Part shown: positions 1-64,000 of the stretch, piece after piece
How positions within the stretch are numbered: the stretch's first letter is position 1
How the letters are laid out: each line of letters begins with the position of its first letter
NCBI GenBank assembly: GCA_965231075.1
Contig: OZ246412.1
Location: 14,224-78,223 of the forward strand
From: an uncultured Candidatus Saccharibacteria bacterium
GTDB taxonomy: Bacteria; Patescibacteriota; Minisyncoccia; RBG-13-40-8-A
Length of the DNA stretch: 64,000 nucleotides
Reading direction: 5' to 3'
The notes under the pieces: model-generated
Databases searched by the model: none
What the model was told of the DNA's origin: nothing
Seen by the model: the letters and a program-made list of their open reading frames with translations, nothing else
Made by a program: the position numbers and the translations under genes

Positions 1-253
1 CACATTGATTACAGGGCCCTTGGTTGCAATTTATAGTTTTACAGTTTATAAAAAGGTTAAAGAATTAAAAGGTGGCAATGTATTGGAACCCAAAAAAAGC
101 ACGGGTACAATAATTTCCCTGATCGCATTTTTGGGAATTCTGTTATTAATTGGCGGGATGATATTTGGCGGAGCAAAATTAATTAAATCATTTAGGGGTG
201 GTAATAGCATCCCGAATATTGAATTTAATTCTAATTATTATTTAAATCAATAA
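1..253 (+). CDS. small membrane protein (ORF begins with TTG at 5; may be 5'-partial, running in from upstream of the window)
   Basis: ORF track 5..253; hydrophobic segment IISLIAFLGILLLIGGMIFGG; no recognisable family. Confidence 0.3.
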   Translation, partial: TLITGPLVAIYSFTVYKKVKELKGGNVLEPKKSTGTIISLIAFLGILLLIGGMIFGGAKLIKSFRGGNSIPNIEFNSNYYLNQ

Positions 254-287
254 CAAAAAGGTCGTTAATTAGTAAATTCACAAAAAC

Positions 288-659
288 ATGTTTTATTCAT
301 TATTTGGTTTGGGATTCGTAGCAGGATTCTTGATCGTTGTGGGAATTCTTTTCCTATTGGTGAATCTGGGCGTAATTAGTGCTGCAGTTTGGGCATGGTG
401 GCCAATTCTTTTGGTTGTCGTTGGAATTTATATTCTGACTCTAAAGAAGAGAAGAAAGAAAATTGCCGTGCACAATATTTTCTCCAAACTTGCTTCGGAC
501 GACAGAATTCAATCGAAACTTAATAAAATCATTGAAACCGTTGATCAGGTTGTTGAAAAAAAGATAGATGAATGGCACGAAGAAGCAACAGGCGAGAAGG
601 AGGAAGAGGAAACAAGAACACATGAAACCCATCACACAAAATCGAAGATCCAGCTATGA
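288..659 (+). CDS. hypothetical membrane protein with charged C-terminal tail
   Basis: ORF track; two predicted TM helices then a K/E-rich tail; its 3' end overlaps the smpB start. Confidence 0.35.
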   Translation: MFYSLFGLGFVAGFLIVVGILFLLVNLGVISAAVWAWWPILLVVVGIYILTLKKRRKKIAVHNIFSKLASDDRIQSKLNKIIETVDQVVEKKIDEWHEEATGEKEEEETRTHETHHTKSKIQL

Positions 660-1059
660 TTATGAAATATTAGAAACTTACGAGGCCGGTTTAGTGCTTT
701 TTGGTTTTGAAGTAAAAGCGATTAAAACCGGCCATGTTAGTTTAACGGGTTCATTTGTGACAACAAAGAACGGAGAGCTTTTTTTGACGAACGCTCTAAT
801 TCCACCTTACCAGCCCCAAAATACGCCAATCGATTATGATCAATCGCGACCGAGAAAACTTTTATTAAATAAATCAGAAATCAACTCTTTAATTGGTAAA
901 TTAAAAGTAAAAGGGTTGACATTAGTGCCAATTCGGTTATATACTAAGAGGAACAGAATAAAGTTGGAATTCGGGGTCGCTAAAGGAAAGAAGAAATCCG
1001 ACAAAAGAGAAGCGATAAAGAAAAGAGATGCAGAAAGAGAGATGCAAAGGGGGCGCTAG
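622..1059 (+). CDS. smpB: SsrA-binding protein SmpB
   Basis: Translation from internal ATG 622 (MKPITQNRRSSYDYEILETYEAGLVL...GSFVTTKNGELFLTNALIPPYQ...) matches SmpB throughout; tmRNA follows immediately. Confidence 0.85.
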   Translation: MKPITQNRRSSYDYEILETYEAGLVLFGFEVKAIKTGHVSLTGSFVTTKNGELFLTNALIPPYQPQNTPIDYDQSRPRKLLLNKSEINSLIGKLKVKGLTLVPIRLYTKRNRIKLEFGVAKGKKKSDKREAIKKRDAEREMQRGR

Positions 1060-1402
1060 GTTTCGATCGAAGATCTTTTTAAAACAAGCAAATCGAGGAT
1101 TCTAGTATCTCGCTAAAATCTAGAAAAAATAAACGCAAATACAAATTTTGCTTTTGCCACAGCTTAATTTAAGTTGAGGCCACTTCGACGGAGATTCTCA
1201 ATAGGCTGTTGAAGTGTTATAGTGCCATAAGGCACTTGAGATAGATATTGCAATGCCCAAGTTGTAATATTGAAAGTAATTGGGTCGGATTATTCAAATT
1301 TTTGTTTGTTTATGATTTGAATAATTAAGTAAACAAACTACATTTGTAGAATTGTTTTAAATTGTTTTCAAGACGCGGGTTCGACTCCCGCCGTCTCCAC
1401 CA
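1049..1402 (+). ncRNA. ssrA: tmRNA (SsrA)
   Basis: 5' GGGGGCG pairs with 3' CGUCUCC (including G-U pairs), followed by ACCA at 1399-1402. T-arm GCGGGTTCGACTCCCGC at 1376-1392. Internal tag reading frame ~1135-1167 gives ANTNFAFATA-stop (Ala/Phe-rich C-terminus typical of tmRNA tags). Lies directly 3' of smpB, overlapping its stop codon. Confidence 0.8.
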
Positions 1403-1427
1403 AAATTAAACTAATTAAATATAATAA

Positions 1428-2051
1428 ATGTTTCAAAAAAAACCATTTTTTAAGCCAGCATTCAGACCAACAGGAGGTCGACCATACAATCGATTTGACA
1501 ATAGGTTTGTAAAACAAAACAAAGACAGGATTAACGAACAGATTAAATCTCCAGAGGTGAGGGTGATTGATGAACAAGGAACCAATTTAGGGGTTTTAAA
1601 CACACAAGAAGCCATAACAATGGCCAAAGACAGAGGATTAGACTTAGTAGAAATTACAGAGAATGTTCAGCCACCAATTTGTAAAATTATCGATTACGGA
1701 AAATATAAATACATTCAAGAGAAAAAAGACAAAAAACAACAATCAAGTCACAAAAAAATAGAAACAAAAGGCGTGAGAATTAGCTTAACGATATCTCCTC
1801 ATGACTTAGAGATTAGAGCTAATCAAATAGAGAAATTTTTTAAAGAAGGTCACAAGGTCAGAGTGGAAATGAAGCTAAAAGGGAGAGAAAAAGCTCATTT
1901 CGATCTAGCTAAAGAAAAATTAGAATCATTTATAAGTACCATTCCCAAGGGAGCGAAAAAAGAAGAAGAAATTAAGCGTAGCCCTCAAGGATTGGCAGTA
2001 ACTATATGTCAGGCAAAACAAGAGGATCGGTCACAAAACGATTCAAAATAA
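1428..2051 (+). CDS. infC: translation initiation factor IF-3
   Basis: EVRVIDEQGTNLGVLNTQEAITMAKDRGLDLVEI...PPICKIIDYGKYKY matches the IF-3 N- and C-domains; true start codon uncertain (IF-3 often uses non-ATG starts). Confidence 0.85.
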   Translation: MFQKKPFFKPAFRPTGGRPYNRFDNRFVKQNKDRINEQIKSPEVRVIDEQGTNLGVLNTQEAITMAKDRGLDLVEITENVQPPICKIIDYGKYKYIQEKKDKKQQSSHKKIETKGVRISLTISPHDLEIRANQIEKFFKEGHKVRVEMKLKGREKAHFDLAKEKLESFISTIPKGAKKEEEIKRSPQGLAVTICQAKQEDRSQNDSK

Positions 2052-2203
2052 CAAAAAATAAAAAAGTAATTCATCGATCGCGAAATCAGAACCATTTAAA
2101 TTCGAAAGAATCCGGTGATGAAAAGCGAACCAAGAGACACTCAAAAACTGTCGAAACCCAAACCAGAATGGTTCGGAACATTGTTGAGTTTAAAAACAGA
2201 TAA
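2006..2203 (+). CDS. rpmI: 50S ribosomal protein L35
   Basis: KTRGSVTKRFKITKNKKVIHRSRNQNHL is L35-like; conserved infC-rpmI-rplT order; overlaps the infC 3' end by 46 nt. Confidence 0.7.
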   Translation: MSGKTRGSVTKRFKITKNKKVIHRSRNQNHLNSKESGDEKRTKRHSKTVETQTRMVRNIVEFKNR

Positions 2204-2208
2204 AATTT

Positions 2209-2559
2209 ATGACTAGAGTTAAAAGAGGCGTCCAAAAACGCGCCAGAAAAAAGAAAATTATAAAGCTTGCTAAGGGATTTAAATGGCAGAGAAAGTCCAA
2301 CTATCGTGCAGCTAAGGATGCTCTAAGGCACGCCTGGACTTACGCTTATCGCGACAGAAGAAACAAGAAACGAAGTTTTCGTAATCTTTGGAACATTAAA
2401 ATTAATGCTATTTGTCGAGAAAACGGAATATCTTATAGTAGATTTATTAACGCCATTAAGGCAGCTAATATTATTATTGATAGGAAGATTCTATCGCAGC
2501 TGGCCGAAAATTATCCCGAAACATTTAAGAAGATATTAGATGAAATTAAGACGAAATAA
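2209..2559 (+). CDS. rplT: 50S ribosomal protein L20
   Basis: MTRVKRGVQKRARKKKIIKLAKGF...RAAKDALRHAWTYAYRDRRNKKR is canonical L20. Confidence 0.9.
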   Translation: MTRVKRGVQKRARKKKIIKLAKGFKWQRKSNYRAAKDALRHAWTYAYRDRRNKKRSFRNLWNIKINAICRENGISYSRFINAIKAANIIIDRKILSQLAENYPETFKKILDEIKTK

Positions 2560-2574
2560 ACTAGAGATAATTAA

Positions 2575-2602
2575 GGGCCCCGCTGCGGCGGGGCCCTTTT
2601 AA
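2575..2602 (+). terminator. rho-independent terminator after rplT
   Basis: GGGCCCCGCTGCGGCGGGGCCC hairpin followed by TTTT. Confidence 0.6.
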
Positions 2603-2631
2603 ATTAAGTTGAATTAAGTTAGAATTAAAAT

Positions 2632-4353
2632 ATGACAATTAGGTCGGAAATAAAGGAGATGATCTCCAAAATAGTAGGAGAAGGTATTCAGTTTACAGTT
2701 GAAATCCCCGAGAATACAAGTTATGGCGACTATGCTACAAATGTCGCTATGATTTTGGCAAAAAAAGAAAAACGTAATCCGGCTGAAATTGCCAAAGAAA
2801 TTGAATCGAAGATAAAGAGTGAAATTTTCGAAAAAACCGAATTTGTTAATGGTTTTATTAATTTTCACTTAAAGCCAGAGTTTATTCAAAATCAGGTCAA
2901 AGAAATTCTAAAACAAAATAAAAAGTACGGGAGCAGCAAGGTCGGCAAAGGCAAAACGATTATAATAGATTATTCTGCACCAAATATTGCAAAGAAAATG
3001 CACGTTGGCCATTTAAGATCAACTATAATCGGTGCTGCGATTTACAATATTTATAAGTTTTTAGGGTATAAAGTTATTGGTGACAATCATCTAGGGGATT
3101 GGGGTACGCAATTTGGAATAATGATATCGGCAATTAAACTGTTTTATGCACCATATAAAGGGCTTGAGAAAGACAAAAAAATGCAGAGCCTCAAAAATCT
3201 TACGGTTTCTGATATGCTTAATCTTTATGTGGACTATAACAAAAAGATGGAAGATTCTGCTAACGGATTGACAGATCTGCCCAGAGAAGAATTCAAAAAA
3301 CTCGAGGACGGAGATGAAGAGAATAAGGCAATTTGGAGCGTATTGAGAAAAAAATCGCTTGAAGAGTTTGATAAAATTTATAACATATTAGGCATCGAGT
3401 TTGACGAATACAAAGGAGAAAGTCATTACGAACCAATTTTAAAAGAAATAATTAAAGATTGTGAAAATTTAGACAAAAAATATTATTTTCAAAGTGGTGA
3501 CGCTTTTCTGATTGATCTGAATGAATTTAACATGGCCCCTCTCTTAATGAAAAAGTCTGATGGCGCTACACTTTATGCTACGAGGGAACTTGCGACAATA
3601 AAAGAAAGAGTCAAAGATAATCCAGATAAAATAATTTATGTTGTTGGCAATGAACAATCTTTACATTTTCAACAATCTTTTCAAGCAGCTGAATTGTTGG
3701 GATATATCTCTAAAAACAAACTTGTTCACGTTAAGTTTGGACTTATCTTGGACGAAAATCACAAAAAATTAGCCACTAGGTCGGGAAAATTTATTGGCGC
3801 AGAAGACCTGATTAATCAAATAATTGAATTGGCAGAAAAAATTATAAAAGAAAAAAACCCTTCGTTGTCAGAAAAAGCAAGAGAGGAGGCTGCTAAGGTT
3901 ATCGGTATTGGTGCGTTAAAATATAACGATCTTTCTCAAAATCGACAAAGTGACATTGTCTTTGATTGGGACAAAATGCTAAGTTTTGATGGAAATTCTG
4001 CCCCATATATACTATATACATACGTGAGATTGCAAAGCATTATAGGAAAGACTAAATTTGCGGGAAGTTTTGATTCGGAATTTTTAAAGGAAACCGAAGA
4101 GTTAAATGTTGTAAAGGAATTAATTAAATTTTCCGATGTAATTGAAAATTCGGCAGAAAGTTTTCAGATGAACAATTTGGCAAATTATCTTTATGGTTTG
4201 GCAAGCGTAGTTAATAATTTTTATGAAAAATTTAACATATTAAAAGTAAATCATGACATTCGGTCGGCTCGATTGGCGTTAATAAAAGCTGTTACCATTG
4301 TTTTGAAAAACGGGTTAAATTTACTAGGTATAAACACCATCGAAAAGATGTAA
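2632..4353 (+). CDS. argS: arginyl-tRNA synthetase
   Basis: HVGHLRSTIIG (HIGH motif), class I Rossmann fold, C-terminal DALR-like domain; 573 aa. Confidence 0.9.
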   Translation: MTIRSEIKEMISKIVGEGIQFTVEIPENTSYGDYATNVAMILAKKEKRNPAEIAKEIESKIKSEIFEKTEFVNGFINFHLKPEFIQNQVKEILKQNKKYGSSKVGKGKTIIIDYSAPNIAKKMHVGHLRSTIIGAAIYNIYKFLGYKVIGDNHLGDWGTQFGIMISAIKLFYAPYKGLEKDKKMQSLKNLTVSDMLNLYVDYNKKMEDSANGLTDLPREEFKKLEDGDEENKAIWSVLRKKSLEEFDKIYNILGIEFDEYKGESHYEPILKEIIKDCENLDKKYYFQSGDAFLIDLNEFNMAPLLMKKSDGATLYATRELATIKERVKDNPDKIIYVVGNEQSLHFQQSFQAAELLGYISKNKLVHVKFGLILDENHKKLATRSGKFIGAEDLINQIIELAEKIIKEKNPSLSEKAREEAAKVIGIGALKYNDLSQNRQSDIVFDWDKMLSFDGNSAPYILYTYVRLQSIIGKTKFAGSFDSEFLKETEELNVVKELIKFSDVIENSAESFQMNNLANYLYGLASVVNNFYEKFNILKVNHDIRSARLALIKAVTIVLKNGLNLLGINTIEKM

Positions 4354-4356
4354 TTT

Positions 4357-4926
4357 ATGAAATTTAATAATCAATATTATATTCTCCGTCACGGAAGAGC
4401 AATTTCTAACGAACAGAGAATTGTCAGTTCTTGGCCAGAGAAATTCGAAAACCCATTAACCGAAGAAGGAAAAAAACAGATCAACGAAATAGCATCTGAA
4501 ATTGAAAAGCTAAACATTGACCTAATTTTTGCTTCCGATCTATTGCGCACAAAACAAACCGCAGAAATTATCGCCGACGCATTAAAATTAGAAATAATTT
4601 TTGATAAAAGATTGCGCGAAATAGATATGGGAATTTTTAATGGTGGCTCGGAAGACGCATGGAACGAATTTTATGAATGCGATTCTCAAAGGTTTATCAA
4701 AAAACCAAAAGATGGCGGAGAAAATTACAGAGAAGTTAAACAGAGAGTAGGAGATTTTATTGAAGAAATTGACAAAAAATATGAAAATAAAAACATTTTA
4801 ATTGTGAGTCATGGTTGCGTTTTGTTTAGTTTGCAGGCGACTGCCAATGGGCAGACCGAAGAACAAGAAATGTCCTGTCGCAGCGATTTAATTATGAGAA
4901 ACGGCGAATTGCGTAAATTAAATTAA
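4357..4926 (+). CDS. histidine phosphatase family protein (phosphoglycerate mutase-like)
   Basis: N-terminal YILRHGRAISNE (RHG catalytic motif) and SHG near the C-terminus. Confidence 0.7.
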   Translation: MKFNNQYYILRHGRAISNEQRIVSSWPEKFENPLTEEGKKQINEIASEIEKLNIDLIFASDLLRTKQTAEIIADALKLEIIFDKRLREIDMGIFNGGSEDAWNEFYECDSQRFIKKPKDGGENYREVKQRVGDFIEEIDKKYENKNILIVSHGCVLFSLQATANGQTEEQEMSCRSDLIMRNGELRKLN

Positions 4927-4927
4927 T

Positions 4928-7723
4928 ATGGAAAAAATTTCAGACATAGAGAAGAAAATATTAGAATTTTGGAAAGAAAATAAAATCTTTGAAAAATCCC
5001 TGATGAAGAAACCCTCCTCCACTAAAACTTCGGCGGGCAAGGATTATGTTTTTTATGATGGTCCGCCATTTGCGACAGGAACACCACATTATGGACACAT
5101 TGTGGCGTCTTTAATGAAAGATATGGTGCCACGCTTTTGGACAATGCGTGGTTACCGAGTCGAAAGAAAATGGGGTTGGGATTGCCATGGCTTACCAATA
5201 GAGAATATTGTTGAACAAGAACTGGGTTTAAAAAATAAAAAAGACATCATATCAATTGGCGTTGATAAATTTAATGAAACAGCCAGAAGTAAGGTTTTAA
5301 AATATGTTGATGAATGGAAGAAAGTAATTGAAAGAATGGGTAGGTGGGCGGACATGGACAACGCCTACAAAACCATGGACTTAAATTACATGGAAAGTAT
5401 CTGGTGGGTATTTAAACAATTGTGGGACAAAGAACTTATATATGAAGGATATAAATCAATGCACATTTGCCCGAGATGCGAAACAACTCTTTCGCAATTC
5501 GAGGTCAGTGATAATTACAAAGACGTTAAAGATCTATCGGTAATAGCGAAATTTGAACTCGTAAACGAACCAGGAACCTATGTTCTGGCATGGACGACTA
5601 CCCCCTGGACGTTAATTGGCAATGTTGCATTGGCAATTGGCGAAAAATTGAACTATATTAAAGTCGAACATAATAATGAACTCTATATTTTAGTCGATCA
5701 AAATGTCGATAAAATTTTTAATAATAAAAAACATGAAATTGTTGAAAAAATTGACCCCAAAGACTTGATTGGTAAAAAATACAAATCATTGTTTGATTAT
5801 TATCTTAACGAGGACCTACCAAATAAAGAAAATCTTTATACGATTGTTTCTGCCGATTTTGTGACCACCGAAGATGGTACGGGCGTCGTGCATATTGCCC
5901 CTGCGTTCGGAGAAGAGGATATGAATTTAGGTAAAGAAAAAAAATTATCTTTTATTCAGCACGTTAAAATGAACGGACAAATCACCGATGAGGCCAAAGA
6001 ATTTGCCGGACTAGAAGTTAAACCAAAAAACGATCCCTCTGCCACCGACAGAAAGGTGATTGAATATTTAAAAAATAAAAATTTACTATTTTTAGAAGAA
6101 GAATATGCTCACAGTTATCCTTATTGTTATCGTTGCGATTCTCCACTTCTAAATTATGCTACTTCTTCATTATTCGTAAACGTAACAGAATTAAAAGACA
6201 AGGCACTTAAACATGCCAAGAGGATAAACTGGACGCCAACACACATAAAAGAAGGGAGGTTTGGTAATTGGTTAGAAGGGGCGCGCGATTGGTCAATTTC
6301 GCGTCAAAGATTTTGGGGTTCAGTAATTCCAATTTGGGTTTGTGATAAGTGCAAGAAGAAAGTGGTGGTTGGTTCAATCAAAGAATTGGAAAAATTGAGC
6401 AGTGTGAAAGTCACAGATTTACACAAACATTTTATTGATAAGATAGAATTTTCGTGTAGTTGCGACGGAAGCATGAAACGAGTTCCCGATGTCTTAGATT
6501 GCTGGTTTGAATCTGGCTCAATGCCATACGCTCAAATGCATTATCCGTTTGAAAATAAAGAAAAATTCGAGAAAAATTTTCCCGCCGAATTTATTGCCGA
6601 AGGAGTTGATCAGACCCGTGCCTGGTTTTACTATATGCATATTTTGTCGACCGCGGTTAAAAACAGCGAAGCATTCAAAAATGTAATTGTGAATGGAATG
6701 GTTTTAGCGGAAGATGGCAAAAAAATGTCGAAACATCTAAACAACTATCCCGACCCGATGGAGGTTTTTGAAAAACACGGGGCTGATGCCGTACGATATT
6801 ACCTAGCCACATCGCCAGTGGTGAAAGCAGATGATTTGTGTTTTTCAGAAAAAGGAGTCGACGAAGTCGTTAAAAAAGTTTTACTGATGATTTTAAATAT
6901 TTTGTCTTTCTATAAACTATCCGCAACCGACACAAAAGAAAGCACAAAAAGCGAGGACATATTAGACAAATGGATTATCTCCAAAACAGAATCTTTGAAA
7001 AAAGAAGTAACCAATGGTTATGAAAATTACGATCTAAACAAGGCCACAAAACCAATTTCTGGATTTATTGATGAATTATCGACCTGGTATGTGCGTAGAT
7101 CCAGGGAAAGATTCAAATCTGAAAACAAAGACGAGGCAGTGCAAACATTAAAATATGTATTATTAGAACTATCTAAAGTAATCGCTCCGGTAGTGCCGTT
7201 TATAGCAGAACACGTATATAAAGAAGTGGGAGGCAACCAAAATAGTGTGCACTTAGAAGATTGGCCAAAAGTGAATGAAAAATTAATCGACGAAAAATTG
7301 GAAGAACAGATGGTGCAAGTGCGAGATATTTGTAGTGCGGGATTACAAAAAAGGGCGGAGGCAAATTTAAAAGTTCGACAACCTTTAGCCAAAATCCAAA
7401 TTCCAAATTATAAATTACAAAAAGAATTACTCGACTTAATCAAAGACGAGGTTAATGTAAAAGAGGTTGTAGCAGACCTAAAAGAGGGAGTGGCACTTGA
7501 TACCACTATCACCGAAGAACTCAAAGCAGAGGGCGCTGTGAGGGATTTTGTGCGCACTATTCAATCAAAACGTAAGGAAATGGGTCTGACGCCGAAGGAC
7601 AAGATTCGGGTAATTTATTCAGAGAATAAGGAAATTGTTGAAAAATACACCGATCAAATCAAGAAACAAGTAATTGCTGAAGAAATTATTTTCGGCAACG
7701 AATTCAAAATAGAAAAAATATAG
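4928..7723 (+). CDS. ileS: isoleucyl-tRNA synthetase
   Basis: PHYGHIVASLMKD (HIGH), KMSKHL (KMSKS), editing-domain and zinc-cysteine clusters; 931 aa. Confidence 0.9.
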   Translation: MEKISDIEKKILEFWKENKIFEKSLMKKPSSTKTSAGKDYVFYDGPPFATGTPHYGHIVASLMKDMVPRFWTMRGYRVERKWGWDCHGLPIENIVEQELGLKNKKDIISIGVDKFNETARSKVLKYVDEWKKVIERMGRWADMDNAYKTMDLNYMESIWWVFKQLWDKELIYEGYKSMHICPRCETTLSQFEVSDNYKDVKDLSVIAKFELVNEPGTYVLAWTTTPWTLIGNVALAIGEKLNYIKVEHNNELYILVDQNVDKIFNNKKHEIVEKIDPKDLIGKKYKSLFDYYLNEDLPNKENLYTIVSADFVTTEDGTGVVHIAPAFGEEDMNLGKEKKLSFIQHVKMNGQITDEAKEFAGLEVKPKNDPSATDRKVIEYLKNKNLLFLEEEYAHSYPYCYRCDSPLLNYATSSLFVNVTELKDKALKHAKRINWTPTHIKEGRFGNWLEGARDWSISRQRFWGSVIPIWVCDKCKKKVVVGSIKELEKLSSVKVTDLHKHFIDKIEFSCSCDGSMKRVPDVLDCWFESGSMPYAQMHYPFENKEKFEKNFPAEFIAEGVDQTRAWFYYMHILSTAVKNSEAFKNVIVNGMVLAEDGKKMSKHLNNYPDPMEVFEKHGADAVRYYLATSPVVKADDLCFSEKGVDEVVKKVLLMILNILSFYKLSATDTKESTKSEDILDKWIISKTESLKKEVTNGYENYDLNKATKPISGFIDELSTWYVRRSRERFKSENKDEAVQTLKYVLLELSKVIAPVVPFIAEHVYKEVGGNQNSVHLEDWPKVNEKLIDEKLEEQMVQVRDICSAGLQKRAEANLKVRQPLAKIQIPNYKLQKELLDLIKDEVNVKEVVADLKEGVALDTTITEELKAEGAVRDFVRTIQSKRKEMGLTPKDKIRVIYSENKEIVEKYTDQIKKQVIAEEIIFGNEFKIEKI

Positions 7724-7765
7724 AGCAAACTACAAAATTTTGATCACAATAATTTGTCATACGTA

Positions 7766-7794
7766 TTGACAAATTTTTGTTTTAGGAGTACAAT
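7766..7794 (+). promoter_or_regulatory. sigma70-type promoter: TTGACA - 17 bp - TACAAT
   Basis: Exact -35 and near-consensus -10 with 17-bp spacer, followed by AAGGAG Shine-Dalgarno at 7803 and ATG at 7815. Confidence 0.5.
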
Positions 7795-7814
7795 ATACAA
7801 CAAGGAGAATAAAA

Positions 7815-8279
7815 ATGAGAAAAAATGCGAAGGTGTCTGTTCTTTTCATCGTCATGGTGGTCGTGTTCGCCGGGTGCATACAACCACCTCAAATCGCAGA
7901 AGCCCAGGCCTTAATTGCCGAGCTCATGAAATTGGATGCAGGCACATATGCCCCCAAAGAATTCATGAAGATTCAAGGCGACATGAACAAGGCTATGGAC
8001 GAAGTCATGGCCCAGGACAAGAAATTTTTCAAGAAATATGGCTACGCCAGAGAGGCATTAGACAAAGTAATATATGAAGCCAGAGACCTTAAAACAAAAA
8101 TGCCCGATAAAAAGTATGACTACGAAAAAAACAATTATCGGGGCAACAATGATGAGCGCAAGATCCTCGGGCAAGCTGTTTTGATTCTGCGAAACGGAGA
8201 CACTCGTCTCGAGGAGCTGATTGCCGACATGATAGAAGACGTCATTTCTTATCGCTTCGGAGGGAGCGAGAAGAAATAG
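7815..8279 (+). CDS. predicted lipoprotein, compositionally atypical (GC-rich) gene
   Basis: Signal peptide with lipobox VFAG-C; ~46% GC coding sequence against a ~32% background; own promoter and terminator. Confidence 0.6.
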   Translation: MRKNAKVSVLFIVMVVVFAGCIQPPQIAEAQALIAELMKLDAGTYAPKEFMKIQGDMNKAMDEVMAQDKKFFKKYGYAREALDKVIYEARDLKTKMPDKKYDYEKNNYRGNNDERKILGQAVLILRNGDTRLEELIADMIEDVISYRFGGSEKK

Positions 8280-8298
8280 TCTGAATCAATTTTTCAGT

Positions 8299-8330
8299 GC
8301 CCCGTGCGCTTGCGCGCGGGGCCTTTTTAT
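8299..8330 (+). terminator. GC-rich hairpin terminator
   Basis: GCCCCGTGCGCTTGCGCGCGGGGC hairpin followed by TTTTT. Confidence 0.55.
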
Positions 8331-8358
8331 TTCTCACAAAATACAATATAATAAAACC

Positions 8359-8829
8359 ATGATTAAGACCGAGGCAATTATACTGAAAACAACCGACCAA
8401 AATGAAACTGGTCGGCTTTTGACGGTTTATTCAGAGAAATTAGGCAAAATCAACGTGCAAGCTAAGGGGGTAAAAAAAATCGAAAGTAAACTGCGTGGAC
8501 ATATTGAGGCCATATCTTATAGTCAATTAATTATCGTAGAAGGAAAAAACTCTTTAATTCTAAAAGACGCGTATTTATTAAATCAATTTCTGAATATCAA
8601 AAAAAGCCTAGAAAAAATAAAAGTCGCCAAACGAATTGCCAATTTAATTGATGAGGCTATGGTTGGACAGGAAAGAGATGAAAGCGTATGGAAATTAATT
8701 TTGGGAACATTTGAAACGCTAAACAATGATGTAAATGTTAAAGATGTTGTAATTGTTTTTGAAAAGAAGTTAATTAATCTTTTGGGCTACGACTCCGAAC
8801 ATATGCGCGAAATAGAAAACTTGTATTAA
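8359..8829 (+). CDS. recO: RecO-like recombination mediator (short form, lacks C-terminal zinc domain)
   Basis: N-terminal OB-fold pattern (EAIILKTTDQNETGRLLTVYSEKLGKINVQAKGVKK...RGHIEAISYSQLIIVEG...) then helical region with ...LINLLGY, resembling RecO. Confidence 0.5.
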   Translation: MIKTEAIILKTTDQNETGRLLTVYSEKLGKINVQAKGVKKIESKLRGHIEAISYSQLIIVEGKNSLILKDAYLLNQFLNIKKSLEKIKVAKRIANLIDEAMVGQERDESVWKLILGTFETLNNDVNVKDVVIVFEKKLINLLGYDSEHMREIENLY

Positions 8830-8850
8830 AAATGATATAATTAAATTATA

Positions 8851-10683
8851 ATGGACAATTTTCAATTCAAACAAATAGACACGCAAATTAATCCTACATT
8901 CCAACCCGAAATCAAGCCAGAAAATAAATTTAAAAAACTTTTCAGTAGGAAAAATTTACCCAAAACTTCGGCAATTTTAATTATTGTGGGTGTTTTAATT
9001 ATTGGTGGAGCGATTCTTTGGGGGAGGGGTTCTTTTGTTGGTTCAAAGGTTGTTTTAAATATTCAAACTTCGGAGAATATCTCTTCTGGCGAAGAGACCA
9101 CAATCACAATTAACTATATTAATAATAATCGTGTAGACCTAAACAATGCCAAATTGATTATTAATTATCCCCAAGGAACTTTTTCTTTGGACGGGAAAGA
9201 AATATATCAAGATTCAAAAACATTGGGAGTTGTCGCCAAAAAAACGGGAGGGAAAGAGATTTTTAAGATAAGATTTTTGGGTGAAAGGGGCAGCACAAAA
9301 AACATTATTGCTAAGTTAGAATATAAACCCGCCAACATTAACTCTCGATTTGAGGCAGAAACGTCATCTAAGATAGAAATCAATACTGTAGCAATCGGTA
9401 TTCATGTCGAAGGATCAGAAAAATCAGTCGCTGGGCAAGAAATTAGCTACGCCATAGAGTATGAAAACAGAACAGAAGAAACAGTTGATGATTTGGTTAT
9501 TAAATTAGAATATCCAGATGATTTTAATTTTAAGACATCTGATCCAGCGCCTAAATCTGAAAACGAGGTAAATATTTGGGAAGTCGGCACATTAAAACCC
9601 AACGAAAAAAGAACAATTAATTTAAACGGATCATTGAATGGTCAAGAGATGGAGAATAAAGTTCTAAGAGCAACAATTGGACAGATGCAAGACGGAAATT
9701 TCTTAAAATATAGTTTGTCTGATTTTGTGACGCAAATTTCTCCAGCACCAATTGTTTTGTTAGTTGCCGTTGATAATGCAGACAACGATTGCAAAGTTAA
9801 CGCTGGTCAGGAATTAAGATACGCAATTAATTTTAGAAACAATACCGACATCGCTCTTAAAGAATTGATTTTAAAAGTGTACTTGCAAGACGGGGTTTTT
9901 GATTTAAGAACCATAGACTTAAATGGTAAGGGGTTTTTTGATAGCCGAACAAATACCATCACTTGGAGCGGAGCCGATATTTCTGCTTTAAGCCTATTAG
10001 ATACAAATCAATTCGGAGAAGTGAGGTTTTCTGTAAAAGTAAAAAATGAATTGCCAATTTATAGTTTTAATGATAAAAATTTCGAAGCAGGAGTGATTGC
10101 CGAAATTCAAACCTTAACTGTTCCGGCAAAATTCGCTGGGACAGAGCTAAAATTCGAAAAAGAATTGAACTGCAAAATTAATACTCAGTTAATATTAAAC
10201 ACTAGGGGCTATTATTATGAGCCATCGCAAGGAATTTATAATCTTGGCCCAATTCCACCGAAAGTTAATGAGTTAACAAATTATACAATTCATTGGCAGG
10301 TAATTAACGTTTCTAATGATTTAGATGGCGTTATTATAAAATCAGTTTTGCCTCAAGGGATTAATTATATGAATTATCATATTAATAAATTAAACAAGGG
10401 ACAGTTTTCATACAACGATCGAACCAAAGAAATAATTTGGAATATCGGTAAAGTACCAGCCGGCACTGGCAAAACATTGCCATTATACGAATTAATCTTC
10501 CAAATTGGTCTAACCCCATCTATTAATCAAGTCGGCAGTTCGCCAATATTAATTAATCAATCACAAATTGAGGGAAGAGATATTTTTACGGGTATCAACT
10601 TAAACTCGATTAGTCCGGCCGTAGACACCTCTGTTCCCGACGACACAAAGGTGAATGCTTACGGAGAAAGAGTAATTGAATAA
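8851..10683 (+). CDS. membrane-anchored surface protein with three DUF11/CARDB-like repeats
   Basis: N-terminal TM helix (ILIIVGVLIIGGAILWG), then three ~110-aa repeats of the pattern E(I/L)xYxIx(Y/F)xNxT...L(K/N)... Confidence 0.55.
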   Translation: MDNFQFKQIDTQINPTFQPEIKPENKFKKLFSRKNLPKTSAILIIVGVLIIGGAILWGRGSFVGSKVVLNIQTSENISSGEETTITINYINNNRVDLNNAKLIINYPQGTFSLDGKEIYQDSKTLGVVAKKTGGKEIFKIRFLGERGSTKNIIAKLEYKPANINSRFEAETSSKIEINTVAIGIHVEGSEKSVAGQEISYAIEYENRTEETVDDLVIKLEYPDDFNFKTSDPAPKSENEVNIWEVGTLKPNEKRTINLNGSLNGQEMENKVLRATIGQMQDGNFLKYSLSDFVTQISPAPIVLLVAVDNADNDCKVNAGQELRYAINFRNNTDIALKELILKVYLQDGVFDLRTIDLNGKGFFDSRTNTITWSGADISALSLLDTNQFGEVRFSVKVKNELPIYSFNDKNFEAGVIAEIQTLTVPAKFAGTELKFEKELNCKINTQLILNTRGYYYEPSQGIYNLGPIPPKVNELTNYTIHWQVINVSNDLDGVIIKSVLPQGINYMNYHINKLNKGQFSYNDRTKEIIWNIGKVPAGTGKTLPLYELIFQIGLTPSINQVGSSPILINQSQIEGRDIFTGINLNSISPAVDTSVPDDTKVNAYGERVIE

Positions 10684-10685
10684 AA

Positions 10686-11981
10686 ATGAAAAAAGAAAAT
10701 TTAATGGAAAAAATTGTGAGTTTATGTAAAAGACGAGGATTTGTTTATCCTGGTTCAGAAATTTATGGTGGATTTCAGGGTTTTTATGATTTTGGGCCAC
10801 TTGGCGTATTAATGAAAAATAACTTAAAACAGTTATGGTGGAACTGGATGACCAGGGAGCATGAAAACATTGTAGGCATTGATGGTGCAATTATTACCAA
10901 TCCTAGGGTTTGGGAAGCATCGGGTCATGTGAAAAGTTTTGTCGATCCACTTTCGGAGTGTAAAAAATGTCATCACCGATTTAAGGTAGATGACCTAAAA
11001 GATAGTAAAAAATGCCCCGATTGTAAAGGCGAATTAACCGAACCAAAACAATTTAATATTTTAGTTCCCACACAATTAGGCGTAATTGAAGGAGAAAAAA
11101 CTAATGCCTATTTACGCGGAGAGGCGTGTCAAACAATTTATCTTAATTATAAAAACGTCTTAAACACCACACGATTGAAAGTTCCTTTCGGAATTTGCCA
11201 AATTGGTAAGGCGTTTAGAAATGAAGTAACGCCAGGAAATTTTTTATTTAGACAACGCGAGTTTGAGCAGTGGGACCTGCAGTGGTTTTGTAAAGAAAAC
11301 GAAATGGAAAAATGGTTTGAATTTTGGAAAAAAGAGAGAATGGAGTGGTACAAGAATATCTTTACCAATCCCAAAAATCTTGGGTTTTACAAACACGAGA
11401 AATTGGCACACTATGCCAAAATGGCCTATGATATTACTTACGAAAATTCGCCTTGCGAAATTAAGGAAATGGAGGGAATTCATTGGCGTGGAGACTGGGA
11501 CCTCTTGGGGCATGCGAAATTTTCCGGGCAAGATTTAAGTTACACTGATCCAGAAACTAACGAAAAATTTGTTCCACAAATTGTGGAAACGTCTGGTGGG
11601 GTTGATCGAGCATTTTTATTTTTATTGATCGATGCCTATATTGAAGAAAAAGAGAGAATCGTCTTAAAATTACACTCTAAAATTGCGCCATATCAAGTCG
11701 CCGTATTCCCATTATTAAAAAATAAACCGGAATTAATCGAAAAAGCGCAAAAAGTATATCGGGAACTAAAAAAAGATTTTAATGTTTCCTGGGATGATCG
11801 AGGTAATATTGGCAAAAGATATTTTGCTCAAGACGAAATCGGTACGCCATTTTGTGTAACGGTTGATTTTGACACACTAGAGAAAAACATTGTTACAGTT
11901 AGAGACAGAGATAGTATGAAACAAGACAAAGTTGACCTTCAGGAATTAAAAGACTATTTAAAAGAAAAAATAAATGTCTAA
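10686..11981 (+). CDS. glyQS: glycyl-tRNA synthetase, alpha2 (archaeal/eukaryotic-like) type
   Basis: YPGSEIYGGFQGFYDFGPLGVLMKNNL and class II motifs, Cys4 insertion, C-terminal anticodon-binding domain. Confidence 0.85.
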   Translation: MKKENLMEKIVSLCKRRGFVYPGSEIYGGFQGFYDFGPLGVLMKNNLKQLWWNWMTREHENIVGIDGAIITNPRVWEASGHVKSFVDPLSECKKCHHRFKVDDLKDSKKCPDCKGELTEPKQFNILVPTQLGVIEGEKTNAYLRGEACQTIYLNYKNVLNTTRLKVPFGICQIGKAFRNEVTPGNFLFRQREFEQWDLQWFCKENEMEKWFEFWKKERMEWYKNIFTNPKNLGFYKHEKLAHYAKMAYDITYENSPCEIKEMEGIHWRGDWDLLGHAKFSGQDLSYTDPETNEKFVPQIVETSGGVDRAFLFLLIDAYIEEKERIVLKLHSKIAPYQVAVFPLLKNKPELIEKAQKVYRELKKDFNVSWDDRGNIGKRYFAQDEIGTPFCVTVDFDTLEKNIVTVRDRDSMKQDKVDLQELKDYLKEKINV

Positions 11982-13251
11982 ACCGTTTCAAAAATTTACA
12001 TTTAAAAACGGTCTAAGGTTGGTCACTGTTCCGATGAAAAATACTCAAGCAGTGACTGTTTTAGTTTTAGTTGGGACTGGCTCTAAATACGAAACCAAGG
12101 AGGTTAATGGGATTTCACATTTTTTAGAGCACATGTTTTTTAAGGGGACAAAGAATAAACCGAGCACAAATAAACTAATTGAACCATTAGATAGGATTGG
12201 AGGAAAATATAATGCCTCTACCGATTATGAGATAACTGATTTTTGGGCAAAAGTTGATGCAAAACACTTAGACGTGGCAATTGATTGGATTTCGGATATA
12301 TTTCTGAATTCCAGAATAGATTCGAAAGAAATCGAGAAAGAAAAAGGAGTCATTATAGAGGAGATTAATATGTACTTAGACGAACCAATCAATTATGTTT
12401 CTGACTTGTGGAACAAATTATTGTATGGCGATCAACCAGCGGGATGGTTTATAGCCGGAGAAAAAGAGACGGTGCAAAACATAAAAAGAAATGATTTTAT
12501 AAATTACTTAAAAAATCACTACTCATCTGTTAATACTGTAGTTGTGGTGGCCGGGAAAATAGATAACATTAAAAAATTAAAGCTTAATATTCAACAAAAA
12601 TTCCAAAAGATAAATAGAAAAAGCCCGCAACCAAGAGCAAAAGTTTTTTACTCGCAACAGAAGCCACAAGCATTGATATACTACAAGAAAACAGACCAAA
12701 CTCACTTGTGTCTTGGCAATAGAGCATACAATATGTTTCATCCAGACAGGTATATTCTGGATATTATAAATACAATTTTAAGTGGAGGATTTACATCAAG
12801 GATGTGGACAAATATACGCCAAAAAAGAGGACTAGCCTATTATGTTTATACTTATGGAAACGCGGATCTGGATACGGGGTATATATTAACCAAGGCCGGA
12901 GTTAATAACGATAAAGTTGACGAAGCGATAAAAGAAATTTTAAACCAATACAATATTATTAAAAATAAAAAAGTTTCCGCACAAGAACTAAGAAAAGCTA
13001 AAGACTATATAAAGGGAAGAGCAATTTTGGGCATGGAATCATCTGATGCTCTGGCTTCTTTTTACGGCCATCAGGAATTATTTGAAAATAAAATTTTGAC
13101 CCTAGAAGAGAAACTTGCTAAAATAGAAGCAGTAACGGCCGAAGACGTACAAAGAGTGGCGAAAGACATATTTAGACCAGAAAAATTAAATTTAGCATTA
13201 ATTGGACCATTTAAAAATAAGGCGAAATTTCAACGCCTTCTAAAATTATGA
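11974..13251 (+). CDS. M16 family zinc peptidase (pitrilysin-like)
   Basis: HFLEHMFFKGT (inverted zincin HxxEH motif) near N-terminus; two-domain M16 length. Confidence 0.75.
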   Translation: MSKPFQKFTFKNGLRLVTVPMKNTQAVTVLVLVGTGSKYETKEVNGISHFLEHMFFKGTKNKPSTNKLIEPLDRIGGKYNASTDYEITDFWAKVDAKHLDVAIDWISDIFLNSRIDSKEIEKEKGVIIEEINMYLDEPINYVSDLWNKLLYGDQPAGWFIAGEKETVQNIKRNDFINYLKNHYSSVNTVVVVAGKIDNIKKLKLNIQQKFQKINRKSPQPRAKVFYSQQKPQALIYYKKTDQTHLCLGNRAYNMFHPDRYILDIINTILSGGFTSRMWTNIRQKRGLAYYVYTYGNADLDTGYILTKAGVNNDKVDEAIKEILNQYNIIKNKKVSAQELRKAKDYIKGRAILGMESSDALASFYGHQELFENKILTLEEKLAKIEAVTAEDVQRVAKDIFRPEKLNLALIGPFKNKAKFQRLLKL

Positions 13252-14288
13252 ACGAAACAAAAACAATAAATATTTCTACGAACACCATTATTAGATTTAT
13301 TCTGATAGTTTTGGGATTAGTTTTTCTGTTTTTAATCCGCGATGTTATCGTTTTATTTATCTTTGCATTAATTATTGCCTCAGCGATAGCTCCGGTGGTT
13401 AATTTCTTTGAAAAAATCAAAATACCTCGAGTCGTCGGGGCATTAATTGTTTACGTTCTAGTTATTGGCGCAATAGCACTTCTAATTTCTCTAATCGTAC
13501 CAACAATTGCCAAAAATGTTAAAGATCTGGCCACTAATCTGCCTACCTACATTGAATCATTGTCAGAGAAATTTCAATCTTTTGAAAAAGCCTCGTCAAA
13601 ATACGGAATGATTATCGATAGATTGCAGGGGTATTTAAGTGATATTGGTGAAACATTAAAATCATTGAGCACAAATATTTTCTCTACCGCTGTTAGTTTC
13701 TTTGGTGGAATATTTTCCTTCTTTTTGGTTGTTGTGATGTCTTTTTATATATCCGTCCAAAAGAAAGGGGTACAAAGGGTTTTGACTGCGGTAATGCCGA
13801 TCAATTACCGTGATTACGTTTTGAATCTTTGGGATCGAGCACAAAAAAAACTGGGCCGATGGCTCCAGGGACAATTATTCTTAGCTTTAATTGTGGGGGC
13901 TTTGGTTTATGTCGGTCTTTCTCTTTTAGGAGTTAAATACGCCCTCATATTGGGAATAATTTCAGGGGTTTTAGAGCTATTTCCGTATATCGGGCCAGTG
14001 CTTGCAGGTATCCCAGGCGTAATTTTGGGCTTATTACAATCGCCAATTTTAGGCTTGTGGGTGTTTATCTTGTATGTGGTTGTGCAACAAATTGAGAGTT
14101 ATTTAATTACACCATTGGTTATGGGTAAGGTAGTAGGATTAAATCCGATTGTCATAATCTTGGCATTGTTAATTGGTGCGAAATTTGGCGGAATTCTTGG
14201 GATGATTTTAGCTGTTCCTTTGGCAGCAGTATTTGCGGAACTGTTAAGAGATATGATTAAAAAACGAAAAGAATCAGAAGCGAAATAA
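13248..14288 (+). CDS. AI-2E family transporter (PerM/YhhT-like permease)
   Basis: Eight predicted TM helices; C-terminal LVMGKVVGLNPIVIILALLIGAKFGGILGMILAVPLAAV is typical of the AI-2E family. Confidence 0.75.
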   Translation: MNETKTINISTNTIIRFILIVLGLVFLFLIRDVIVLFIFALIIASAIAPVVNFFEKIKIPRVVGALIVYVLVIGAIALLISLIVPTIAKNVKDLATNLPTYIESLSEKFQSFEKASSKYGMIIDRLQGYLSDIGETLKSLSTNIFSTAVSFFGGIFSFFLVVVMSFYISVQKKGVQRVLTAVMPINYRDYVLNLWDRAQKKLGRWLQGQLFLALIVGALVYVGLSLLGVKYALILGIISGVLELFPYIGPVLAGIPGVILGLLQSPILGLWVFILYVVVQQIESYLITPLVMGKVVGLNPIVIILALLIGAKFGGILGMILAVPLAAVFAELLRDMIKKRKESEAK

Positions 14289-14715
14289 TAATTACAACAA
14301 TTTGCAGAAAAAACTCAAAGAAGGTCGATGTACCTTCTTTTTGTGATTTATAGTGAAAATTATGATGAAATGATATGTATTTTTGAACAAATTTAATTCT
14401 AGTATTTTGGAACAAAAACCACAAAATATCGGGGACTAGAGAGAAAAATATTCCCAAGATAATTAAGGCAATATTCTTTGTGGTTAAAGAATTATTTTGA
14501 CCAATATATACGAATACCAGAAACAATCCAATCGTACCATCCAAAAACATTTTAAGCACGTTTTTTATTTTTCTAGTACTAGAAATACAATAGTCCCAAT
14601 GAGGAATCTTATCGACAACGAAGTGAAAGATAACTCCTAGAACCATCACTAACCAAAAATTATTTACTTTTGATCCAATAATAGCGCCAATTAAAACATG
14701 AGGAGTTATAATCAT
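14257..14715 (-). CDS. hypothetical polytopic membrane protein
   Basis: ORF track; 4 predicted TM helices; convergently overlaps the AI-2E gene by 32 nt and contains a terminator-like hairpin (14317-14346), so the 3' end is uncertain. Confidence 0.35.
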   Translation of the reverse strand: MIITPHVLIGAIIGSKVNNFWLVMVLGVIFHFVVDKIPHWDYCISSTRKIKNVLKMFLDGTIGLFLVFVYIGQNNSLTTKNIALIILGIFFSLVPDILWFLFQNTRIKFVQKYISFHHNFHYKSQKEGTSTFFEFFLQIVVIIISLLILFVF

Positions 14716-14763
14716 AGTATTTTTATATTAACAAATATTTAATTTACTGTTAAGCTGAAACTA

Positions 14764-15423
14764 ATGGGCAAATTATACATTATTGCAACACCAATAGGAA
14801 ATTTAGACGACATAACTTTAAGATCAATAAATATCTTAAAAGGCGTGGATTTAGTTTTGTGCGAAGATACAAGAGTTACAAAAAAACTACTTGAACATTT
14901 TGAAATTAAAACACCTGTACAAAGTTATCATCAACATAGTGATTCTAAAAAAACCGATTACATTTTAAATTTATTTAAAGAAAATAAAAATATCGCATTA
15001 GTTTCTGATTCGGGAACTCCAGGAATATCAGATCCAGGGAATAAATTGGTGGAAGATGCGCATAGAGAGGGGGTAAAGATTGTGCCGATTCCCGGGCCCA
15101 GTGCGATGATTGCAATTGCGAGCGTTGCGGGGATTTCTATGGACAAATTTGTGTTTATGGGATTTCCGCCACATAAAAAGGGTCGACAGACAATGTTTAA
15201 AGAAATTTCCGAATCTAAATATCCAGTAATAATTTACGAATCAGTGCACAGAATTATAAAAACTCTAAAAGAGTTGCAAACATTACATGATTTTGATATA
15301 GTTGTCGGCAGAGAATTAACCAAAAAATTCGAAACTATCTGCCGTGGCAAAATCTCCGAAGTCATTCCCCAAATCGAACTAAAAGGAGAATTTGTAGTAA
15401 TAATACATAAAGATGAAAAATAA
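14764..15423 (+). CDS. rsmI: 16S rRNA (cytidine1402-2'-O)-methyltransferase
   Basis: LYIIATPIGNLDDITLRSINILKGVDLVLCEDTRVTKKLL (tetrapyrrole-methylase fold, RsmI signature). Confidence 0.85.
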   Translation: MGKLYIIATPIGNLDDITLRSINILKGVDLVLCEDTRVTKKLLEHFEIKTPVQSYHQHSDSKKTDYILNLFKENKNIALVSDSGTPGISDPGNKLVEDAHREGVKIVPIPGPSAMIAIASVAGISMDKFVFMGFPPHKKGRQTMFKEISESKYPVIIYESVHRIIKTLKELQTLHDFDIVVGRELTKKFETICRGKISEVIPQIELKGEFVVIIHKDEK

Positions 15424-16912
15424 ATTTTATATCACAACTACATTGCCATATGTGAATGCTGAGCCACATATTGGATTTGCGCTAGAAATTGTGCAGGCAG
15501 ATGTTATTGCTCGATATCGCGCCCTACAAGGCGACGAGGTGTTTTTTAATACCGGGACCGACGAGCATGGATTGAAAATCTATCAAAAGGCGTTAGAAGA
15601 AAAAAAAGACCCACAAGCATATTGTGATGAGTATGCAGCGAAATTTGATTTATTAAAAACGAAATTAAATCTTTCTTACAATAATTTTATTCGCACCACT
15701 GACAAACATCATATTGAGGCGTGCCAAGAATTCTGGAAAAAATGTGAAAAAAATGGCGATATTTACAAAAAGAATTACAAAACCAAATATTGCGTTGGTT
15801 GTGAATTAGAAAAAACCGATTCCGAATTAGTTGATGGCAAATGCCCGATTCATCCCAATCGCGAACTAGAAATCATCGAAGAAGAAAATTATTTCTTTAA
15901 GTTTTCTAAATACCAGCAACCACTTTTGGATTTTTACGACAAAAATAAAGGTTTTGTTATTCCTGCGCATCGTCAAAAAGAAATTTATAATTTTGTAAAA
16001 AATGGTTTGCAAGATTTTAGTATTTCCCGACTCAAAACAAAAATGCCATGGGGCGTACCCGTACCGGGGGACAGTGACCACATAATGTATGTTTGGTTTG
16101 ATGCCCTTATCAACTATATTTCCTGTCTAGGTTGGCCCAAAGACGAGAAAAAGTTCAAAGAATTCTGGCCGGGACTGCAAGTTGCCGGAAAAGATAATTT
16201 AAGACAACAAACTGCAATGTGGCAAGCCATGCTTTTATCGGCTAAGCTTCCGTTATCGAAACAGGTGTTTATTCATGGATTTATTACTTTAGGTGGACAA
16301 AAAATTAGTAAATCTTCTAGTCCAAGCCCAAGTCCATCGCCATCAAGCGAGGTTTCATTATCAAAGAATATTTTACCAAGTCCAATTGAGTTGGTTGATA
16401 AATACGGCATTGATGCGGTGAGATACTATTTATTGCGCGGAATTCCGTCTTCCGAAGATGGCGATTTTTCTATTGAACGATTTGAAGAATTATACAATTC
16501 TGATCTAGCAAATGGATTAGGAAATTTGGTTGCGAGAGTATTGGGATTAACAGAGAAACATAATCTATTTAAAAGCATTTTTATAAATGATGTCGACGGC
16601 AAATACAAAAGAGACGTGGACAACCTGAAAGCAGCAGTCAGCGATTGCATTAACGGGTTTGGATTTTCGGAATTTTTAGAAATCGTTTGGTCTGGTATTC
16701 GTGTTTTGGGTGACACATACATTGATAGTCAAAAACCATGGGAATTAGCTGGAGAAGATGAGATTAAATTAAAACAAGTTTTAACTAATTTACTTTATTT
16801 AATTTCCGAAATTGCCGAATTAATTACACCGTTTTTACCTGAAACGAGTGAAAAAATAAAAAATCAATTAAAATCCGGTAAATCAGAAATATTGTTTCCC
16901 AGAATTTCATAA
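15413..16912 (+). CDS. metG: methionyl-tRNA synthetase
   Basis: PYVNAEPHIGF (HIGH variant), zinc knuckle CVGCELEKTD...CPIHPN, KISKS (KMSKS) followed by an unusual SSPSPSPSPSSEVS insertion. Confidence 0.9.
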   Translation: MKNKFYITTTLPYVNAEPHIGFALEIVQADVIARYRALQGDEVFFNTGTDEHGLKIYQKALEEKKDPQAYCDEYAAKFDLLKTKLNLSYNNFIRTTDKHHIEACQEFWKKCEKNGDIYKKNYKTKYCVGCELEKTDSELVDGKCPIHPNRELEIIEEENYFFKFSKYQQPLLDFYDKNKGFVIPAHRQKEIYNFVKNGLQDFSISRLKTKMPWGVPVPGDSDHIMYVWFDALINYISCLGWPKDEKKFKEFWPGLQVAGKDNLRQQTAMWQAMLLSAKLPLSKQVFIHGFITLGGQKISKSSSPSPSPSPSSEVSLSKNILPSPIELVDKYGIDAVRYYLLRGIPSSEDGDFSIERFEELYNSDLANGLGNLVARVLGLTEKHNLFKSIFINDVDGKYKRDVDNLKAAVSDCINGFGFSEFLEIVWSGIRVLGDTYIDSQKPWELAGEDEIKLKQVLTNLLYLISEIAELITPFLPETSEKIKNQLKSGKSEILFPRIS

Positions 16913-16923
16913 AAGTTATAACA

Positions 16924-16951
16924 TTGACGTAATAAATTTAATAGTATATAG
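16924..16951 (+). promoter_or_regulatory. sigma70-type promoter: TTGACG - 16 bp - TATAGT
   Basis: Near-consensus hexamers upstream of the GC-rich gene at 17001; AGGGAG Shine-Dalgarno at ~16990. Confidence 0.45.
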
Positions 16952-16978
16952 TAAAATCAGTTCCTTTGGAACTGATTT
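16952..16978. promoter_or_regulatory. perfect 12-3-12 inverted repeat AAAATCAGTTCC-TTT-GGAACTGATTTT at the predicted transcription start (candidate operator, or metG terminator)
   Basis: Perfect palindrome immediately downstream of the -10 element; not followed by a U-tract. Confidence 0.45.
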
Positions 16979-17000
16979 TAAATCTAATAGGGAGTGTGCA

Positions 17001-18026
17001 ATGAAAAAATCAGTTTGTGTCGTTCTTTTTATGTTCATGTTTTTGTCGCTATCTTTTTCGGCGTTCGGCCAGCAGGTCGAATACAAAAAGATCTATCGAC
17101 TCGGCGTGGCTCCGCTGGAAAAAAACGGGGTCAAGACACTGGAAGAGCTCGAAGCGCTCATCGTCAAAAAGATTGTGGTCATCGATCTATTATTGAGCGG
17201 GCGAAAAGAGCTTGTCGAAGAATTCTATCGACAATTTCCCGAGGCAAGGGTCGAAGAGATTTCTTTTGACAAAAATGACCACGTGCGAATTATTTCGATG
17301 TCCTGGGAGAACTGGGACAAGAAGCCCAAGGTAACGGTACCTGTCGAATGGGCTGGAGAAGGAATCGTTGAGGCATATATTTTTAAAATCGATTATATGC
17401 ACATCGGAAAGTCTTATTGGTTCCTGATTCCCAAGAAGTGTGGGAACGTTTCTCTATGGAAGATCGAAGATCTTGAGATTCCGATTAGGAAAATCGAAGA
17501 GAAGCCGGTTGTCGAGTACCCATCTCGGTCAAACCCCGAGATCGAAACGGTTCACAATCCGGAACCCAAGCCCGTTGTCGAGACGTCCAAAGAAAAGGAT
17601 GATACGGATTATTTCGCAGATTTGGCCGGAGGAATTTTCAAAAGCTGCTACAAGGAGTATATTATCCTCCGGGCTGGTTTCGCGAAAAAAATCAGCGAAA
17701 AATTCGAACTGACCTTCTTGGGAGGAATCGGCCTTCCTCTTGATTTCCAAACCGGATATCCCGGAACCGAGGAATGGAAAGTGGTGTTTATGGGCGACAC
17801 AAAGTTGATATACAGACCATCTTCATTCTTTATCGGTGTAGGCGCCGGAATGTCGTCTGCCGTCAAGGCAGGCAATACCAAGCAACTGGAAGGAATTTGC
17901 ACGACAGGAATCAGTTCAGGCAAGATCGATTTATTTGTTGAAGTGCGTCTTCCTATGCAGAAAGACAAGAGCTTCAAGAACAACTACAAGATATTTGCCG
18001 GAATAGGAGTACACTGGGGGCGATGA
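17001..18026 (+). CDS. secreted hypothetical protein, compositionally atypical (GC-rich) gene
   Basis: Signal peptide MKKSVCVVLFMFMFLSLSFSAFGQQ; ~48% GC; flanked by its own promoter and hairpin terminator. Confidence 0.6.
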   Translation: MKKSVCVVLFMFMFLSLSFSAFGQQVEYKKIYRLGVAPLEKNGVKTLEELEALIVKKIVVIDLLLSGRKELVEEFYRQFPEARVEEISFDKNDHVRIISMSWENWDKKPKVTVPVEWAGEGIVEAYIFKIDYMHIGKSYWFLIPKKCGNVSLWKIEDLEIPIRKIEEKPVVEYPSRSNPEIETVHNPEPKPVVETSKEKDDTDYFADLAGGIFKSCYKEYIILRAGFAKKISEKFELTFLGGIGLPLDFQTGYPGTEEWKVVFMGDTKLIYRPSSFFIGVGAGMSSAVKAGNTKQLEGICTTGISSGKIDLFVEVRLPMQKDKSFKNNYKIFAGIGVHWGR

Positions 18027-18040
18027 GCCCCCTTTTTTAT
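18015..18040 (+). terminator. hairpin terminator overlapping the stop codon
   Basis: GGGGGCGATGAGCCCCC followed by TTTTTT. Confidence 0.55.
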
Positions 18041-18067
18041 TCTTTAAAATAGTGATATATTGATTTT

Positions 18068-18865
18068 ATGTTGATCGATACACACGCGCATTTAAATTTT
18101 AAAGATTTTGATGACGATCGAAATGAAATTATTAAAAAATGCCAAGATTTACAAGTTGGCATTATTAATATTGGCGTTAATTATACTGCCTCTAAAGAGG
18201 TGATTGAACTTGCTGAGAAATATAGTAATTGTTGGGCGACGGTTGCCATGCATCCACATGACATTAATGATCCAAGAGATAAAATTGGTTTTGATTACAA
18301 CAAATTTTTGGAACTTGCTAAAAATCCAAAAGTCGTAGGAATTGGTGAATGTGGATTGGATTATCAATTTTGTGAAGACGATTTAACACAACAAAAACAA
18401 CAGCAAGAAATTTTTATACAACATTTAAAATTGGCGCAGGAAGTAAACAAGCCAATCATTATTCACAGTCGTAGATTGTTTCCAGAAATATTAGAGATCA
18501 TTAAAACATTTCAAGCATCAAACACCAGACATTTAGCCGGTGTTCTTCACTGCTATATGGGACGCTGGAGTTATGCGGAAGAATATTTAAAATTAGGTTT
18601 TTATTTAAGTTTTACGGGACTAATAACCTATGCGCGAGATTATGATAAAGTGATTAAAAATTGTCCGTTAGATAAAATTTTAATTGAAACCGATTCACCG
18701 TATTTGACGCCCGACCCCCTGCACAAAAAAGACGAAATTGTCCGCAATACACCATTAAATGTCGAATTAGTTGCTCGAAAAATTGCCGAAATTAAAGGAA
18801 TCAGCCTTGAAGAAGTTGCAAAACAAACCACCCAAAACGCACAAAAGCTATTTAATATAGTATAA
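18068..18865 (+). CDS. tatD: TatD family metal-dependent hydrolase (DNase)
   Basis: MLIDTHAHLNF...GIGECGLDY...HSR... are TatD signature motifs. Confidence 0.85.
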   Translation: MLIDTHAHLNFKDFDDDRNEIIKKCQDLQVGIINIGVNYTASKEVIELAEKYSNCWATVAMHPHDINDPRDKIGFDYNKFLELAKNPKVVGIGECGLDYQFCEDDLTQQKQQQEIFIQHLKLAQEVNKPIIIHSRRLFPEILEIIKTFQASNTRHLAGVLHCYMGRWSYAEEYLKLGFYLSFTGLITYARDYDKVIKNCPLDKILIETDSPYLTPDPLHKKDEIVRNTPLNVELVARKIAEIKGISLEEVAKQTTQNAQKLFNIV

Positions 18866-18872
18866 TTAAGTT

Positions 18873-21356
18873 ATGGAATATAATCCTCAAGAGATTGAAA
18901 AAAAGTGGCAAAAAGAATGGGAAAAACTTGGTCTATACGAGGCCAAAGATTTTGATAAAAAACCGAAACAATACATTCTGGTTGAATTTCCATATCCTTC
19001 TGGAGACGGACTTCATGTTGGTCACGCCAGAAGTTATTCTGCGCTCGACGCTATGGCACGTAAAAAGAGAATGCAAGGATACAATGTTTTATTTCCTATT
19101 GGTTACGATGCTTTTGGACTTCCCACGGAAAACTATGCCATTAAAACTGGTATTCATCCGATTGAGGTAACTAAAAAAAATACCGCAATTTTTAGAGAAC
19201 AACTAAAAAGCCTCGGCCTATCATTTGACTGGTCCCGAGAAATAAATACTACTGACCCCGAATATTACAAATGGACGCAGTGGATATTTTTACAATTTTT
19301 TAAGAAAGGATTGGCCTACCAACAAGAAATGCCGATAAATTGGTGTCCAAAATGCAAAACCGGACTAGCTAACGAAGAGGTTGTAAACGGAAAATGTGAA
19401 CGCTGTGGCGCTCAAACCGAAAAACGTAACAAAAAACAATGGTTATTAAAAATTACCGCCTACGCAGACAGATTGATTGACGATTTAAAATTAGTTAATT
19501 TTCCCGATAGGATAAAAAATCAGCAAATAAATTGGATTGGCAGATCAGAAGGAACTAATATAAAATTCAAGATTGAAAACGAGGAACTAGAAGTATTTAC
19601 AACCAGAATAGATACAATTTTTGGCGTAACCGCTTTAGTTTTAGCGCCAGAACATGAATTGGTATCAAAGCTTAAAGATCAAAGCTCAAACGTTAAAGAA
19701 ATTGAAGATTATATCTCGCAAACCAGGAAAAAATCAGAAATTGAGCGCATGGATTTCGCAAAAGAAAAAACCGGTGCGGAATTAAAAGGAGTTTATGCGA
19801 TTAATCCTTTAAATGATGAAAAAATCCCAATTTGGATTGGCGATTATGTAATCGCTACCTATGGGGGAGGGGCAGTGATGATGGTACCCGCACACGACGG
19901 ACGAGATTATGAATTTGCTAAAAAATACGGAATTAAAATTAAAAAAGTTATAATTCCTAAGGCAATAATAAGTCGTTATATGAATGCTGAACAAATTGCC
20001 GCTGGCGGACAAACAGAATTACGGCCAGTGGTGGATTGTTTTACGGAATATGGCGAACTAATTAATTCTGGCGAATTTAATGGCTTAGATTCAGACAAGG
20101 CGATCAAGGAAATCACAAAATGGTTAGAAAAGAAGAAATTAGGCAAAAAACAAGTCAATTATCACTTACGAGACTGGGTGTTTACGCGCCAACATTATTG
20201 GGGTGAACCAATTCCGATTATTCATTGCGAAAAATGTGGAGCGGTGCCAGTAAACGAAAAAGATTTACCAATAGAACTTCCGTATGTCGAGAAATACGAA
20301 CCAACCGATACCGGAGAGTCGCCATTATCAGCGATCGATGAGTGGGTGAACACGAAATGTCCAAAATGTGGAGGCAAAGCAAAGCGAGAAACCGACACAA
20401 TGCCAAATTGGGCAGGATCCAATTGGTACTACCTCGCATATTTGATGCGAGGAATTTCCAATTTCCAGTTTCCAATTTCCAAATACCAAGATGCATTTAA
20501 ATACTGGATGCCAGTGGATTTATATAACGGTGGAATGGAGCATGTCACACTTCATCTTTTATATTCGAGATTTGTCTACAAATTTTTATATGATATTGGT
20601 GTTGTCCCTGGTCCCGAACCATATCAAAGACGATGTGCACATGGCATGGTTTTGGCGTCTGATGGTCAGAAAATGTCTAAATCTCGGGGCAATGTTATTA
20701 ACCCCGACGAAATTGTTAAAAAATATGGTGCCGATACGATTCGTCTTTACGAAATGTTTATGGGGCCATATGAAGATGAAATTTCTTGGAGCACAGAAAG
20801 CTTAGAGGGCTGTGCAAGGTTTTTAAAAAAGATTTGGAACTTATTTGCCAATGATAAAAAATTTGCCAAAGAAGCTTCGAAAGAATTGATTCAGAAATTA
20901 CATTATACGATAAAAAAAGTTGGTGACGATTTAGATAACATGAAATTCAACACCGCAATTTCAAGTATGATGGAATTAATTAATATGTGGTCTATTGAGG
21001 GGAGCGTAATGGCAAAAGAAGATGCAGAAAATTTCTTGAAGATTTTAGCACCGTTTGCACCACATATAACAGAAGAATTATTTCAAAAAATCCAAAATTC
21101 AGAATCCAAAATTCAAAGCGTCTTTGAAGCGGAGTGGCCGGAATATGATGAGAAATTAATCAAGAAAGATAAGATTGATTTAATTATTCAAATCAATGGC
21201 AAAGTCAGAGACAAAATTGAGGTAAGAGCAGACATCTCCGAAAAAGAGGCCAAGGAATTAGTTTTGTCGAACGAAAAGATAAAAACCTGGCTTAACAATC
21301 AAGAACCAAAGAAAATCATTTTCGTGAAAAACAAATTAATAAATATTGTAATATGA
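18873..21356 (+). CDS. leuS: leucyl-tRNA synthetase
   Basis: HVGHARSYSALDAMARKKRMQGYNVLFPIGYDAFGLP, KMSKSRGN, editing domain; 827 aa. Confidence 0.9.
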   Translation: MEYNPQEIEKKWQKEWEKLGLYEAKDFDKKPKQYILVEFPYPSGDGLHVGHARSYSALDAMARKKRMQGYNVLFPIGYDAFGLPTENYAIKTGIHPIEVTKKNTAIFREQLKSLGLSFDWSREINTTDPEYYKWTQWIFLQFFKKGLAYQQEMPINWCPKCKTGLANEEVVNGKCERCGAQTEKRNKKQWLLKITAYADRLIDDLKLVNFPDRIKNQQINWIGRSEGTNIKFKIENEELEVFTTRIDTIFGVTALVLAPEHELVSKLKDQSSNVKEIEDYISQTRKKSEIERMDFAKEKTGAELKGVYAINPLNDEKIPIWIGDYVIATYGGGAVMMVPAHDGRDYEFAKKYGIKIKKVIIPKAIISRYMNAEQIAAGGQTELRPVVDCFTEYGELINSGEFNGLDSDKAIKEITKWLEKKKLGKKQVNYHLRDWVFTRQHYWGEPIPIIHCEKCGAVPVNEKDLPIELPYVEKYEPTDTGESPLSAIDEWVNTKCPKCGGKAKRETDTMPNWAGSNWYYLAYLMRGISNFQFPISKYQDAFKYWMPVDLYNGGMEHVTLHLLYSRFVYKFLYDIGVVPGPEPYQRRCAHGMVLASDGQKMSKSRGNVINPDEIVKKYGADTIRLYEMFMGPYEDEISWSTESLEGCARFLKKIWNLFANDKKFAKEASKELIQKLHYTIKKVGDDLDNMKFNTAISSMMELINMWSIEGSVMAKEDAENFLKILAPFAPHITEELFQKIQNSESKIQSVFEAEWPEYDEKLIKKDKIDLIIQINGKVRDKIEVRADISEKEAKELVLSNEKIKTWLNNQEPKKIIFVKNKLINIVI

Positions 21357-21952
21357 AGAACATAGCGGTGTTGATATCGGGCAATGGGACGAATTTGCAA
21401 GCGATAATTGATGAGGCGAAAGATGGAAAAATAAACGGCAAGATTGTTGCCGTAATTTCGAATAAATCCGATGCTTATGGACTAGAGAGGGCGAAACAGG
21501 CCGACATTCCAACATATTTTATTGACCACAAAGGAATCACGCGCGAAGAACATGAACAAAAAATAATTGATACTTTAGAAAAGGCGAAAGTTGATTTGGT
21601 GGTTTTAGCGGGATATATGCGCGTGGTAACACCGTTGTTTGTAAACAAATACAAACATAAATTAATCAATATTCACCCCGCACTACTTCCAGCATTTCCC
21701 GGAACCGATGGTTATGGCGATACATTTAATTATGGTTGTAAGGTTGGTGGATGCACAGTGCATTTTGTTGACGAGGGGGTTGATACCGGGCCGATTATTG
21801 TTCAAAAAGTTAATGAAATTAAAGAAAACGATACATTAGAAAGTTTTAAACAACGCGGATTAGAAATTGAGCATCAGGCACTTCCCGAGGCAGTAAGATT
21901 ATTCTGCGAAGACAAACTACAAATTGAAGGAAGAAAGGTTAAAATTTTATGA
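21353..21952 (+). CDS. purN: phosphoribosylglycinamide formyltransferase-like formyl transferase
   Basis: IAVLISGNGTNLQAIID...NIHPALLPAFPG...HFVDEGVDTGPII is the PurN/formyltransferase N-domain signature. Confidence 0.75.
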   Translation: MKNIAVLISGNGTNLQAIIDEAKDGKINGKIVAVISNKSDAYGLERAKQADIPTYFIDHKGITREEHEQKIIDTLEKAKVDLVVLAGYMRVVTPLFVNKYKHKLINIHPALLPAFPGTDGYGDTFNYGCKVGGCTVHFVDEGVDTGPIIVQKVNEIKENDTLESFKQRGLEIEHQALPEAVRLFCEDKLQIEGRKVKIL

Positions 21953-22527
21953 CCAAAAAAGAACAATTAGAACAACTAAATAAAAAAATGTTAGCTTGTT
22001 CAAAATGTGTTCTGCGAAAAACTTGTCGAGTTGTGGTTCCGGGAGAGGGAAATGCTAACACAGAAATTATGTTTATTGGTGAAGGGCCAGGACAAAAAGA
22101 GGACGAACTAGGTCGTCCTTTTGTTGGTTCTGCAGGAAAATTTTTAGATGAGATGCTAGGAACAATAAAAACCAAGCGCGAAGATATTTATATTGCTAAT
22201 GTTGTAAAATGTCGTCCACCAGCAAATCGTGATCCACTTCCTGAAGAGGCGATCGCTTGCTGGCCGTGGTTGGAACAACAAATCAAAATTATAGAACCAA
22301 AATTAATTGTTTTGTTGGGTAGGCATGCCATGGAAAGATTTTTGCCGGGGCAAAAAATTTCCCAAATTCACGGAAAAGCTCTGCGCAAAGATATGCCCGG
22401 CTTTGGGCCAATGGTTTTTTACGCTCTCTATCATCCTGCCGCTGCACTCTATAACGGCAGTATGCGAGAGACATTAATTGATGATTTCAAAAAAATACCG
22501 AAAGTACTAAAAGCAATAAAAAAATAG
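21949..22527 (+). CDS. family 4 uracil-DNA glycosylase
   Basis: CSKCVLRKTCRVVVPGEGNANTEIMFIGEGPGQKEDELGRPFVGSAGKFLDEML are UDG family 4 motifs. Confidence 0.8.
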   Translation: MTKKEQLEQLNKKMLACSKCVLRKTCRVVVPGEGNANTEIMFIGEGPGQKEDELGRPFVGSAGKFLDEMLGTIKTKREDIYIANVVKCRPPANRDPLPEEAIACWPWLEQQIKIIEPKLIVLLGRHAMERFLPGQKISQIHGKALRKDMPGFGPMVFYALYHPAAALYNGSMRETLIDDFKKIPKVLKAIKK

Positions 22528-22548
22528 CCCCACGGACAAGGGGCTATT
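22526..22548. terminator. bidirectional hairpin terminator between convergent genes
   Basis: GCCCCACGGACAAGGGGC hairpin with T-runs on both sides. Confidence 0.45.
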
Positions 22549-22675
22549 TGAGTTGACTCGGTGAAAATAACGACAAGAAAGTGCTGATTAAACAGTAAAT
22601 CCAAAAAGAGTAAATGACTAACAGCAAAACAGAGAAAATTATACCCGCAAGGAAATTGCGGATTGTTTTTATCAT
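22544..22675 (-). CDS. small (43 aa) single-pass membrane protein
   Basis: Strong GGAGGAGG Shine-Dalgarno 5 nt upstream of ATG (minus strand); hydrophobic core IIFSVLLLVIYSFWIYCLISTFLSLF. The longer track ORF 22544..22783 is an antisense-tRNA artifact in its N-terminal part. Confidence 0.4.
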   Translation of the reverse strand: MIKTIRNFLAGIIFSVLLLVIYSFWIYCLISTFLSLFSPSQLK

Positions 22676-22695
22676 CTCCTCCTCCTTTTTATAAA

Positions 22696-22779
22696 GATCG
22701 ACAAGTGCCCGGGGGGAGAGTCGAACTCCCATGACCTTGCGGTCACACGATTTTGAGTCGTGCGCGTCTGCCAGTTCCG
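22696..22779 (-). tRNA. tRNA-Leu (anticodon CAA)
   Basis: Minus-strand cloverleaf GCCCAGG...: 7-bp acceptor stem (one A-C mismatch), anticodon stem CACGA/TCGTG, loop CUCAAAA, long variable arm GACCGCAAGGTCA, T-arm GGGAGTTCGACTCTCCC; CCA not encoded. Confidence 0.85.
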
Positions 22780-22809
22780 CCACCTGGGCATGATTTTAAG
22801 TTATCACAA

Positions 22810-24858
22810 TCAATCAGTTTTTTCAAATGCACAATCCTTGTTGCTACATTTTATTTTTCTGCTTCGAGTTGTAACAAGTAGTGAATTGCATTTTGGACAA
22901 AGTTCGCCAGTCGGTCTATCCCACAAAGCAAATTTACAGTCTGGGTATTTGCTGCAACTGAAAAATATTTTTCCTCTGCGTGTTTTTCTTTCCAATATCT
23001 TTCCGTCTTTACATTCGGGACATTTTACGTCAGTTGAATTTTCAATATGTTTCGTGTTTTTACATTTAGGAAAATTTGAACAAGCAATGAATTTTCCAAA
23101 TCTTCCTGTTTTAATTACCATTGGCGATCCACACTTCTCACAAACCTGATCAGTTTTCTCGTCTACAACCTCTTTTTTAACAATGTCTGTATATTTTTGT
23201 TTAACATTTTTTTCAAACGGTTTATAAAAACTTTCAATCACGGGTACCCATTCTTTTTTTCCGTCAGCAATTTCATCAAGTTCATTTTCCATATTCGCCG
23301 TAAAATCAATATCCACAATTTCGGGGAAGTGTTCGACCAAAAGTCCATTTACTAAAACTCCAATTTCACTAGGATAAAGATATTTTGCGGTTTTGGTGAC
23401 GTATCCACGCTTTTGAATTGTTTCCATGGTTGGGGCATAAGTTGATGGTCTACCAATGCCATGTTCTTCAAGCGCTTTAATTAAAGTTGCTTCGGTAAAT
23501 GGTGCCGGCGCCTGGGTGAAATGTTGCAGGGAATTTAATTTCAATAAATCTAAAATTTCATTAACTTTAAGTTCTGGTAAAATGGTTTCTTCGGTTTTTG
23601 ATGACCAAACACTCAAAAATCCATCAAATTTAATAATATTTCCATTGGCCTTAAATCCATAACCATTGCCAGCGCTAATATCAATAGAGGTTGAATCGAA
23701 CACAGCAGAATTCATTTGAGAGGCAATTGTTCTGCGCCAAATAAGATTATATAAAGCAAATTGATTTTTATTTAAATAACTTTTTACGTCTTCGGGTTTA
23801 TATTCGGGGAAAGTTGGTCTAATTGCTTCATGTGCTTCTTGCGCGCCTTTGCTTTTGGTTTTATAGAAATTAGGCTGCAAGGGTAAATATTTTTTACCAA
23901 AATCTTTTTCAATTAATTCTCTAGTTTTAGATATTGCTGAGGTTGCCAAATTCAAAGAGTCGGTTCTCATGTATGTGATAAGACCGACTGGTTTTTTATT
24001 TTCCAAAGGAAGCCCTTCGTATAATTGTTGGGCAATAAACATTGTTTGTTTTGCAGAAAATCTTAATTTGCGCGAGGCCTCTTGTTGTAATGTACTGGTT
24101 GTGAATGGGGGAAAAGGATTTCTTTTAACTTCTTTTTTCTCGATGTTTTCAATTTTATACTCGGCATTGGTTAGGTCGTTGATGATATCTTCGGCCTGTT
24201 TCTGGTTTTTAATCTCAAGCTTGTCAACGGTTTTGTTGTTGATTTTATTTAAAGTCGCAACGAAATTTGGGTTGTGTTTAAATTCTGCTTCAATGGTGTG
24301 ATATTCTTCTGGCTTAAACTGATCAATTTCTTTTTGCTTTTCAACCACCAGGCGGACAGCAACCGACTGAACTCTTCCCGCCGAAAGCCCTCTGGCAACC
24401 TTTTTCCACAACAAAGGAGAAAGTTTATAACCAACCAATCTGTCCAGGATTCTTCGTGCTTGTTGTGCATCAACAAGATTTAAATCAATCTCACGCGGAT
24501 TTTTTAAAGCGTCCTCGATGGCTTGTTTGGTAATTTCATGAAAAACAATTCTTTTAGGGTTTTTTAATTTTAATGCTTCGGTTAAATGCCAAGCAATTGC
24601 TTCTCCTTCGCGGTCTTCGTCAGTTGCAAGAATTACTTCGTCTGATTTTTTAACTTTTTCTTTTAGTGCAGTAACATTCTTTCTTGCCTTAGGAACAATA
24701 ATATATTGAGGTTCAAAACCGTTTTCCGTATCAATTGCTAACTTGCTCTTGGGCAAGTCTCGAACATGACCAAAAGAGGATTCAACCATGAATCCCTTGC
24801 CTAAAAATTGTTTAATTGTCTTTGCTTTTGTTGGCGACTCAACAATAATTAAATTCAT
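22810..24858 (-). CDS. topA: DNA topoisomerase I
   Basis: MNLIIVESPTKAKTIKQFLGKGFMVESSFGHVRDLP (TOPRIM), catalytic Tyr region, three C-terminal Cys4 zinc ribbons. Confidence 0.9.
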   Translation of the reverse strand: MNLIIVESPTKAKTIKQFLGKGFMVESSFGHVRDLPKSKLAIDTENGFEPQYIIVPKARKNVTALKEKVKKSDEVILATDEDREGEAIAWHLTEALKLKNPKRIVFHEITKQAIEDALKNPREIDLNLVDAQQARRILDRLVGYKLSPLLWKKVARGLSAGRVQSVAVRLVVEKQKEIDQFKPEEYHTIEAEFKHNPNFVATLNKINNKTVDKLEIKNQKQAEDIINDLTNAEYKIENIEKKEVKRNPFPPFTTSTLQQEASRKLRFSAKQTMFIAQQLYEGLPLENKKPVGLITYMRTDSLNLATSAISKTRELIEKDFGKKYLPLQPNFYKTKSKGAQEAHEAIRPTFPEYKPEDVKSYLNKNQFALYNLIWRRTIASQMNSAVFDSTSIDISAGNGYGFKANGNIIKFDGFLSVWSSKTEETILPELKVNEILDLLKLNSLQHFTQAPAPFTEATLIKALEEHGIGRPSTYAPTMETIQKRGYVTKTAKYLYPSEIGVLVNGLLVEHFPEIVDIDFTANMENELDEIADGKKEWVPVIESFYKPFEKNVKQKYTDIVKKEVVDEKTDQVCEKCGSPMVIKTGRFGKFIACSNFPKCKNTKHIENSTDVKCPECKDGKILERKTRRGKIFFSCSKYPDCKFALWDRPTGELCPKCNSLLVTTRSRKIKCSNKDCAFEKTD

Positions 24859-25721
24859 TTGATTATATAATTATTTTTACCTAAATTCCTAACTGCGTTT
24901 TTTATTTCTAAGATTGTTAATGTTGAATTTACGACTGACACTGGTAGTTTGCTAAGTTTTATTATATCGTCGATATGCATCGGCTGTAAAGAGAGTAGTG
25001 ATAGAATAATTTCTTCTTCCTTGTTCTCTGGTTTGGCTTTGACTTTTGGTGTCTCGGAAAGTAGATGTGTTAAATTCAATTCTTCTAAAATGTCTTCGAC
25101 GCAAGTTACTAATTTTGCTCCCTGTTTAATTAATTTATGTGTGCCTTGTGAATTCTCATCATAAATGTTTCCGGGTACGGCAAATACCTCCTTGTTTTGC
25201 TCGAGTGCTAAATTGGCAGTAATTAACGCCCCACTTTGTTCTGGGGCTTCAATTACTACTACGCCCAAACTTAAACCACTAACAATCCGATTCCTTTCAG
25301 GAAAAGTGTAAATTGCGCCAATTGTTCCTTCGGGATATTCGGTGATTACTGCTCCATTTTGGGCGATTTCTTCTCCCAATGCGTAATTTTGTGATGGCGA
25401 AAAACTTTTTTGATCCATGCCACTTCCCAATACGGCAATTGTTCTTCCGCCTACCTCAATCGCAGCTTTGTGCGCGAACGTATCGATGCCACGGGCCAGT
25501 CCGCTAACAATCGTAATCCCCAGTTTAGCTAATTTGGAAGATAAGTCAAGCGCAACTTGTTTTCCGTAAGCAGAATATTTGCGCGTTCCGACGATTGCAA
25601 TCGCAACTTTGTCTTGATTTTTAATTTCACCCTTAATGAATAATTGTTTGGGAGGGTTGTGTATTTCTTTCAGGGAAGAGGGATAATCTTTATCGTTAAT
25701 TGTGATTTTTTTAATATCCAT
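24855..25721 (-). CDS. dprA: DNA processing protein DprA (Smf)
   Basis: VAIAIVGTRKYSAYGKQVALDLSSKLAKLGITIVSGLARGIDTFAHKAAI (Rossmann-like DprA core). Confidence 0.85.
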   Translation of the reverse strand: MDIKKITINDKDYPSSLKEIHNPPKQLFIKGEIKNQDKVAIAIVGTRKYSAYGKQVALDLSSKLAKLGITIVSGLARGIDTFAHKAAIEVGGRTIAVLGSGMDQKSFSPSQNYALGEEIAQNGAVITEYPEGTIGAIYTFPERNRIVSGLSLGVVVIEAPEQSGALITANLALEQNKEVFAVPGNIYDENSQGTHKLIKQGAKLVTCVEDILEELNLTHLLSETPKVKAKPENKEEEIILSLLSLQPMHIDDIIKLSKLPVSVVNSTLTILEIKNAVRNLGKNNYIIK

Positions 25722-25731
25722 GATATACCTA

Positions 25732-25760
25732 TTGACAAACTTACAGCAATATGCTATACT
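25732..25760 (+). promoter_or_regulatory. sigma70-type promoter TTGACA - 17 bp - TATACT pointing into the pth-dprA intergenic gap
   Basis: Exact -35 hexamer and TATACT -10 on the plus strand, divergent from dprA. Confidence 0.4.
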
Positions 25761-25796
25761 TACTGTAGAATAAAAATATATAAATATTTCGTGTTT

Positions 25797-25917
25797 CTGG
25801 TCCTGCCTGATGAGTGACGAGAACCAATCTACCCTCCTTGATTTGGTTGATAGTCAAAGAGCGTTTAGGGTTTCTTGCTTTTGTGAGAAAATCTAAACCA
25901 CTCGCGGGTGGGACCAG
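25797..25917. ncRNA. candidate structured RNA (long closing helix CTGGTCC-TGCCTG..GAGTG / CACTC.CGGGTG-GGACCAG around a ~75-nt interior); identity unknown
   Basis: 18+ bp of nested complementarity at the two ends of a 121-nt segment inside an unusually long (205 bp) intergenic region of a compact genome. Confidence 0.3.
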
Positions 25918-25926
25918 GAACAAGAA

Positions 25927-26397
25927 TTAAGAAAGCAGTTTGGAAATTTCTTCGACTGCTTTTTTGATTATTTCGGGTAATTTTTCTTCTTCGGCCTTAC
26001 CGAAATTCTTTAATACAAAATCGGTAGTATTAACTTCATGAGTTGGTTTAATGCCGATTCTAATGCGCACGAAATCTTTTGTTTTTAATTCATCGATAAT
26101 TGATTGCACTCCCTTGTGTCCGGCAGACGAAGAATCCTTGCTAACCTTAACTGTTTCAAATGGCAAATCGATATCATCGTGAATAACAATTAAATTTTCT
26201 GGAGACATTTTTTCGTAAGCAAGATATTCTCGAACAATTTTACCAGAATTGTTCATAAAACTGTCGGGCTTCAAAAACACAATATTGTTATTTAATATTT
26301 TACATTCTAATTCATCAATAACTCTAAATCCGACGTTGTGTCGGGTTTTTTCGTATTTTTTTCCGGGATTTCCCAATCCCACAATTAAAGTTTTCAT
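25927..26397 (-). CDS. pth: peptidyl-tRNA hydrolase
   Basis: MKTLIVGLGNPGKKYEKTRHNVGFRVIDEL is canonical Pth. Confidence 0.9.
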   Translation of the reverse strand: MKTLIVGLGNPGKKYEKTRHNVGFRVIDELECKILNNNIVFLKPDSFMNNSGKIVREYLAYEKMSPENLIVIHDDIDLPFETVKVSKDSSSAGHKGVQSIIDELKTKDFVRIRIGIKPTHEVNTTDFVLKNFGKAEEEKLPEIIKKAVEEISKLLS

Positions 26398-27398
26398 AAA
26401 TTAATTAATAGGTTATTAATATAATTTTTAATTTCATTGTATTTTTCGATTCCGTTTTGTGGGATTAATACTGAAGCAGTTTCTCTCCCTAAAATCCTAG
26501 TGTCGAGCACAACCAACGGAGGAGCGATGGTGCCGAATTGTATGTTATCTAAATCGGTTTTCTTAATTAATTTTAAAACATATTTAATATCTATTAAACC
26601 AATATTGGTTTCTGTGTTTTGCTTAATATCGTTCCAGAGCTCCAAGATTGTGGGGAAATTCCAAAGAATATTCAGTTTTAGCGTCTTGTCCTTGATTGCG
26701 GAAATAACTTGTTGTTGACGCTCTATTCGAGAAAAATCTCCATTGGCCTGGTTTCTGGTACGAATATATTTTAGTGCCGTTTCTCCATCTAGGTGTTGGA
26801 CGCCCCTCGACAAAGAAAAAATCTGATAAGAATTGTATTCTGCGGGGAATTTTGGGTCATAAATATCTTCTTTTACATCGACCTCGATCCCGTCTAATTT
26901 ATCGATAATTTGTTTTACGCCTCCTAAATCTAACACCACATAATAATCAATATTTAAATCAGTAATTTCTTTTATTTTGGTTTTAATTGTTTCAATTCCG
27001 CCATATTTATATAAAGCATTAATTTTTGTATAGTAGTTTTTTTCTGGATATTTGACCAACAAATCACGAGGAATAGATATGGCGATTGGATCTTCTCCTT
27101 TCGGAGAACTGTTAATAATTAGAATTGTGTCGGTGAGTTGTGGTGCAGAATTTCCTTCGCCAGGAATTCCCAAAAACAATAAATTGATTCGATTCTTTTT
27201 TAATTGATTAAGGGTGGTCTGATCAATTTTTCCAAAATCAACAACTTGCGCAGAAGAACCATTACTAATGACGATCTCTTTTTTAAAAGAAACTTCGAAA
27301 GTAGATTTTGCCACAACCGCAATCGAACAAACCAAAAAGACAATGGTTATGCCCAAAACACATAAATCTCTAATTTCTTTTTTACGATCTCTGTCCAT
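26394..27398 (-). CDS. LytR-CpsA-Psr (LCP) family cell-envelope transferase
   Basis: N-terminal TM anchor, then NLLFLGIPGEGN...YYVVLDLGGVKQIIDKLDGIEVDV, the LCP domain pattern. Confidence 0.8.
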   Translation of the reverse strand: MDRDRKKEIRDLCVLGITIVFLVCSIAVVAKSTFEVSFKKEIVISNGSSAQVVDFGKIDQTTLNQLKKNRINLLFLGIPGEGNSAPQLTDTILIINSSPKGEDPIAISIPRDLLVKYPEKNYYTKINALYKYGGIETIKTKIKEITDLNIDYYVVLDLGGVKQIIDKLDGIEVDVKEDIYDPKFPAEYNSYQIFSLSRGVQHLDGETALKYIRTRNQANGDFSRIERQQQVISAIKDKTLKLNILWNFPTILELWNDIKQNTETNIGLIDIKYVLKLIKKTDLDNIQFGTIAPPLVVLDTRILGRETASVLIPQNGIEKYNEIKNYINNLLINL

Positions 27399-27458
27399 CT
27401 ACTATATTATAACACAGAAGATTTGCATTTTTACAAAAAACCTTTATAATAGAGCTAT

Positions 27459-28028
27459 ATGGAAGAGAGTAAACCAAAAATCTCTGGTTTTAAGTACTGG
27501 TTAGATTTCACTTGGGAAATCTTGAAAATTGTTGTAATCTCTTTGGCAATCATTGTGCCAATTAGATATTTTTTAATTCAACCATTTTTTGTTAAAGGAG
27601 CGTCAATGGAACCAACCTATTTAGATGGTGATTATTTGATTATTGATGAAATTAGTTATCGCTTCGAAGCACCGAAAAGAGGAGAGGTGGTTATTTTTAG
27701 ATATCCATTAGACCCGACACAATTTTTTATAAAAAGAGTGATTGGATTGCCGGGAGAGACGGTTAAAATTGAAAATGGAAAAGTAATTATCGAAGAACAA
27801 TCAGGTAACTCGTTTATTTTAGATGAATCAAAATATTTGAACGGAGTTATTACTGCTGGCAACATTGAGACCACGCTTGAAAATGACGAATATTTTGTCT
27901 TGGGAGACAATCGTAATGCCAGTTCGGATTCGCGTCGGTGGGGAGAGGTAAACAAAAAACTTATTATTGGTCGTGCCTGGTTGCGTGCCTGGCCATTTAA
28001 TAGATTAGACACTTTATTAAATAAATAA
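27459..28028 (+). CDS. lepB: signal peptidase I
   Basis: GASMEPTYLDGDYLII (catalytic Ser), RVIGLPGETV, GDNRNASSDSRRWG boxes. Confidence 0.85.
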   Translation: MEESKPKISGFKYWLDFTWEILKIVVISLAIIVPIRYFLIQPFFVKGASMEPTYLDGDYLIIDEISYRFEAPKRGEVVIFRYPLDPTQFFIKRVIGLPGETVKIENGKVIIEEQSGNSFILDESKYLNGVITAGNIETTLENDEYFVLGDNRNASSDSRRWGEVNKKLIIGRAWLRAWPFNRLDTLLNK

Positions 28029-28033
28029 AATTT

Positions 28034-29374
28034 ATGAAACAAGAAAAAAAGAAAAGAGGAAGGCCATCGAAGCCAAGAAAACCCAAAATTGCTAAAATAA
28101 AAATTCAAGCACCAAAGGGAGTGCACGATATTTTGCCCGACGATCAAAAATATTGGGAAAAGCTTTATGCTGTAATTACCCAGGTTTTGCCAGGGTATGG
28201 ATTTAAAAGAATCGATGTTCCAGTTTTCGAAGATGCGCGTCTCTATTTAAGGGGCACCGGTTCAACTACGGATATTGTGCAAAAAGAAATGTATACCTTT
28301 AAAAAGGGCGATGCAGAAACTTTTGCGCTTCGCCCGGAATTTACTCCGGGAATTGTGCGGGCATATATTGAACACGGAATGAAAAACCTGCCACAGCCAG
28401 TAAAGCTTTATACCACTGGACCACTGTTTAGACACGATAAACCACAGGCGGGCAGATACAGACAATTTAATCAAATTGATTGGGAAATCATTGGTGATCA
28501 GGGAGCAGTAAGTGACGTGCAGGTCATCCAAACATTTACAAGTATTCTAAAAAAACTTAACCTTAAAAAATACACATTATATATTAATAGTATTGGTTGT
28601 CCGATTTGTGTCCCAAAATATAAAAAGGCACTGATTGGTTATTATAAACAACACCTTAACAGTGTTTGTCCAGATTGTCATCGCCGATTTAAAGAAAACC
28701 CATTAAGATTGTTGGACTGTAAAAACGAAAAATGTCAGAAGACGTCTTTAAAATCACCACAGATATTAGATTTTCTTTGCGATGAATGTCACAAACATTT
28801 TAAAGAAGTATTAGAATTTCTCGATGAATTAAACATTCCTTATCAACTGAATCCTCAACTGGTCCGAGGTCTTGATTATTATACAAAAACCGTTTTTGAG
28901 TTTTATGAAGACACCAAAGAAACTTCGTCACAGGGAGCATTAATGGGCGGGGGAAGATACGATAATCTTGTAGAGATGTTTAAGGGTAGATCGACGCCGG
29001 GAGTGGGTGCGGCAGCGGGAATGGAGCGATTGATAAACGTAGTCAAAAAACAAGATGTTAAATTAATCGAGAAAGAAAAAGCCAAAGTGTTCTTGATCCA
29101 ATTGGGTGACATGGGAAAGAAAAAATGTTTAAAATTGTTTGAAGAATTTCACGCCAAAGGAATTAAAATTGGCGAGGCATTTTCTAAAGAAAGCATTAAG
29201 TCACAATTAAAGGTCGCAGACAAAGAGGGCGCAGAGTGGGCATTAATTATGGGTCAACGAGAAGCACTTGAAGACACTATAATCATTAAAGACATGAAAA
29301 CCGGCGCCCAAGAAACAATAAGATTAGACAGAATAATTAACGAAGTTAAAAAAAGAATAGATTCACCCCGTTAA
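28034..29374 (+). CDS. hisS: histidyl-tRNA synthetase
   Basis: Class II motifs (ALRPEFTPGIVRAY, GGGRYDNLV), Cys-rich insertion, C-terminal anticodon-binding domain. Confidence 0.9.
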   Translation: MKQEKKKRGRPSKPRKPKIAKIKIQAPKGVHDILPDDQKYWEKLYAVITQVLPGYGFKRIDVPVFEDARLYLRGTGSTTDIVQKEMYTFKKGDAETFALRPEFTPGIVRAYIEHGMKNLPQPVKLYTTGPLFRHDKPQAGRYRQFNQIDWEIIGDQGAVSDVQVIQTFTSILKKLNLKKYTLYINSIGCPICVPKYKKALIGYYKQHLNSVCPDCHRRFKENPLRLLDCKNEKCQKTSLKSPQILDFLCDECHKHFKEVLEFLDELNIPYQLNPQLVRGLDYYTKTVFEFYEDTKETSSQGALMGGGRYDNLVEMFKGRSTPGVGAAAGMERLINVVKKQDVKLIEKEKAKVFLIQLGDMGKKKCLKLFEEFHAKGIKIGEAFSKESIKSQLKVADKEGAEWALIMGQREALEDTIIIKDMKTGAQETIRLDRIINEVKKRIDSPR

Positions 29375-29420
29375 ATCCCGCGGAGCGGGTTCGCCGAAGG
29401 CGAAATTTAACAGGGGTAAA
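29361..29420 (+). repeat. 60-nt structured repeat element, copy A (terminal inverted repeats CCCCGTTAAAT/ATTTAACAGGGG enclosing two hairpins); overlaps the hisS stop codon, upstream of rpsU
   Basis: 56/60 identity to copy B at 30691-30750; the differences are compensatory within hairpin stems. Confidence 0.6.
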
Positions 29421-29432
29421 GTAAAACAATAT

Positions 29433-29645
29433 ATGCAGGTTACAAAAAAACCAAAAGAAAACGTGTCTTCTTTAATGAGACGATTCTCGCAAAAGGTGAG
29501 GGAAAGCGGAATTTTAATGGAAGCAAAAAAATCGCAATTTCGCACAAAACCACAAAGCCGAATTACGCGCAGAAAGGGTGCCTTGGAGAGAGTCTCAATT
29601 AGAAAAGCAAAAATGCGTTTAAGAAAATTTGGAAAAACTAAATAA
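29433..29645 (+). CDS. rpsU: 30S ribosomal protein S21
   Basis: ENVSSLMRRFSQKVRESGILMEAKKSQFRTKPQSRITRRK aligns with the S21 family. Confidence 0.8.
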   Translation: MQVTKKPKENVSSLMRRFSQKVRESGILMEAKKSQFRTKPQSRITRRKGALERVSIRKAKMRLRKFGKTK

Positions 29646-29661
29646 TTAATTTTTCAAAAAT

Positions 29662-30150
29662 ATGTTACGAGAAAAAATTAATGGTGATATCAAGCAAGCA
29701 ATGATTGCGAAGCAAGAGTTGTTGCTTTTGGTTTTAAGGGGGATTAATTCCTCGATAAAAAATAAGGAAATCGAGAAAAGAACAAAACTTGTTAAAACAG
29801 AGAAGGATCTCACAAAAGTTGATGAATTATGCAAATTAAACGACGAAGAAATAATCGACGTAATTTCTAGTGAAGCCAAAAAACGAAAAGACTCGATCGA
29901 AGAATTCACTAAGGGCAACAGAATGGACTTAGTGGAAAAAGAACAAAAAGAATTAGAAATTTTAAAACAATATTTGCCAGAACAAATGTCGGAAGACGCA
30001 GTAAGAGAGATTATCAAGAAAGCAATCGAAGAAACCGGTGCGGCCGGACCAAAAGACACGGGAAAAGTAATGGCAAAAATTATGCCACAAGTCAAAGGCA
30101 AAGCTGACGGTTCATTGGTCAGTAAAATCGTTGGGGAATTATTAAAATAA
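29662..30150 (+). CDS. GatB/YqeY domain protein
   Basis: C-terminal ...KQYLPEQMSEDAVREIIKKAIEETGAAGPKDTGKVMAKIMPQVKGKADGSLVSKIV is the YqeY/GatB C-terminal signature; the rpsU-yqeY adjacency is conserved. Confidence 0.75.
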   Translation: MLREKINGDIKQAMIAKQELLLLVLRGINSSIKNKEIEKRTKLVKTEKDLTKVDELCKLNDEEIIDVISSEAKKRKDSIEEFTKGNRMDLVEKEQKELEILKQYLPEQMSEDAVREIIKKAIEETGAAGPKDTGKVMAKIMPQVKGKADGSLVSKIVGELLK

Positions 30151-30161
30151 ATAACAAATAT

Positions 30162-30299
30162 ATGAACAACGAAACAAATATTTTTGCGAAAAAATTGCCG
30201 GGATGGATTTTTGTTGTCGCCATGTTTTTTGCAGCAGTGGCCGTGGTCTTAATTGCTCAGGGCGCATTTTTGATTATTGACGACATGAGCAAGATATAA
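30162..30299 (+). CDS. possible small (45 aa) membrane protein
   Basis: ATG ORF with one strongly hydrophobic helix (WIFVVAMFFAAVAVVLIAQGAFLII); no clear SD; below the ORF-track length cutoff. Confidence 0.3.
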   Translation: MNNETNIFAKKLPGWIFVVAMFFAAVAVVLIAQGAFLIIDDMSKI

Positions 30300-30302
30300 T
30301 AA

Positions 30303-30704
30303 ATGAAAGTTGAGATAAATAAATTGGTTCCCGACAAGATTGATTTTGAATTTTTAGAGAAATTTGTACAAAAGGTTTTAAAATTGGTAAAATTAAATAT
30401 TCCCGAATTAAGTGTGGTTTTAGTTTGCGACGCACGGATGAAATCTATAAACAAAAAATATCGCAACAAAAACAAAACCACAGATGTGCTGTCGTTTGAT
30501 TACGGAGAAGTAATCGTTTGTTTAAATCAAGCCAAAAGACAAGCAAAAAAAGAGAAACACTCAATCGAAGACGAATTAGAAACACTATTACTTCATGGTA
30601 TACTTCATTTGGCAGGTTACGATGACCAAACAAATGATGGCTATGGAAAAATGGTCAACAAGCAAAATCAAGTTTTAAGAAAAATGAAAAATTCACCCCG
30701 TTAA
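30303..30704 (+). CDS. ybeY: rRNA maturation endoribonuclease YbeY
   Basis: LLHGILHLAGYDDQ (H3xH5xH zinc motif region) and the typical ~130-aa length. Confidence 0.8.
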   Translation: MKVEINKLVPDKIDFEFLEKFVQKVLKLVKLNIPELSVVLVCDARMKSINKKYRNKNKTTDVLSFDYGEVIVCLNQAKRQAKKEKHSIEDELETLLLHGILHLAGYDDQTNDGYGKMVNKQNQVLRKMKNSPR

Positions 30705-30750
30705 ATCCCACGAAGTGGGTTCGCCAAAGGCGAAATTTAACAGGGGTAAA
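30691..30750 (+). repeat. 60-nt structured repeat element, copy B; overlaps the ybeY stop codon, immediately upstream of the ftsA SD
   Basis: See copy A; stem CCCAC/GTGGG here versus CCCGC/GCGGG in copy A. Confidence 0.6.
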
Positions 30751-30759
30751 AAAGGAGGT

Positions 30760-32019
30760 ATGGGAAGAAATCAAATCATAGTTGGGCTAGATGTTGGCAC
30801 GAGCAAAGTAAGAACCGTGGCGGCATCAATCAGAACCAAAGAAGAAGCAAAACCAAGAATTATTGGTATTGGTGAAAGTGGTTCTTTTGGTATGCGCAAG
30901 GGCATGGTCGTAGACATTGAAGAAATGACCAAGAGTATCAAAAAATCAATTGAACAAGCCGAAAGAATGATTGGCGATTCGATTGATAAAGTTTATGTGG
31001 CAGTTGGGGGAAGTCACATCAAAGCCAGAAATAGCAAAGGAGTAGCCGCGGTTTCGCGAGCCGATAATAATGAATTTACCGACGGCGATATGAATCGTGC
31101 AATCACCAATGCTTCTGCCGTCTCTTTGGGGCCGAATAAAGAAATTTTAGATATTATTTCGCAGGAATTTAATATTGATGGTCAAGGCGGAATACAAGAT
31201 CCACGCGGTATGAGCGGAGTGAGATTAGAAGTTGATACCTTAATTATTGAAGGTCAGGCACAATATTTGAAAAATTTAAGAAAATGTTTAACTTTAAATA
31301 GAATTGAACCAGAAGCGTTAATTTTAGATGTATTAGCGGCGTCAGATGCAGTACTTTCAAAGAAACAAAAGGAGTTGGGTGTTTTGGTTTTAGACCTAGG
31401 CGCGGGTACGACCGGCATGGCCGTATATGAAGAAGGCAAACTACTGGATGTCCAAATCCTACCAATCGGCTCTAGCCACATTACTTATGACATAGCCATT
31501 GGCCTAAAAACCAGTCCCGACGTTGCCGAAAAAGTTAAAATTGCTTATGGTACCTGTTTGCCCGAAGAAATTGGCAAGAAAGACATTATCGACTTATCAA
31601 AAATAGATGAAAATGAAGAAGGGGTTGCTAGCAGAAAAGAAATGTCGCGGATTATCGAAGCAAGGATTGATGAAATTTTCGAATTGGTAAATAAAGAACT
31701 AAAAAGAATTGGCAGAGAAAGAAAATTGCCATCGGGGGTTATTTTGGTTGGTGGCGGTTCAAAAATATCTGGAATTATTGATTTAGCGAAAGACAAATTG
31801 AAATTAAATGTTCAAATTGGGTATCCGCAAGAAATTGATGGATTAGTAGACAAGGTTGACGACCCAGGATTTGCCACAGCCGTAGGACTAATTCATAAAG
31901 CCATGGAACTACAAGACAGGGGGGAAGATATAAGAATTCCGCTCATCGGAAATTTAAATCATAAAAGTAAAGGATTGTTGGATAGGGTTAAAAAGATATT
32001 TCGACCGTTTATCCCATAG
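30760..32019 (+). CDS. ftsA: cell division protein FtsA
   Basis: Start at ATG 30760 preceded by AAAGGAGG; IVGLDVGTSKVRTVAA...actin-like ATPase motifs; the GTG-extended track ORF (30715) would read through the repeat element. Confidence 0.85.
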   Translation: MGRNQIIVGLDVGTSKVRTVAASIRTKEEAKPRIIGIGESGSFGMRKGMVVDIEEMTKSIKKSIEQAERMIGDSIDKVYVAVGGSHIKARNSKGVAAVSRADNNEFTDGDMNRAITNASAVSLGPNKEILDIISQEFNIDGQGGIQDPRGMSGVRLEVDTLIIEGQAQYLKNLRKCLTLNRIEPEALILDVLAASDAVLSKKQKELGVLVLDLGAGTTGMAVYEEGKLLDVQILPIGSSHITYDIAIGLKTSPDVAEKVKIAYGTCLPEEIGKKDIIDLSKIDENEEGVASRKEMSRIIEARIDEIFELVNKELKRIGRERKLPSGVILVGGGSKISGIIDLAKDKLKLNVQIGYPQEIDGLVDKVDDPGFATAVGLIHKAMELQDRGEDIRIPLIGNLNHKSKGLLDRVKKIFRPFIP

Positions 32020-32077
32020 CTCTTGATTATTTTTTTGATTTGATATAGTATGGAATTCTAGTAAAATACTATAGAAT

Positions 32078-33229
32078 ATGCCTCAAATCAAACCAGAAAT
32101 TGAAACATTTGCCCGCATCAAAGTTGTGGGAGTTGGTGGGAGTGGTGGAAATGCTCTCGGTCGCATGATGTCCTGCGGGATTAAGGGCGTTGATTTTGTT
32201 GCTATCAACACAGATGTTCAAGCATTACACAACAATAAAGCGCAACACAAGATTCATATTGGAAAGGTGTTAACAAGAGGCATGGGTGCAGGAATGAATC
32301 CGGAAGTTGGCAGAAGAGCGGCGGAAGAAAACAAAGAAGAAATTCAACAAGCGCTTCGTGGTTCAGACATGGTTTTTATAACATGTGGCTTGGGTGGCGG
32401 TACCGGTTCAGGTGCTTCAGCTGTTGTGGCAGAACTTGCCAGAGAAACAGGAGCATTAACCGTGGCTGTTGTCACCAAGCCTTTTTCTTTTGAAGGAACA
32501 CAAAGATCAAGAATCGCTGAAGAAGCACTGGCAGAATTAAAACAAAAAGTAGACACAATCATTGTTATTCCTAATGATCGTTTATTAAATGTAATCGACA
32601 AGAAAATTTCTTTATTGAATGCATTCGGAATTGTTGATGATGTTTTGCGTCAAGCAGTGCAAGGAATCTCTGATCTGATTATTTATCCCGGAATTGTTAA
32701 TTTGGATTTTGCTGATATTAAAACAATTATGGAAAATTCAGGACCGGCAATTATGGGTATTGGACGCGCTACAGGAGAAGAGAGAGCGATTGAGGCCGCT
32801 AAAGCAGCGATTAGTTCTCCGTTGCTTGAATTCTCAATTGAGGGCGCAAAGGGAGTTTTGTTTAATGTTACCGGTGGTTCTGATTTGGGAATGATTGAGG
32901 TTGCCGAGGCAGCAAAAGTAATCACTGAATCAGCAGATCGAGATGCAAAAGTTATCTTTGGTGCGGTGATTGATGATAAAATCAAAAAGGGTGAAATTAA
33001 AATCACGGTTATTGCAACCGGTTTTAATCATAATGGATCAAGCCACTCTAATCAAATGTCGTTGGCTTCGGAAATGAATGCACCAATTAATGTCGAAGTT
33101 GAAAAAAGAAGAATAATTAGTAAAGAAATTACCAAAGAAGAAAACGCAAAAACCGGATACAAAAGTCCACTAGCTGACGACAACGATGATGAATGGGACA
33201 TTCCTACATTTTTAAGAAAAAAGAAATAA
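32078..33229 (+). CDS. ftsZ: cell division protein FtsZ
   Basis: GVGGSGGNALGRMM and GLGGGTGSGA tubulin signature. Confidence 0.9.
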   Translation: MPQIKPEIETFARIKVVGVGGSGGNALGRMMSCGIKGVDFVAINTDVQALHNNKAQHKIHIGKVLTRGMGAGMNPEVGRRAAEENKEEIQQALRGSDMVFITCGLGGGTGSGASAVVAELARETGALTVAVVTKPFSFEGTQRSRIAEEALAELKQKVDTIIVIPNDRLLNVIDKKISLLNAFGIVDDVLRQAVQGISDLIIYPGIVNLDFADIKTIMENSGPAIMGIGRATGEERAIEAAKAAISSPLLEFSIEGAKGVLFNVTGGSDLGMIEVAEAAKVITESADRDAKVIFGAVIDDKIKKGEIKITVIATGFNHNGSSHSNQMSLASEMNAPINVEVEKRRIISKEITKEENAKTGYKSPLADDNDDEWDIPTFLRKKK

Positions 33230-33311
33230 TTGATTCAGAAAATTTATTTTGATATAATTAAATCTCACTCAAAAAGTGAGATTTAAAATTCTTTAAAACA
33301 GGGAGGGCATT

Positions 33312-33617
33312 GTGAGAAAGAGAAGCGTCGAAGAGGAAATCAGACTTTTAAAGGGGGATCTTTATAATCGCAAAAGAAAATATCAGGTGTTTTTTCTTCT
33401 TTTGTTTATTCTATATTTGATTGCGCCAATTTTTAAAATCCACGAATTTTTTGGAGAAGAAATTATTACTAACTTCTTCGGAGATAAGCTTTGGGATTAT
33501 TATTTGTCGGGATTCTTAATACTTATTAGCGTTGCGTTGGTGATGATCCCAAGAAAAAAAATTTCCGACAGAAGAGACAAGAAAGTTCTAAAAGATGAGT
33601 ACAAAATTATAGTCTAA
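33312..33617 (+). CDS. hypothetical two-helix membrane protein
   Basis: ORF track (starts at GTG after an AGGGAGGG Shine-Dalgarno); two predicted TM segments. Confidence 0.4.
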   Translation: MRKRSVEEEIRLLKGDLYNRKRKYQVFFLLLFILYLIAPIFKIHEFFGEEIITNFFGDKLWDYYLSGFLILISVALVMIPRKKISDRRDKKVLKDEYKIIV

Positions 33618-33631
33618 AACGCATTCTCTGG

Positions 33632-33670
33632 GCGAATTTACCACTGAGTGAATTCGCTCGTTTTATTTGT
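33632..33670 (+). terminator. rho-independent terminator
   Basis: GCGAATT...AATTCGC hairpin followed by TCGTTTTATTTGTTTT. Confidence 0.45.
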
Positions 33671-33790
33671 TTTAATTTGACTTGCTTTAATTTTTTTAAT
33701 TGTTTAAAATTAAGTATTAAATTAGTTTTTTAATATTTTAAAATGGGTTATAATGATATTTCATATCACTAACTTACTAAGTAATGGGTC

Positions 33791-35890
33791 ATGAAAAATA
33801 AATTTACGCAATTAAAAAAAAGAGATGGACGAATCGTTGATTTTGATCAAGATAAAGTTACCGAAGCAATTTTTAAAGCGTTGACAGCTACCAACAAGGG
33901 AGGGCGAGGTATCGCCAAAAAACTCTCCGATAAAGTGGTAGTTTTTTTAAACAAGAGATTTAAAAAAGATCACATTCCCACAGTTGAAGAGATCCAAGAC
34001 TTAGTTGAAGAAGTCTTGATTCTGGCCGATTACGCGGAAACTGCGCGTTCATATATTTTGTATCGTGAACAACGAAGGAAGGTTAGAGAGATTGAAAAAG
34101 CGACCCAAGAGAGTGTGGATATGGTAAGTAGTTATGTTGAAGAACTTGATTGGCAGGTCCACGAGAACAGTAACATGAATTATTCTTTACAGGGACTTCA
34201 TGACTATACCTCGAGTTCAATTACAAAAATTTATTGGTTAAATAAAGTTTATCCTCAAGAAATACGTGAAGCAGTACAATCCGGAGATTTTCATATTCAT
34301 GATTTGGGATATTTGGCTCCTTATTGCTGTGGTTGGGATTTAACCGATCTACTGATGAAGGGATTTAAAGGTGTGTCAGGGAAAATTGAAACCAAACCAG
34401 CGAAACATTTTCGTACAGCCTTAAATCATATCGTAAATTTCTTTTATACATTACAAGGCGAAACCGCTGGAGCAGAAGCGTTTTCTAGTTTTGATACATT
34501 GCTCGCCCCGTTTATCCGTTACGATAAGCTTGATTACGAACAGGTCAAACAATGCTTACAAGAATTTTTATTCGGTTGTAACGTACCCACGCGCGTTGGA
34601 TTTCAAACTCCGTTCACCAATATAACCATGGATTTAATTGTTCCCAATAATATAAAAGACAATCCAGTAATCATTGGCGGGAAACCACAGAAAGAAACCT
34701 ACAAAGAATTTCAAAAAGAAATGGACATGTTAAACAGAGCATTTGCGGAATTAATGGCAGAAGGAGATGCAACCGGGAGAGTGTTTACCTTTCCCATACC
34801 AACATATAATATCACTAAGGACTTTCAATGGGACAATCCAGTGTTGGATTCGGTTTGGGAAATGACTGCAAAGTATGGAATTCCGTATTTTGCAAATTTT
34901 ATCAACAGCGAAATGAGTCCTGAGGATGCTCGTTCAATGTGTTGTCGTTTACGATTAGACAACAGAGAGCTATATAAAAGAGGAGGGGGTTTGTTTGGCG
35001 CGGCACCATTAACTGGTTCTGTGGGCGTAGTGACGATTAATTTGCCAAGAATTGGATATCTTTCGAAGACTAAAGAAGAATTTTTAAATCGTTTAAAGAA
35101 TTTAATGGATCTAGCCAAGGATTCTTTAGAAATAAAAAGAAAAACCGTTGAGACATTTACCGAGAAAGGATTGTATCCTTACGCTAAATATTATTTAGAG
35201 GGCGTGAAAAAGATGCGCGGAAGTTATTGGGGTAATCATTTTTCAACTATCGGATTAATTGGTATGAATGAAGCGTTATTGAATTTTATGAAGAAAGATA
35301 TCACCAGCTCTGAAGGAAGAAAATTTGCAATCGAAGTTTTGGAATTTATGCGCGAAAGAATGAAAATGTATCAAGAATCAACGGGGAACATGTATAACCT
35401 AGAAGCATCTCCCAGCGAAGGTACCTCTTATCGTTTAGCAAAAATGGACAGAAAACAATATCCCAACATTATTACCGCCGGAAACGGTGAACCGTATTAT
35501 ACAAATTCCACACAATTGCCAGTAGATTATACTGACGATCTATTCGAGGCACTAAAAATCCAGGATGATCTACAAACCAAATACACTGGTGGAACAGTAT
35601 TTCATGGATTTATCGGTGAAAAAATTTCTGACAATGAAACCGTAAAAAGTTTAATTAAAAAAGTATTTACTAAATTCCACTTACCATATTTCACGCTCAC
35701 GCCCACATTTAGTATTTGTCCGACACATGGTTACATTAATGGAGAGCACTTTGCTTGTCCTAAATGTACAATCGAACAACCCTGTGAAGTTTATTCGAGA
35801 ATTGTGGGATATATTAGGCCCGTACAACAATGGAACAAGGGGAAGCAACAGGAATTTAGGGAAAGAAAAGAATTTAAACCAAAAGTTTAA
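33791..35890 (+). CDS. nrdD: anaerobic ribonucleoside-triphosphate reductase (class III)
   Basis: N-terminal ATP-cone (KKRDGRIVDFDQDKVTEAIFKAL), C-terminal glycyl-radical motif SRIVGYIRPV with a CPKC zinc site. Confidence 0.9.
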   Translation: MKNKFTQLKKRDGRIVDFDQDKVTEAIFKALTATNKGGRGIAKKLSDKVVVFLNKRFKKDHIPTVEEIQDLVEEVLILADYAETARSYILYREQRRKVREIEKATQESVDMVSSYVEELDWQVHENSNMNYSLQGLHDYTSSSITKIYWLNKVYPQEIREAVQSGDFHIHDLGYLAPYCCGWDLTDLLMKGFKGVSGKIETKPAKHFRTALNHIVNFFYTLQGETAGAEAFSSFDTLLAPFIRYDKLDYEQVKQCLQEFLFGCNVPTRVGFQTPFTNITMDLIVPNNIKDNPVIIGGKPQKETYKEFQKEMDMLNRAFAELMAEGDATGRVFTFPIPTYNITKDFQWDNPVLDSVWEMTAKYGIPYFANFINSEMSPEDARSMCCRLRLDNRELYKRGGGLFGAAPLTGSVGVVTINLPRIGYLSKTKEEFLNRLKNLMDLAKDSLEIKRKTVETFTEKGLYPYAKYYLEGVKKMRGSYWGNHFSTIGLIGMNEALLNFMKKDITSSEGRKFAIEVLEFMRERMKMYQESTGNMYNLEASPSEGTSYRLAKMDRKQYPNIITAGNGEPYYTNSTQLPVDYTDDLFEALKIQDDLQTKYTGGTVFHGFIGEKISDNETVKSLIKKVFTKFHLPYFTLTPTFSICPTHGYINGEHFACPKCTIEQPCEVYSRIVGYIRPVQQWNKGKQQEFRERKEFKPKV

Positions 35891-35895
35891 AATCT

Positions 35896-36594
35896 ATGAA
35901 AATAGGGGGTTTGCAAAAACTAACTCTCGTTGATTATCCAAACAAAATTGCAGCAACAGTGTTTTTAACTGGCTGCAATTTTAAGTGTGGCTTTTGTCAC
36001 AATTTCGACATTGTTGATCCCGACCTTGCGTCGGGACGAGTTCCAATTACCGAAAAAGAATTTTTTGACTTTTTAAAATCAAAACAAGGACTAATTGACG
36101 GAATCTGTGTTACCGGCGGAGAACCCACGATCAATGCTGACTTGATTAATTTTATAAAAAGAATAAAAGAATTAAATTTCTCAATTAAATTAGACACAAA
36201 TGGGAGCAATCCATCGATGCTAAAAGAGCTGATCGATCAGAAATTATTAGATTTCGTTGCCATGGATATTAAAACGAGTCCAGAAAAATATACAAAAGCG
36301 GTTGGCACAGAAATCAATATAGACAATATCAAGAAAAGCGTAGAAATAATCAGAAAATCAAAAATTGATTACGAATTTAGAACCACAGTTGTGCCGGGGA
36401 TAGTTGACAGAGAAGACGTTGAAAAACTTGGCAAATGGTTGAAGGGTGCGAAAAAATTCTCTTTACAGCAGTTCAGAAATCAAAAAGTTTTGAATAAAGA
36501 ATTCGAAAAAATCGTACCGTATTGGGACGATACATTAAAAGAGTTTAAAAAGATATTAGAAAAATATATTAAAAACGTCGAACTAAGAATTTGA
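35896..36594 (+). CDS. nrdG: anaerobic RNR activating protein (radical SAM)
   Basis: CNFKCGFCHN (CxxxCxxC) near the N-terminus; adjacent to nrdD. Confidence 0.85.
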   Translation: MKIGGLQKLTLVDYPNKIAATVFLTGCNFKCGFCHNFDIVDPDLASGRVPITEKEFFDFLKSKQGLIDGICVTGGEPTINADLINFIKRIKELNFSIKLDTNGSNPSMLKELIDQKLLDFVAMDIKTSPEKYTKAVGTEINIDNIKKSVEIIRKSKIDYEFRTTVVPGIVDREDVEKLGKWLKGAKKFSLQQFRNQKVLNKEFEKIVPYWDDTLKEFKKILEKYIKNVELRI

Positions 36595-36618
36595 CTTTAT
36601 AAGTAGAAAGAGTATATT
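36591..36618 (+). promoter_or_regulatory. sigma70-type promoter TTGACT - 16 bp - TATATT
   Basis: Overlaps the nrdG stop codon; AAGGAGG Shine-Dalgarno at 36625 and ATG at 36636. Confidence 0.35.
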
Positions 36619-36635
36619 AGAATCAAGGAGGACTT

Positions 36636-36845
36636 ATGAACATTTTAAAAAATAAAGTTTGGACGTGTTCGGGGTGCAATTGTCAGAACCCGGAAAGTCG
36701 TGCCACGTGTTTTAATTGTGGCACGCTGAAAGTGCTACTGGTCACCAAAGAGCCGGTGCTCGACTTTGGTCCTGATTACTCCGGCGATGGTCACCAAGAA
36801 GAAATTCAAATGCAACGAGATCATGGCCTAGACCCGATTGAATGA
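36636..36845 (+). CDS. small RanBP2-type zinc-finger protein, compositionally atypical (GC-rich)
   Basis: WTCSGCNCQNPESRATCFNCG fits W-x-C-x2-C-x3-N-x6-C-x2-C exactly; ~50% GC; own promoter, SD and terminator. Confidence 0.55.
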   Translation: MNILKNKVWTCSGCNCQNPESRATCFNCGTLKVLLVTKEPVLDFGPDYSGDGHQEEIQMQRDHGLDPIE

Positions 36846-36865
36846 ATTACATTTCCGGACATTAT

Positions 36866-36893
36866 GAGGGACTCTCGTGTCCCTCTTTTTTTA
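36866..36893 (+). terminator. GC hairpin terminator
   Basis: GAGGGACTCTCGTGTCCCTC followed by TTTTTTT. Confidence 0.55.
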
Positions 36894-36937
36894 TTTAATA
36901 CTTGTTTCAGGCCCATTGAAGATGTAAAATTGAATTA

Positions 36938-38263
36938 ATGAGAATTTCAAACATTTTTCTTGTTATTTGTTTGATATCTATTGTGGTCGTATTTTTTGTG
37001 TCGCCGAAAATGTTGGAGAAAAATATCCCTCAATCCCTGCCGGGCGAGGGCGTTTTTGTCGGCGAGGTGACTAAAGAGCCAAATACAAAAAGTAATAACA
37101 TTCAGTTGACACTAAAAACAGAAATTGGAAAAATCTTGGTTACTGTGCCGAATTATCCAGAATATTTTTATGGCGACGTTTTAAAAATAACCGGTAAGTT
37201 GCAATTCCCGACGGTATTCGAAGACTTTAATTATAAAAATTATTTGGCAAAAGATAAAATTTATTACGTTAGTTATTATCCAAAAATAGAAACCTTAAAC
37301 AGAAATCAAGGCAATAAAATTTTTTCTCTAATTTTAAAATTTAAAAACAATCTTACGCAAAAAGTGGAAACTCTAATGCCGTTTCCCGAAGTTTCAATTT
37401 TAGAAGGAATTATTTTGGGCAACAAGCAAATATTTTCTGAAGAAATTAAAAATAATCTGAGTATTACCGGCACAAGTCACATTACCGCAATTTCAGGAAT
37501 GAACATTGTAATTATTTCTGAAATTTTAATGATCGTTTTGATTGGTTTGGGACTATGGCGGAAACAAGCATTTTATTTTGTTGTGGTTTTAATCGTCTTG
37601 TTTATTTTGATGGTTGGTGCACCGGCTTCAGCGGTACGTGCCGGGATTATGGGTATGATTTTGCTATATGCAAAAAAAATCGGACGATTAAATAGTCCTG
37701 TGCGAATCATGATTTTTGCGGGGGCGATTATGCTCGCGTTTAATCCATTGTTATTAAGATACGATATCGGATTCCAACTTTCATTTTTGGCCGTTTTAGG
37801 ATTGATCTACATTAAGCCAATTTTCGATAATCTCTGGGGCAAACTATTAAAAAAAGAGCACATTGGCTCGGTTTTAGAAATCATTAATACGACCATTGCC
37901 GCACAAATATCAGTTTTAGGAATCTTGATTTATAATTTTGGAAAAATTTCTTTTATCTCGCCAGTCGCCAATATTGTAATTGTGCCATTTATAACCTTGC
38001 TAACAATTATTGGTATAATTTTCATTGGGGGACTAACAATATCTGGGTTTCTGGGAAAAATTTTACTTTGGCCGGTATATATTGGCACAACTTATGTGTT
38101 GCGAGTCATCAATTGGCTAGCCCAAATTCCCTGGGCTTCAAAACAAATTTTAGGGGTCCACTGGTCTTGGGTGGTCGTTTATTATATTTTATTAATTGGA
38201 TCGATTGTTTTTTATAATTTCCGAATAAAAAGGTCTACAACACAACACGAGCCATCACAATGA
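36938..38263 (+). CDS. comEC: ComEC/Rec2 competence channel, N-terminal part (DUF4131 + competence domain)
   Basis: ITGTSHITAISGMNIVII and a polytopic membrane profile. Confidence 0.8.
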   Translation: MRISNIFLVICLISIVVVFFVSPKMLEKNIPQSLPGEGVFVGEVTKEPNTKSNNIQLTLKTEIGKILVTVPNYPEYFYGDVLKITGKLQFPTVFEDFNYKNYLAKDKIYYVSYYPKIETLNRNQGNKIFSLILKFKNNLTQKVETLMPFPEVSILEGIILGNKQIFSEEIKNNLSITGTSHITAISGMNIVIISEILMIVLIGLGLWRKQAFYFVVVLIVLFILMVGAPASAVRAGIMGMILLYAKKIGRLNSPVRIMIFAGAIMLAFNPLLLRYDIGFQLSFLAVLGLIYIKPIFDNLWGKLLKKEHIGSVLEIINTTIAAQISVLGILIYNFGKISFISPVANIVIVPFITLLTIIGIIFIGGLTISGFLGKILLWPVYIGTTYVLRVINWLAQIPWASKQILGVHWSWVVVYYILLIGSIVFYNFRIKRSTTQHEPSQ

Positions 38264-39111
38264 TTAGAAAATATCAAGGAAGAATTTTATTAGGACTATT
38301 AATGATTACAATAATCGTTTGGGTTTTTGTTTTTCAAGAAGCAATTACTAATAAATTTTTAGAAATTGATTTCTTGGATGTCGGCCAGGGAGATGCAATT
38401 TTTATTGAAACTTTAGATAAAAAACAAATACTGATTGATGGCGGTCCCAATTTAAGTGTTTTGGAAAAATTAGGCAAAGTTATGCCGTTTTATGATCGAT
38501 ATATTGATGTTGTTTTGTTAACCCATCCCGAGCAGGATCATATGAACGGATTGATTGAGGTTTTAAAAAGATACCAAGTAGGAATGGTGGTGTTTAATGG
38601 AATTATTAGAGACACAGTACAATATCAAGAATTCATGAACATAATTAAACAAAAAGAAATTCTTGTAAAAGTTGTTTATCAAGGGGAAAAAATAAATTTT
38701 GACAACAATATAAGTTTGAACATTCTGTATCCGTTTGAAAACTTGGAAAATAAAAAATTAGCTGATAGCAACAATACTTCAATTGTTTCAAAATTAGTTT
38801 ATAAAAACTTTGAACTACTCTTAACGGGGGACATTGAGAAAAGCGTAGAAAACAAATTAATCAAGGAAAGAGTTGATTTGACTGCTGATGTTATAAAAAT
38901 TGCACATCACGGAAGCAAAACCTCAACTAGCGAAGCATTTTTAAACGCGGTTAATGCAATTATGGCAGTAATTGAGGTTGGCAAAGATAATCGCTACGGT
39001 CACCCGCATCAGGATGTCATAAACCGGCTGAAAAACTTAATCGTTCTCCAAACTAGTACCGAAGGCACGATTCAAATCCTAACCGACGGAGAAAAGATAA
39101 TTAAAAAATAA
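38260..39111 (+). CDS. comEC: ComEC C-terminal metallo-beta-lactamase domain as a separate ORF
   Basis: LDVGQGDAIFIETLDKKQILIDGGPN...LLTHPEQDHMNGL...IAHHGS; ATGA start/stop overlap with the preceding ORF. Confidence 0.8.
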   Translation: MIRKYQGRILLGLLMITIIVWVFVFQEAITNKFLEIDFLDVGQGDAIFIETLDKKQILIDGGPNLSVLEKLGKVMPFYDRYIDVVLLTHPEQDHMNGLIEVLKRYQVGMVVFNGIIRDTVQYQEFMNIIKQKEILVKVVYQGEKINFDNNISLNILYPFENLENKKLADSNNTSIVSKLVYKNFELLLTGDIEKSVENKLIKERVDLTADVIKIAHHGSKTSTSEAFLNAVNAIMAVIEVGKDNRYGHPHQDVINRLKNLIVLQTSTEGTIQILTDGEKIIKK

Positions 39112-39114
39112 GTG

Positions 39115-39143
39115 TTGACAGATAGAGCACTAAATGTTACAAT
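39115..39143 (+). promoter_or_regulatory. sigma70 promoter TTGACA - 17 bp - TACAAT; CTTGCGCAAG palindrome (39152-39161) between the -10 and the SD
   Basis: Exact consensus hexamers; AAGGAG at 39159; ATG at 39172. Confidence 0.45.
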
Positions 39144-39171
39144 TACAATATCTTGCGCAAGGAGAAAAATA

Positions 39172-39546
39172 ATGCCGCAGGTATTCATGATCCTTGGATC
39201 CCAGGTTGTAAAACGCCTGGACCACGAAATCATCAACGAGATCGGAACCACTTTGATCTCATTGGTGGAGCAATTCTTCAAAATCGAGGGCAGAAACGAC
39301 GTGGCGTTTACGGCCGTTTCGGCTATCGCCACGATCAACGAGGCTCCGATTCAAGTTGAAATCCGGTATACTGCCGGCAGGGACGAGTATGGGCAAGGAA
39401 AGCCGTTCGATCCCTCTGAAGAAGAGCAAGAGCTTTTGGCCAGCCTTATTATGGGGGTTGTTCAGGGCTTAACTCTCGGCAAATACAAGGTTTCGGTGTG
39501 GTGCAAGCCATACCACAACTCTGTGTTTAAGGACAAGCCAGTGTAA
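39172..39546 (+). CDS. hypothetical cytoplasmic protein, compositionally atypical (GC-rich)
   Basis: Start taken at ATG 39172 after AAGGAG (the track ORF begins at 39112 inside the promoter); ~50% GC; no signal peptide. Confidence 0.5.
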   Translation: MPQVFMILGSQVVKRLDHEIINEIGTTLISLVEQFFKIEGRNDVAFTAVSAIATINEAPIQVEIRYTAGRDEYGQGKPFDPSEEEQELLASLIMGVVQGLTLGKYKVSVWCKPYHNSVFKDKPV

Positions 39547-39560
39547 ATCAGGGAGTGGCA

Positions 39561-39595
39561 AGGGGTTGGGACGTGTCCCAGCCCCTATTTTATTT
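39561..39595 (+). terminator. GC hairpin terminator
   Basis: AGGGGTTGGGACGTGTCCCAGCCCCT followed by ATTTTATTT. Confidence 0.5.
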
Positions 39596-39630
39596 GATTT
39601 TAGTTGAGATTAGATATAAAATGAAGGTAT

Positions 39631-39885
39631 ATGAAAAAACAATTTACAATCGAGGAGGCAAAAATAATTGGTGACAAAGTTAATATCGACTGGGGCAAAT
39701 ACGACCTAGAGCAATTCCGAATGGGATTGGGCGTGGAATTAGAACATGGTTTACACGATCCAGAAACCAATGTTACCGACGATGATGAAATAATAACTGG
39801 TAAAATTGCCTTGGCTCATCTCAAAGAAATCCCTGACTATTATACAAGATTAAACGAAATGGAAAAAAGAGCAGAGAGCAAATAA
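39631..39885 (+). CDS. hypothetical small acidic protein
   Basis: ORF track; no recognisable family. Confidence 0.4.
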   Translation: MKKQFTIEEAKIIGDKVNIDWGKYDLEQFRMGLGVELEHGLHDPETNVTDDDEIITGKIALAHLKEIPDYYTRLNEMEKRAESK

Positions 39886-39888
39886 TTT

Positions 39889-41172
39889 ATGAAGAAAATA
39901 CTCATTGTTATTATAATAATTATTGTGATTGTTTTGGCAATGTTTGTTTTTAAGATTTGTCCGCCGAAAGGGCCGTGGCCAACACCTCCCTGGTGTAAAA
40001 CTTTTAGCATCAATCAATATGATGTCAAAGTTGATGCCGAACAACTTTCTCAAGTTAAAGCTGTAAATATGTATGACACATGGGGTCGTAACTATAATAT
40101 GAATATGGTTGAAACCACCTGGGACAACTTAGAAAGTTCATTTAATCGAGTTCAAGATTTGGGTGCAAGTGTGGTTTATGTACACGATTTTGATCGAGCA
40201 ATTTACGAAAAGGGCCAGGATTACACTAGCACAAAGTATGTTTTAGCCGACGATATTTTCGGCAATGATATGCGCGACGAAGCAATCAGTGTTAAACATC
40301 TTAAAAAAATAGTTACCACAGCGCATGAAAGGGGATTGAAACTTGGCATTAAACGCAATTTAACTTTTTTAGATATGGGCAGTTTGATTGTTTCGGGAAT
40401 CAAAGGAACAATCGAACAAGACGTAGCAAAGAGTTTCGCTGAATTTAATCGAGAGCACAGTGACGAATGGGTTAAAGATTATTTTGCCAAATGGCAGTCA
40501 CGATTAATAGAAAAAGCCAAAATTTATCAGGATGCTGGGGTAGATATTATGTCGGTTTCGCCAACGTTTCAAGATCCACAATTCGCTGGACACGAAATTC
40601 TGGCGAACGAACTTTGGAAGAAACTAATTTCTGAAGTCAAGAATAATTTTAAGGGACAAATTTTAATCGATTTTAATGTTTATGGTCTTGTGGACGGAAA
40701 TAATGGCGCTGAACAGTGGCACAAGTATGATTACTATAAAGATGCTGATATTGTAGAAGCTCGGGTTTATAAAATTTTAGAAAAATACCAAAGTGGTAAT
40801 AAAAACCTAAAACAAGACACCATTAAAATGGTTAACGGCCTGAATCAAGCGGCAGAGGACCTGGGTATTAAAATCCATATTTTCTTTGCGCCATCAAGTT
40901 ATGTTGATGGTTTGTACTTAGGGCCGGTGGAATATTTAGATGTAAATAGCGATAAGATAAAAAAATTATCTAAAGACTATGAAGTTCAGGCAATGGCTAT
41001 TGATGAATTTTTTAGAACGACCAAGGACAAGCAAAATATTATCGGTCTGAATATTGGTAATTTTGCTTGGGATGATGCACTTGATCCCGACGTGAGGGCG
41101 CGTGTCTCGGTTTCTGCTGGTTTTCGCAACAAACCTGCCGAAACAGTAGTTAAAGAGTGGTATAAAGAATAA
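39889..41172 (+). CDS. membrane-anchored hypothetical protein, possibly a TIM-barrel glycoside-hydrolase-like exoenzyme
   Basis: N-terminal TM/signal anchor (ILIVIIIIIVIVLAMFVF), Cys pair, ~400-aa soluble domain; fold assignment is a guess. Confidence 0.4.
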   Translation: MKKILIVIIIIIVIVLAMFVFKICPPKGPWPTPPWCKTFSINQYDVKVDAEQLSQVKAVNMYDTWGRNYNMNMVETTWDNLESSFNRVQDLGASVVYVHDFDRAIYEKGQDYTSTKYVLADDIFGNDMRDEAISVKHLKKIVTTAHERGLKLGIKRNLTFLDMGSLIVSGIKGTIEQDVAKSFAEFNREHSDEWVKDYFAKWQSRLIEKAKIYQDAGVDIMSVSPTFQDPQFAGHEILANELWKKLISEVKNNFKGQILIDFNVYGLVDGNNGAEQWHKYDYYKDADIVEARVYKILEKYQSGNKNLKQDTIKMVNGLNQAAEDLGIKIHIFFAPSSYVDGLYLGPVEYLDVNSDKIKKLSKDYEVQAMAIDEFFRTTKDKQNIIGLNIGNFAWDDALDPDVRARVSVSAGFRNKPAETVVKEWYKE

Positions 41173-41234
41173 TATTTTAATAATTAATCGGTCTCAATTA
41201 GATAAATAAATCTAATTAAGATAAACATAGGCAT

Positions 41235-41534
41235 ATGAAAGATTTTATTGAATTTATACGAAAACAAGGGGTTGTAGGATTAGCGATCGGATTTATTTTA
41301 GGTGGTGCAGTGTCGAAAGTGGTGGGTGCGTTAGTGGAAGACATAATTAACCCAATTATCGGAATCTTTTTAGGAAAAATTGGCGATTTGTCTAATCTGT
41401 ATTTGCGCATCGGTTCAGCACACATAACCTTTGGTCATTTTATTTCAATCTTGATAGATTTCGTAATTGTCGCATTAGTTGTCTATGCCGGGTTTAAATA
41501 TTTGAAGTTGGACAAATTAGATAAAAAGGATTAA
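41235..41534 (+). CDS. mscL: large-conductance mechanosensitive channel
   Basis: MKDFIEFIRKQGVVGLAIGFILGGAVSKVV...IINPIIG is canonical MscL. Confidence 0.8.
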   Translation: MKDFIEFIRKQGVVGLAIGFILGGAVSKVVGALVEDIINPIIGIFLGKIGDLSNLYLRIGSAHITFGHFISILIDFVIVALVVYAGFKYLKLDKLDKKD

Positions 41535-41562
41535 TTTTCTCGCTTCTTGCGGGATAAAATTT

Positions 41563-42111
41563 ATGCGGTTAGCGGTGACCGGACCACAAAACACGGGAAA
41601 GACAACCTTTATCAGGGATTTTTTGAGTGCTTTCCCCAATTATGTTACCCCAGACGAAACCTATCGTGATGTGGTTAGGAAAAACAAATTAAAATTAAAC
41701 CGCGTGGCTGTCGAATATAGTCAAAGAGTGATTCGCGATTTTTTATATAAACAAACCACGGAAAACAAACAAAAAAATATTATTTTCGATCGTTGCGTTT
41801 TAGATAATCTTATCTATTCTTTGTATCAATACGAAATCGGAAACTTTAAAAAAGAATTTATCGACAAAACCAGAAAAATGGTTTACGACTCATTGAAACA
41901 TCTCGAAGCATTAATTTTTATTCCCACCGCCGTTTCAGTGCCATTAGCTGAAGATGGAGAGCGCGATATTAATACGCAATATGTTGATGCGATTAATCGC
42001 TTGTTCATTTCTGAAATTTTAGAAGTTGCGCGCAAAACAAAAATTAAAATTTTTACCATAACCGGCAACCGCGAAACTAGAATTGAACAGATTGGAGGAT
42101 TGATTAAATAA
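41563..42111 (+). CDS. P-loop NTPase (AAA_28 / nucleoside-kinase-like)
   Basis: Walker A GPQNTGKTT; small kinase-like size. Confidence 0.55.
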   Translation: MRLAVTGPQNTGKTTFIRDFLSAFPNYVTPDETYRDVVRKNKLKLNRVAVEYSQRVIRDFLYKQTTENKQKNIIFDRCVLDNLIYSLYQYEIGNFKKEFIDKTRKMVYDSLKHLEALIFIPTAVSVPLAEDGERDINTQYVDAINRLFISEILEVARKTKIKIFTITGNRETRIEQIGGLIK

Positions 42112-42132
42112 GAAATAAATATTTTTTAAAAC

Positions 42133-42166
42133 AAAAAAGACAATCCGAAAGGATTGTTTTTTTATT
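42133..42166 (+). terminator. rho-independent terminator
   Basis: ACAATCC-GAAA-GGATTGT followed by TTTTTTTATT. Confidence 0.55.
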
Positions 42167-42170
42167 GGGG

Positions 42171-42240
42171 TCGGGCTGCCGGCCTGCCTGCCGGCAGGCA
42201 GGGAATTGTCCCGCAGAGCGGGATCCCGCTACGCGGGAAA
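42171..42240. repeat. GC-rich palindrome cluster: CCTGCCTGCC|GGCAGGCAGG (20-bp perfect palindrome) plus tandem hairpins TCCCGC-AGA-GCGGGA / TCCCGC-TAC-GCGGGA
   Basis: ~75% GC over 70 bp in a 32% GC genome; immediately 3' of tRNA-Pro. Confidence 0.5.
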
Positions 42241-42249
42241 CTCTTTGTG

Positions 42250-42320
42250 TCGGGCCAAGCGGAATTGAACCGCTATTATACCCACCCCAAGGGTACGGAC
42301 TGCCGTTATCCTATGGCCCG
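42250..42320 (-). tRNA. tRNA-Pro (anticodon GGG)
   Basis: Minus-strand CGGGCCA...TGGCCCG acceptor stem, anticodon stem TACCC/GGGTA with loop UUGGGGU, T-arm AGCGGTTCAATTCCGCT; CCA not encoded. Confidence 0.8.
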
Positions 42321-42329
42321 TCCGTTTCC

Positions 42330-42518
42330 TTATTTCTTCTTTCCGATTTGTTTAATGCACTTTGCACAAGCTTTAATTCTTTTTCCGTTTGCCAAAGTTG
42401 TCCATTGTAAATTTGGATATCTTCTCGATTTATCGGTAGGATTATACTTGCTTCTGAGCTTCTTTCTTGTTACAGTTACTATAGATGTTTTTCCACAAAG
42501 GGAACATGTTCTTGACAT
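42330..42518 (-). CDS. rpmB: 50S ribosomal protein L28
   Basis: MSRTCSLCGK...RYPNLQWTTLANGKRIKACAKCIK is the L28 family with a Cys4 zinc ribbon. Confidence 0.8.
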   Translation of the reverse strand: MSRTCSLCGKTSIVTVTRKKLRSKYNPTDKSRRYPNLQWTTLANGKRIKACAKCIKQIGKKK

Positions 42519-42687
42519 AAAATTATTCTAATTATTCTAATTTCTAATTAACCTAATTAAATCTAACACGGAATTTAAAAATTAGCAAATTTACCCTGCA
42601 CTTTTAGTGTCAAGCAACAAAAACAAAGACAAAATGGGCATTGCTAAAAAAATAAATTAAGCATTAATAACAGGTAAAAGTGAACGG

Positions 42688-43281
42688 GTGTCGTCAATTG
42701 AATCAAAAATATTTATATACGTTGTTATAGTTTTTTCTTCAATTATTCATGAATATTGTCATGCATGGGCGGCTTTTGTGCAGGGCGACCATACCGCCAA
42801 AAACGAGGGGAGGCTAACACTAAACCCAATCTCACATTTAGATTTATATGGTACGGTATTTATTCCACTATTCTTCTTAGTTTTTGTAGGGGGATTTATC
42901 GGTTGGGCAAAACCAGTGCCAGTCAATCCTTATAATTTTAAAAACCAAAAACATGGGATTGTTTGGGTTTCTTTAGCCGGACCAGCATCCAACCTATTTA
43001 TTGCTTTAATTTTAGGAACGTTGATCAGATTTTCTGTGTTTCCGTTTTTGCTTACACCATTCGCCTGGATCGCTTACATTAATATTTTTTTGGCGCTATT
43101 TAACTTGATCCCCATGCCACCATTGGATGGTTCAAAACTATTATTAAATAAATTTCCCAAACTAGAAGAAAAATTTGGCAGATCATTTATTGGAACATTT
43201 ATTGCCTTAGCGATTGCAATTACAATTTTGCCATACATCGCCAGTTTTATTTTCACAATTTTTACTGGACAGACGATATAG
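42688..43281 (+). CDS. site-2 protease family (peptidase M50) membrane metalloprotease
   Basis: HEYCHAWAAF (HExxH in a TM helix) and NLIPMPPLDGSKLL (LDG motif). Confidence 0.75.
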   Translation: MSSIESKIFIYVVIVFSSIIHEYCHAWAAFVQGDHTAKNEGRLTLNPISHLDLYGTVFIPLFFLVFVGGFIGWAKPVPVNPYNFKNQKHGIVWVSLAGPASNLFIALILGTLIRFSVFPFLLTPFAWIAYINIFLALFNLIPMPPLDGSKLLLNKFPKLEEKFGRSFIGTFIALAIAITILPYIASFIFTIFTGQTI

Positions 43282-43333
43282 ATAATGTTAAAACAAGATT
43301 AAAACATAACAATTAAATTAAAACATAAAAACT

Positions 43334-46171
43334 ATGTTTAAAAAGACATTTTTTGTATTTGTGGGATTAATTTCAATAATCTCTAGTTTTTTTATAATTA
43401 ATTCGATTTTGGGGACAAAAGAAGCGGTGGCAGGGGACTCCGTTGTTCTCATTTCTCCTAACGGCGGAGAAAGAGTAGAGATTGGGAAAACTTATAGAAT
43501 TAGATTTAATACAACCATATCCAATGATCGATATTATATGTCGTTGTTAAAAAACGGATCTAATTATATGCAGGTATTGGGTTCTTATTCTTATGCTTCT
43601 GGTGAAAATTATTTTGATTGGAATGTTCCAACTGGAACAGTAATATCTCCAGGCGATAATTATAAAATAAAGATTTATAATTTAAATGGGACAGTTGAGG
43701 ACACAAGTGATGCAAATTTTACTATTTTTTCAAATCTACCAGCGGTGACGGTTGTTTCACCCAATGGTGGAGAGAAGATTGTTAAGGGGCAAAATTATAA
43801 AATCGAATGGAACGTCAATTGGATGCCACATCCGTTTGATGCGGAGGGTGCAGAAAATAAAGTTGATATTCTTTATCGTCGAACAACTGGATCCGATCAA
43901 ACAAATTCCGGCATTATTTACGGAGAATATAATCATGAAGCGATTAATAATTATTATATGTGGTCAGTTCCAAACACGCTTCCGGATGGCACCTATAGAA
44001 TTACCATTAGAGCACGTGGCATCTATTCCAATTTGTTAGACGAGGGTGATGCAGATTTTAATATTATTACCACGAATGATACGCCTCCTGGCATTAGAAT
44101 AACTTCTCCGGGCGGTGGAGAAAATTGGGAAATCGGAAAAACTCACAACATTACATGGGAATCAATTAATTTTTCATCCAATGTTGATATTTCGATATGT
44201 AAAGAATCTCTGGGATCTGGTTGTGTTGCTTATATAGCGAAAAATATTTCTAATACAGGTTCTTATATTTGGGATACAAAAAATCCTTTAATTACTGTTT
44301 CGTCGTATTCGTTATCCGTTTTATCGAAGGGCAATGATTATAAGATTTATGTGGCCAGCACAGATAAAAAAGTGAGTGACGGAAGCGAATATTTCAGTTT
44401 TGTTAACGCTTTTAGTTGCACTGATTCTGATAACGGTAAGGATTATTATGCTCAAGGTAACACGTTTGGCACAAGAGATGCAACTCCGTATTCAATAACT
44501 GATTGGTGTGATGGCTCCACACGACTTGTAGAGAATTTTTGCACAGGAAATGTTTTTGGTAATGAATATTATACTTGTCCTAACGGTTGCGAAAATGGAG
44601 CATGTAAGCCAGACAAGCCAGATTTAACAATTAAAGAAAATCCGTCGTTTTATTCGTCCTGGGGAGGATTCAATAATGTGATTGTTGCAAGTGTTTGCAA
44701 CGACGGGAAAGATTTTGTTGTGCCACAATATTTTAATGTCGAATTTAAAGTATCCGACATCAACAAACAAGCAACGTGGGTTGGCTATCAGGGGGAAACA
44801 TTTTACAAAAACACATGTAAGTCGGTTTTTACAACGGCTTCTAGTTTAAATATAACTACATCTGGTACGTATAATTTTATAACGACAGTAGACAGCTCCG
44901 GTCGCGTAGACGAAAGCAACGAACTTAACAATGGAAAGATCAATGCGGTCACAATAACAATAGGTGATAGTGGTAAATGTTTTGATTCTGACAGCGGAAG
45001 GAATTATTATACAAAAGGATATACGACTTATGCGGGATATACTGATGCAAGCGGACAATTAATAAAAGAATATGATACGTGTGTCGGAAACATACTTCAA
45101 GAAAAATATTGTCCAAGCAGTGGACTGGGTACAATCGATTATACCTGTCCCAACGGTTGCGAAAATGGAGCATGTAAAAAAGATGATTACAATTCTTTAG
45201 ATATATATGCCCCGGAAGTTAATGGTATGAGCGTCAGTTTAAATGGAGTTACTGCCCCACAGGGTTGTGGAAGCAATGACTTAACCTGGTGTAAACAAAT
45301 TAATCCAAGTGCTGATGGAAATGGTCCGTGGGAATTTAATTGGAAAGATGGCACCAAAAGCTGTTCTTGGTTTCCTGGCAAACATACCTATAAAAACAAT
45401 GGCACTTACGATATTGAGGTCCGAGTTAAAAATACGTGTGGGTATATTTCGGCACGTACTTCGCAGACTATTAGTATCAAGGAGGTTGTTTCTGGCGAAT
45501 GTCTACCCGATGGCACTCTAATTAAAATCCCCACTGATCCTAAAATTTACGTAATTAGAAACTGTAAAAAAGAATGGATTCAGACTGCCGAAGAATTCAG
45601 ACAAGAAGGATACAAGTGGGAAGATGTTAAAGAGGTTAATTCTTCGGTTGTTCAATCGTATAGCGATTATTTGCAGTCAACAGCTAATCTTTTAAGGGCG
45701 ATTGGTCAGCAAAAAGTCTATCGTGTTGTTGACGGAAAAATCCTTTGGGTTCCTACCGTTTCTGCTTTTAACGCTCAGGGATTAAAGTGGGAAGACATTC
45801 AAAATGTCGATTCATCGATAATTAATCAATATTCAAGATTAAAATTGGTCAGAATAAAAGGAGATCCAAAAGTTTATTATTTAACAGAAAGCGGGCTCAA
45901 GAGGTGGGTCCCCACAATAGAAATATTTAATTCCTACAACAATAAATGGGAAGACGTAATTGAACTAGAGAAGAAAGACGTAAATGGATATTCCGACAAC
46001 GTTTTTATAAAATTAGAAAATGACTCTAGGGTTTACAAGATAGAGAACGGCAAGAAAAGATGGATTAAAACCGAAGCAGCGCTCAAGAGATTAGGCGTCG
46101 ATTGGAGTATAGTTGCACCCGTTAATCAAGCAGAGTTTAACTTCTATCCCGAAGGAGCTGTTATTGAATAA
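43334..46171 (+). CDS. large secreted or surface protein with three repeat classes
   Basis: Signal peptide; 3x ~95-aa SPNGGE...Y.I.W domains; 2x Cys-rich module ending CPNGCENGACK; 4x ~40-aa C-terminal repeats of the pattern KvY...gkk.W(i/v)pT.e.f...G..WeDV..v. Confidence 0.6.
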   Translation: MFKKTFFVFVGLISIISSFFIINSILGTKEAVAGDSVVLISPNGGERVEIGKTYRIRFNTTISNDRYYMSLLKNGSNYMQVLGSYSYASGENYFDWNVPTGTVISPGDNYKIKIYNLNGTVEDTSDANFTIFSNLPAVTVVSPNGGEKIVKGQNYKIEWNVNWMPHPFDAEGAENKVDILYRRTTGSDQTNSGIIYGEYNHEAINNYYMWSVPNTLPDGTYRITIRARGIYSNLLDEGDADFNIITTNDTPPGIRITSPGGGENWEIGKTHNITWESINFSSNVDISICKESLGSGCVAYIAKNISNTGSYIWDTKNPLITVSSYSLSVLSKGNDYKIYVASTDKKVSDGSEYFSFVNAFSCTDSDNGKDYYAQGNTFGTRDATPYSITDWCDGSTRLVENFCTGNVFGNEYYTCPNGCENGACKPDKPDLTIKENPSFYSSWGGFNNVIVASVCNDGKDFVVPQYFNVEFKVSDINKQATWVGYQGETFYKNTCKSVFTTASSLNITTSGTYNFITTVDSSGRVDESNELNNGKINAVTITIGDSGKCFDSDSGRNYYTKGYTTYAGYTDASGQLIKEYDTCVGNILQEKYCPSSGLGTIDYTCPNGCENGACKKDDYNSLDIYAPEVNGMSVSLNGVTAPQGCGSNDLTWCKQINPSADGNGPWEFNWKDGTKSCSWFPGKHTYKNNGTYDIEVRVKNTCGYISARTSQTISIKEVVSGECLPDGTLIKIPTDPKIYVIRNCKKEWIQTAEEFRQEGYKWEDVKEVNSSVVQSYSDYLQSTANLLRAIGQQKVYRVVDGKILWVPTVSAFNAQGLKWEDIQNVDSSIINQYSRLKLVRIKGDPKVYYLTESGLKRWVPTIEIFNSYNNKWEDVIELEKKDVNGYSDNVFIKLENDSRVYKIENGKKRWIKTEAALKRLGVDWSIVAPVNQAEFNFYPEGAVIE

Positions 46172-46196
46172 GTTTTTCCGAATTTATCAAGAATAT

Positions 46197-46225
46197 TTGA
46201 CAAGACATTTTTTTAACGCTATCAT
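46197..46225 (+). promoter_or_regulatory. candidate str-operon promoter TTGACA - 17 bp - TATCAT
   Basis: Hexamers upstream of rpsL. Confidence 0.35.
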
Positions 46226-46284
46226 TTAAAACAACTCGTAGCTGGGAGGGTTTTTTTATACACTCAGCAAAAAAATTATAAGAC

Positions 46285-46713
46285 ATGCCGACAATACATC
46301 AATTAATTAAACGACCAAGAAAAGCTTTGAAGTCAAAAACAACAACGCCTGCTTTAAGACGTGGTTTTAATGTTAAGAAAAACCGACCAATTAAAAGTTT
46401 TTCACCATTTAAACGAGGCGTTTGTTTAAAAGTTTTTACAACCACACCCAAGAAACCAAACTCCGCTTTAAGAAAAGTTGCCAGAGTTAGATTAACTAAT
46501 CAAATGGAAGTAACCGCATATATCCCAGGGGAGGGTCATAATTTACAGGAACACTCTGTAGTTGTACTTCGCGGTGGAAGAGTAAAAGACCTACCAGGTA
46601 TTCGATATCATATCGTGAGAGGAATGTTAGACACTGCCGGAGTTGAGGGGAGAAAACAACAAAGATCAAAATACGGAGCCAAGAAAGGTTCAGGAGCGAA
46701 AAAAACTGAATAA
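46285..46713 (+). CDS. rpsL: 30S ribosomal protein S12
   Basis: [13 protein letters not shown]...[18 protein letters not shown]. Confidence 0.9.
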
Positions 46714-46721
46714 ATAAATCT

Positions 46722-47195
46722 ATGAGAAGAAAGCAAGCTGTAAAAATAGAATTAAATCCAGACCCAAGATACGGGAGTATTTTGGTTTCGAAATTTGTAA
46801 ACAATTTAATGCTTGAAGGCAAAAAATCAACTGCCCAAGCTATTTTTTATACTGCCATGGATTTGGCGGCAAAAGAATTAAAGAAACAGGAGAACGTATT
46901 AGAAATTTTTGAACAAGCCATAAAAAACACCTCACCGCTTTTAGAGGTTAAATCAAGAAGAGTGGGAGGAGCCAACTATCAGGTTCCTTACGAGGTAAAA
47001 GGCAAAAGAAAAGAAGCATTATCAATGCGCTGGATTATTGGTGCGACTCGAAAAGGGAAAGGAAAACCAACCGCAGAAAAATTGGCCAAAGAATTAATTG
47101 ATGCCTACAATAATACTGGCGAAGCAGTTAAAAAGAAAGAAGAAACACATCGTGTAGCAGAGGCAAACAGAGCTTTTGCACATTTTGCTTGGTAA
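46722..47195 (+). CDS. rpsG: 30S ribosomal protein S7
   Basis: Family match; str operon order. Confidence 0.9.
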
Positions 47196-47199
47196 ATAT

Positions 47200-49305
47200 A
47201 TGAGAGACTATCCTTTAGAAAAAGTTAGAAACTTTGGAATCATTGCCCATATTGATGCTGGTAAGACCACTACATCAGAAAGAGTTTTGTATTACACAGG
47301 AATGATTCATAAAATTGGTGAAGTTCATGAGGGAGAAACAACTACTGATTGGATGGAACAGGAAAGAGAGCGCGGTATTACAATCACTGCTGCAGCAATC
47401 ACTTGTTTTTGGAATCCAACTTACATGCCCGCCTCTGATACTTCTAAAAAGGTACGTTTTAATATTATTGACACTCCGGGACATATTGATTTTACAGCTG
47501 AAGTTAAAAGATCGCTCCATGTTTTAGATGGGGCGGTTGTTGTTTTTGACGGAGTCGCAGGCGTAGAGCCACAATCAGAGACAAACTGGCGTTATGCTGA
47601 CGAAGAAAATGTTCCTCGATTATGTTTTATAAACAAACTAGATCGAATGGGAGCATCATTTGAAAAATCATATCAATCAATTTTGGACCGCTTAAATAAA
47701 AATGCAATTAGAGTACAAATTCCTATTGGACTAGAAGAAAATCATGTGGGGGTTATTGATTTGTTAAAGATGAAAGCATTTTATTTTGAAGGGGAAAAAG
47801 GAATTAATGTCGTGGAAAAAGAAATCCCCGTAGAATACTTGGAAGACGCTAAAAAATATCGAGGAGAATTGATTGAAAAAATTGTTGCCGAAGACGAAAC
47901 GTTAATGAATCAATATTTAGAGGGCAAAGAAATTGCCATTGATGAATTAAAAGCAGTTTTACGTAAAGCAGTAATTGCTAACACGATTTTTCCTGTATTT
48001 GCCGGATCGGCATTAAAAAACAAGGGAGTGCAGTTAATTTTGGATGCGGTTGTTGACTATTTGCCTAGCCCATTAGATATTCCACCAGTCAAGGGCATTG
48101 ATCCAAAAACCGGAGAAGAGATGGTAAGACACGCTTCCGACGAAGAGCCGTTTTCAGCATTAGCATTTAAATTACAAAGCGACCCATTTGTAGGCCAGCT
48201 TACTTTCTTTAGGGTCTATTCTGGAACAGTGTCGGCGGGGTCATATATCTATAATTCGACAACCGACAAAAAAGAAAGACTGGGAAGAATAGTGCGTCTA
48301 CAGGCAGACAAAAGAGAAGAAGTGGAAACAGTCTATGCCGGAGAAATCGCGGCCGCAGTAGGACTAAAAGACGTTAGAACTAGTCACACTTTTTGTGACG
48401 AGAATAAACCGATTTTGCTTGAACAAATTAAGTTCATGGAACCGGTTATTGCCATGAGTATTGAGCCAAAAACTAAGGCCGATCAAGAAAGAATGGGTAT
48501 GGCCCTAAAAAGACTAACTGACGAAGATCCAACTTTTAGAATAAAAACCGACGAAGAAACTGGCCAAACAATTATTTGGGGCATGGGCGAACTACACTTA
48601 GAAATTATTGTTGATAGAATGAAGAGAGAGTTTAAAGTTGAAACCAATGTTGGCAGGCCACAAGTAGCATACAAAGAAACAATTAAAAATACCGCAGAAG
48701 CAGAAGGAAAATATATCCGTCAATCTGGAGGTCGTGGTCAATATGGTCACGTTTGGATAAAAATTGAACCACTAGAAAGAGGAAAGGGTTTTGAATTTAT
48801 TGATCAGATTAAGGGAGGTGTTATCCCCGGAGAATATATTCCAGCAATCAAGAAGGGCATAAAAGAGGCGATGGACAGGGGTGTTTTGGCCGGATATCCG
48901 TTTGTGGATGCGCAGGTTACCTTGTTTGATGGATCTTTCCATGAAGTTGACTCTTCTGAAGCAGCATTTAAAATGGCTGGTTCGTTTGCATTACAAGAAG
49001 CAGCAAAAAAAGCAGGTTTAATTTTGCTTGAACCAATTATGAAATTAGAAGTGGTTATGCCTGCAGAATTTTTAGGTGATGTCACGGGAGATTTAAATAG
49101 TAAAAGAGCGAGAATAGAGAAACTTGATGATCGTTTGAATTCAAAGGTCATCGACGCAAAAGTTCCTTTATCTGAAATGTTTGGTTATGCAACACGCATT
49201 AGATCAATGACTCAGGGAAGAGGAACGTTCACAATGGAATTTTCTAATTACGAAGAAGTTCCCAAAAATGTGGCGCAAACCATTATCGAGGGTAGACAAA
49301 AGTAA
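47200..49305 (+). CDS. fusA: elongation factor G
   Basis: [22 protein letters not shown] GTPase motifs plus EF-G domains; start at ATG 47200 ([24 protein letters not shown]). Confidence 0.9.
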
Positions 49306-49311
49306 TAACAC

Positions 49312-49340
49312 TTGACTGATTATTAATAATCAGTTAAACT
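49312..49340 (+). promoter_or_regulatory. tuf promoter TTGACT - 17 bp - TAAACT, with its spacer occupied by the 20-bp perfect palindrome ACTGATTATTAATAATCAGT
   Basis: Palindrome 49315-49334 exactly fills the -35/-10 spacer. Confidence 0.45.
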
Positions 49341-49432
49341 GTAAAGTAATAAATTAATAACGCGACACGAATTACGAATAACAAACGAATCTACAAATTC
49401 GTAGGATTGGTGGTTAGTGTCGAAACAATAAT

Positions 49433-50629
49433 ATGGCAGGGAAATTTGAAAGAACAAAACCACACGTTAACGTAGGAACCATTGGTCACGTTGATCACGG
49501 CAAAACTACTTTAACTGCAGCCATCTTAAAACAATTGGGTCTTAAGGGTTTTGTTGCATCGAAAAGAGGCGTTAATGAAATTGATGCCGCTCCAGAAGAA
49601 AGAGAGCGTGGTATTACAATCGCATTAGCACACGTTGAATACGAAACAGAGAAAAGACATTATGCACACATTGATGCTCCAGGACACGCTGATTATATTA
49701 AAAACATGATCACCGGTGCAGCTCAAATGGATGGTGCTGTTTTGGTCGTATCAGCAGCTGATGGTCCAATGCCTCAAACCAGAGAGCATATACTTTTAGC
49801 TAATCAAGTCGGAGTGCCAAATATTATTGTTTTCTTAAACAAAGTTGATCAGGTTGATGATCCAGAACTTATTGATTTAGTTGAAGCCGAAGTTAGAGAG
49901 CTTTTAACAAAATATCAATACCCGGGAGATAAAACCCCATTTATTAGAGGTTCAGCATTAAAAGCATTAGAATCAGACGATCCTAATTCAGAAGACGCAA
50001 AATGTATTTTTGAGCTTGCAAAAGCATTAGATGAATACATCCCGGAACCAAAAAGAGAAACCGATAAACCATTTTTAATGCCAATCGAAGACATCTTCTC
50101 AATCGAAGGTCGTGGAACTGTTGTTACAGGAAAAATTGAAAGAGGTATTGTTAAGATTAATGATGAAATCGAAGTTGTGGGTCTAAAGCCAACACAGAAA
50201 ACGGTTGTAACTGGAATTGAAATGTTTAACAAATCACTAGATGAAGGTATGGCAGGAGATAATGCTGGTATTCTTATTAGAGGATTAAAGAAAGAAGACG
50301 TTGAAAGAGGACAAGTTATTGTTAAGCCAGGCTCAGTTACTCCTCATAGTGAATTTGAAGCCGAAGCATATATTTTATCCAAAGAGGAAGGCGGTAGACA
50401 CACCCCATTCTTTAAAGGATATAAACCTCAATTCTACATTAGAACCACTGATGTTACCGGAGATGTTGTTTCATTGGCCGATGGAGTAGAAATGATTATG
50501 CCAGGAGACAATGCCAAAATTACTGTAAAATTGATTGCTCCAGTCGCTCTAGAAGAAAAGCAAAAGTTTGCTATTCGTGAAGGTGGAAAAACTGTTGGAG
50601 CGGGATTTGTTACCAAGATCATTAAATAA
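49433..50629 (+). CDS. tuf: elongation factor Tu
   Basis: [25 protein letters not shown]. Confidence 0.95.
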
Positions 50630-50657
50630 CATTTAAGATTGAGTAAGTTCATAGTTT

Positions 50658-51002
50658 ATGGCAGTTAAAAAGAAAGATAGTGTTGCTCAAGAAGAGGCAA
50701 AACAACGTCTTAGGATCAAAATAAAAGCGTTTGATCATAAGATTGTTGACCAATCTGCAAAACAAATTATCGAGACTGCCGAGAGATATGGCGCTGAAGT
50801 AGTTGGTCCAATACCTCTACCCACCCATATTCAAAAATATACAGTTAACCGTTCAACCTTCGTGCACAAAAATGCCAGGGAGCAGTTCGAGATGAGAACA
50901 CACAAACGTGTAATTGATATATTTAATCCCGCACCCAAAATTATTGACGCACTAATGAATCTGAATTTACCAGCAGGAGTTGATATCGAGATAAAGATGT
51001 AA
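50658..51002 (+). CDS. rpsJ: 30S ribosomal protein S10
   Basis: [40 protein letters not shown]. Confidence 0.9.
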
Positions 51003-51085
51003 AAATTACAAATTGTAACGCAAGGATTATAAATAGTTATGAATTTGTATTTACAATATAATTAGTTTGTTTTTTAGCTAACTGT

Positions 51086-51118
51086 GTGAAAAATACCGGG
51101 TAGCCGGTATTTTTCATT
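51086..51118 (+). terminator. hairpin + U-tract between rpsJ and rplC (terminator or attenuator)
   Basis: GAAAAATACCGG-GTAG-CCGGTATTTTTC. Confidence 0.45.
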
Positions 51119-51145
51119 AAGAATTTGTAAATTAAGATTAAGATT

Positions 51146-51739
51146 ATGAAGTTCATTGTTGGAAAAAAAGTCGGAATGACTCAAATATATGACAAGAATG
51201 GAAATGTAACGCCAGTTACAGTTATTGAGGCTGGTCCTTGTTTTGTTACTCAGATTAAAACCAAAGAGAAGGATGGTTATGAATCCGTCCAGATTGGATT
51301 TGAGCCATTAAAGGAAAAGAAGATTAAAAAAACACAAAAAGGCAAAGAATATCGATTTCTAACTGAATTTCGAAATGCAATCGAAGAATACAAAACCGGA
51401 GACAAGATTGATGTTTCTAAATTTGTTGAGGGAGAAAAAATAAAGGTGTCGGGCATTACCAAGGGTCGTGGTTTCCAGGGAGTGGTTAAAAGACATGGAT
51501 TTAAGGGAGCACCAGCATCACACGGCCATCCACACGATCAAAGAAAGCCAGGATCAATTGGATGCAGTTTTCCCGAAAGAGTTATTAAGGGTATGAGAAT
51601 GGCGGGGCACATGGGAGTTGCTAGACATACTGTTAAAAATTTAAAAATTGTGACCGTTGATTCAGAAAATAATTTATTGGCTGTGTCGGGCGCAGTACCG
51701 GGTCCCAATAACGGAATAATTGAAATACAAACAGTCTAA
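51146..51739 (+). CDS. rplC: 50S ribosomal protein L3
   Basis: Family match. Confidence 0.9.
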   Translation: MKFIVGKKVGMTQIYDKNGNVTPVTVIEAGPCFVTQIKTKEKDGYESVQIGFEPLKEKKIKKTQKGKEYRFLTEFRNAIEEYKTGDKIDVSKFVEGEKIKVSGITKGRGFQGVVKRHGFKGAPASHGHPHDQRKPGSIGCSFPERVIKGMRMAGHMGVARHTVKNLKIVTVDSENNLLAVSGAVPGPNNGIIEIQTV

Positions 51740-51741
51740 AT

Positions 51742-52383
51742 ATGATTAAGACAGATTTATACAACCTAGACGGAGAAAAAACTGGAACAATCGAATTGCC
51801 AGAAAATATTTTTAATGTTGAAATTAACAATGATGTAATTTATCAGGCAGTTAACGTTCAAATGGCAAACTCTCGTCAAAGTTTAGCACATACCTTAAAT
51901 AGAGGAGAAGTTAGGGGTGGAGGAAAAAAACCATGGAGACAAAAGGGTACTGGCCGTGCAAGACACGGTTCAACCAGATCACCAATATGGAGAGGGGGAG
52001 GCATTACTTTTGGACCAAGAAACGATGAAAACTTCTCTAGAAAAATTAACAAAAAAACAAAACAAAAAGCATTATTTATGGTTTTGTCTTCCAAGTTAAG
52101 AGACAAAGAATTGATTGTTGTCGAAGATTTAAATATAAACGAACCAAAAACAAAAATAATTTCAGAAATTTTAAAAAAGATTTTCAAAGGCAAGAAAAAA
52201 ATTAGTGTTTTGGCCACGATATCAAAAAACAAGAAAAATGTGGGCATTGCAATGAGAAATATTCCTAACTCTAAAACCATTTTTGCGGATAGTTTGAACG
52301 TTTTAGAATTATTATCCTTTAAATATTTATTGATAGATAAAGAAGCGATTAGTGTAATCAATGAAACATATGGCAATATTTAA
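51742..52383 (+). CDS. rplD: 50S ribosomal protein L4
   Basis: Family match. Confidence 0.9.
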   Translation: MIKTDLYNLDGEKTGTIELPENIFNVEINNDVIYQAVNVQMANSRQSLAHTLNRGEVRGGGKKPWRQKGTGRARHGSTRSPIWRGGGITFGPRNDENFSRKINKKTKQKALFMVLSSKLRDKELIVVEDLNINEPKTKIISEILKKIFKGKKKISVLATISKNKKNVGIAMRNIPNSKTIFADSLNVLELLSFKYLLIDKEAISVINETYGNI

Positions 52384-52774
52384 TATTTTTAAAAAACACA
52401 ACGCTGATCAAAAGCCAAAAGTTAAGACCGAATCCAAGAAAGAAAAGAAGATCGAGCAGACAGTTAAAAAAGCTCCAGCCAAAAAGAAAGAAATTGCAAT
52501 CGCTGGACTTTTGAAAGAGCCACACATCAGCGAGAAAGCGACAATATTGTCAGAAAACGGCAAATATGTTTTTAAAGTTTACGCCGATGCTAATAAGTCA
52601 GAGGTTAAAAAAGCTATTTCTGGTCTTTATGGAGTGACAGTAAAAGACGTTAAAATCATTAATATTAAATCAAAAACCAGAATTATGAGAGGAATGAAAG
52701 GCGAGAAACCTGGATACAAAAAAGCCATTGTTACCCTAGAAAGGGGACATAAAATTGAAATTTTACCTCATTAA
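52361..52774 (+). CDS. rplW: 50S ribosomal protein L23 (with Lys-rich N-terminal extension)
   Basis: C-terminal half is canonical L23; start ambiguous. Confidence 0.8.
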   Translation: MKHMAIFNIFKKHNADQKPKVKTESKKEKKIEQTVKKAPAKKKEIAIAGLLKEPHISEKATILSENGKYVFKVYADANKSEVKKAISGLYGVTVKDVKIINIKSKTRIMRGMKGEKPGYKKAIVTLERGHKIEILPH

Positions 52775-52776
52775 TT

Positions 52777-53619
52777 ATGAAACACTTTAACCCAACAAGC
52801 CCGGGTACCAGAGGAAGAATTGGTATCGAATATAAAAAACTGCTATCTGGAGACAATCCTAAAAAGTCTTTGCTTTTGTCGTTTAAAGAGCAGGCAGGGA
52901 GAAACCGGAAGGGCAGAATTACAGTGAGACATCAGGGCGGGGGACACAAAAAATTATTTAGATTAATTGATTTCAAAAGAGAGAAACTTAATATTCCAGC
53001 AAAGATCAAAACGGTAGAATATGATCCTAATAGATCGGTGTTTATTGCTTTGGTTTGTTATAAAGACGGAGAACAGAGATATATTTTATTGCCACAAGAC
53101 CTAAAAATTGGAGACGAAATCATTGCTTCAGAAAAAACAGGAATAAAACCCGGCAACAGATTATTGCTTAAAAATATTCCCGTGGGAACGTTTGTTCATG
53201 ATATTGAATTAATTCCCGGACAAGGCGGAAAAATAGTCCACTCTGCTGGATCTAGTGCACAAGTAACTGCCAACGAGGGGAGATACGTTCATTTAACGCT
53301 TCCTTCCACAGAAACAAGAATGATTCTAGCGGATTGTATGGCAACAGTTGGTGCTTTGAGCAATCCTGAACACATGTTTACAAATTTAGGCAAGGCCGGA
53401 AGAATGAGGTGGAAAGGAGTTAGACCAAGGGTTAGAGGTACGGCCATGAATCCAGTCGACCATCCACACGGAGGGGGTGAGGGTAGGGCGCCAATTGGTT
53501 TGCGCAGAGGCCCGAAGACTCCATGGGGTAAACAAGCGTTTGGTGTTAAGACAAGAAAGAATAAAAAATATTCAGACAGATTTATTGTTCAAAGAAGAAT
53601 TCATAAAAAACGAAAATAA
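52777..53619 (+). CDS. rplB: 50S ribosomal protein L2
   Basis: Family match ([19 protein letters not shown], ...[13 protein letters not shown]). Confidence 0.9.
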
Positions 53620-53624
53620 AAAAT

Positions 53625-53948
53625 ATGCCAAGAAGTTTAAAAAAAGGTCCATGGGTGGACGAAAAACTAATTGAAAAAGTCAAACTAGCCAAGGGCGGAG
53701 AAAAGAGGGTTATTAAAACCTGGGCCAGAGACTGTACAATCACTCCTGAAATGGTTGGATATACTTTTGGTGTACACAACGGCAAAGATCATATTGCGGT
53801 GTTTGTTACCGAAGAAATGGTCGGACATAAATTAGGAGAATTTTCTCCAACCAGAAAATTTGTTCGTCACGGGGGCAAGATGCAGAAAGAAATTGAAAAA
53901 GGAACACCAGCTCCAGTAGCTACTCCTGCCACTAAATCAAGCAAATAA
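53625..53948 (+). CDS. rpsS: 30S ribosomal protein S19
   Basis: [15 protein letters not shown]...[13 protein letters not shown]. Confidence 0.9.
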
Positions 53949-53953
53949 AACAT

Positions 53954-54472
53954 ATGGAAATCAAGGCCAGTTTAAATTATTTAAGAATTGCTCCCAGAAA
54001 GGTTAGATCTGTAGTAGATTTAATGCGGGGCAAGGAGATTAAACAAGCAGAGGCTCAGCTAAAATTTTTAAGTCGTAGAGCATCAGCGCCGGTTTATCGA
54101 CTTTTAAAATCGGCAATCGCTAACGCTAAGAGTAATTTTGGGGTTGATAAAGAAAATTTATTTATAAAAGAGATCAGAGTTAATGGGGGGGTGCCATACA
54201 AAAGATGGAGACCAATGTCGCGCGGTAGAGCATTTCCAATTTTAAAAAGAACAAGTCATATTGTTATTTCTTTGGGAGTTAAAGAGGGAGTTAAGATTGA
54301 AAAGAAACAATCAAAAATTTCAGAAGTTAAAATCAGTAAATCAGAAAATGTTGTCAAAGAGGAAACAAAAACTGCTACAAAAACAATTAATAAAAAACCG
54401 GCCAAAGAGATGGGAATCAAGCCCAAAAAACAAAATTTGGCCAAGAGAATTTTTAGAAGGAAATCAATTTAA
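53954..54472 (+). CDS. rplV: 50S ribosomal protein L22 (Lys-rich C-terminal extension)
   Basis: N-terminal 110 aa canonical L22. Confidence 0.85.
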   Translation: MEIKASLNYLRIAPRKVRSVVDLMRGKEIKQAEAQLKFLSRRASAPVYRLLKSAIANAKSNFGVDKENLFIKEIRVNGGVPYKRWRPMSRGRAFPILKRTSHIVISLGVKEGVKIEKKQSKISEVKISKSENVVKEETKTATKTINKKPAKEMGIKPKKQNLAKRIFRRKSI

Positions 54473-54474
54473 TT

Positions 54475-55125
54475 ATGAGTCACAGAGTACATCCAAAAGT
54501 TTTTAGAATAAAAGGTATTGAAGACTGGCAGTCACAGTGGTTCAGCAAAAAAAACTACAAAGGTAATTTGGAGCAGGATCTTGCTATTCGTGGTTTTGTT
54601 AAAAAAGAACTAAAATCAGCAGCGATTGACGAAGTTGTGATCAAGCGATCAGCAAATTCCGTACATATTATTATCAAAGCAGCCCGACCAGGCATTATTA
54701 TTGGTCGTGGCGGCGCTGGCATACAAGAGGTTAAAAAGCAAATCATTAGTAAAATTTTTAAAGGCAAAATTAAGGGCATTGATATTAAAATTGACGTGGA
54801 AGAAATCAGGAAAGCCGAAATTCAATCAAGTATTGTTGGTCAAGCAATTGCCGAACAATTGGAACGCAGAATGCCATTTCGAAGAGTTATGAAACAAACC
54901 ATTGAAAAAATCATTCAGAATCCGGAAGTTAAGGGTGTTAAGATTTTCGTTTCTGGACGATTGAATGGTTCGGAAATGGCCAGAGAAGAGTGGCTTAAAA
55001 AAGGCAATTTACCATTACAGACAATCAGAACAAATATTGATTATGCGCAAGTTAATGCGCACACAATTTACGGAGTAATTGGAATAAAGGTCTGGATAAA
55101 CAAAGGAGAAATTTTTGATAAATAA
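54475..55125 (+). CDS. rpsC: 30S ribosomal protein S3
   Basis: KH domain plus S3 C-domain. Confidence 0.9.
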
Positions 55126-55127
55126 TT

Positions 55128-55535
55128 ATGCAACCCAAAAAAGTTAAACATAGAAAGTGGCACAAGGGCAGAAGAAGATCTTTGGGAGTAGCAAAGGGTG
55201 GTACAGAGTTAAGCTTTGGAAGTTTTGGCTTGAAATCTGATGGAACTAAGTGGATCACTGCTAGGCAAATTGAAGCTGCAAGACGTGCAATGACTCACCA
55301 TCTTCAGAAAGGCGGAAAGCTTTGGATTAAAATTTTTCCCGACAAGCCCGTTACACAAAAAGGACAAGAAGTGCCCATGGGTGGAGGCAAGGGAAGTGTT
55401 GAACACTATGTCGCCGCGGTGAAGCCCGGGAGAATACTTTTTGAAATTGATGGGGTAACCGAGGCCATTGCCAGAGAAGCAATGAAATTGGCTTCACATA
55501 AATTACCAATTAAAACTAAATTTGTTAAAAGATAA
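55128..55535 (+). CDS. rplP: 50S ribosomal protein L16
   Basis: Family match. Confidence 0.9.
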
Positions 55536-55537
55536 TT

Positions 55538-55729
55538 ATGAAAGTCCAAGAATTAAAACAAAAAACAGACAAAGAATTACATGATACACTAATTCAACTA
55601 AAAGACTCCTTAAGAGAGCTGAGGTTTAATTTAATTGGTGGCAAAGTGAAAAACATCAACGAAATTCATCGCACAAGACGCGATATCGCAAGGGTATTAA
55701 CTTTAATAAAATTACAACATGGAAAATAA
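55538..55729 (+). CDS. rpmC: 50S ribosomal protein L29
   Basis: Size and position; LRFNLIGGK... Confidence 0.8.
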   Translation: MKVQELKQKTDKELHDTLIQLKDSLRELRFNLIGGKVKNINEIHRTRRDIARVLTLIKLQHGK

Positions 55730-55961
55730 TACAGAATTAAATAAGCGCGTATTAAAGGGGACGGTAGTTTCAGACAAAATGGATAAAACCGTTGTGGTTT
55801 TAATTGAAAGAATTAAAGAACACAAACAATATCGTAAAAGATACAAAGTTTCGAAAAAATATAAAGCACACGATCAAGAAAATAAATATCACATTGGCGA
55901 CAAAGTTACAATTAAGGAATGTAAACCAATGTCGAAAGATAAAAAATGGATAGTGTTATAA
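55719..55961 (+). CDS. rpsQ: 30S ribosomal protein S17
   Basis: [20 protein letters not shown]... Confidence 0.85.
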
Positions 55962-55965
55962 TTAT

Positions 55966-56331
55966 ATGATACAAGTTGGAACAAATTTAAAAGTTGCTGA
56001 TAATACTGGAGCGAAAGCCATCCGCGTGTTTAGAATTTTAGGCGCAACCAGAAAAAGATATGCAATAATTGGAGACATTGTTGTTGCTTCGGTTAAATTA
56101 GTTGAACCAAGAAAAATGGTTAAAAAGAAAGAAATAATCAAGGCCGTAATTGTCAGACAAAAAAAATCTCTTAGAAGAAAAGATGGTAGTTATATTAGAT
56201 TCGATGACAATGCTGCTGTTATTCTAAACGGAGAGGAGCCAAAAGGAAATAGAATTTTTGGTCCAGTAGCCAGAGAGTTAAAGGACCGTGGTTTTGACAG
56301 AATAATTTCATTAGCACCCGAAGTACTATAA
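55966..56331 (+). CDS. rplN: 50S ribosomal protein L14
   Basis: [17 protein letters not shown]. Confidence 0.9.
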
Positions 56332-56345
56332 TTTTTGATAAATAT

Positions 56346-56651
56346 ATGGAAATTAAATTAAACGACACTGTCATAATAATTGCCGGCAAAGACAAGGGAA
56401 AAAGCGGAAAGGTTAATGAAGTTTTCCCCAAAACCAACAGAATTATTGTTGAGGGTTTAAATATTGTAAAAAAGCACGTGAAACCCAAAAAAGAAGGAGA
56501 GAAAGGACAACGCGTGGAAATCCCCCGATCGATTGATGTTTCTAACGTGAAACTGGTTTGTTCGAAATGTAAACAAGCAACCAGAATCGGACACAGAATA
56601 CTAGAAAATGGCAAAACAAGGACTTGTAAAAAATGTAATCAAGAAATTTAA
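56346..56651 (+). CDS. rplX: 50S ribosomal protein L24
   Basis: KOW motif GKDKGKSGKV. Confidence 0.85.
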   Translation: MEIKLNDTVIIIAGKDKGKSGKVNEVFPKTNRIIVEGLNIVKKHVKPKKEGEKGQRVEIPRSIDVSNVKLVCSKCKQATRIGHRILENGKTRTCKKCNQEI

Positions 56652-56658
56652 ATAATAT

Positions 56659-57198
56659 ATGACATTGGAAGAAAAATACAAAAAAGAAGTTGTGCCAAAA
56701 ATGAAAGACAGATTTGGATTTAAGAACGACTTTTCTGTTCCCAGAATCGAAAAGGTTGTGGTTAATGTTGGCATTGGAAGTGCCATGGCCTCCAAAGATG
56801 AGAAGGCTCGCGAATCAATCGAGAAGGACATTATTTTAATTACCGGACAAAAACCACTTGTAACCTTGGCCAAAAAAGCAATTGCTGCCTTTAAAACTCG
56901 AGAAGGTATGCCGGTTGGACTGAAAGTTACATTGCGCGGAAAAAGGATGTACGATTTTGTTTCCCGATTAATCAATATTGTTTTGCCCAGAACCAGGGAT
57001 TTTAGGGGATTAAATTCTAAATCAATTGATGCAGATGGCAATTTAAGCATTGGTATCAAAGAACATCTTATTTTTCCAGAGATTTCACAAGAAGATATTC
57101 GTAGAATATTCGGATTAGAGATAACCGTAGTTACGCACATTAAAGACAAGGCACAAGCATTAGAATTATATAAATTAATCGGTTTTCCGATAAAATAA
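56659..57198 (+). CDS. rplE: 50S ribosomal protein L5
   Basis: Family match. Confidence 0.9.
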
Positions 57199-57202
57199 AC
57201 TT

Positions 57203-57388
57203 ATGGCCAAAACGTCAGACATCGCAAAATCTAAAAAGAAACCAAAATTCATAACTCGAAAAGTTAACCGTTGTTTTAGGTGTGGTCGTAGACACGGGTT
57301 TATGAGAAAATTTGGCTTATGTAGAATTTGTTTTAGGGAGTTGGCAAATAAAGGTGAACTTCCAGGAATTAAAAAATCAAGTTGGTAA
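57203..57388 (+). CDS. rpsN: 30S ribosomal protein S14 type Z (zinc-binding)
   Basis: 61 aa with [20 protein letters not shown]. Confidence 0.85.
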
Positions 57389-57392
57389 AATT

Positions 57393-57794
57393 ATGAACAT
57401 AGATCCAATATCAGACATGTTAACACGCATAAGAAACGCACAAGCAGTCGGACATAAAACCGTGAGTTTTGTGTACTCTAAAATTAAATTTGAATTAGCT
57501 AAAATTTTGAGCGCAGAAGGTTATATTGGCACCGTTAAAGAAACAGGAAAAGGTGTAACCAGGGAGATAGAGGCGACTTTAAAATATAGAGACGAAAGAA
57601 ATACAATGCCCAAAATTCAGGGATTAATTAGAATTAGTAAGTCTGGACAAAGAATTTATGTTGCCAAAAAAGATTTAATTAAGTATTCTCAAGGTCGTGG
57701 ATTAATTATTTTAACTACTTCTGCGGGTCTAATGACCGACAAGGAAGCAAAAAAGAAAGGACTAGGCGGAGAGTTAATTTGTAGAGTTTTTTAA
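57393..57794 (+). CDS. rpsH: 30S ribosomal protein S8
   Basis: Start at ATG 57393 (MNIDPISDMLTRIRNA); the track ORF's TTG-extended start overlaps S14. Confidence 0.85.
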   Translation: MNIDPISDMLTRIRNAQAVGHKTVSFVYSKIKFELAKILSAEGYIGTVKETGKGVTREIEATLKYRDERNTMPKIQGLIRISKSGQRIYVAKKDLIKYSQGRGLIILTTSAGLMTDKEAKKKGLGGELICRVF

Positions 57795-57795
57795 T

Positions 57796-58341
57796 ATGTC
57801 TAGAATAGGAAAACAACCGATAATTATTCCCGATGGCGTCGAAATCAAAATCGACGGTAATTTAATTTCGGTCAAAGGCAAGAAGGGTACATTATCACAG
57901 GAAATAACTTCTGATATTAAATTAGAGATTAAGGGCAAAACAATTTTATTAAAACAGGAGAATAAAACCAAAAACAGCACTGCTTTATGGGGAACATTTA
58001 GAGCTTTGATCGCCAATATGGTCAAGGGCGTTTCCGAGGGATTTAGTAAAAAATTGATTATTGAGGGAATTGGTTTCAAGGCAGCGGTTAATGGAAATAA
58101 ATTAGTTTTAAATTTAGGATTTTCTCACCCTGTAGAAATAATTGCTCCAAAGGAGGTTGAGTTCAAGGTAGAGAAAAACACAATTATTATTACGGGCATT
58201 GATAAGCAATTAGTTGGTCAAACAGCGGCCAATATTAGAGTACAAAAGAAACCCGAGCCATATAAGGGCAAGGGGATTAGATATGATAACGAAATAATCA
58301 GAAGAAAAGACGGCAAAAAGGCCGTAGGTACAACTGGATAA
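57796..58341 (+). CDS. rplF: 50S ribosomal protein L6
   Basis: Family match. Confidence 0.9.
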
Positions 58342-58345
58342 TTAT

Positions 58346-58693
58346 ATGAAACGAACCAAAAAAGAAAAGAAAATAGTTAGACACACACGCATTAGAGCAA
58401 AATTAATTGGCACAAAGGAAGTCCCAAGGCTTTATGTTTTCAGAAGCAATAAACATATTTATGCACAACTGATTGATGATGTTAAGGGTAAGACACTAGC
58501 TAGCGCAAAAGACTCGGAAATAAAAGGTAAGCTTAAAAAAGTAGAGATGGCCTCGAAGGTCGGGGAATTAATCGCCAAGAAGGCATTAGAACAGAAAATT
58601 GAAAAAATAATTTTTGATCGAGCGGGACACAAATATCATGGTCGAATAAAGTCTTTAGCTGAAGGCGCTCGTAATGGTGGATTAAAATTTTAG
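58346..58693 (+). CDS. rplR: 50S ribosomal protein L18
   Basis: Family match. Confidence 0.85.
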
Positions 58694-58704
58694 TAAATAA
58701 ATTT

Positions 58705-59322
58705 ATGGCAGAAGAAACAAAAGACATACAAACAGAAGAAAAAAAACTAGAGACTGTTGAACCAACAGCCGAAGTTAAGGCCAAAGAAACAAAAAAAGAA
58801 CAATCAAAACCGTTTGGTAGATTTGGCAAGGGAAGTGGAAGAGGCAGTGGCGGAGGAAGGGGCGGGAGAAGACCGGAAAAGGGAAAAGAGGAAAAACCAG
58901 AATTTGAACAAAAACTTTTAGACATTAGAAGAACCGCCAGAATGGTTTCTGGTGGGAGAAGATTTAGTTTTAGAGCGCTAGTTGTAATTGGGAACAAGAA
59001 AGGCAAGGTGGGAGTTGGATTGGCTAAAGGTGCAGACGTTACGATTGCAGTAGAAAAAGCGGTTAATCAAGCCAAAAAGGCATTAATTGAAATCACAATT
59101 ACAGACAATAAATCAATTTCACAAATGATCGAAGCTAAATTTGGCGCAGCCAAAGTAATGTTGAAGCCCGCGCAAAAAGGACAAGGAATTATTGCTGGCG
59201 GGGCTGTGCGCGTGATTTGCTCGTTGGCGGGAATTGAAAATGTGGTATCTAAAATTATCGGTCGCACAACCAACAAATTAAACAATGCCCAGGCAACAAT
59301 TGAGGCACTAAAAAAACTATAA
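58705..59322 (+). CDS. rpsE: 30S ribosomal protein S5 (Gly/Arg-rich N-terminal extension)
   Basis: C-terminal 140 aa canonical S5. Confidence 0.85.
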   Translation: MAEETKDIQTEEKKLETVEPTAEVKAKETKKEQSKPFGRFGKGSGRGSGGGRGGRRPEKGKEEKPEFEQKLLDIRRTARMVSGGRRFSFRALVVIGNKKGKVGVGLAKGADVTIAVEKAVNQAKKALIEITITDNKSISQMIEAKFGAAKVMLKPAQKGQGIIAGGAVRVICSLAGIENVVSKIIGRTTNKLNNAQATIEALKKL

Positions 59323-59323
59323 T

Positions 59324-59809
59324 ATGCAATTACACCAAGTTAAACCCAAAAATATTAATAAAAGCAAAAAACGTGTTGGTCGCGGAGGGAAACGCGGAAC
59401 GTTTTCGGGCAGAGGAGCAAAAGGACAACTAGCACGCGCCGGAAGAAAACTTTATCCAGAAATTAGAGCTTTTGTAAAAAAAATCCCTAAAACCAGAGGG
59501 TACGACTTTAAGTCATTTAAAAACAAGCCAACAGTTATTAATTTGAAGGATTTAAATAAGCATTTTAAAGACGGAGAAATTGTAAGTCCAGAAACATTGA
59601 TACAAAAAGGGTTAATTGTTAAAATAAATAATAGAATGCCAATAGTGAAAATTTTAGGCGATGGCAAATTAGAAAAAAACTTGATAGTGGATAACTGTAA
59701 AATGTCAAAATCAGCAGAGAAAGTTTTGAAAATTAAAGAAGCAACAAAAGAGGTTGAAACAAAAAAACCAATCAAAAAAAACAAAAAGAAGATTATTAAA
59801 AAGAAATAA
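59324..59809 (+). CDS. rplO: 50S ribosomal protein L15 (directly follows S5; no L30 gene)
   Basis: KRVGRGGKRGTFSGRG. Confidence 0.85.
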   Translation: MQLHQVKPKNINKSKKRVGRGGKRGTFSGRGAKGQLARAGRKLYPEIRAFVKKIPKTRGYDFKSFKNKPTVINLKDLNKHFKDGEIVSPETLIQKGLIVKINNRMPIVKILGDGKLEKNLIVDNCKMSKSAEKVLKIKEATKEVETKKPIKKNKKKIIKKK

Positions 59810-59817
59810 AATATTTT

Positions 59818-61095
59818 ATGAAGTGGTTTAGTAAAATAACACAACTTTTTAAAGTTAAAGAATTAAGAAATAAAATACTGTTCGTGTTAGCGCTGTTGGC
59901 AGTATTTAGCTTAATTTCAAATATCCCAGTGCCTGGAATTAATACCGAAAAACTCCGGGCTTTTTTTCAAAGTAATCAGCTTTTTGGTTTGATTAATATA
60001 TTTACTGGTGGGGCAATGCAGAATTTTTCTTTAGCAATGTTGGGATTAGGACCATATATTACTTCAACGATTATTTTACAACTTTTAACCATGATTTTTC
60101 CCAAGCTTAAGGAAATGTACAGCGAATCAGGTCCAGAAGGACAAAGAAAATTTAATCAATATGGTAGAATTTTGACCGTGCCATTGTCAATTATGCAGGC
60201 CTATGCAATGATGAATCTTTTAATTAGTCAAGGAATACTTGTGCATTTATCGCGCATGGAAATGTTTACGGCTATTGCCTTAGTTACGGCCGGAGCAGTG
60301 TTTTTAATGTGGATCGGTGAGCTTATTTCTGAAAAAGGCATTGGTAACGGTGTTTCGATTCTAATTTTCGCCGGAATTATTGGCAGAATTCCTTCTTCGA
60401 TTCGACAAATAATTGCCACCTACAGCCCAGCACAACTTCCTTCGTATATCGGATTTGTCGTTGTGGCGATATTGGTTATCGTCGGCGTTGTAATTATTAA
60501 CGAATCACAAAGAAAAATTCCCATTGCCTATGCTAAAAGAATTAGGGGAAGAAGAGTGTATGGAGGTTTTTCGACATATTTGCCATTAAAGGTTAATCAA
60601 GCGGGAGTTATCCCAATTATTTTTGCATTATCAATAATGCTTTTTCCGGGGATGATTGCTAAATTCTTTGCAGCAGCGGCCAATCCAACAGTTGCACATA
60701 TTGCAACTGTGGTCGGAAATGTTTTTAATAATCAACTATTTTACGCAATTGTTTATTTCATATTGGTGGTTGTGTTTACGTTCTTTTATACGGCAGTGAC
60801 TTTCGATCCAAAAGCGATTTCAGAAAATATTCAAAAAAATGGTGGATTCGTGCCAGGGATTAGACCGGGCGAAAATACGGCGAGCTTTTTGTCTCATGTT
60901 TTAAACAAGATTACCTTAGTTGGTGCGTTATTTTTAGGCATTATTGCGGTTTTGCCTTCGATTATGCAAGGCGCAACCGGAATGAGCTCAATGGCGATTG
61001 GAGGAACAGCAGTTTTAATTGTGGTTTCAGTTGTTCTAGAAACAATGAAACAAGTCGAGGGACAATTAACAATGCGCGACTATGAAGGCTTCTAA
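59818..61095 (+). CDS. secY: preprotein translocase SecY
   Basis: 10-TM SecY profile. Confidence 0.9.
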   Translation: MKWFSKITQLFKVKELRNKILFVLALLAVFSLISNIPVPGINTEKLRAFFQSNQLFGLINIFTGGAMQNFSLAMLGLGPYITSTIILQLLTMIFPKLKEMYSESGPEGQRKFNQYGRILTVPLSIMQAYAMMNLLISQGILVHLSRMEMFTAIALVTAGAVFLMWIGELISEKGIGNGVSILIFAGIIGRIPSSIRQIIATYSPAQLPSYIGFVVVAILVIVGVVIINESQRKIPIAYAKRIRGRRVYGGFSTYLPLKVNQAGVIPIIFALSIMLFPGMIAKFFAAAANPTVAHIATVVGNVFNNQLFYAIVYFILVVVFTFFYTAVTFDPKAISENIQKNGGFVPGIRPGENTASFLSHVLNKITLVGALFLGIIAVLPSIMQGATGMSSMAIGGTAVLIVVSVVLETMKQVEGQLTMRDYEGF

Positions 61096-61687
61096 AAAAC
61101 CAATTAATATTATTTTAATCGGTCCGCCAGGCAGCGGAAAAGGAACGCAGGCAAAGCTTCTACTGAAGAAATTCAAGAAGCTTTATTACGTTTATCCGGG
61201 TGAAATTTTTAGAAAATTATTCAGCTTAAACACCGATGCCGGCAATAGAATTAAAAAAATAGGAGAAAAAGGTGGTTTGCAGTCTGAAGATTTCGCAATT
61301 ACTTTGTGGATGCACGAAATTTCTTTTAATGTAAAAGAAAATCAAGGATTTTTATTAGACGGATCACCGAGAAAAACCAGAGAATCGGAATCTTTGTATG
61401 ATTTTCTAAAATTCTTAGATAGAATCAAAACGACTAAATTGTTTTTTATAAACATATCTAAAAAAGAAAGTTATAACAGGCTAAGCAATAGAATTGATGC
61501 AAAAACCGGCAAAGCTATTAAGAGGGCAGATGACAGCAAAAAAAGAATAGATTTAAGATGGAAATTATACGAGCAAGATACCGTTCCCGCCATTAATTTA
61601 ATCAGGAAACATATAAAGTTTATCAAAATTAATGGCGAGCAATCAATTGAAAACGTTTTTAAAGACATCGTTAAGGCAATCAGATGA
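61082..61687 (+). CDS. adk: adenylate kinase
   Basis: IILIGPPGSGKGTQAKLL P-loop; position after secY. Confidence 0.8.
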   Translation: MKASKKPINIILIGPPGSGKGTQAKLLLKKFKKLYYVYPGEIFRKLFSLNTDAGNRIKKIGEKGGLQSEDFAITLWMHEISFNVKENQGFLLDGSPRKTRESESLYDFLKFLDRIKTTKLFFINISKKESYNRLSNRIDAKTGKAIKRADDSKKRIDLRWKLYEQDTVPAINLIRKHIKFIKINGEQSIENVFKDIVKAIR

Positions 61688-62427
61688 TTAATTTATACAC
61701 CGAAAAAGAAATAAGTATAATGGCTGAAGGCGGAAAGATTTTGAATAAAATTATACATGAAACCGCAAAACATGCCAAAGCCGGAGTTACTACAAAATAT
61801 CTAGATAAGGTCGCAGAAGACCTTATTTTTCAATATGGAGCAAGACCAGCGTTTAAGGGGTTTAATGGCTACCCAAACGCATTATGCGTGTCTGTTAACG
61901 AAGAAATCGTTCATGCTATACCAAGTAGCCGTATTTTAAAAGAAGGCGACGTGGTGACTCTTGATTTGGGAATTGAATTTAAGGGATATTGTACTGATTC
62001 GGCAATTACAATTGGTATTGGAAAAATTGATAGAAAACTACAAAAACTAATCAACGTTACCGAAAAATCACTAGATTTAGCAATTAAACAATGTAAACCA
62101 GGTAATCGACTGGGGGATATTGGTTTTGTCATTCAAAATTATGTGGAAAGAAATGGTTTTAATGTTGTGCGAGATTTAGTTGGGCACGGAATTGGTAAAA
62201 AGGTTCACGAAGAACCAGAAGTTTTAAATTACGGTGAAAAAGCCACGGGAATTGTCTTGAAACCGGGTATGGTAATCGCAATTGAACCAATGAATTTAAT
62301 TGGTGATTGGCAGATTGAAAGAGCCAAAGACGGTTTTGCGTTTTTGTCCAAAGATCGTTCAATCTCCGCTCATTTTGAGCACACCATAGCAATTACAAAA
62401 AGGGGTTGCAGAGTATTAACAAAATAA
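61684..62427 (+). CDS. map: methionine aminopeptidase type I
   Basis: Pita-bread fold metal ligands (D..D..H..E..E pattern). Confidence 0.9.
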   Translation: MINLYTEKEISIMAEGGKILNKIIHETAKHAKAGVTTKYLDKVAEDLIFQYGARPAFKGFNGYPNALCVSVNEEIVHAIPSSRILKEGDVVTLDLGIEFKGYCTDSAITIGIGKIDRKLQKLINVTEKSLDLAIKQCKPGNRLGDIGFVIQNYVERNGFNVVRDLVGHGIGKKVHEEPEVLNYGEKATGIVLKPGMVIAIEPMNLIGDWQIERAKDGFAFLSKDRSISAHFEHTIAITKRGCRVLTK

Positions 62428-62442
62428 AACATTTTTTGGCAA

Positions 62443-62466
62443 AGACCCGGAGAGGGTCTTTTTTAT
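62443..62466 (+). terminator. rho-independent terminator after map
   Basis: AGACCC-GGAGAG-GGTCT followed by TTTTTTATTT. Confidence 0.5.
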
Positions 62467-62498
62467 TTGTTCTGAAAATTGTGTTATAATTAAGATAT

Positions 62499-63245
62499 AT
62501 GGACAATAAAATACATTTATCAGTTATTTTGCCTTCGTATAACGAAGAAAAAAGAATTGCCAGCACGCTCTTAGATATTGATAGATATCTATCGCGACAA
62601 AACTATGATTATGAAATTATAGTGATTAGTGATGGCTCGAAGGATAAAACGGTTAGCGTGGCAACCAAAACCGGCGAACTGATTAAAAACTTACGCGTTA
62701 TTGATAACAAAGAAAATCGTGGCAAAGGATACGTTACCAAACAAGTAATGCTTGAGGCAAAAGGCGAATACCGATTATTTATGGACGCTGATAATTCTAC
62801 AAAAATAGACCACTTGGATTCCTTTTGGCCAGAATTTAATAATGGCAACGATATTGTTATTGGGTCAATCGAAGTAAAGGGAGCTAAAATTGAAGAAAAA
62901 TCAGCGTGGTACAGAAGATTATTGGGCAGAATTTCCAAATACATTATTCGAATCATCGCTGGCTTATGGGAAATAAAGGATTCACAGCGTGGATTTAAAT
63001 GTTTCAATCAAAAATCAGCAGAGGCAATATTCCCCAAACAAACATTAACACGTTGGGGTTTTGATTTCGAAATTTTAGCACTAGCTAAGAAGATGAGGTT
63101 TCAAATTAAAGAAATGCCAGTTGATTGGCACAATCCTAGTGAAAGCAGAGTTAAATTAAGCTCTTATTTTAAAACCTTTATCGAGCTTCTAAAAATCAAG
63201 TACAATTTTTCAACTAACAAATACAAGATAAATGAAATTAAATAA
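62499..63245 (+). CDS. family 2 glycosyltransferase (polyprenyl-phosphate sugar synthase-like)
   Basis: LSVILPSYNEEKRI...DADNS (DxD). Confidence 0.75.
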   Translation: MDNKIHLSVILPSYNEEKRIASTLLDIDRYLSRQNYDYEIIVISDGSKDKTVSVATKTGELIKNLRVIDNKENRGKGYVTKQVMLEAKGEYRLFMDADNSTKIDHLDSFWPEFNNGNDIVIGSIEVKGAKIEEKSAWYRRLLGRISKYIIRIIAGLWEIKDSQRGFKCFNQKSAEAIFPKQTLTRWGFDFEILALAKKMRFQIKEMPVDWHNPSESRVKLSSYFKTFIELLKIKYNFSTNKYKINEIK

Positions 63246-63309
63246 TTTAAGGAAAGCTAAAATATCTGGCGGTTCAGAATTAAGACAAGATATCATCAGT
63301 AAAGATTGG

Positions 63310-64000
63310 ATGATTATTGCAACTGGTCGCGCTAAAAGACCACAGCTTTTTGCCAATAAAAATAGAGAAAAATTCGAACAACCAATTTCAGAGTGTCCAT
63401 TTGAAGATCCGCAATCGTTTGGCCACGAAGAACCAGTTTTAATTTATTATAAAGATAATAAAAAAATAAAAATTAAGGGTGTTAGAAAATTAGTTAAAGA
63501 TTGGAGTTTGCAGGTTATAAAAAACAAATATCCAATGCTAGTTCCGGGATGTTGTTCAGATGTTTTAAAAGATGGGCCATATAAGATAATGCAGGGCAAT
63601 GGGTTTCACGAAGTAATTATTACCAGAGATCACAAGAAACACTTGGCAATGATGCCGACAAAAAACATAGAGGAAGTCATTAAATCGTACCAAGAAAGAT
63701 ATTTAGCATTAATGGATCATCGTTTTGTAAATTATATTTTTGTATTTCATAATCACGGCAAAGAAGCGGGGGCAAGCATTCCTCATCCACATACGCAATT
63801 GGTGGCTATGCCAATTTTACCCGCTGACGTGAGGAGAAGCTTGGATGGAGCAAAAAAATATTATGAAGAAAACAAAAAGTGCGCGCATTGTGAAATGATC
63901 GAATGGGAAAAAGAAGAAAAAAGATGCATATTTCAAAATGAATATTTTATAGTTTTTGCACCATTTGTCCCAAGAGTTAATTTTGAGTTAAGAATTTATC
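63310..64000 (+). CDS. galT: galactose-1-phosphate uridylyltransferase-like (HIT superfamily), 3'-partial at window edge
   Basis: In-frame translation from ATG 63310: ...ISECPFE...VFHNHGKEAGASIPHPHTQL (HxHxQ nucleotidyl-transfer motif), then CAHC. Confidence 0.65.
   Translation, partial: MIIATGRAKRPQLFANKNREKFEQPISECPFEDPQSFGHEEPVLIYYKDNKKIKIKGVRKLVKDWSLQVIKNKYPMLVPGCCSDVLKDGPYKIMQGNGFHEVIITRDHKKHLAMMPTKNIEEVIKSYQERYLALMDHRFVNYIFVFHNHGKEAGASIPHPHTQLVAMPILPADVRRSLDGAKKYYEENKKCAHCEMIEWEKEEKRCIFQNEYFIVFAPFVPRVNFELRIY

Follow-up and report, generated by a model that had tools for sequence, protein, structure and literature searches.

Single-domain zinc-finger proteins of prokaryotes act as regulators or adaptors (PMC6562870). 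Brz of Halobacterium is encoded directly upstream of the gene that it regulates and in the same orientation (PMC2253796), and an N-terminal RanBP2-type finger has been described in the archaeal protein ArnA (PMC6509490). The RanBP2 fingers that bind RNA have a recognizable signature, namely an aromatic residue right after the conserved Asn (for base stacking), an Asp before the Trp, and Arg-Arg at +3/+4 (PMC6384913).

The window analyzed here (the whole stretch of 64,000 nucleotides) includes a short open reading frame, between nrdG and comEC, that specifies a 69-aa protein with one finger of this general kind. The ORF at 36636–36845 is a genuine, conserved zinc-finger (ZnF) micro-protein gene, and the identical protein is already recorded in NCBI and Logan. 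The features of the locus are as follows.

35896–36594, + strand: nrdG, radical-SAM activase of NrdD (Pfam Radical_SAM and Fer4_12)
36591–36618, + strand: putative sigma-70-type promoter, TTGACT-16-TATATT (10/12 matches)
36625–36631, + strand: Shine-Dalgarno (SD) sequence AAGGAGG, 4 nt before the ATG (GGAGG invariant in seven loci)
36636–36845, + strand: coding sequence of the 69-aa micro-protein, ATG start, stop codon included; translation MNILKNKVWTCSGCNCQNPESRATCFNCGTLKVLLVTKEPVLDFGPDYSGDGHQEEIQMQRDHGLDPIE
36660–36722, + strand: Cys4 zinc ribbon of RanBP2/NZF type, residues W9–G29 (pattern, Pfam, PDB profile, AF2)
36723–36785, + strand: linker, residues 30–50, predicted to be disordered (AF2 pLDDT <50 for residues 37–47)
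36786–36842, + strand: acidic C-terminal module DGHQEEIQMQRDHGLDPIE, residues 51–69 (ortholog alignments, codons, AF2)
36866–36892, + strand: predicted intrinsic terminator, 7-bp GC-rich stem, 6-nt loop, and T7 (terminator scan)
36925–38263, + strand: comEC, the part with Competence and DUF4131 (Pfam; domains in 36938–38263)

An earlier note on this DNA had named the neighbors nrdG and comEC, correctly so: the first encodes a radical-SAM activase and lies directly downstream from nrdD (ORF list and Pfam), and the second carries the Competence and DUF4131 domains. It had also listed a promoter, an AAGGAGG SD, and a hairpin-T7 terminator, and all three are present. The −35 hexamer TTGACT (36591–36596) overlaps the TGA stop of nrdG (36592–36594) and is followed, after a 16-nt spacer, by the −10 hexamer TATATT (36613–36618). 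Promoter-like matches are in no excess over chance in the window (six, vs. 4.5 ± 2.3 in shuffles); what makes this promoter call credible, rather than the match itself, is that AATTTGACTTT and GTATATT do not vary when seven orthologous loci are aligned. The terminator consists of GAGGGAC-tctcgt-GTCCCTC (36866–36885) and the T7 (36886–36892). Every ortholog has a GC-rich hairpin and T-run at the same position, and because each is of different sequence, it is the structure that is conserved, not the sequence. The terminator scan found none between nrdG and the ZnF gene. These signals, all kept in the orthologs, support the view that the ZnF gene stands alone, as a mini-gene equipped with a promoter, an SD, and a terminator. 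Downstream, comEC has no SD and a −10-like box, TAAAAT, 7 nt before the ATG at 36938; a TATAAT/TAAAAT box is conserved 6–7 nt before the comEC ATG in the orthologous loci. Judging from the box and the missing SD, the comEC mRNA is possibly leaderless.

The ZnF gene belongs to an orphan family, with seven protein clusters among 5.8 billion proteins and two further loci in JGI metagenomes (scanned with a five-sequence alignment); in a word-index homology search with the single protein, the sole match was the protein itself. It is found at the same site in eight of eight lineages of its clade. In these searches, all family members fall within a single narrow clade of the Patescibacteria (CPR). 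Where the flanks suffice, gene order is ftsZ-nrdD-nrdG-[ZnF]-comEC-MBL, and members on short contigs have at least nrdG or its C terminus upstream. In L092, two further, unrelated small genes lie between nrdG and the ZnF gene. In every lineage with a visible downstream gene, comEC follows directly and in the same orientation. The outgroups have no small Cys4 ORF at this site: nrdG abuts or overlaps comEC in L003–L007, and comEC starts ∼240–330 nt after nrdG in L029, L030, L033, and L044. A 46-aa ORF in L005 is a candidate donor paralog. No finger gene was found downstream from nrdG among ∼60 other nrdG loci, in which the sole other small Cys-rich ORF encodes a 2x[4Fe-4S] ferredoxin-like protein (L038). 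It should be noted that, where a genome is small and highly syntenic, a kept gene order is a weak guide to function.

The family evolves fast, and its orthologs are only ∼30%–55% identical. Purifying selection on both the finger and the tail is indicated because synonymous codon changes far outnumber nonsynonymous ones in ortholog pairs: in the finger, L012 and L082 have 12 identical, eight synonymous, and one nonsynonymous codon, and in the tail, the window gene and L092 have nine, nine, and one. Synonymous sites between orthologs look near saturation, yet the GC excess of the ZnF gene is found again in them.

The earlier note had reported an exact RanBP2 consensus, W-x-C-x2-C-x3-N-x6-C-x2-C, and it is there once: the strict pattern W.C..C...N......C..C occurs a single time in the six-frame translation of the window and not at all in 200 simulated 64-kb sequences (first-order Markov). 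Residues 9–28, WTCSGCNCQNPESRATCFNC, conform to the broader W-x-C-x2-4-C-x3-N-x6-C-x2-C, with C11, C14, C25, and C28 as putative zinc ligands. The Trp (W9), the Asn (N18), and the four Cys are invariant across seven family members; the first knuckle of one of them, P0012, is C-x-C.

Assignment of the finger to the RanBP2 type, also proposed earlier, stands in part. PF00641 (Zn_ribbon_RanBP) is the best Pfam match, with an E-value of 3.6e-5. However, the score of 23.4 bits lies below the gathering cut-off of 27, short of formal membership, and the relatives score much lower (11–15 bits, or no match). The family profile matches the RBM10 ZnF in the PDB (E = 7.5e-7) as well as fingers of Nup358 and Nup153. 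In the AF2 model, residues 8–30 have a pLDDT of ∼90, and the predicted fold is a Cys4 ribbon, built from two short beta-hairpins, onto which the Trp packs. Foldseek superposed this finger on those of Nup153, RanBP2, TRABID, TAB2, and RBM5 with an rmsd of 0.4–0.8 Å over 24–27 residues and a probability of 0.96–1.00; with so tiny a domain, the E-values of 0.1–0.6 do not reach significance. An AlphaFold model of such a finger may merely reproduce a memorized motif. Taking sequence and model together, the finger is a RanBP2-like zinc ribbon of a bacterial, lineage-restricted protein.

The residues used by the functional classes of eukaryotic fingers are different ones. Compared with the RNA-binding class (ZRANB2, FUS/EWS, and RBM5/10 fingers), the window protein has Pro19 for the aromatic residue, Val8 for the Asp, and Ser21-Arg22 for Arg-Arg; the relatives have S, G, R, or M in place of Pro19. 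Ubiquitin-binding NZF fingers have Thr-Phe right after the second Cys, and Ran-binding fingers of the Nup153 type have Leu-Val there. The window protein has Asn15-Cys16 at these positions. From these residues, binding of GGU RNA, Ran, or ubiquitin in the eukaryotic RanBP2 manner is not predicted.

The acidic C-terminal motif is a second conserved module that was absent from the earlier note. Its family form is DGHxEEIQMQxxxGLDPxE, with an invariant terminal Glu and one position that is always hydrophobic (Met or Phe), and a helix is predicted at residues 52–62 with moderate confidence (AF2 pLDDT ∼65). All members show a charge dipole, from +1 to +10 in the N-module and from −2 to −8 in the C-part; the net charge of the window protein is −4. 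In two sub-lineages (L012/P0061 and L002/L093) the motif is heavily altered, so that these lineages either can do without it or have a changed partner for it. A frameshift was considered for the divergent tail of L012 and rejected, in that the DNA alignment and in-frame comparison show the same frame with heavy substitution; the motif was not found in the other frames of L012. The linker of the window protein has an insertion of ∼12–17 residues (roughly PVLDFGPDYS) relative to the 56–57-aa orthologs. Apparent tail-only relatives that phmmer matched to residues 31–66 (P0025, P0031, P0048, and P0050) have beta-propeller repeats of the type "DFGPDWSPDG" and are spurious, because they align to this window-specific insertion. 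A LysW-like carrier protein, an idea suggested by the zinc ribbon, the acidic tail ending in Glu, and the "GLDP," was also rejected: hhalign against LysW gave a probability of 6.7% over nine columns, and the PDB matches of the family profile included no LysW chain.

The explanation that we favor, with somewhat better than even confidence, is that of an independently transcribed, two-module orphan micro-protein that descends from a single ancient insertion and likely has a binding or adaptor role. A promoter-SD-ORF-terminator unit would have entered the nrdG-comEC junction in the common ancestor of the clade and been inherited vertically thereafter; as a side effect, its terminator would separate comEC from nrdDG transcription. 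The net-basic zinc ribbon could serve as a small rigid binding knob for nucleic acid or protein, and the acidic tail as a second, short linear interaction motif that would either bring in a partner or bend back onto the basic finger. Such a protein may act as an adaptor or regulator, akin to other one-domain zinc-finger micro-proteins. For its function, we infer that a small binding or adaptor protein, built from a basic finger and an acidic tail peptide, is most likely.

The other readings have to be weighed against the same evidence. A role in DNA uptake, either as a Brz-like regulator of comEC or as a partner of ComEC that binds single-stranded nucleic acid, is unlikely in our judgment. It would fit the position of the gene, which immediately precedes comEC on the same strand wherever the downstream gene is visible, the basic finger module, and the coincidence of the insertion with the gain by comEC of its own conserved −10 box, and a small zinc-finger regulator whose gene immediately precedes the one that it controls provides a precedent (PMC2253796). 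However, adjacency is the sole evidence, the outgroups run comEC without a ZnF gene, and the residues of an RNA binder (the aromatic after the Asn, the Asp before the Trp, and the first Arg) are missing (cf. PMC6384913).

Slightly less probable still is an accessory factor of NrdDG, encoded by the last gene of the nrdDG operon and acting as a rubredoxin-like iron donor to NrdG or as a binder of NrdD or NrdG. In its favor, iron is a possible ligand of Cys4 knuckles, the stretch from nrdG to the ZnF gene has no terminator, that of the unit closes an nrdD-nrdG-ZnF array, and the position right after nrdG (close to it in L092) is kept in the clade. This reading is countered by the strongly conserved promoter of the ZnF gene itself and, in L092, by the two intervening small genes. 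The NrdDG of close outgroups works without the ZnF protein, because none of the ∼60 other nrdG loci has a finger gene downstream, and the invariant Trp and Asn with the 10-residue spacing speak for a zinc ribbon with a structural role and not for a rubredoxin.

The two neighbors could also be combined, and the protein seen as a clade-specific coupling or regulatory factor that links DNA scavenging (ComEC) to deoxynucleotide supply (NrdDG), a speculation to which we assign a low probability. The finger would bind single-stranded DNA or the comEC transcript, and the tail would dock on ComEC, NrdD, or NrdG, in a CPR host presumed to depend on imported nucleic acids; the insertion would have rewired an nrdG-comEC pair that was ancestrally coupled in translation into separately controlled units. 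If true, such a link between uptake and reduction would bear on how bacteria with reduced genomes get DNA precursors.

The reading suggested by the earlier note, in which a foreign cassette with a RanBP2 finger came in recently from a eukaryote or a virus, is very improbable. The top whole-protein phmmer matches are indeed long, multi-finger, eukaryote-like proteins, e.g., from the chytrid Geranomyces, but these score high because several fingers add up. The closest single fingers outside the family are of the "N-P" type (P0046, P0052, and P0011), and P0011, which has two fingers and comes from a bacterial contig, reaches 39.5 bits on PF00641, above the cut-off, and additionally matches the bacterial Zn_Ribbon_1 and DZR models; contrary to the earlier view of it as only sporadic there, the finger type is nothing unusual for bacteria. 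In favor of an import, the gene is missing from the outgroups and GC-richer than its surroundings: the ORF (36636–36845) has 46.2% GC against a window mean of 36.0%, and its GC3 is 0.464 vs. 0.339 expected from amino-acid composition. The ∼50% GC once given for the gene applies from codon 9 onward (50.5% for 36660–36845) and not to the whole ORF, and the interval 36591–36893 has 42.6%. By GC content the ORF falls within the top 2.6% of 210-bp windows, and 18 regions of the window get that high. Codon bias of highly expressed genes was rejected as the source of the GC3 excess, given that no other core gene of the window exceeds a GC3 of 0.39 (these genes were taken without ranking by expression level). 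Recent import, which "compositionally foreign" suggests, does not follow from any of this: the gene is fixed at the same site in all eight lineages of the clade, its promoter and terminator are conserved, purifying selection acts on it, and the GC excess recurs in orthologs despite synonymous sites that look near saturation. Co-occurrence with other GC-rich cassettes, which had also been raised, is contradicted for the one of three cassettes covered, as the gene at 39172–39546 is absent from the loci of the relatives. Viral origin finds no support either, with no relatives in IMG/VR, PHROGs (nothing at E < 0.06), phage records (tblastn gave one insignificant match, E = 0.4), or BFVD (no significant match in the fold search).

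An eL40-like ribosomal or ribosome-associated zinc-ribbon protein in a CPR bacterium deserves as little credence. One family member is labeled "ribosomal protein L40E" by JGI, the NCBIfam model PRK04136 (NF003161) weakly matches four of seven members (best E = 6.8e-4), the family profile matches archaeal eL40 chains (E = 1.3e-4), and the expression signals are strong. However, the relatives reach 10–19 bits against a cut-off of 54, the window protein is unmatched, and with the family profile RanBP2 fingers outscore eL40. Ribosomal proteins differ from the window protein in net charge and have no such acidic tail, and the family is fast-evolving and limited to one small clade. eL40 is not known to have bacterial members.

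Finally, a spurious ORF, open by chance in non-coding or structured RNA, has a negligible chance of being correct: the ORF is short and unannotated, has no Pfam match above threshold, and lies in a GC-rich stretch that folds somewhat better than shuffled sequence (z = −2.2, terminator included), but this reading is effectively refuted because the codons are substituted in the way typical of a protein, and it is further opposed by the Trp, four Cys, and Asn that stay invariant among such divergent orthologs, the conserved SD at the right distance, and the lack of an Rfam match in the region.

The direct significance of the two-module micro-protein is small, in that it adds one more narrowly distributed family to a large prokaryotic pool of zinc ribbons. 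It does illustrate that a RanBP2-pattern finger in a bacterium need not signal eukaryotic origin, and that a finger and a short tail motif can evolve at very different, episodic rates. The locus also offers a clean case of a self-contained gene unit that apparently came to lie between two genes once coupled to each other and became fixed in a lineage of the CPR.

Among known systems, the RanBP2/NZF fingers (RBM10, RBM5, ZRANB2, Nup153, RanBP2/Nup358, TRABID, and TAB2) have the exact consensus in common with the window protein, which also retains the Arg four residues after the conserved Asn. They are repeats in large eukaryotic proteins, whereas here a single finger occurs in a bacterial protein of 56–69 aa. 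The bacterial zinc ribbons (Zn_Ribbon_1, PF13240, and DZR, PF12773; P0011, P0046, and P0052) have the same Cys spacing and share the W...N-P-x-x-R-x-x-C-x-x-C-G flavor. Of all single fingers from outside the family, that of P0046 comes closest, with 15 of 26 residues shared with the window protein, and on PF13240 the window protein scores 12.4 bits (E = 0.14), below the cut-off of 25 bits. Unlike the window protein, P0011, P0046, and P0052 have two fingers, often behind transmembrane segments, and lack the acidic tail motif. Archaeal ArnA is matched weakly by the family profile (5a8i, E = 0.038; 8s05, E = 0.022), and the AF2 model superposes on 8s05_C at 0.6 Å; its finger is fused to an FHA domain, whereas the window finger stands alone with an acidic tail. 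The archaeal/eukaryotic eL40 is also a small Cys4 ribbon with weak profile similarity, and the acidic tail sets the window protein apart from it. The C(P)XCG proteins of Haloferax volcanii and Brz are likewise lineage-restricted proteins of ≤70 aa with one Cys4 knuckle pair and no other domain; they are archaeal and lack the DGHxEEIQMQ tail, and the likeness is one of description, with no sequence relationship claimed. With its CSGC...CFNC knuckles and no further Pfam or NCBIfam domain, the 69-aa protein falls within the descriptive class of one-domain zinc-finger micro-proteins (≤70 aa, two CxxC knuckles, no other domain).

The finger gene, an ORF at 36636..36845 (+), encodes a 69-aa product, MNILKNKVWTCSGCNCQNPESRATCFNCGTLKVLLVTKEPVLDFGPDYSGDGHQEEIQMQRDHGLDPIE. 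The exact W-x-C-x2-C-x3-N-x6-C-x2-C pattern claimed for it in an earlier note is matched by residues 9-28, and occurs once when the window is translated in all six frames and in 0/200 simulated 64-kb sequences. The neighbors were also correctly named (upstream, NrdD and a radical-SAM activase; downstream, ComEC with Competence/DUF4131), and the claimed promoter over the nrdG stop, Shine-Dalgarno (SD) and hairpin-T7 terminator are all present:

36591-36618, + strand: promoter TTGACT-16-TATATT, overlapping the nrdG stop
36625-36631, + strand: Shine-Dalgarno AAGGAGG, 4 nt 5' of the finger gene ATG
36866-36892, + strand: terminator, hairpin GAGGGAC/GTCCCTC, then T7

Over seven loci, the -35 AATTTGACTTT, the -10 GTATATT and the GGAGG are invariant columns. 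The terminator (GC-rich hairpin plus T-run) differs in each ortholog, so that structure is kept and sequence is not. With its signals kept in orthologs, the gene is a conserved transcription unit and, as had been proposed, an autonomous one. Codon comparisons reveal purifying selection at both ends of the protein. Between the sister lineages L012 and L082, finger codons comprise 12 identical, eight synonymous and one nonsynonymous; tail codons of the window and L092, the most divergent lineage, comprise nine, nine and one; and for L002 versus L093, the counts are 11/7/3 (finger) and 13/6/4 (tail). The ORF is a working gene under protein-level selection on two modules. The region has no match in an Rfam search, and its RNA folding z-score (-2.2) is unremarkable.

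A word-index search with the protein returned no sequence other than its own, located on a 626-kb NCBI contig. Exhaustive phmmer against 1.84 billion representatives gave 60 matches at E<1e-3, the majority being long multi-finger proteins with scores summed over several fingers; four short proteins (56-57 aa) aligned end to end. By profile search, the full family comprises seven clusters among 5.8 billion proteins, to which a metagenome scan added two JGI loci. The flanking NrdG has its relatives exclusively in uncultured Patescibacteria (CPR) genomes. Gene order is ftsZ-nrdD-nrdG-[finger gene]-comEC-MBL (the metallo-beta-lactamase part of ComEC) in every member with sufficient flanking DNA; on the short contigs, nrdG, or at minimum its C-terminal end, precedes the finger gene. 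In five outgroup loci (L003-L007), nrdG ends right at the comEC start or runs into it, and no small Cys4 ORF is present; four others (L029, L030, L033, L044) have a gap of ~240-330 nt, also without such an ORF. The unit is therefore a derived insertion, a single event in the common ancestor of one narrow clade, retained in 8/8 lineages seen.

In L092, ~900 bp (456-1372) separate nrdG from the finger gene and hold two small, GC-richer genes, each with its own SD and hairpin; a 109-aa ORF lies at 562-891, and 1168-1326 encodes a basic-tailed, Cys/His-rich protein of 52 aa. Small gene units appear to use the nrdG-comEC junction as a landing site. Downstream, comEC lacks an SD (window 36893-36940; alignment of six to seven orthologous loci), and a -10-like box is conserved 6-7 nt before its ATG (TAAAAT at 36925-36930 in the window, TATAAT in relatives). 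This pattern suggests a leaderless comEC transcript. ComEC is split in the window (36938-39111), where Competence/DUF4131 and metallo-beta-lactamase are carried by two ORFs that overlap by 4 nt. In two relatives, an IS200/RAYT-like gene (YHLL motif) lies between the parts (L002 8364-9092, L012 8353-9039), with repeats encoding 'VLEGPNI' on both sides. The only other CxxC...CxxC stretch of the window, at 57272, is probably a zinc-type ribosomal protein. RNA genes of the window are as follows:

1049-1402: tmRNA, tag ANTNFAFATA
22705-22789: tRNA-Leu(CAA)
42249-42320: tRNA-Pro(GGG)

The gene had been called compositionally foreign, at ~50% GC. That value fits only codons 9-69 (50.5%); the whole ORF is 46.2% and the reported interval 42.6%, against a window mean of 36.0%. 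The excess is real and partly synonymous: GC3 is 0.464 versus 0.339 expected from amino-acid content (approximately the top 3-4% of 69-codon windows), with both C-ending and G-ending codons contributing, and is not seen in the window's core genes. It also recurs in the orthologs examined (gene 0.41-0.51, flanks 0.28-0.37; GC3 0.44-0.55 versus 0.27-0.40 expected in seven lineages: the window, L002, L012, L082, L089, L092 and L093), where synonymous sites appear near saturation, which argues against the fading signature of a recent import. Three window genes have still higher GC3 (7815-8279, 0.56; 17001-18026, 0.54; 39172-39546, 0.65), the rest of the window staying at or below 0.39. All three sit among housekeeping genes, match no Pfam family, and were probably acquired horizontally or are accessory; lipoprotein or signal-peptide N-termini mark the first two. 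Presumably these are the other "GC-rich cassettes" of the earlier note. Co-occurrence with the finger gene was not found, because 39172-39546 (beginning MPQVF), the one gene checked, is absent from relatives' loci.

The family alignment resolves two modules, a finger (invariant W9, C11, C14, N18, C25, C28) and a C-terminal tail that had gone unmentioned. R22 is kept in P0061 and in the five members sharing the tail DGHxEEIQMQxxxGLDPxE (type A); the L002/P0062 pair has Lys instead. This motif is previously undescribed. It is nearly identical in the window and L092, the two lineages furthest apart (74% identity over the NrdG C-terminus), and is kept in L082, yet heavily altered in L012/P0061, sister to L082 (91%), and in L002/L093, despite 88%-93% identity of the NrdG C-terminus to that of the window. 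Divergence of the tail is episodic: It is kept across the most distant lineages and rewritten in two sublineages. A Gly, a Glu, a hydrophobic Met/Phe and the terminal Glu persist in all tail types. The window protein has ~12-17 extra linker residues; AlphaFold pLDDT is ~90 (confident) for the finger, <50 (disordered) for the linker and ~65 for a helix at 52-62. Every member is a charge dipole (finger module +1 to +10, C-terminal part -2 to -8).

The basic zinc ribbon could offer a compact binding surface for nucleic acid or protein, and the acidic tail, anchored by a conserved hydrophobic residue, may act as a short linear motif that recruits a partner or folds back onto the finger. The protein would then join the one-domain zinc-finger micro-proteins that serve as adaptors or regulators (PMC6562870; Brz, PMC2253796), and the unit's terminator may uncouple comEC from nrdDG. 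We consider the ribosome an improbable partner. NrdDG and ComEC are likewise improbable, and close outgroups run both without the finger gene; a clade-specific link of DNA uptake with deoxynucleotide supply is quite unlikely. Identities as eL40 and LysW were rejected by membership tests.

Regarding origin, the finger is too short for phylogeny. Compared as single fingers, the nearest relatives outside the family are of an "N-P" type (P0046, 15/26 residues, then P0052 and P0011), and some eukaryote-like fingers tie at 14/26. P0011 is encoded on a bacterial contig; it reaches 39.5 bits against PF00641 and matches Zn_Ribbon_1 and DZR as well. Therefore, the RanBP2 profile overlaps the generic bacterial zinc ribbon, and fingers of this type are not exotic in bacteria. 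In a related CPR genome, a 46-aa ORF, MGNRREWICVCGAPNKKSRKTCHECGISKQESAKSLARKRQQKNQK (L005 9032-9172), has a single W/N/Cys4 finger and basic tail and does not adjoin nrdG, a hint that these bacteria may have a larger stock of such micro-proteins. Searches of IMG/VR, PHROGs, phage records and BFVD gave no viral relatives. Nothing points outside bacteria, and the gene is not evidence for eukaryote-to-bacterium transfer.

By pattern and predicted fold, the finger is RanBP2-type; by curated family threshold, it is not. Among Pfam models, PF00641 matches best (E=3.6e-5), but its 23.4 bits fall below the 27-bit cut-off, and the rest of the family reaches 11-15 bits or gives no hit. Against solved RanBP2 fingers, the family profile gives 1.8e-9 for Nup358 (summed over several fingers), 7.5e-7 for RBM10 and 1.2e-5 for Nup153, with archaeal eL40 ranked after them (1.3e-4). 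Foldseek superposes the predicted model on the Nup153, RanBP2, TRABID, TAB2 and RBM5 fingers at 0.4-0.8 Å over 24-27 residues (probability 0.96-1.00; E-values are nonsignificant for a domain this small). Thr-Phe marks NZF ubiquitin binders and Leu-Val marks Ran binders, whereas the window protein has Asn15-Cys16. RNA-binding RanBP2 fingers require an aromatic directly after the conserved Asn, usually Asp before Trp, and Arg-Arg (PMC6384913); at these positions, the window protein instead has Pro19, Val8 and Ser21-Arg22. On residue identity, the functional signatures of RanBP2 fingers do not carry over. The gene is a new, narrowly distributed addition to the small zinc-ribbon proteins of prokaryotes whose finger is RanBP2-like, archaeal ArnA being another described prokaryotic protein with a RanBP2-type finger (PMC6509490).
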